Shown: piece by piece, positions 1 to 64,000 of the stretch
How positions within the stretch are numbered: position 1 is the stretch's first letter
Layout of the letters: every line of letters starts with the position of its first letter
Assembly (NCBI GenBank): GCA_009914755.4
Contig: CP068257.2
Span: forward strand, 24,672,001-24,736,000
Source of the DNA: the human T2T-CHM13v2.0 reference genome, Homo sapiens
Reading direction: 5' to 3'
Length of the DNA: 64,000 bases
Notes under the pieces: generated by a model
Told to the model about the DNA's origin: nothing
The model's input: the letters and a program-made list of their open reading frames with translations, nothing else
Databases searched by the model: none
Translations under genes and position numbers: made by a program

Positions 1-902
1 GAACTTTCAGCAAACATACCCTTCTTCACATGATTTTCCAGTGTACTTCTGGTTCATAGACTTAATCACACAATATGAATTATTCAAATCAGCAAGAATT
101 ATGAAGGAGGAAGCAATCTCAATATTTTCCTCTTGTTCTCAGAATAGTGCACACTTTCCCACCTCTGTTTTGAAGAGAAGATGGAAGATGTGGATATTAA
201 ATCCAACATTGCACACAAATACTATGGCAAGGCAGTTAGTCAATAAGGATTGAAAAAAATACATAGGAGTGTAAATTTTATCATTTCCTTTGACCATTAT
301 TTAAATTATTCAAAAATTAGCTGACAGTATTTTTATTAGATGTAAATTTTTTCTTTTAAGAGTTGGAAAATTTCAGACCACAGGAGAAGCACATACAGGC
401 AGATTGAAATAATTAACACATAGTTTAGACAACCTTTGCATGCTTGCATAGCCCAGAATATGTTAGAATGATGCTTTCCGTTGAGAATAGTGGATAAGAG
501 ATGATTGCCATCTGGGAGGAGATGAAGACGGGGAGATGGAGAGACAGATAGATGAACAATTAATTTGACAACTATAGATATGTCAGGTTGTATGGGAAGG
601 CAGAGCAATTAATTTAATCCCGACTGAATAGCTGGGAAGGAAAAAGAGGAAACATTGTGGAGAAAAGCACAAAAGTCTGAATGCTTGTGCCAATGACCTA
701 GAAGTAGAGAAGAATCCAGTGTGCCTAGAAAATAGAGTGTCGGATAGAACAGTAGGAGGGGCCTAGGCGATGCGCTGTGAAGACGACCCTGGAGGCCACG
801 CTGGTGAGTTTTCGCTTTTTTGAAAAGGATGAGATGTAGAAAGCGGGGTGGATGAGAGACTTTATCACTAATGGTCTGTCTCTCATTGGTGAATAGATAT
901 GA

Positions 903-1409
<507 letters not shown>

Positions 1410-2830
1410 TGATTCTGTGACATTTGCCCATACGCACACATACAAATAAAACAAAAGAAAATTGGGCGTAAGAAAATATTTTTTCCATACTAGGTTTTGA
1501 GAAAAAATTGAAACAGATTATTCAACCACTATATACAAAATTGAAGCAGCAAGATAATTTCATGCAAAAAATTTCTCCTTATCAAGACATTTTATGCTTT
1601 TAAGGGAAATAAATATGTGTTCTAAAGCCATAACTTTGTCCTACAGAGAATTTGAAGAAATCCAGTTTTTCCATGATGATGTTATCCAGAATTTAATTAC
1701 ATAATTAAAGAAGATTTGCTATGATTAGGAAATATCAAGGCATTTAGAACAAGATAAATTGTAGTTTCAAAAAAGAAATTCACACCCTTCTATAGATGCT
1801 CCAAGGCTTTTATGCACACGCAGAGGTTTAGAACAAATTCATTCAAGCACTTAAATGGTAAATAATCCTAACGTGAATATCAGTTCATTCCTAAAACATC
1901 ACTGTTTTTATGGAAGTTTGAAATAAGATTAAACCAATTTTTATTTAAGACCTATAAACGGTTTTGATTAAACAACTAAATTCTCTTTCAAAATAAAGCT
2001 AATGGCCACAAAGAATGATATGTATGTAAAGGAAAATCTTCAGCATTCTTTTGCAGCTGTGTACTGCTTGGCTGGTGGAGGGCTCTAATATGAACTTGGA
2101 CCTCTGCCGATGGGCTTGCTGCGATGCATGATGTACAGACACCTGCACTGATAGCCATGAGATTCATGCTGTTGTATCAATGTCATACCTCACAGGCCTA
2201 ACAAGTAAGTACAAACCTAGGAAGTAAGAAAAACATTCACACTGAAAAAAGACTAGCTGGGGATCTGATATTTCTTAGTTTGTAACCTGGACAGAAGTCT
2301 CCCATACAGAACTCCGCTGGCAATCCAGATTTGGGCATCATCTTTTCAACAAACATTTGAGTTCCTTCTACGTTCTAGTGAGGAGGAAGTTGTAGACAGC
2401 TTGGGCAAGGCTCCTGCTGTAAGATAGTGTATAAGACAGACATTGATGAAATAGTAAAGAGGCAAATAAGATCATTACAGATTGTGATCATTGCTATGAA
2501 GAAAATCAGCAAGTTGATACCTAAGAGAGTAACCAGGGCAGGGCCTTATAGAGAAAGTAATAGGAAGAGTAAATGAAACGATACAGTTGAGGTTAAGATT
2601 TAAGGACGTGAATGTGCTCGACATCCAAAAAGCCATGAAAAAAGAATTCCAGAGGAAGGGCAAAACTCTTGAAGAGAAAAGGAGCTTTCATTTGTTCAGC
2701 AAATGCTGTTATGCAAAACCTAAGTGTAATGACAAGGAGCGAAGAAATTCATGATCTGATAGCTTTTGTTCAGTATCTATCTTGGCCATATCTTGAGACT
2801 ATGGAGTGGCATTGATGGCACCTATATTTC

Positions 2831-3568
<738 letters not shown>

Positions 3569-4059
3569 GGCACCTATATTTCAACTTCACTTTTGTAGCT
3601 CATGTGTCCTTTGAGGCAGCTTGATTTTTAAGAATCAGGTGATATTAGCTAGAACCTCTTCCCACTGGGGGTAAAAGATTGGGAGGGGGAGCAGCACAGG
3701 CAGGAAACACAGATAAAAGTGTGGCTTGCATTTTTTCTAATCTTTTCTGGCTTGGAGTCTTTAATTTTGCCAACAAAATGCAGGAAATGACATATTTAGC
3801 CATTTTGAGAATTCTTATCTTTTTCCTCACCTAGTTGCTCCCAGTGAGAACTATCAAGGACACAAGGCATTTGTGTAAGTTGTCAATATTACCGAAGACA
3901 TAGGGTAATAGAAAGGGAGGTTACTGCTCAGCTTTATAGCAGATGAACTGTTGAGCTGAATATTTCACATTCTGCTTCTGTGGAGTCCCTTGAGCATTTC
4001 CGTCAACTCAGATTCTAGGTTTCTTTCCCATCTCTTTTCTTCTTCCTTTTAAAAAATTA

Positions 4060-4330
4060 AAGAAGTTTTAGTTGATGAATAATAATTGTATATATTTATG
4101 GGGTACAATGTGATGCTTTCAGATATATATACACACATCGTTGAATAATTAAATCAAGCTGATTAACATATCCATCACCACCTACTTAGTATTTTGTGTG
4201 TTTGGTGAAAACATTTAAAAGCTACTCAACAATTTTGAAATATACAGTATATTATTATTAACAATGGCCACCATGCTGTGCAATAGTTTCAGTTAGACAG
4301 GAGGTATAAGTTTTAGTGATCTTCCCCTTT
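4060..4330 (-). mobile_element. older primate L1 3'-end fragment
   Basis: Motifs of older L1 3' ends in reverse orientation: tatttatggggtacaatgtgatg...atccatcaccacctacttagtattt...ttttgaaatatacagtatattattattaac. Confidence 0.55.
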
Positions 4331-5341
4331 AACTGCTCCCAGCAACTCCAACAAAATCCTGCTTAGCAGCCTTCAGAGTTGCCAACATTTACTCCTTCTT
4401 TGAGGGCTCAGCATTGCCAGTTGGAATGATGGTAGCTGTTGGCTTGGTGTGACTTGAAAGCCTAGCCTGCCCCAGAGTGTTTCCATCAGTGGTCAGACAA
4501 CAGCATCTGCAATTCTTACTATTACAGCCCTTCTTCTGTCTTACTCATGACCTCCAGAAGAGCCCTGAGTCTGCTGCCCAGAAGAAGAAAACCTCATAAC
4601 CAGTTTTCATGCCCCATCAGCCATTACAATTTTTTTTTTAAGGGAAAAGTAATTCTTCAGGTTGGTTGGAGAGTAGAGACAAAGAAGGGGGGGAATGGAA
4701 AAATAGCCCAAGCTTCTACCAGGAAAGCAGCATGATCCATGATGGGTCAACCCTGAGGGCTAGGGTAAGAGTGGGAGTATGTTTAGATATAGGACAAGGT
4801 GGCTTTGTAGGTATAGAATGGAAGCAGGAACTCCAAAGGATAGGTTTGTGCATGCGTGCGGTACATACCGTGCAGAGGAGAAAAGATACTGGCTTCAAGC
4901 TTTGTGTATGGCTCCCTCTGATCCTATAACCCAGACTGACTCAGTGACCTTGCCTGACCTTAGAGAAATTTTGCAGACGGACTACCTCATGAGCTCACCA
5001 AAGCAAAGTAGCTTGGATAGTTCTATATTTTAGCTAGAGGCAAGAATCTGTACTAAATATAAAGGTTTGCTGCCTTGTTTTTTATTTGCCCTTAAGAATT
5101 TTTATATTCAATATAATCTATATTTTTCCCCCAGAAGGACTCAGTAGATTACCTCCTTATTACTGATTTATTTAAAATTCCAGTTTTAGCAGAGAGAGGT
5201 TTCTCTTTAGTCTTTCCACAGACAGGTAAAATGCCAAATTAAACATGTAAGGAGTCCAAGTAAAAGGAATACTGATTAATCGGTATCTTATTTATCTTTG
5301 GAACATTTAGCAATCCTCTTTCTTTAAATAGGGAACTTATG

Positions 5342-5768
<427 letters not shown>

Positions 5769-6367
5769 TTAGTTTACAAATTTTGGAAAAGCTGGTATTG
5801 ATTTCTTATATATATTTATTCAAATCATTTCTGAATTTATGTTTAAAATGTTAAAGCATACTGAATTGTATAAAAACAAAATAAAAAGTGCCTTGAATCC
5901 TTCTATCACTACCCAGAATGATCCACTATTAATATATTGGTCTACTTTCTTCTTGTCTTTTTTCTATTCAGGTATATTAGTGCGTATATAAATATACACA
6001 CTAACATACTTAAAAGGTGTATCTATTTATACCTAAAACAAATTTGTAATATTCTGAATAAGTAGTTTTAAATGATGCTTTGTCACCTAACAATTGTCAT
6101 TGGGTATTTCTCATAAACATGAATTTAAAGCATCCAGAGAATAAGAACGTATGGAGGCCCCATATTTTATTTTACCACCCCATGCTGTTGGGCATTCTAG
6201 TTGTTTCCCATTGTTTGTTATTTACTATAATATTATAATGAATATTTTTGAATATAAAATTTCTATTTCCCTTTGAAATAATTAATGGGTCAAAGGGCAT
6301 GAATGGCTATTTAAAAAATACATTTGATGCATATTTTAAATGTACCTCTGGAAGGAGTCTATCAGTT

Positions 6368-6412
6368 TCTCTCTTCACAGTGTTTCTCTCTTCATAGTTT
6401 CTCTCTTCATAG
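6368..6412. repeat. short tandem repeat, about 3 copies of a ~15-bp unit (gtttctctcttcata)
   Basis: The text tttctctcttcacagtgtttctctcttcatagtttctctcttcatag is read directly from the sequence. Confidence 0.6.
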
Positions 6413-7379
6413 CATCATTTCATTGTATTCTCATGGATACCGGGTAATATGATGCTATGAACAACTTGGCCAGTTTTCTGGGCAAAGCTGTCATGGTTTT
6501 TAAAATTGTTTTTATCTTTTTATCTTCGATTGCTACATTATTACCTCCATAAGAAATATTCTTTTTCCTTCCCCTTTTTAAGTCTTAAAAAATAATCACA
6601 ATACTTGCCTCATAAAAAAATTGGGAAACACAAATGTGCATAAAATGCTAAGTACCTATTAGGAATTATTGTTTTTAAGCCATTATGGTGACAATGAAAA
6701 ATCTTCAGAAATGATAATCAGTTGCAAAGAACATACCCTATGCTTTGATATCCTAATCTTAGACAGATGCTCCTGGTGCCCACGTTGCCTTTATTCAGCT
6801 CTCTTCTGATTTTAACCACAGTGTGGTAGACAGTTCGTGAAAGCTCATATTCTTCTCTTCCTGCCAGGATGTTGCTGGAAGCTCTTGCAGCTGTCTCTTA
6901 CATTCTTCCCCAGGGTCTTTTTCAACAGAGATCTCGCAGCTGGCTTGAATTTTGCTGTCTAAAGGTGCAGGGATGGGGAGGGATTAATGCCTAGAGGACA
7001 TCCTTCAACCAATGGGAGATGGGAGGTAGTGAAAAAATATTCCAATTTCCTATATTTCTGGTAGACAATTCTGGGAGGCATTCCATGTATGCTTCTCAGA
7101 GCTTCTGGCAGAGTCCCACTCTTGTTGCTTACAGCAGAAACCTCAGTAAAGCACCATATAATGTCTTTTCTCTCTTTGTGTCTGACTCTCCTCCCTTATT
7201 TCTGTTTCCTAGGAGCAGTTTGGAAATAAACTAACTGCAACCAAGTCTTTGTTCTAGGCTCTTCTCCGAGGGAAACCCTAACTACGATATCGTCCCTTTC
7301 CCTTTTTCTCCAACAATGCAGAGTTCTTTCCCCTTCCCTTGGAGAACACTCAGTTAATTAACTCAGCCATTGCATATTG

Positions 7380-7870
7380 AGGGTCAATCCTATGCCAGGC
7401 ACTGCTTTGTGGAGGATGCGAAGACAGACTCAGATTCTGGCCATCTTGGAGCTATATTCTAGTGGAGCAGGCAGAAAATGAGCACAATAAGTAAGCAAGA
7501 TGTTAGACTTCAGAAGTGCTAAGGGGAAGAAAGGAAGAAAGGTAGGAAATGTCTGGGGAAAGAGGTGCATTGCAATTTTAGATAGGATGGCCAGGAGAGG
7601 CTTTATTGAGAAGGTCTCTTTTGCGTAAATATCTGAAGAAGGTGAGCCACATCAAGATATGTCGGAAAAATATTCCATCTGAGGAAATGGCAAATGCCTG
7701 AGCCCTAAGGTAGGAGTACTTCTGGAACACTTAGGAATATTGAGAAGACCAGTGTGGATGAAGGGAGGTGAAGGAGAATGAGGTGCTATTGCCAGAGAGG
7801 AAGCAAGGTGATAGACAGATCACATAGGAACCTTAAGGTCTTTGGTATTTACCTTAAGTTTTAAAATTTA
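7380..7870. repeat. copy of an ancient mammalian interspersed repeat, family not assigned
   Basis: Diverged similarity to a very common old repeat (ccaggcactg...ggagct.a.attctagtgg...agaaggtgag...ccagtgtgg). Identity is low. This call rests on pattern memory only. Confidence 0.3.
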
Positions 7871-7878
7871 TTTATTTA

Positions 7879-8480
<602 letters not shown>

Positions 8481-9102
8481 TGATGGAGAATTACTGAAGA
8501 ATATTGAACAGAATAATCTCAAGGTCAAAAGGATTATTCTGGCTGCTATAATAGTCTTCAGGAGAACAAGGGTGGAAGGAGAAGCCAGTTATGAATTATC
8601 GCAATAATCCAGGAGAGAGATTATGGTGATTTGAACCTGAGTCTTAGCAGTGGAGGTGGTGAGAAGCATTGAGTTCTATATATTCTGAAGCTGGAGTTGA
8701 CAGAATTTGCTGATGGATGGGGTGGAGAGAGTGAGAGAGGTAAGGAGGCATAGACAATTCCAATGTGTTTGGGCTGAGAGACTAAAATAATTATGTTTGC
8801 CATTTACTAAGTTGAGGAAGCAAGCAAGAAGAGAAGATTGGAGGGGTGTATGGGAGCTCAATTTTCCACATATTAAACATATTCCCTATTTATTACTTTC
8901 CAGGAGGAATGTCAAGGAAAATAGGTGATTGCATATATGAATCTGGATTTAAGAAACAAGGTCAGGGCTAGATATGTAAATTAGAGAGTCACTAGTATGT
9001 AGATGATATTTTGAAACCTTGGAACTGGATGAGATTTGCAAGGGAGTATGTATAATAGAGAAAAGAAGAAACTCAAGGTTGATATATTAATTTTCTAGAG
9101 CT

Positions 9103-9477
9103 GTCATAACAAAATACCACAGACTGGATGGCTGAAACAACAGAAATTAATTTTCTTGCAGTTCTGATGGCTGAAAGTCCAAGTCAAGGTGCCAGCAGGG
9201 GTGATTTATTTGGAGGCCTCTCTCCTTGGCTTGCAGATGGCTGCTTTCTCAGTGTGTTTTCACATGCTCTTTCCTCTGTGTGTGCATATCCCTGGTGTCT
9301 TCATCATCCTATAAGGACACCAGTCATATTGGATTAGGGCCTCTCCCTTATTCCCTCATTTAACCTTCATATTACCCCTTTAGAGGCTCTATTCCCAATA
9401 CGGTCATATTCTAACATACTGGGGGATAGGGTGTCAACATACACATTTTTAGGGGGAACACAATTCAGTCTATAACA
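9103..9477 (-). mobile_element. ERVL-MaLR solo LTR, MLT1-like, minus orientation
   Basis: The reverse complement matches the characteristic MLT1 3' end (caccttgatcttggacttccagcctccagaactgtgagaaa-ataaattt-ctgttgtttaagccacccagtctgtggtattttgttatgaca). The element has TG..CA termini. Four or five paralogous copies occur in this window. Confidence 0.7.
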
Positions 9478-10406
9478 CGTGGATATCTTGGACATTCTGA
9501 AATTAGAATGGAGGGGAGATAAGAAAAAATAATCAAATAAGACTGAGATGGAGAGGACAGAGAGGTTTAGAGAAAAAATTGGAGATATATGAAATAAAGA
9601 AAGTACTTTGAAAAAGAAAAAGGAAACAATTGTGTCAGAGGTTGCTGCTATGTCAAGTAAGATAAAGACTAAGGATTGAATATTGAATTTAGAAATGTGG
9701 AGGTCACAGTTACCTTGATAAGATTAGTGAGTGGTAGAGTGCTGGGGGTGAGCGTCTAACTGGAGTGGATTCAGGATTAAATAAAGAAAGAAAAGCCAGA
9801 AGCAAGAAATAAAGACAGCTCTTTCAAGGAGTTTTTAAAAACCAATTGCCTAAGAACTTCATGTTGTAGTCTTTAATTTCAGCCTTATTAATGGAGAGGG
9901 GCAAGATTGGTGAATTCATTGACATGCAGGAACATGGAGTAAGCTTCACAAAATTAGGTAAAACTTGGACTTCCCACTCTAAGATGGTGTGGCGGGTAGA
10001 ATAGCGGTCTTCTGAAAATGTCCATGCCCTAATCTCCAGAACCTTGGATAATCTTTGCTAAGCCTTATACTCTTAACAGAGAAATACAGAGACTTAAGAT
10101 GGTTAAAATGAACTCTCTCTACGGGAAACATCCAACAGAGACATGTTACTGCCCTGAGCTCTCTAGAGGGACTCTTTCTCCTTAACTTTGCTTAAGCCTG
10201 CCAAGTTAGCTTTCTTTTTGATTCTGTGAACTAAACAGAATCTTTCCAACAAAGTCTTTTGTTTACCTAAGTCGGCCAGAGTTGCTTATAAGGAAAGAGA
10301 CCTAAGTGACACACTGTTCCTTCCATTTGGAATGCCTCACACAACCCAATTTCATTTCAGTTTCACTTGCTGTGTCCCATCTATTTTACTTTCTGGACTT
10401 GATAGT

Positions 10407-10930
10407 GTGATGGTTAATATTAGGTTGTCCACTTGACTGGATTGAGAGATGCCTAGATGGCTGGTAAAGTATTGTTTCTGGGTGTGTCTGTGAGGGTGTT
10501 GCCAGAGAGATTGACATCTGAGTTGGCGAACTGGGAGAGGAAGATCCACCCTTAATGTGAGTGGGCACCGTCCAATTGGCTGTCAGTGCAGCTAGAACAA
10601 AGCAGGTGGAAGAAGGGGGAACAAGCTCCCTTGCTGAGTCTTCTATTTTTCTTCCCATACCAGACACTTGCTCCCACACCTGCCCTTAAACATCAGACTC
10701 CTGGTTTTTCAGCTTTTGGCTGGGACTGAAGGCTGCACTGTCAGCTTCCCTGGTTTTGAGGCCTTCAGACTTGGACTGAGCCACTACTAGCTTTTTTCTT
10801 TCCCCAGCTCATGGACAGCCTATCATGGGACTTTGCCATGTCGTCATATAAGCCAATTCTTCCTAGTAAACTCCCTTTTATATATACAAATATTCTATTG
10901 GTTCTGTCGTTCTGGAGAACTCCAATACAG
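10407..10930 (+). mobile_element. MaLR-like solo LTR (TGTGATGGTTAAT...AATACAG type)
   Basis: TG..CA termini. A paralogous copy lies at 56768-57155. The 3' region parallels the MLT1 3' end (cagc.tcc...tgtgag...ataaat...ttctggagaa...aataca). Family name is tentative. Confidence 0.5.
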
Positions 10931-11012
10931 ATGGGGTTGTCTACTTTACCTTTTTCCTGGAGTCTTTTCTTTACTGATTGACTGGATGGCAAGTAAAAAA
11001 TAGCTCTAATTT

Positions 11013-11300
11013 GTGCAGGTGCAGTGGCTCAGGCCAGTAATCCCAGCATTTTGGGAGGTCAAAGCAGGATGATTGCTGGCATCCAGAAGTGTGAGACCAA
11101 CCTGGGCAACAGAGCAAGACCCTGACACTACAAAAAAAAAAAAAAATTAGTCAGGCATGGTGGCATTTGCCTGCAGTCTCAGCTACTTGGGAGGCTGAGG
11201 TAGCAGGATCTCTTGAGCCCAGAAGTTGAGGCTGCAATGAGCTGTGATTGCTCCACTGCACTCAGCCTGGGTGACAGAGTGAGACCCTGTCTCAAAAAAA
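11013..11300 (+). mobile_element. Alu SINE (older, AluJ-like), plus orientation
   Basis: Diverged Alu consensus (ggtgcagtggctcaggccagtaatcccagcattttgggaggtcaaagcagg...). Approximate TSD AAAATAGCTCTAAT (10997-11010) and AAAATCGCTCAAAT (11303-11316). Confidence 0.9.
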
Positions 11301-12616
11301 GAAAATCGCTCAAATGTACTACAGTGAACTTCCACTGTTAGAACTACAGTTGGATTTTTCTCTCCTAATACCTATTCCAGCCCCGTGTGGTAGGGAACCA
11401 GGAAACCAAATTCATATATCCTGCTCTCTGCTGATACAGATAGCTATCAAAAGGCCGTAAGTTGAACAAAATGCCTTAGCAAAATGAGAGCAGTGTTAAA
11501 TTGTTCTGTTTTAGAGTGGTGTGTATATCAGAAGTTGATTATCACAATAATTCTCCTTAATAAACAACAAACCTCAGTGGTTGATAACAATAAGCATCTA
11601 TTTAGCTTATGAGTCGACGGGATTCAGCTGATCAGGCCTGGGTTTGACTCTTCTCATGTGTTTACTGTCAGCTGTAGGTTCAGTAGGTGACTCTGCTGTC
11701 CTTGGGTGGGCCCTCTCACAAATCTAGGTGGCATCTAAGGTGGCCTTGGCGGAGATGACTGGGGCAACTCAGTTCTGATCCTTGAATCTCTCATCTTTCT
11801 CCTGGGACGAGAGGGGCAGCTTGGTCAAGTTCTTATGGCAGTAGCAGAGGGTAAGAGCAAGCAAGCTCCACCATGCAAATGTCTCAGGTCTCTGCTTGTG
11901 CCACACTTGTCAGTTGTCTCCTTGGGGCAACTCAGGTCATTCTAGCTCCAGAGCTCCCAACCAGTTGGCCAAGACTCACTGGACCTGCAACAGAGCTCAC
12001 CTATTCCCTCTGCCCAATTTTGCTTCTCCGAAAGCAAGTCCTATGGCTGAGTGCGGAATGAGAGAGCACCATTGAGCTATACGCACGTGGTATAGAGACA
12101 AGGAAGACTGACAAACTGGGACCATTATTACCTTTGATCTATCACAGGGTAACTTTTCTTATTTCTTTTTCTTCTGTATTTGTGTTTTATGATCTTTCTA
12201 CAACAAATACCTGTAGCTTGGTTCATAAAGAAAAGCTTCCAGGCAAGAGCAGATTGAAATAATCAAAAACTTAGGAAAAACTGCATAGTATACACACTTG
12301 GCTATCACATTGGCTAAAGTACTTAGTAATCTATTGAAATTTACCAAAGCAGCTGACTTGATGAATACTTGGGTTATTCTCAAACTTGGTTAAGTACCCC
12401 CTTTCCTTTTTCTATTCACTGTGGCTAGAGCTGATAAATGAATGCTGAAATGTATATTGCTCTTATAGACTTGAATGTACTAGCAGCATTCTTGCTGGGA
12501 TTAAGTGTTGCATGCTGTCCTGACAGAAACGAAACTCAATGACTTGTCTATTTCTGTAAGCTGAATACAGTGAGTTTGGAATGTTGTACAACTCTAAGAC
12601 TGTGCACCAAAATGCT

Positions 12617-13235
12617 CAGGACTGGTGTGTTCCCCGTTGCAAAAAGCTTACATTCAGGTGAAGGAGAAAGCAAAATAAATAAATAAATAATTAATTAGAT
12701 AGCTACAAATGGTGGTAACTTTGTGAAATAAATTAACAAGAGAGTAAGACAGAGAATGATAGGGGAAGGTACCTCTTTTAGATGGGTGATGTGGAAAGAC
12801 CTCTCTGGTGATGTAGCTCCTTTATTTTCTTATTTTTGCATAAAATTTTTAGAGTGTGAGGCATCATCATGATTTCAGAGACATGAGGCATGTAACTTGG
12901 GACAAATACATGACTGTATTTGGTTGAAGATGTTTGTCATTTTTGCATTGTGCCCTATGGCTAAAATGTTCTGATTTTGATCATGAAACAAAATTCACCA
13001 CAGTTATGGTTCAATTGTCAAGGAAGAAAGAAATACTACATCACCAGAGAGGTCTTTCCACATCACCCATCTAAAAGAGGTACCCTCCTCTATCATTCTC
13101 TATCTTACTCTCTTGTTAATTTCTTTCACAAAGTTACCACGATTTGTAGCTATTTAATTAATTAATTATTTATTTATTTTGCTTTCTCCTTCACCCGAAC
13201 GTAAGCTTCTTGCAGCGGGGAACACACTAGTCCTG
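12617..13235. repeat. unclassified inverted repeat with ~200-bp arms and a 219-bp spacer
   Basis: Arm A (12617-12816) and the reverse complement of arm B (13036-13235) align end to end with about 12 mismatches in 200 bp, roughly 94% identity. Weaker homology continues about 30 bp outward on each side. Each arm contains an (AAAT)n/(TAAT)n microsatellite. Several differences are CpG-to-TpG transitions. I do not recognise the arms as any known repeat family. Confidence 0.85.
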
Positions 13236-13635
13236 TTGATAGTGACACTCCTAGAGTCCAGCACAGTGCCTGTTTATTATATGAATGAAGATGCACCGTC
13301 ATTGAAATATTACACTTAGGAACCATATGTATTAATTACCCAATTCACCTATTTAAAAAACTCAATGGTTATAAAAGTAACAACACAGTTTTTTTCCTGC
13401 TAAAAATAGACACTTGCATGTCTGCTAGAGGCTCCGTTTAAAAATACTTTCAATCTACACTTGGTTAATTATAAATAATATTCACTCTTTAGTAGTGGTG
13501 GGGGTTGTATGATCAGAATCAGAAGTGCAGGTGATTCTAATACATTTATGAAGAAATAACTCTCTGGGATTCATGGTAATTGATGTACTGGCACGGTAAA
13601 CTTTCCAAGGAATGTTGATTCTGAAGAAAATCTGC

Positions 13636-13956
<321 letters not shown>

Positions 13957-14127
13957 TCAATAAGGTACTGTTCCGTTGTTTGTATTGATTATATGGGCAG
14001 ACTTAAGAGAATGTGTTTGTGTGCAGGCAGTGAGGTAGTGTTTGCATGTGTTTGTGTGGGTGTGGTTAAGATTATGTGAAAACAGATGAAAAGGTTACAA
14101 TAAGAAAACATTAGAAAATCCACTGAT

Positions 14128-15227
14128 TCTTTTTTCTTTTTTTTCTTTATATACTTTAAATTCTAGGGTACATGTGCACAACGTGCAGTTTTGTTACATA
14201 TGTATATATGTGCCATGTTGGTTCGCTGCACCCATTAACTTGTCATTTACATTAGGTATTTCTCCTAATGCTATCCCTCCCCCATCCCCCCACCCCATGA
14301 CAGGCCCTGGTGTGTGATGTTCCCCACCCTGTGTCCAAGTGTTCTCATTGTTTAATTTCCACCTATGAGTGAGAACATGTGGTGTTTGGTTTTCTGTCCT
14401 TGGGATAGTTTGCTGAGAATGATGGTTTCCAGCTTCATCCATGTCCCCACAAAGGACATGAACTCATCCTTTTTTATGGCTGCATAATATTCCATGGTGT
14501 ATATGTGCCACATTTTCTTAATCCAGTCTATCATTGATGGACATTTGGGTTGGTTCCAAGTCTTTGCTACTGTGAATAGTGCCACAATAATCATATGTGT
14601 GCATGTGTCTTTATAGTAGCATGATTTATAATCCTCTGGGTATACACCCAGTAATGGGATCACTGTGTCAAATGGTATTTCTAGTTCTAGATCCTTGAGG
14701 AATTGTCACACTGTCTTCCACAATGGTTGAACTAGTTTACAGTCCCACCAACAGTGTAAAAGTGTTCCTATTTCTCCACATCCTCTCTAGCACCTGCTGT
14801 TTCCTGACTTTTTAATGATCGCCATTCTAGCTGGTGTGAGATGCTATCTCATTGTGGTTTTGATTTTCATTTCTCTGATGACCAGTGATGATGAGCATTT
14901 TTTCATGTGTCTGTTGGCTGCACAAATGTCTTCTTTTGAAAAGTGTCTGTTCATATCCTTTGTCCACATTTTGAAGGGGTTGTTTGACTTTTTCTTGTAA
15001 ATTTGTTTAAGTTCTTTGTAGATTCTGGATAGTAGCCCTTTGTCAGATGGGTAGATTGCAAAAATTTTCTCCCATTCTGTAGGTCTCCTGTTCACTCTGA
15101 TGGTAGTTTCTTTTGCTGTGCAGAAGCTCTTTAGTTTAATTAGATCCGATTTATCAATTTTGGCTTTTGCTGCCATTGCTTTTGGTGTTTTAGTCATGAA
15201 GTCCTTGCCCATGCCTATGTCCTGGAC
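14128..15227 (-). mobile_element. L1PA-type LINE-1 3' portion (ORF2 C-terminus plus 3'UTR), 5'-truncated, minus orientation
   Basis: Poly-T at the left end followed by tatatactttaaattctagggtacatgtgcacaacgtgcagttttgttacatatgtatatatgtgccatg.... About 1.1 kb is colinear with the L1PA consensus. Confidence 0.95.
14844..15212 (-). pseudogene. L1 ORF2 C-terminal remnant (122-aa ORF)
   Basis: The track ORF reads [60 protein letters not shown]..., which is the L1 ORF2 C-terminal domain. It lies inside the truncated L1 above. Confidence 0.85.
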
Positions 15228-15534
15228 TCATTTTTTTTTTTTCTCAAGGAACAAAAAAGAACAGTCAAAAGCACCTTGTCATTGTTTAAAGCTAATTTGT
15301 TTTAAGCTATGGTGTCTCTTATTCAAGAGTGAGAAGTTTCAAGAAGCAATTTAGATAATATTTTTTCTTAGTCTTAATTTTGATCTAAAGTTTTCTGATC
15401 AACAGTACCCAAATAATATTCAATGCTGGGTAGTGACCCAAAGATTTCTCACAGAAAGCCTGGACAGTTAGCACCTTGGATAACCCGAGGCTGTTGTTCT
15501 GTTCCACATTTCCTCCTTGAATTTCCACATTGAG

Positions 15535-15887
15535 GAGCACAACAGAAATTTATTTTCTCACAGTTCTGGAGGCTGGAAATCTGAGATCAAAGTGTCTGTA
15601 GGTTGAGGGCCATAGAGGAAGGATCTGTCCCTGGCTTCTCTCGTTGACTTGTAAATGCCCTTTTCCCTGTGTGTCCTCATATCGTCTTTCTTCTGTATAT
15701 TTCTGTGTTCAAATTTCCCCTTCTTGTAAGAATATGAGTTGTATTGGATTAGGTCCCACCTAATGGCCTCATTTTGGCTTACATACTTCTTTAAAGACCC
15801 TGTCTCCAATATGGTTACATTCTCAGGTACTAGGGATTAAGACTTCAACATATGAATTTTGGGGGTCTCACAATTCAGCCCATAACA
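15535..15887 (-). mobile_element. MLT1-like MaLR LTR, truncated copy
   Basis: Paralogous to 9103-9477 from the motif aacagaaatttattttctcacagttctggaggctggaa onward. Ends in cataaca. Confidence 0.65.
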
Positions 15888-46992: not shown

Positions 46993-49900
46993 AACCCTAA
47001 GTTAATTCCATGTTTGTATCCACTCTACTAACTAATGACTGTTCCTAGTAATTACTTGTAGCACCTTCATGACTTGGAAATTGGATAAAGTAATTTTTGT
47101 CAAAATCTATATTACCTGGCACCTGTCACTTGTGGCCAGGTTGGAGGGAATAGAGTTTTGCAAAGAAAAGAAAAGGTTCCCCTCCAATAAGTTAAGTGAA
47201 TGTTTTCAACCACTTATTGTTTTCACTGTCCCATGGCTGATGGAAAAGACTGAAGAAATATGTGCCTTACCCAAAGGGAAAGTCATGGCTGTCTTTTACA
47301 GTGTCAGAACTTGATAGGATTTTTAATGTTTTCTCTATTACTGGTTGAAGCAGAGCATGAGTGGGTGATGGAATAACTTATAAAATACAGGAATAAATCC
47401 ATCTAGCCCAAGAAAATCACTGAAGAGCAAGATATAATCGGCGTGAATATTTCCTCCTCTAATAACTGAGTAAGGAGTTTATTGATTGAGAGAAGGCAGA
47501 GTAAAACAAATATTTTCAAGAATATTTTCAAAAGATTTCATGTGATGATGATTTTGAGTATTGTATATCTGCTTTGTCTGGATAGCTGACATCTCCCATT
47601 TTTCAAAAGCTGTGTATGGGTTGGTTTGTGCTAATCAATTCTCTTTTCACACCCGTCCATTTGTCATGTACAGGTTTATCCATCTTCGGATTTTCCAAGG
47701 ATTCTCTTTACTCACTCTGGCTCCATAATGCACTGTCCTTAATAAACAAATAATCTGCTACTGACCCACCATGAGTAGCTTTTCCAGTGGCGGTAAAGAA
47801 AGATGCTTAAATTAAAATCCATAATTTCCAAGACAGTTATTTAGGGTTAAAGCTGTAGCTTTGCACCAAGCAAAGGGGCATTTTTTATGCAAAAGTCAGA
47901 TACTGAGCAACGTGTGGTGAGTTCTAGTCAATTGTTCTTTGATTTATTCATCCACTCATTTACCAATTTATCGGTTATGTTCTAGGTCAGTGGTTCTCAA
48001 ACTTGGCTGAAATTATAATTACTTGTTTGTCTTAAAAGAGGATGAAACAGTGAGGTTTGAGTACCTAGTTCCAGGGATCCTGATTTAATTGTTCTGACTT
48101 GAGTCTGGGCATCTGTCACTTTAGAAGCTCTCTTGTGTTTTCAGTATATAGCCAGGTTCAAACATTATTGTTCTGTGTGCTGGATACAGTGGTGAAACAT
48201 ACGGATGGTGGTCTTGCTCACAAGAAATTTATGTTCTGGTGTGAAAATGAAGGGCCATAGACAGATGAGTAAGGTGAATTCATATAACGCTAGGTTCAGT
48301 GGAGAAAATAGAAATAGGTGAGAAGGATACAGAGGACCAAAAGGGAGCTACTTTTTAAAAAGAGTGGTTCATAGGGGAGATGAGGAATGAGCAGAAGCTT
48401 TAATGTGTTTATTGTGCTCAAGAGAGGAGGAGCAGAGAAGAAACATTATTTCTTTAGAAATAAATCAAAACATATACACTTCATCCATTTTAGTGATAAG
48501 AGCTTCATTATTCTTACAAAACTAAGTCTTGGGACTTTCTATGTTAATAAGTCAATTGGGGGTACAAAGATGAATAAGGAACACGAAACTTTCAATCTAG
48601 TACATATGTAATTAACAAGTTGGATATAATTTGGAACATGCTAACGTGGTGGTAGTGACGTGAAGGAGCTTTTGATCCATCGGTGGGTTTTAGGGTTGTT
48701 TTACCATATTCAAGGACTCCTCACTCAGCCTGTTTTCTATTTAGCATTCCTTTCACCTTAATTTTGGCTCTTGCCTTTTATATTTTAGAAGGGTGGTTTT
48801 AAATGGAATTTAGAACTGACGAGTGTTAGGCAATTGTACTGATCTTTGGGTAGAATTGATCAAATGAGTAATTTAGGACAAGAACATTCACTTCTCTTTT
48901 ACTGTGAACTTTGCTAGGCACTGTGGTGATTCAAAATGAGTTAGATGTAGTTAGTTAGTTCCCTGGGTAGATTTAAGGAAGAGTAAATAAAACAGAAAAG
49001 AACGTAATCACAATGCAAAATTAAAAGTGCAATTATAAGGAACACAAAGAGTGAGTGGGCGAGCGGAGGAGGGAGTGAAGAACTTCAACTGATAGTAAAC
49101 CTGGTATTGACATCCAGGCTACCTCAGGGGGCCGGTGCTGGCTCTATTCATACTTATTCCCCAAAATGGTATGACCAGGATGGTGTGGTTTTCGATGAAA
49201 TCTGAGTCTCAAGGAGCTAAATTAGGTCATTAGTTAATTAAAAAAAAAATCTTGGGAGCCAGTTAAAGAAATGCTTATCTCTAAATAATAAATATATTCA
49301 TTCTGATTTTCTTTCTAGATGGTCTTTTCTTTTTGTTGCACTTGACTTTCACTTCAGAAGCAATTCTGGGTGATTTTTAGTTGCTCATTAACATCCCAAG
49401 GTAACATTCTGTGTTTAGCTTTTACAGAAACTAGGAAAAGGGCTTATAGAGAAGTAAATACAGATGAAAACAGGAGCTGGATAATAATAGTAATTTCACA
49501 GCACCTTTCCCCCAAGGTGTTTAAAACATTTTGCAAAATACAAACAAGGATACTGAGAACTCCCAGGGGAAGGTGGCAAAAATCATAGCCTCCATTTATA
49601 GATGAGTCTTCCCAGAGAATCTCTGCGGAAAAGAAAAGTGAGGTGATATGATGATTTTATAGCTACCCTAAAAATATCCTTGACGGAAGAGCCTTCTTAT
49701 GAGAAACCAAATTTTGTACACAGTGACTGTTGGTAATAGACACATTTATTACTGATTATAACAACAGCAAACCTTCCATATTAATATTGAAGTTTTAATA
49801 TTAATAGCAATATTAATATTTGCTATTATCAGTGTCATTCAGTACTTGGTTAAATGATAAACTTCCAGATTGAATCTTAATTGTGCATACTTCAAAGTTT

Positions 49901-50031
49901 AACCCTCTTACTTGGAGTTATTCTGTATTTAATATCTGATTCCACTGTTTTTTGAATTGATTTTACCCTACCAAGCTGACTGTAAGGTCAATGTGAGAAG
50001 GGGACTCTCCTAATACACAGATTGGTCTTAA

Positions 50032-50327
<296 letters not shown>

Positions 50328-50389
50328 CAAGAACATAGTACTTTTTGAATAAAGCAAACTCTTTTGGAACAAAATGTTGAACCAGTAGA

Positions 50390-50413
50390 AAACAAACAAA
50401 CAAACAAACAAAA
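50390..50413. repeat. (CAAA)n microsatellite
   Basis: aacaaacaaacaaacaaacaaaaa read directly. Confidence 0.85.
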
Positions 50414-50490
50414 ACTACATTCTTTTTCCTCTTATGAGACCACTTACAATTACTTATCACACCAATGGTTCTGGTCTATGTCCTTTTTAA

Positions 50491-50782
50491 GTTTACCTTT
50501 TAGACTTTTAGAGATTATTTTCCAGCTAGTTAAATCACTCTCTAAAAAGAATTCCTTTGACATACAAACCCGAAGAGTTCTTATGGTGGCCTGGTGATGG
50601 TTTTTAGTACCTGCCGGTTCCCTTCTCACTTCCTGTGATGGCCATTACAATCTTTTGTACTCTAGTTAGTATTCTGTCTCATACTAAATCCCTTCACTCT
50701 CAACAGGCAGCCTTAAATTTTTCCATGTAGACAATACTGAGATCCCAGCCTTGTACTCTTTAAACTTCCCTTCTTTCCTCCT
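50491..50782 (+). repeat. copy 1 of a ~290-bp local direct duplication (copy 2 at 51211-51492)
   Basis: The text gtttaccttttagacttttagagattattttccagctagttaaatcactctctaaaaagaattcctttgacatacaaacccgaagagttcttatggtggcctggtgatggtttttagtacctgcc... is about 94% identical to 51211-51492. Confidence 0.9.
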
Positions 50783-50932
50783 TTAGATAGCTTTCTTTCG
50801 TTCTTCCCACTTATGAATTTAGCATCCCTGATTCAGAAATCTGAGATCTGAAATGGTCCCAATCCAAAACTGTTTTAGCCCTGACATGACGCCACAGTGG
50901 AAAATTTTATACCTGAATTCAGGTGATGGGTT

Positions 50933-51078
50933 GCAGACAAAACTTTCTTCCGTGCACAAGATTATTAAAAATAGTGTATATAATTACCTTCAGGCTATGT
51001 GTTTGTGTCGCAGACAAAACTTTCTTCTGTGCACAAAATTATTAAAAATAGTGTATATAATTACCTTCAGGCTATGTG
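50933..51078 (+). repeat. tandem duplication, 2 copies of a 77-bp unit
   Basis: gcagacaaaactttcttccgtgcacaagattattaaaaatagtgtatataattaccttcaggctatgtg occurs at 50933-51001 and again at 51010-51078 with 2 mismatches. Confidence 0.9.
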
Positions 51079-51154
51079 CATAAGGTGTATATGAAAAGTA
51101 AAATGAATTTCATCTTTATACTTGGGTCCCAATCCAAAGATATCTCATTATGTA

Positions 51155-51850
51155 CAGTCACATGTCACTTAATGACAGTTATACATTCTGAGAAGTGATT
51201 TTTTTTTTGAGTTTACCTTTTAGGCTTTTATAGATTATTTTCTAGCCAGTTAAATCACTCTCTAAAAAGAATTCCTTTGACATACAAACCCAAGGAGATC
51301 TTATGGTGGCCTGGTGATGGTTTTTAGTAATTGCCAGCTCCTTTCTCACTTCCTGTGATGGCCATTACAATCTTTGGTACTCTAGTTAGTATTCTTATAC
51401 TAAATCCCTTCACTCTCAATGGGCAGCCTTAAATTTTCCATGTAGACAATACTGAGACCCCAGCCTTGTACTCTTTAAACTTTCCTTCTTTTTTTTTGAG
51501 ACAGCGTCTCACTCTGTCGCCCAGGCTGGAGTGCAATTGTTGGGCGATTTTGTAGCTGTGCAAACATCACAGAGTGTACTTACATGAACCTAGATATCTT
51601 AGCCTACTACACACCTAGGCTACCTGGTATAGCCTATTGCTCCTAGGCCACAAACCTGTATAGCTTGTTACTGTATTGAATACCGTGGACTATTATAGCC
51701 CAATGTTAAGCATTTTTGTGTCTAAACATGACAAAAATAGAAAAGGTACAGTAAAAATATAATATAGTGTTCTGGGACCACTGTTGTATAAACGCATTCT
51801 GTTCCTAAACAAAATGTTATATGACACGTGACTGTATATGCAAATATTTG
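51155..51850. mobile_element. non-autonomous cut-and-paste DNA transposon (TIR type), split by an internal insertion
   Basis: Left end cagtcacatgtcacttaatgacagttatacattctgagaagtga. The right end is the reverse complement of cagtcacgtgtcatataacattttgtttaggaacagaatgcgtttatacaacagtgg. The internal region (ttgttgggcgattttgtagctgtgcaaacatcacagagtgtacttacatgaacctagatatcttagcctactacacacctaggctacctggtatagcctattgctcctaggccacaaacctgtatagc...) matches a common human MITE consensus as I remember it (CAGTCACATGTCGCTTAACGACGGGGATACGTTCTGAGAAATGCGTCGTTAGGCGATTTCGTCGTTGTGCGAACATCATAGAGTGTAC...). The element is interrupted at about 51195-51540. Family name is not assigned. Confidence 0.6.
51211..51492 (+). 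repeat. copy 2 of the ~290-bp local direct duplication, embedded inside a DNA transposon
   Basis: See 50491-50782. Copy 2 is preceded by a T10 tract. It is followed by a 50-bp 3'-terminal Alu fragment (tttttttttgagacagcgtctcactctgtcgcccaggctggagtgcaa, about 51492-51540). Confidence 0.9.
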
Positions 51851-52242
51851 AAAATCTGAGAAAAATCTGAAATCCAAAAGACTTCTGATCCCAAGCATTT
51901 CAGATAAGGGATACACAACCAATATGAGATTTTTTTTTCTTTTTATTGTGTCTTGAATTAATCTTGGATTAACCAATCACCTGCCCCTGAAGCTAACTCC
52001 ATTATCATTTACCCTCTTCTTAGCAATGATAACATCTTTCCTCTGGACTCCCTTCTAAGATCACAGCTTTCTACATTTTAACTCACCTGCTCAAGTACTT
52101 CTAACTCAGCCCACTGTGACCTCCCACGGATTGATGACACTTCCCTGAGTAATCATCAGTACCTCTGGTCTGTCTCCAATTCCATTGTTTTCCTGATCCA
52201 TCTCGTTAATCATTCCCTTGCAAACAGTCCTCAACCTCCACG

Positions 52243-52400
52243 CCTCTTTACCTGTACTTTGGCTTCCTCATCTGTAAAATGGGGATAATAGAAGTGCCTA
52301 TTTCATGGGGTAGGAGGGTGAGGGTTTAATGAATTTATAGAAAATGCTTGAAACAATGTCTGGTACATAGTTAGCCTTGCATAGGTGATTATAATAATGA
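52243..52400 (+). mobile_element. MIR SINE, 3' half
   Basis: cctcatctgtaaaatggggataatagaagtgcctatttcatggggtaggagggtgagggtttaatgaatttatagaaaatgcttgaaacaatgtctggtacatagttagccttgcataggtgattataataat matches the MIR consensus region CCTCATCTGTAAAATGGGGATAATAATAGTACCTACCTCATAGGGTTGTTGTGAGGATTAAATGAG...CAGTGCCTGGCACATAGTAAGCGCTCAATAAATG. Confidence 0.6.
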
Positions 52401-52681
52401 GGCTGATTATTGCTACTACTTAGGAGCTTCAATTGCCTCTCAATTGCCTATAGTGATAAGACTTGAACTCCTCATCTTGGCATTCATGCTTTTTCTTTCC
52501 TACCCTCATCTTCTTTACTCCCACTCCATATACCCCATGCCACTGCATTTTGAGTCTCTCCTTTCTTAAAAGACCGTTTCATATCTCTGTGCCTTTGCGT
52601 CTTCTGTTTCTTCTTCTTAGAATGACTTCTAGTACTCCTTTGTCTAGCTCATTTCAGTTGATCCATTAAGACCTGCATTAG

Positions 52682-53420
52682 TTATCTATTGCTGCATAAC
52701 AAGTTAGCCCCAAAATTAGTGATGTAAAACAACGGTAAATATTTATCTCATGCAATGGTCCAGGAATTCAAAATTGGCTTGGCTTGGTGGTTCTGGCTGA
52801 GGGTGTCTTGTGCAGTTGTAGTTAATTTGAAGGTTTGGTGCTAGCTTTGGGGTTCTGCTTTGAGAAGGTGAAGTTCTGCTTTGAGGATTGCTCTCTCACA
52901 TGGCTGGCAAGCTGGTTGGCTGTTGTCAGGAGGTCTCAGTTTCTCAATGAGTAGACTGCTTCTTAGGGCTGTTGAGTATTCTTACAACATGGAGGCTGGC
53001 TTTTCTTAGAGCAAGGGGAGTGCAAGTAGAAGTAGAAATCTCTTTTATGGCCTACTCTTGGATTCCACACACTGTCATTTCCTCAGTATTCTACTAGTCA
53101 TCCAGGCAAGCCCTGACTCACTGTGGGATGGGACTCTACAGAGGCTTGAAAGCCAGGAAGCCAGACTGCTGGGGTCCAACAACTTTTCTGAGATCTTCTC
53201 TCATTACCCGAGGCAGATTTGTTTACATTTATCTTTTTGGTGCCTCCGTGAAAGCACTTGTAGTGTTCTGGAGTTTATTTGTGTGCTTGCTGTTTACATC
53301 TGCCTTCTTCACAAAATTAAGAATAATGGGAAGGCAGAGGCTATGCAGTTTCATGTCTGTTTCCCCTGGCCCTATTTGTAGCCCCAAAGTGGAGATCCAA
53401 CAGGTGCAGATTTCATTGAA
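52682..53420 (-). mobile_element. older MaLR-type LTR (MLT1-related), minus orientation
   Basis: The reverse complement of the left end (gagataaatatttaccgttgttttacatcactaattttggggctaacttgttatgcagcaatagataacta) parallels the MLT1 3' end. The body is diverged. Boundaries are approximate. Confidence 0.4.
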
Positions 53421-53466
53421 TCAAATCATTACATATTTCTGTTCAGGATTGAAAATCTATCTTCTA

Positions 53467-53779
<313 letters not shown>

Positions 53780-55684
53780 CTAAAATGAAAAACGCTGTGT
53801 AGTCACTGTTGCTTTTTTTCATCTTGAGACTAAATTATATTATGTACTCACAATTCCTCTTCATTTTTTTTAGAAAGAAAAGCTTCCATTATGTTCAGGT
53901 TATTACTTGAGTGAAAACCTATAATTTTCCTTTCCTGTGAAAAAGAGCCAATCTTCTAGTACATGATATTGTCTACCTTCATTTTGTACAGCTCAAGTGA
54001 GATTGGTTGGGTGAGGTCTCTCCCACAAAACAACTATTTTGTCCAGTTCACTGCAAAAGCTCAATCTTCCTTTTCTACTTGAGACTTTGTGAAATTACAG
54101 TTTCATTTATTTTTAAAAAAGATAAAAAGTAAAGAGTGATGGAAGTTCTGTGGTCAGGTATTTTCTAGACATGTTTTATCAAAGAGTAGAACAAGCAAAT
54201 AATGTGTTTCTCTTGAGCCTTCAAATGCTAAAACTAATCACCTGAATAAGAATAGGTCTGAGATTTAATTCTAGTGATCAGGATTGGAAGTATACTCTCA
54301 AGCTTTTACCTTTCACTCTAGTGAGCTGAAGTGAATTCATTTTCAAACCTGAACACCTGTTTACATAACACAGCCTTAACTTAAAGACGCAATTTACTTT
54401 TGCAAAAGAAGAAGCAGGACTACAATTCATCCATTCAGTTACTCAACAAATATTTATCAAATACCTAATATGCACTCAGATGGGTTTGTTAGTTTTCCCA
54501 AATTTGAATATTACATAGGTCCACTTTAACTTACATTTCACATTGGCAAAGAGAAAAACAAAATGCACCTTGCAGAATTTTCACTGTGTGCTTCTTTCTG
54601 TCTTGATTTTCTTTCTCTCACTGTATTCTAGACTTATTTTTCAGGATTAGTTTCAAAGCTCTCCCTATTAAGACATACCTTGCAGTCCAACATTATGTAG
54701 GGGAGATATGATGAGTAGATTCATTCAAGAGTACCCTCTTCCATGCCTTTCTGTACTATAGAAGCCTCTAAGAGAAGTACCTGTGTCATCAGCTTCCCTT
54801 GTAGATAGAAGTGGCCATGTGGCAGAGTGTAGATTAATGAATTATAGGGAAAATTACTGCAAAAAGCAGCGATTTGCCTTCTTTTTCCTCTCTTTCTTCC
54901 TGCTTGCAATGACAAATAATGCTAGGTAGGACAAAGAGCCTCTTTGTGACTCCGAGGACAATAGTCCCACACTAAAGATGGCAGAGCTGGGAAATAGAAG
55001 GACCCTGGTTCTTTGATAATATTATTAAAAAAATACAGCAGCCCAGACCATCTCCTTCTTGATTTTTCTACATTACAAAAATAAATTCTTTAAGCAACTA
55101 TATATTGAGTTTTCTGTTACTTGTAGCTGAATGAATACATTTAACTGATATACTCTTTAATTACATTCACTCCAGACTTTGTTGAATTTAAAGTGCACTC
55201 TCTTTAAGTTTAGGGTGTTGGAAAAAGCCCAGTGGGTTGGATATCCTCCCATACTCCTTCCTGTCCCTCCCCCCTTTCTTCCTTACCTCCTTCCGCTTTA
55301 AATTCTACTGTTAGACTACAACTAGAACTTAATGTAATAAATTCCTCTGAATTTTTCTCTTGAATATGTTATGTATTTAAAAAGATGTCTATAATTATGT
55401 ATGATATTTTCCTAAAGCCTTATATAATCCTCTAAAAGAGTATGCTTGCCATCTGTATGGCTTCATGGTTGATTTTCTGTCATGTGGGAAAGATGAATCT
55501 CCAAGACTTAGTTAAAGGTTTCACAGAATAAATATGAATAAATATACAAACATATTTTCAAAATACTTTGTGTTCACACATACTTTGTGTGTATAGCATT
55601 GCCTATTGTTTTCTCTGGAGATAATAAGTTGATATTTGTTGACTATTTGTCCAAATAGTAGTGAATCTTGGTGGTGTACAATAA

Positions 55685-56045
<361 letters not shown>

Positions 56046-56767
56046 TAATCTTATGATTTCTAAATAGAAATAAAAATATTTGACTTAGTCTCCCTAGTAG
56101 GTTGTTGTGAAACTCAAAAAAGGAAATAGATTGGAATAATGTACTATATAAATGCAAAATATACTATTATTAATTGTTACTAAAAATTCCAGAGTATGAA
56201 TGCCAACATTGCTTCAAATTAGGGTTATTTATTTGCTATGCATAAGCATAGATTTTAATGTTTTCCTATACTTTCCATTTGGAGGGTTAAGTCAGTGAGG
56301 ACATTAAAGATTGAAGGGAAAACATACATGTTTCCCCCACTCTACTTCCAGCTCCATTTCGGAGGTGAATTTCTTGCTGAAATTAGTGTGCGGGGCAGAC
56401 AAAGCATGGTGAAAACATTAGCCTATTCCTTTCCAGGCTATGATTAGTCTACTAAGAAAATCTACCTCTTGTGAAGTCTCCAGCTTTCAGGAATTACCAC
56501 GAGAGAAAAATGTTCTGGGGGAGAGACGGTCTCTCACAAAATGAATGCATTGAACATATTCACCTGTATTAGGAAATAGAGAAGCAAGGATACCAGTTCA
56601 AAGGCAATGAAACCAGCCATAATCATATAAGAAGCCAAAACATCAAAAGAGAAAACTTTCTTGCTAATTTTTCACTGCTTCAATGATACATTCTAGCAAG
56701 GTATGTGGGGAAGAAAAAACAAGTCTGGAGTTGGCACTCCCCGCAGCTGAAGTTTCTCTAAGTAGAC

Positions 56768-57155
56768 TGTGATGGTTAATTTTATGTGTCAACTTGACTG
56801 GGTTAAGGGATACCCTGATAGCTGGTGAAACATTATTTCTGATTGTGCCTATGAGGGTGCTTCTGAAAGATATAAGCATTTAAATTAGTAGACTGAATAA
56901 AGAAGAGCTGGCCTCACCAATGTGGGCAGACATCATCCAATCTATTGAGGTCCCAGCCAAACAGAGGCCTTCGACTGCGAGTTACATCAACTCCCCTGGC
57001 ACTTAGGCCTTCGAACTGGCCTTTCTTGGTTCTCCAGCTTATGGACAGCAGATCATGGGACCTCTCAGCCTCCCTAACTATGTGAGTCAGTTCTCATCAT
57101 AAATCCCTTATAAATCTATATATCTTATTGATTTTGTTTTTCTGGAGAATGCTGG
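56768..57155 (+). mobile_element. MaLR-like solo LTR, paralog of 10407-10930
   Basis: tgtgatggttaattttatgtgtcaacttgactgggttaagggataccctgatagctggtgaaacattatttctgattgtgcctatgagggtgcttctgaaagatataagcatttaaattagtagactgaataaagaag...ttctggagaatgctggctaatacat. TG..CA termini. Confidence 0.5.
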
Positions 57156-57799
57156 CTAATACATAGGCTATAAAAAAGAAGTATATTCAAGATAGAGGTC
57201 TTACATGTTGACCCCAAAATCATATAGATACAAGTGCTTCCTGGAGGACAGGGAAAGCCAGCATGTGACCTGACTTACAACACTGTTAAGTCTGGAGAAG
57301 AATAGAATTTCCTCTTTTACAATGTGTATTCCAAAGCCTCATGACCTCTGCCTGAAAAATCTGCTTTTATGTAGGGTCTCTCTGGCCTATGAATAAATTA
57401 TTATTCATATCATTTATTCAGATAATTTTACACTGGGTTGCCAGTGGATAAAGTAAGTTTTTTGTTATTAGTCATGCTTATTTTTGTGTTAAGTGTATGT
57501 ATATGGACTTAGAATGTGGTATACTAAGAAATCTAGCAGGGCTTTACAGGAGAATATATTTAACTGGATCATCCTTTCAGATAGTTCCTATAGTTTATCT
57601 TATTTAAAAATAAAATATTATATATTTTTCATAGGTTACATTTTAAAAACATGTCTATTAAAAGATTAAATCACTATATGTCAATTGAATAAGTGATTTT
57701 TAATGAAATTAAGCTCCATTCATTTCAAACTCTAATATATTTACATTTAAATTGCATTTCAGAAACAATGAAAAAAACTGTCTGAACAATATATTATGA

Positions 57800-58145
<346 letters not shown>

Positions 58146-58250
58146 TATTTTACTTAATTTCTTCTTCCAAATTCCATTCTTACAGCTGATCTCTTCCCTG
58201 GTTTGGGCCACTGTAAAGATTTGCTTTTTCATGTAGACCTCATACAAGAG

Positions 58251-58651
58251 TGTATTAGTCTGTTTTCATGCTGCTTCATAATTTATCCATGCTTCATAAA
58301 TTATCCATGACTGGATAATAATTTATCATGCTTCATAAATTATCCATGACTGGATAATTTATAAAGAAAAAGAGGTTTAATGGACCCACAGTTCCATGTG
58401 ACTGAGAAAGCCTCACAATCATGGTGAAAGGCACCTCTTCCACGGCAGGCAAGAGAGAATGAGAGCCAAGTGAAATGGGAAACCCCTTATAAAACCATCA
58501 GATCTTGTGAGACTTATTCATGAGAACTGTATGGGGGACACCACACCCATGATTCAGTTATCTCTCACTGGCTGTCTCCCACAACATGTGGGAATTATTG
58601 GAGCTACAGTTCAAGATGATATTTGGGTGGGGACACAGCCAAACCATATCA
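58251..58651 (-). mobile_element. THE1/MST-like MaLR solo LTR, minus orientation, with an internal 40-bp tandem duplication
   Basis: tgtattagtctgttttcatgctgct...ggataatttataaagaaaaagaggtttaatggacccacagttccatgtgactgagaaagcctcacaatcatggtgaaaggc...ggagctacagttcaagatgatatttgggtggggacacagccaaaccatatca. The unit catgcttcataaattatccatgactggataat is present twice (58287-58318 and 58327-58358). Confidence 0.8.
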
Positions 58652-59382
58652 CAGAGTATGCATGTTCTTGCTCAAAGGAAAGAACCTAAACATTCTTTAC
58701 TCATAATATGATATTTGGAGCAGCTTCATAGTAGATTTTTGTACTTTAGCATCGGGATGTCTCAGTGTTTGTTAACAACTAATAAATGCTCCGTATAGGT
58801 TAACAGGAATGCTTAGACTATAAAAATTGAAGAGAACCAACCTCACTTCAATTATTATTGTTTTTTACATGTAAAGGATTGTGTCTTTAGTAAATATCTT
58901 TTCTATAAGTCACTATAAAGTTTACATATTTTCTTATGAGTCCTCAGTTCTCTCAGACAGTGGCTGGTGAATAAACAATACTCCACAGGAAAGAATAAGT
59001 TATGATTTTGGGGGGCTGAATCAAACTCTTCCCAGATAACCTACACAAAATAAAATTATAATGACTGAATACATCTAAACAATTTATCATAATTGATAAC
59101 TGGTTTTTAAGAAATTGACTAGATTCAGTTGGCTTTTAACATAGAATGTTATTTGACTAACAGAATCAATTATTTTTCTTCCCAAAGTGACTTGGGATAT
59201 TTGGGTATAATTTTTGTGACTGCCATAAAAGCTAGACTTGGAATTAGGGGACTCTATATTAAACTAGAAGAGAAAGTTTTGACCCCAAGAATAGTGATAA
59301 TATTTGAATCATGCATGCTTCTTTTTAATTTTTAATTATTTATGCATTAATTGAGTATGCAATTCACCGCATATGCCAGTAT

Positions 59383-60712
59383 TTTTTTTTAATTATACTT
59401 TAAGTTCTGGGGTACATGTGCAGAACGTGCAGTTTTGTTACATAGGTATACACGTGCCATGGTGGTTTGCTGCACCCATCAACCCGTTATCTACGTTAGG
59501 TATTTCTCCTAATGCTATCCCTCCCCTAGCTCCCCAGCCCCCACAGGCCCTGGTGTGTGATGTTCCCCTTCCTGTGTCCATGTGTTCTCATTGTTCAACT
59601 CCCACTTATAAGTGAGAACATGTGGGGTTTGGTTTTCTGATCTTGTGACAGTTTGCTGAGAATGATGGTTTCCAGCTTCATCCATGTCTCTGCAAAGGAT
59701 GTGAACTCATCCTTTTTCATGGCTGCATAGTATTCCATGGTGTATATGTGCCACATTTTCTTAATCCAGACTATCATTGATGAACATTCGGGTTGGTTCC
59801 AAGTCTTTGCTATTGTGAATAGTGCTGCAATAAACATATGTGTGCATGTGTCTTTATTGTAGAATAATATATAATCCTTTGGGTATATACCCAGTAATGG
59901 AATTGCTGGGGCAAATGGTATTTCTAGTTCTAGATCCTTGAAGAATTGCCACACTGTCTTCCACAATGGTTGAACTAATTTATATTCCCACCAACAGTGT
60001 AAAAGTGTTCCCATTTTTCCACAGCCTCTCCAGCATCTGTTGTTTCCTGACTTTTTAATGATCACCAATCTAACTGGCGTGAGATGGTATCTCATTATGG
60101 TTTTGATTTGCATTTCTCTAACGACCAGTGGTGATGAGCATTTTTTCATGTGTCTGTTGGCTGCATAAATGTCTTCTTTTGAGAAGCGTCTGTTCGTATC
60201 CTTTGCCCATTTTTTGATGGGGTTTTTGCTTTTTTCTTGTAAATTTGTTTAAGTTCTTTGTAGATTCTGGATATATTAGCCCTTTGTCAGATGGATAGAT
60301 TGCAAAAATTTTCTCCCATTCTGTAGGTTTTCTCTTCACTCTGATGATAGTTTCTTTTGCTGTGCGGAAGCTCTTTGGTTTAATTAGATCCCATTTGTCA
60401 ATTTTGGCTTTTGTTGCCATTGCTTTTGGGGTTTTAGTCATGAAGTCTTTGCCCATGCCTGTGTCCTGAATGATATTGCCCAGGTTTTCTTCTAGGATTT
60501 TTATGGTCCTAGGTCTTAGGTTTAAGTCTTTGATCCATCTTGAGTTGATTTTTGTATAAGGTGTAAGGAAGGGGTCCAGTTTCAGTTTTCTGCCTATGGC
60601 TAGCCAGTTTTCCCAACACCATTTATTAAATAGGGAATCTTTTCCCCATTGCCTGTGTGTGTCAGGCTTGTCAAAGATCAGATGGTGGTAGATCACACAT
60701 GCTTCTTTTGTC
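59383..60712 (-). mobile_element. L1PA-type LINE-1 3' portion (about 1.3 kb: ORF2 C-terminus plus 3'UTR), 5'-truncated, minus orientation
   Basis: A T8 tract followed by aattatactttaagttctggggtacatgtgcagaacgtgcagttttgttacataggtatacacgtgccatggtggtttgctgcacccatcaacc..., colinear with the L1PA consensus through ...catctgatctttgacaagcctga near 60712. Confidence 0.95.
59595..60149 (-). pseudogene. L1 ORF2 C-terminal remnant (184-aa open frame)
   Basis: [93 protein letters not shown]...[42 protein letters not shown] is the near-intact C-terminus of L1PA ORF2. Confidence 0.9.
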
Positions 60713-62781
60713 AACTTCAGATCTCTTGTTATATTCTTGGTGATGATGATGTCAGTTTTACTAATTACGTCAAATCTGAGGTTCCAAAGCAGCTTTAAGA
60801 GAGACTGATATCTATGTGTGACTGCTTCTCTACTTCTGCAATGGAACATTTCAAGTTGTTGTTTTAAGAAATTCCTAAAATAGAATTTTACCCTACTGAT
60901 TTATTTACCTCATTGAAGGTAGAACTCAATGGCTAGTTTTTTTTTCCCGGCATAAACATGCACACACAGTTAGATAACTTTATGACACTTTTTTTTTCAC
61001 TCAACAAAAAGTTACTGAACTTATGCTAGGCCCTTGGCCCTTGGCAAGATTCTGGGAATATAAATACAAATAAGACCTGGTGCTTGCCCTTAAAGAACTC
61101 ATTGTTTAGCAGAGGAAACAGACACTTAAATGGTTGACCATAATATGCAATAATAAGTGTTGTAAAGTATGAACAAAGTGCTAGTCATTAAGAGTAACAG
61201 CCGTAAAGCCATATGTAGTTTTAGCTATATATAGATATAGCTCTGAGACATGAATACACATTAAATTCTTTCAAAAAAAAATCCCAGGAGGCTGAACAAT
61301 GTTATACAATGATGCTTAACATTTTTTTTGGAACACATGCCCTCCACAAGGCACATATTAATTGTCTACACTCAACAGAATTCAAAATAAAATAGTTATA
61401 AAAATAGAACAATGAGAAAAAGAACAGAGAAGTCTCTGTAATTTTGCAATAGGTGGAGGTAAGATGAGGGTAACTAAAGAGACAGTGTTTTAGGTAGCCA
61501 TATGGGTAGAAACCTAGACAAAGGCAAGTGAAAGATAGAGACTATTGATCTTGGCAGGGAAGGTACAGTCATCGTGATGTCTGATGGTCTTGCCAAAAGC
61601 TACAATTTCATGGCTCAGTAGGATTAGTTGGGCAGGAGAGTTTGAAGATACATATATAAAGCTTTAGAAGAGAGGGAGTTATATATTTTTGAAGATAGTA
61701 GATAAGTAACATTAGGACATCTGAGCAGATTGTAACATTTTCTGTGGACTATTGAATTTTTCACTGTCTACATTTAGTGGATTTTTAGAGGACGGGGCAA
61801 AATATGTTATCACGTCTAATCCATAAATAAGATATGGACAATCCTTTGCAGAATATCAACCGTTGCTTCACATTGTCGTTGAAGACAACTGCATGAATAC
61901 TAGTCTTTGTTGCTAGCTGTGATGAATAATAGCTAAGAAAAATACAGAACCCCCAAAACACAGTCTCTGTGTTTCTTGACATCCATGATGAGCAGCATGA
62001 GAAAAGGTGGCATGAATGGCTGCTATAAGGGCTTCCTAGTTCTCATGCTATGTCCCACAAACTATGATTTTAAATTAAAGATTAATTTCTTTGGTTTTTG
62101 CATACCAGGAAAGTCACATTTTCCTCAGTATACAAATAGCCCTGTCCTAATCCTGTAAGTTTGGGAAAGAAAAGTTAAAGGGGGAGGTGGGAATGTGATA
62201 AGACAATTCATCCATTCATTCATTTATTCAACAAACATTCATTTTGGAAGGTTCAATGGCATGTAGGTCTCAATGGAGTCAAACATTTCTGGATGTAAAT
62301 AACTAGAGAAGGGGGTTGGTAATGATGGGAGATGGTGATTGGAAGAAAAGTGATTGTTGAAGTGAGATTGTGAGTGGAGTGTTGTTATTGGCAATCACAA
62401 GACCTAGGGCAGTGCCTTCTAGTATTTTTTTTTCTATTGTGGTGCATATAGAAAGTGAAAATATTTATATAGCATATCTGGCTGGGGGCTTTAGGTGCTC
62501 CCATCCTGCTCAGCATCTGTGAGGGGCCAAAGAGCTCAACACCTCATGGACATGAGTTGGAGAGTTTGCTTGGTGCTATGACCATGGGAGTGGATGGCTG
62601 GGCCAGAATGATGAACCAGGAACTGAGAGGCCAAGGTGTTGGAAAGCTTACACACATAGAAATCAATCACCAAGGATTAATGACAGAGGTCATGTAGGAG
62701 ACAGCAACAGGACTCAATCAAAAAATAAGATCTTCAAAGAGGGCTGCAGACAACAGCAACAAGGAAGGATTGCTGTCTGAT

Positions 62782-63169
62782 TGTATTAGTCTGCTGGGGC
62801 TGCCTTAACAAATACCACAGGCTAGGTGGCTTAAACAACAGACATTTATTTTCTCACAGTTCTGGAGTCTAGAAGTCCAAGATCTAGGTGTTGGCAGGGT
62901 TGGTTCCTTCTGGGACCTTTCTCCTTGACTTGTAGATGGCTGTCTTCTCCCCTTTTCTTCCCAGGATCTTTCCTCTGTGTATGTTTGTGTCCTAATCTCC
63001 TCTTCTTATAAGGACATGAGTAATATTGGAGTAAGGCCCACTCTAATCATCTCATTTAACCTTAACCACCTCTTTAAATATCCCATATCCAAATCACATT
63101 CTATGGTACTGGGAGTTAGGACTTCAGCATATGAATTTGAGGGTGGGGGACATGATTCAGTTTATAACA
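62782..63169 (-). mobile_element. MLT1-like MaLR solo LTR, minus orientation
   Basis: tgtattagtctgctggggctgccttaacaaataccacaggctaggtggcttaaacaacagacatttattttctcacagttctggagtctagaagtccaagatctaggtgttggcagggttggttcc...cagtttataaca. The reverse complement gives the MLT1 3'-end signature. Paralog of 9103-9477. Confidence 0.7.
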
Positions 63170-64000
63170 GCAATGATATGAGCCTTAAGGTTGGGGAGGG
63201 TATAGGGAAGAGGGAGGGAGAATTCTCTGAAAGGGGCAATAAAGAGCAACAAGGCCACCTACTCCACCTCCAGACCTAGGAGGGAAAATAGCCATCGCTA
63301 AAGAGGGAAGCAAAGAAAACCATATCCTCGGGGGAACAAAAAGGTGAAGGGAAGATTAGGAGAAGAGGGTGACATTCTAGGGGATTTTATGCCTGGGAAT
63401 ATGGTGACACATCTCACACTTTTCTGACTCATCCATGTTGCATGTAGACACAAAATACACCTAGGAAATGGAATGTCTTATATGTGCTTGTGAAAAGTCT
63501 TCTTCTGCTCCTCCACCCAGGCTCATTCAGGGAGTCTCTTCCTTCCCAGGGCCCCTGAGAGTTACACTTTGCACCATCTCAATGGTGCAGTTCTCTATAA
63601 ATATGCTGATATCTGCACTTTCTGAAGCTTTCAAGGTGTAAAAATAGTGTTGTTTCCTCCTTTTGTGCACAATGAGCCTGAATCACACTGGGCTTCTTAA
63701 AGAAATGGGGGTAGACCCCTCCTCTGCTTGGAAATGTGCTTTGTCCCCTGGACCTTAGTCTCAGGGGCCCCTTGTGAAAACAGTGCCTTCCTCCATCTTT
63801 GGCCTGTTGCAGCTCCATTCATTTCTTGCAGGAGTGGTCTCTGCACCCAGGCTGGATAACAGACACGGTATAGTCCTCCTCAGTGGTTCTCTTTTTCTCC
63901 AGGTCATTATCTCTGTCTCTTAGGTGAACATGAAGCCTTTAGGGCAAATTAAATCATAAAGACTGAGATATCTTGGGCCTACAACCAGTTCATCAAGCAT

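What the first reader, a model, noticed from the sequence alone, without database searches (positions are those of the whole stretch)
12585..13268. Unclassified large inverted repeat (~200-bp arms at ~94% identity, 219-bp spacer) that may form a hairpin
Arm 12617-12816 and the reverse complement of 13036-13235 align across their full length with about 12 substitutions. Weaker homology extends about 30 bp outward on each side. Neither arm resembles Alu, L1, MaLR or any repeat I recognise. Both arms carry an (AAAT)n tract. I considered three explanations. First, a non-autonomous DNA transposon with unusually long terminal inverted repeats (TIRs), of which this may be the only full copy in the window. 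Second, an inverted segmental micro-duplication. Third, a long-hairpin locus that could be processed into small RNAs if transcribed, since perfect long hairpins are endo-siRNA or miRNA precursors in mammals. Long palindromes are also fragile or recombinogenic sites. This is the one sizeable structure in the window that no repeat annotation explains.
Basis: seen in the sequence. Interest (0 to 1): 0.6.

Follow-up and report, generated by a model that had tools for sequence, protein, structure and literature searches.

The report
Inverted duplicate of an old L2 fragment
The inverted repeat is real, but both arms are pieces of an ancient LINE-2 (L2) retrotransposon, one arm being a later back-to-front copy of the other, so this is an ordinary small inverted duplication that shows no sign of function and is not a new transposon.

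Summary
Arms 12617-12816 and 13036-13235 are 200 nt long with exactly 12 mismatches (94%) and a 219-nt spacer. Weaker homology extends the arms to 12591 and 13257. The claim that no known repeat explains the arms is wrong. That consensus also hits at least five other places in this Alu-rich primate window. The arms share 82 non-consensus bases and differ from each other at only 19. They are about 52% identical to another L2 copy in the window but 91% identical to each other. They are therefore copies of each other made long after the L2 inserted, not two separate insertions. The right arm runs on into the L2 3' tail (P = 0.0045) and the left arm does not, so the right arm is the parent and the left arm an inserted inverted copy. 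There is no target-site duplication, and the right end of the repeat lies inside a continuous L2 copy, so the long-TIR transposon idea fails. Substitutions look neutral: 9 transitions to 3 transversions, spread evenly over both arms, with no RNA-strand bias. No Rfam family matches. The most likely origin is a replication template switch, with arm divergence (6-9%) suggesting roughly 25-35 million years ago. Orthologues could not be obtained.

The parts
12591..12816 (-). Left arm: the inserted inverted copy of an L2 3'-end fragment. It corresponds to about positions 77-311 of the recalled 371-nt L2 3' consensus and reads as L2 on the minus strand.
   Evidence: Aligns to the reverse complement of 13036-13257 (blastn E = 9e-71). 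Matches the recalled L2 consensus at z = 19.0 against shuffles (blastn E = 1.7e-7). Its outer flank shows no L2 tail (P = 1.0).
12617..12816 (.). High-identity core of the left arm: 200 nt with 12 mismatches to its partner 13036-13235. The innermost 49 nt (12768-12816) are identical to the partner.
12604..12616 (.). Scrambled patch near the outer end of the left arm. Its partner is 13236-13244. It has 5 mismatches in 9 aligned columns plus a 4-nt indel.
12817..13035 (.). Spacer, which would form the hairpin loop. It is 219 nt, single-copy in the window, and has no significant similarity to L2.
   Evidence: nhmmer finds only the self-hit. Against L2, z = -0.4 on one strand and 2.2 on the other. 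One weak, non-collinear resemblance of 12872-12902 (reverse complement) to L2 positions 42-73 gives P = 0.035 uncorrected.
13036..13257 (+). Right arm: part of the parental L2 3'-end fragment, in plus orientation.
   Evidence: z = 16.2 against the recalled L2 consensus. See also the multiple alignment.
13258..13294 (+). Continuation of the parental L2 copy beyond the repeat boundary to the L2 3' terminus (...AGCACAGTGCCTG...TATGAATGAAGATG). It is not duplicated in the left arm.
   Evidence: A 12-of-13 match to L2 positions 312-325. Semi-global alignment to L2 positions 296-371 gives P = 0.0045 against flank-only shuffles.

Best explanation
This is a small local inverted duplication of sequence that was already an old, decayed LINE-2 (L2) 3'-end fragment in a primate genome. 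The parental L2 fragment is on the plus strand from about 13036 to about 13294. A 222-226-nt internal piece of it (13036-13257) was copied in reverse-complement orientation and now sits 219 bp upstream, at 12591-12816. The most likely mechanism is a replication template switch or fold-back repair event, equivalent to type 1-4-3-2 of the four-point model. In that model the nascent strand leaves its template at about 12590, copies the opposite strand from 13257 back to 13036, and returns at about 12817. Since the event, both copies have drifted neutrally. Arm divergence is 6.3% (Jukes-Cantor) in the core and 6.9-9.1% overall. That is about the same as human versus Old World monkey divergence, so the event is provisionally dated to about 25-35 million years ago. 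The structure could fold into a roughly 200-bp hairpin if transcribed, making it one of millions of repeat-derived potential dsRNAs, but I see no sign of function. What is shown: the repeat exists, both arms are homologous to L2, the arms share derived states, there is no TSD, and only the right arm continues into the L2 tail. What is inferred: the switching mechanism, the date and the neutrality.
For: The window is primate, with 49 Alu hits. Both arms match the recalled L2 3' consensus: blastn E = 1.7e-7 and z = 16.2 and 19.0 against 300 shuffles. The same consensus hits other sites in the window, including 7354-7646 at E = 2e-26, so it represents a real dispersed family. In 221 comparable columns the arms share 82 non-consensus bases and differ from each other at 19. 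Arm-to-consensus identity is 57-58%, arm to the other L2 copy is about 52%, and arm to arm is 91.4%. The right outer flank continues into the L2 tail (P = 0.0045) while the left does not (P = 1.0). No direct repeat of 5 nt or more flanks either arm alone, and the only shared word in the flanks of the whole structure is a single non-adjacent 6-mer, as expected by chance. There is no larger palindrome around the pair. Differences are 9 transitions to 3 transversions. When polarised on the consensus, 9 derived changes fall on the left arm and 6 on the right, which is symmetric. G-U-compatible transitions number 4 on the plus-strand RNA and 5 on the minus-strand RNA. For contrast, another non-Alu inverted pair in the window (26516-26653 / 27212-27349), made of two copies of a six-copy repeat, is only 72% identical, which is what two independent old insertions look like. 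The four-point template-switch model includes an event type that creates exactly this kind of inverted repeat (PMC5453318).
Against: Direct copy-to-copy searches do not link the arms to other L2 copies in the window, though that is expected at about 52% identity. No microhomology is visible at either junction, although 6-9% later divergence could have erased 1-3 nt. Documented short template-switch events are usually tens of bp (PMC5453318), so 226 nt is long for that class. The mismatch density rises toward the outer ends (5, 3, 3 and 1 per 50 nt; P = 0.076), and the outer patch is scrambled. A single clean event followed by uniform drift does not predict this pattern. The date ignores possible gene conversion. 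No orthologous sequence could be retrieved.
Confidence: 0.75

Rival explanations
1. This is an ancient inverted pair of L2 sequence, formed either by two insertions or by an old duplication, dating from before the primate radiation. The inner roughly 200 bp have been kept similar by repeated arm-to-arm gene conversion or by template-switch homogenisation, as happens in larger palindromes.
For: Identity declines from the centre outward: 0 mismatches in the inner 49 nt, 5 in the outer 50 nt, and a scrambled outer patch. There is a weak L2-like stretch in the spacer next to the left arm (12872-12902, P = 0.035). Template switching is reported to homogenise pre-existing imperfect inverted repeats (PMC5453318; PMC8604942 abstract).
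Against: The gradient is not significant (P = 0.076). The left outer flank has no L2 tail at all (P = 1.0), and the spacer match is non-collinear and does not survive correction for four tests. The inner boundaries of both arms coincide to the base, which is unlikely for two independently truncated insertions. The longest perfect stretch is 49 bp, which from my own knowledge is well below the roughly 130-230 bp usually needed for efficient recombination in mammalian cells.
Confidence: 0.1
2. This is a non-autonomous DNA transposon (MITE-like or MULE-like) with roughly 200-bp terminal inverted repeats.
For: The architecture fits: long inverted termini around a short unique core.
Against: No TSD of any length from 5 nt abuts the ends, and there is no TA or TTAA. 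The right end of the repeat is internal to an L2 copy that continues for about 37 nt to its own 3' tail. The arms are L2 sequence carrying 82 shared copy-specific changes. No other copy or fragment of the arms or spacer exists in the 64-kb window.
Confidence: 0.03
3. This is a functional hairpin RNA locus, such as an endo-siRNA or miRNA precursor, or a regulated ADAR/MDA5 dsRNA substrate, and its pairing is maintained by selection.
For: It predicts a very stable hairpin on either strand: -382 and -391 kcal/mol, 94% Watson-Crick pairs, and 49 contiguous pairs. That is a higher paired fraction and a much shorter loop than the median edited human dsRNA, which has 84.7% pairing, 31 contiguous bp and a loop of about 2 kb (PMC11838218). 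L2-derived miRNAs exist (PMC3742188). A published survey reports that 7.8% of human intergenic inverted duplicates are expressed (PMC5398296).
Against: No Rfam family matches at gathering score anywhere in the window, and there are only chance-level hits in the region. Transitions preserve wobble pairing equally on both strands (4 versus 5), and 7-8 true mismatches remain. The 9:3 transition-to-transversion ratio and the symmetric drift look neutral. There is no CpG island or other promoter signal in the window. Expression could not be tested.
Confidence: 0.07
4. These are two independent L2 insertions that happen to lie in opposite orientation, with no later exchange between them.
For: Both arms are L2.
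Against: The arms are 91-94% identical to each other but only 57-58% identical to the consensus and about 52% identical to another L2 copy. They share 82 non-consensus states. Their inner boundaries coincide exactly. From established knowledge, L2 activity predates the eutherian radiation, so independent copies could not be this similar.
Confidence: 0.02

Closest known systems
Inverted duplicates of the human genome, as catalogued genome-wide (Chen et al. 2017, PMC5398296; Warburton et al. 2004)
   Same: It has two reverse-complementary arms separated by a spacer under 1 kb, it overlaps an annotated repeat class, and it is predicted to fold into a stable hairpin.
   Different: The arms are far longer than typical. 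The 80th percentile of human arm length in that catalogue is 36 nt, so this one falls in the longest class. It is much smaller, and its arms more divergent, than the palindromes with arms over 8 kb that are thought to be maintained by gene conversion.
Template-switch mutations under the four-point model, type 1-4-3-2 / 3-2-1-4 (Loytynoja and Goldman 2017, PMC5453318), and the hairpins and de novo miRNAs they create (PMC8794818, PMC10710096)
   Same: A stretch of sequence is the reverse complement of a nearby stretch and is inserted a short distance away. This creates a new inverted repeat and a potential hairpin in a single event.
   Different: The copied fragment is about 226 nt, whereas the short-range events described in that work span tens of bp. 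No outgroup is available here to show the ancestral state, and no junction microhomology is visible.
Inverted Alu pairs (IR-Alus) as the main source of human dsRNA, ADAR editing and inverted-repeat fragility
   Same: Two retroelement-derived sequences in opposite orientation can form a duplex of 200-300 bp. The energy is in the same range as the median for edited dsRNAs (about -410 kcal/mol).
   Different: IR-Alus arise from two separate insertions and pair at about 75-86% in this window. This pair arose by duplication of a single old L2 copy and pairs at 94%, with a loop of only 219 nt. In yeast, lowering identity from 100% to 94% reduces rearrangement about 15-fold, and lengthening the spacer from 12 to 200 bp reduces it about 20-fold (PMC10164571). 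The locus should therefore be only weakly fragile.
L2-derived miRNA hairpins (Smalheiser and Torvik 2005, cited in PMC3742188)
   Same: A hairpin built from LINE-2 sequence.
   Different: Those are short, conserved pre-miRNA stems. This is a 200-bp stem with no Rfam match and no sign of constraint.

Membership tests
LINE-2 (L2) 3'-end fragment | Significant sequence similarity to the L2 3'-end consensus | tested here: met
   blastn E = 1.7e-7 for the left arm. Local alignment gives z = 16.2 (right arm) and 19.0 (left arm) against shuffles. See also the alignment.
LINE-2 (L2) 3'-end fragment | The consensus represents a dispersed, multi-copy, ancient family | tested here: met
   The same consensus hits six other sites in the window at 61-90% identity, the best being 7354-7646 at E = 2e-26.
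LINE-2 (L2) 3'-end fragment | RepeatMasker/Dfam call of L2 on both arms | not testable with these tools
   No repeat library is available.
Non-autonomous DNA transposon with long TIRs | Target-site duplication immediately flanking the inverted termini | tested here: not met
   No shared word of 5 nt or more abuts the ends. The only shared 6-mer (ACAGTG) lies 19 nt from one end and 5 nt from the other. There is no TA or TTAA.
Non-autonomous DNA transposon with long TIRs | The ends of the inverted repeat are the ends of the mobile unit | tested here: not met
   The right end lies inside an L2 copy that continues to its 3' tail.
Non-autonomous DNA transposon with long TIRs | Multiple dispersed copies of the whole unit | tested here: inconclusive
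   There are none in the 64-kb window. The whole genome was not searchable, and exact-word scans of three public collections found nothing.
Template-switch inverted duplication (four-point model, type 1-4-3-2) | An inserted fragment equals the reverse complement of nearby sequence | tested here: met
   12591-12816 is the reverse complement of 13036-13257 at 91.4% identity. Only the right copy is embedded in a longer L2.
Template-switch inverted duplication (four-point model, type 1-4-3-2) | Ancestral state without the inverted copy in an outgroup | not testable with these tools
   No primate or mammalian genomes are available, and the ORF look-ups returned nothing.
Template-switch inverted duplication (four-point model, type 1-4-3-2) | Microhomology at the switch points | tested here: inconclusive
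   None is visible at 12590/12591 or 12816/12817, but later divergence of 6-9% could hide 1-3 nt.
miRNA / hairpin-RNA (endo-siRNA) gene | Match to a described RNA family | tested here: not met
   Rfam 15 gives no hit at gathering score in the window. In the region there are only sub-threshold chance hits, the best being a plant MIR2646 model at 18 bits against a gathering score of 245.
miRNA / hairpin-RNA (endo-siRNA) gene | Substitutions preserve pairing on the transcribed strand | tested here: not met
   4 G-U-compatible changes on the plus strand and 5 on the minus strand, with 8 and 7 true mismatches respectively.
miRNA / hairpin-RNA (endo-siRNA) gene | Small-RNA reads or transcription from the locus | not testable with these tools
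   No expression data are available.
Palindrome maintained by arm-to-arm gene conversion | Arm identity much higher than the age of the structure allows (needs orthologues) | not testable with these tools
   Only indirect evidence is available: the outward identity gradient gives P = 0.076, and the longest perfect tract is 49 bp.

The most novel reading that the evidence does not exclude
A single template-switch event in an anthropoid ancestor turned a dead L2 fragment into a primate-specific RNA hairpin of about 200 bp and 94% pairing with a short loop. If the locus is transcribed, this hairpin could act as a source of endo-siRNAs or as an unusually potent non-Alu ADAR/MDA5 substrate. That would be a large-scale example of de novo hairpin birth by template switching.
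Probability: 0.06. Interest if true: 0.5.

Novelty: already known. Interest (0 to 1): 0.15.

Why it matters
It matters little on its own. The locus illustrates how one local inverted duplication can make a long, near-perfect hairpin out of old retrotransposon sequence, a route to potential dsRNA that differs from the usual pair of independent Alu insertions. Such loci have already been catalogued genome-wide by the million. This one shows neutral-looking drift, matches no known RNA family, and sits in a window without promoter-like CpG islands. Its practical value is as a caution. A repeat pair that looks unclassified can be an ancient repeat too decayed to recognise by eye, and high arm-to-arm identity then reflects a later duplication and not a new mobile element.

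Tried and rejected
1. Rfam at gathering threshold on the whole window, and at E <= 10 on 12300-13600, gave nothing meaningful.
2. Exact 23-mer scans of metagenome, prokaryotic-genome and viral collections for host-contamination copies or orthologues gave zero hits.
3. Five exact ORF look-ups in the assembly index, covering ORFs that overlap the repeat plus nearby 122-aa and 289-aa ORFs, found none on record. I concluded that the collection does not index this genome, so I did not spend the expensive search for homologous proteins or representative searches.
4. nhmmer copy-to-copy searches to link the arms to other L2 copies in the window without using a consensus gave no link, as expected at about 52% identity.
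5. A full-text search for strings from the L2 consensus, to confirm its name independently, gave no hits.
6. Pfam on the long ORFs of the window found no families, so their L1 identity rests on my recognition and on their being multi-copy.
7. A search for a larger palindrome around the pair found none.
8. TSD and microhomology searches at all four boundaries found none.
9. A test for L2 continuing into the spacer was not significant on the right side and marginal and non-collinear on the left.
10. I rejected an assembly fold-back artefact because the arms differ at 6-9% of positions. I rejected L1-style twin priming because that process inverts a different part of the element and cannot explain 82 shared post-insertion changes.

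Full report
**Observation.** The repeat finder gives arms 12617-12816 and 13036-13235, 200 nt, 94% complementary, 219 nt apart. A local alignment of the left region against the reverse complement of the right region finds 12 mismatches in that core, 9 transitions and 3 transversions. It also extends the homology to 12591 on the left and 13257 on the right. The extension contains a short scrambled patch (12604-12616 against 13236-13244) with 5 mismatches in 9 columns and a 4-nt indel. Over all 222 aligned columns identity is 91.4%. The innermost 49 bp are identical. The inner boundaries are sharp and coincide to the base. Chance is excluded: blastn E = 9e-71 and nhmmer E = 5.6e-49. Folded as RNA, 12585-13268 gives one long hairpin of -382 kcal/mol on the plus strand (z = -52 against shuffles) and -391 kcal/mol on the minus strand. 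An assembly fold-back artefact would give identical arms and is excluded by the 6-9% divergence.

**Context.** The window is primate DNA. A recalled Alu consensus gives 49 hits, many full-length at 84-92% identity. GC content is 33-43%. There is no CpG-island-like 500-bp window, no tRNA and no Rfam family at gathering score. All ORFs of 110 aa or more look like retroelement remnants. Pfam names none of them, so that reading rests on my own recognition and on their repetition within the window. Other inverted pairs within 3 kb and with arms of at least 120 nt are Alu pairs at 75-86%, plus one pair of a six-copy repeat at 72%. The pair under study is the best matched, and no non-Alu pair comes close to its identity. 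No larger palindrome surrounds it.

**What the arms are.** By eye the right arm resembled the 3' end of LINE-2 (L2). It hits the left arm at E = 1.7e-7 and six other places in the window, the best being 7354-7646 at E = 2e-26 over 325 nt. It is therefore a genuine consensus of a dispersed old family. Against 300 shuffles, the right arm scores z = 16.2 and the left arm z = 19.0. The arms cover roughly consensus positions 77-311. The name L2 remains my own knowledge. No repeat library was available, and the paper library does not contain the consensus string. Direct nhmmer comparison between individual copies does not bridge them, as expected at about 52% identity.

**Copies of each other, not two insertions.** In 221 columns where the consensus and both arms have a base, the arms agree with each other and with the consensus at 120 positions. 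They agree with each other but differ from the consensus at 82 positions, and differ from each other at only 19. Identity is 57-58% to the consensus, about 52% to the other L2 copy and 91.4% between the arms. From established knowledge, L2 was active before the eutherian radiation, so two independent insertions could not be this similar. The six-copy repeat pair at 26516/27212, at 72%, shows what independent old insertions look like in this same window. The duplication therefore post-dates most of the decay of the L2 copy.

**Polarity.** Beyond 13257, the right-hand sequence carries on into the L2 tail. AGCACAGTGCCTG matches consensus positions 312-325 at 12 of 13, and ...TATGAATGAAGATG matches the terminal (TGAA)n. 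A semi-global alignment to consensus positions 296-371 gives P = 0.0045 against shuffles of the flank alone. The left arm's outer flank gives P = 1.0. So the right arm is an internal part of a longer parental L2 fragment (about 13036-13294), and the left arm is a partial inverted copy of it. On the inner side neither flank is convincingly L2. The right gives P = 0.34. The left gives P = 0.035 for a non-collinear match of 12872-12902, which does not survive correction for four tests. I leave that point unresolved.

**Transposon hypothesis.** No direct repeat of 5 nt or more flanks either arm alone. For the whole structure, the only shared word is one 6-mer lying 19 and 5 nt away from the two ends, which is the chance expectation. 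No TA or TTAA abuts the ends. The right terminus is internal to an L2 copy. No other copy of the arm or the spacer exists in the window. Two defining features of a TIR element were tested and not met.

**Hairpin-RNA hypothesis.** The structure is impressive: 188 of 200 Watson-Crick pairs and 49 contiguous. For comparison, median edited human dsRNAs have 84.7% pairing, 31 contiguous bp and a loop of about 2 kb (PMC11838218). Nothing suggests selection, however. Of the nine transitions, four are wobble-compatible on the plus-strand RNA and five on the minus strand. The transition-to-transversion ratio of 9:3 is ordinary. Polarising the 19 differences on the consensus gives 9 derived changes on the left arm, 6 on the right and 4 undecided, which is symmetric drift. 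Rfam offers only sub-threshold chance hits. Expression could not be tested.

**Origin and age.** The structure is a fragment equal to the reverse complement of sequence 219 bp away, inserted without a TSD. That is what the four-point template-switch model calls type 1-4-3-2 / 3-2-1-4, an event type that creates inverted repeats and hairpins (PMC5453318; see also PMC8794818 and PMC10710096). At 226 nt it is long for that class, and no junction microhomology is visible, so the mechanism is an inference. I give it about even odds within the broader and well-supported claim of a post-insertional inverted duplication. Jukes-Cantor distance between the arms is 0.0625 for the core, 0.069 without the scrambled patch and 0.091 overall. 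From my own knowledge, human-macaque divergence is about 6.5%. The comparison gives a provisional date near the catarrhine ancestor, roughly 25-35 million years ago. The date would be older if gene conversion has acted, and younger if the copying itself was error-prone. Mismatch density rises outward (5, 3, 3 and 1 per 50 nt; P = 0.076). This is the only hint of conversion or a two-step history, and it is not significant.

**Stability.** In yeast, lowering inverted-repeat identity from 100% to 94% reduces gross rearrangements about 15-fold. Lengthening the spacer from 12 to 200 bp reduces them about 20-fold (PMC10164571). A 94% repeat with a 219-bp spacer should therefore be only weakly fragile, which fits its apparent long persistence.

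**Comparison with what is known, and verdict.** Inverted duplicates have been catalogued genome-wide in human by the million. Most have short arms, with an 80th percentile of 36 nt, so this one is in the longest class but is not a new kind (PMC5398296). Genome-wide dsRNA prediction likewise lists over five million candidate structures, more than 90% of them repeat-derived (PMC11838218). The finding is real and more than a coincidence of two insertions. It is still an ordinary, apparently neutral inverted micro-duplication of an old L2 fragment. The orthologue comparison that would settle its age and polarity could not be run here.

Noticed in passing
window 12872-12902 (minus strand), inside the spacer: A short stretch resembles L2 consensus positions 42-73 (GTCTCTG...AAAT). 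It lies about 55 nt from the left arm and not directly next to it. P = 0.035 uncorrected. If the match is real, an older minus-strand L2 remnant may have pre-existed at the insertion site.
   Followed up: partly
window 26516-26653 and 27212-27349: A non-Alu inverted pair, 138 nt, 72% complementary, with a 558-nt spacer. The arm sequence has six copies in the window, and I recognise it as L1 3' region. It looks like two independent old insertions and makes a useful contrast with the 94% pair.
   Followed up: partly
window 3185-3487 and 5342-5644: An inverted pair of full-length Alus, 303 nt, 86% complementary, 1854 nt apart. This is the typical kind of dsRNA-forming repeat pair.
   Followed up: no
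window 20669-21274, including 21066-21113: An inverted Alu pair (185 nt, 75%, 236-nt spacer). A perfect (TTTA)12 microsatellite lies at the start of the right-hand Alu, overlapping its first 24 nt.
   Followed up: no
window 50933-51078: A tandem duplication of a 77-bp unit, 1.9 copies, 97% identical. It appears to be a young local direct duplication in unique-looking sequence.
   Followed up: no
window 58272-58362: A tandem array with nested 18-bp and 39-bp periods (97% at period 39), lying just after an Alu at 57858-58145.
   Followed up: no
window 9137-9477, 15539-15887, 62835-63169, 38926-39127, 43807-44131: An old dispersed repeat of about 340 bp, 64-70% identical between copies, with five copies in the window. 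I did not identify the family.
   Followed up: no
window 44715-45584, 59595-60849, 14844-15212, 25978-26466: Long ORFs (122-289 aa) that share the motif GMGKDFM.KTPKA...[19 protein letters not shown] recognise them as L1 ORF2 C-terminal remnants, but Pfam returned no family at E <= 0.01.
   Followed up: partly
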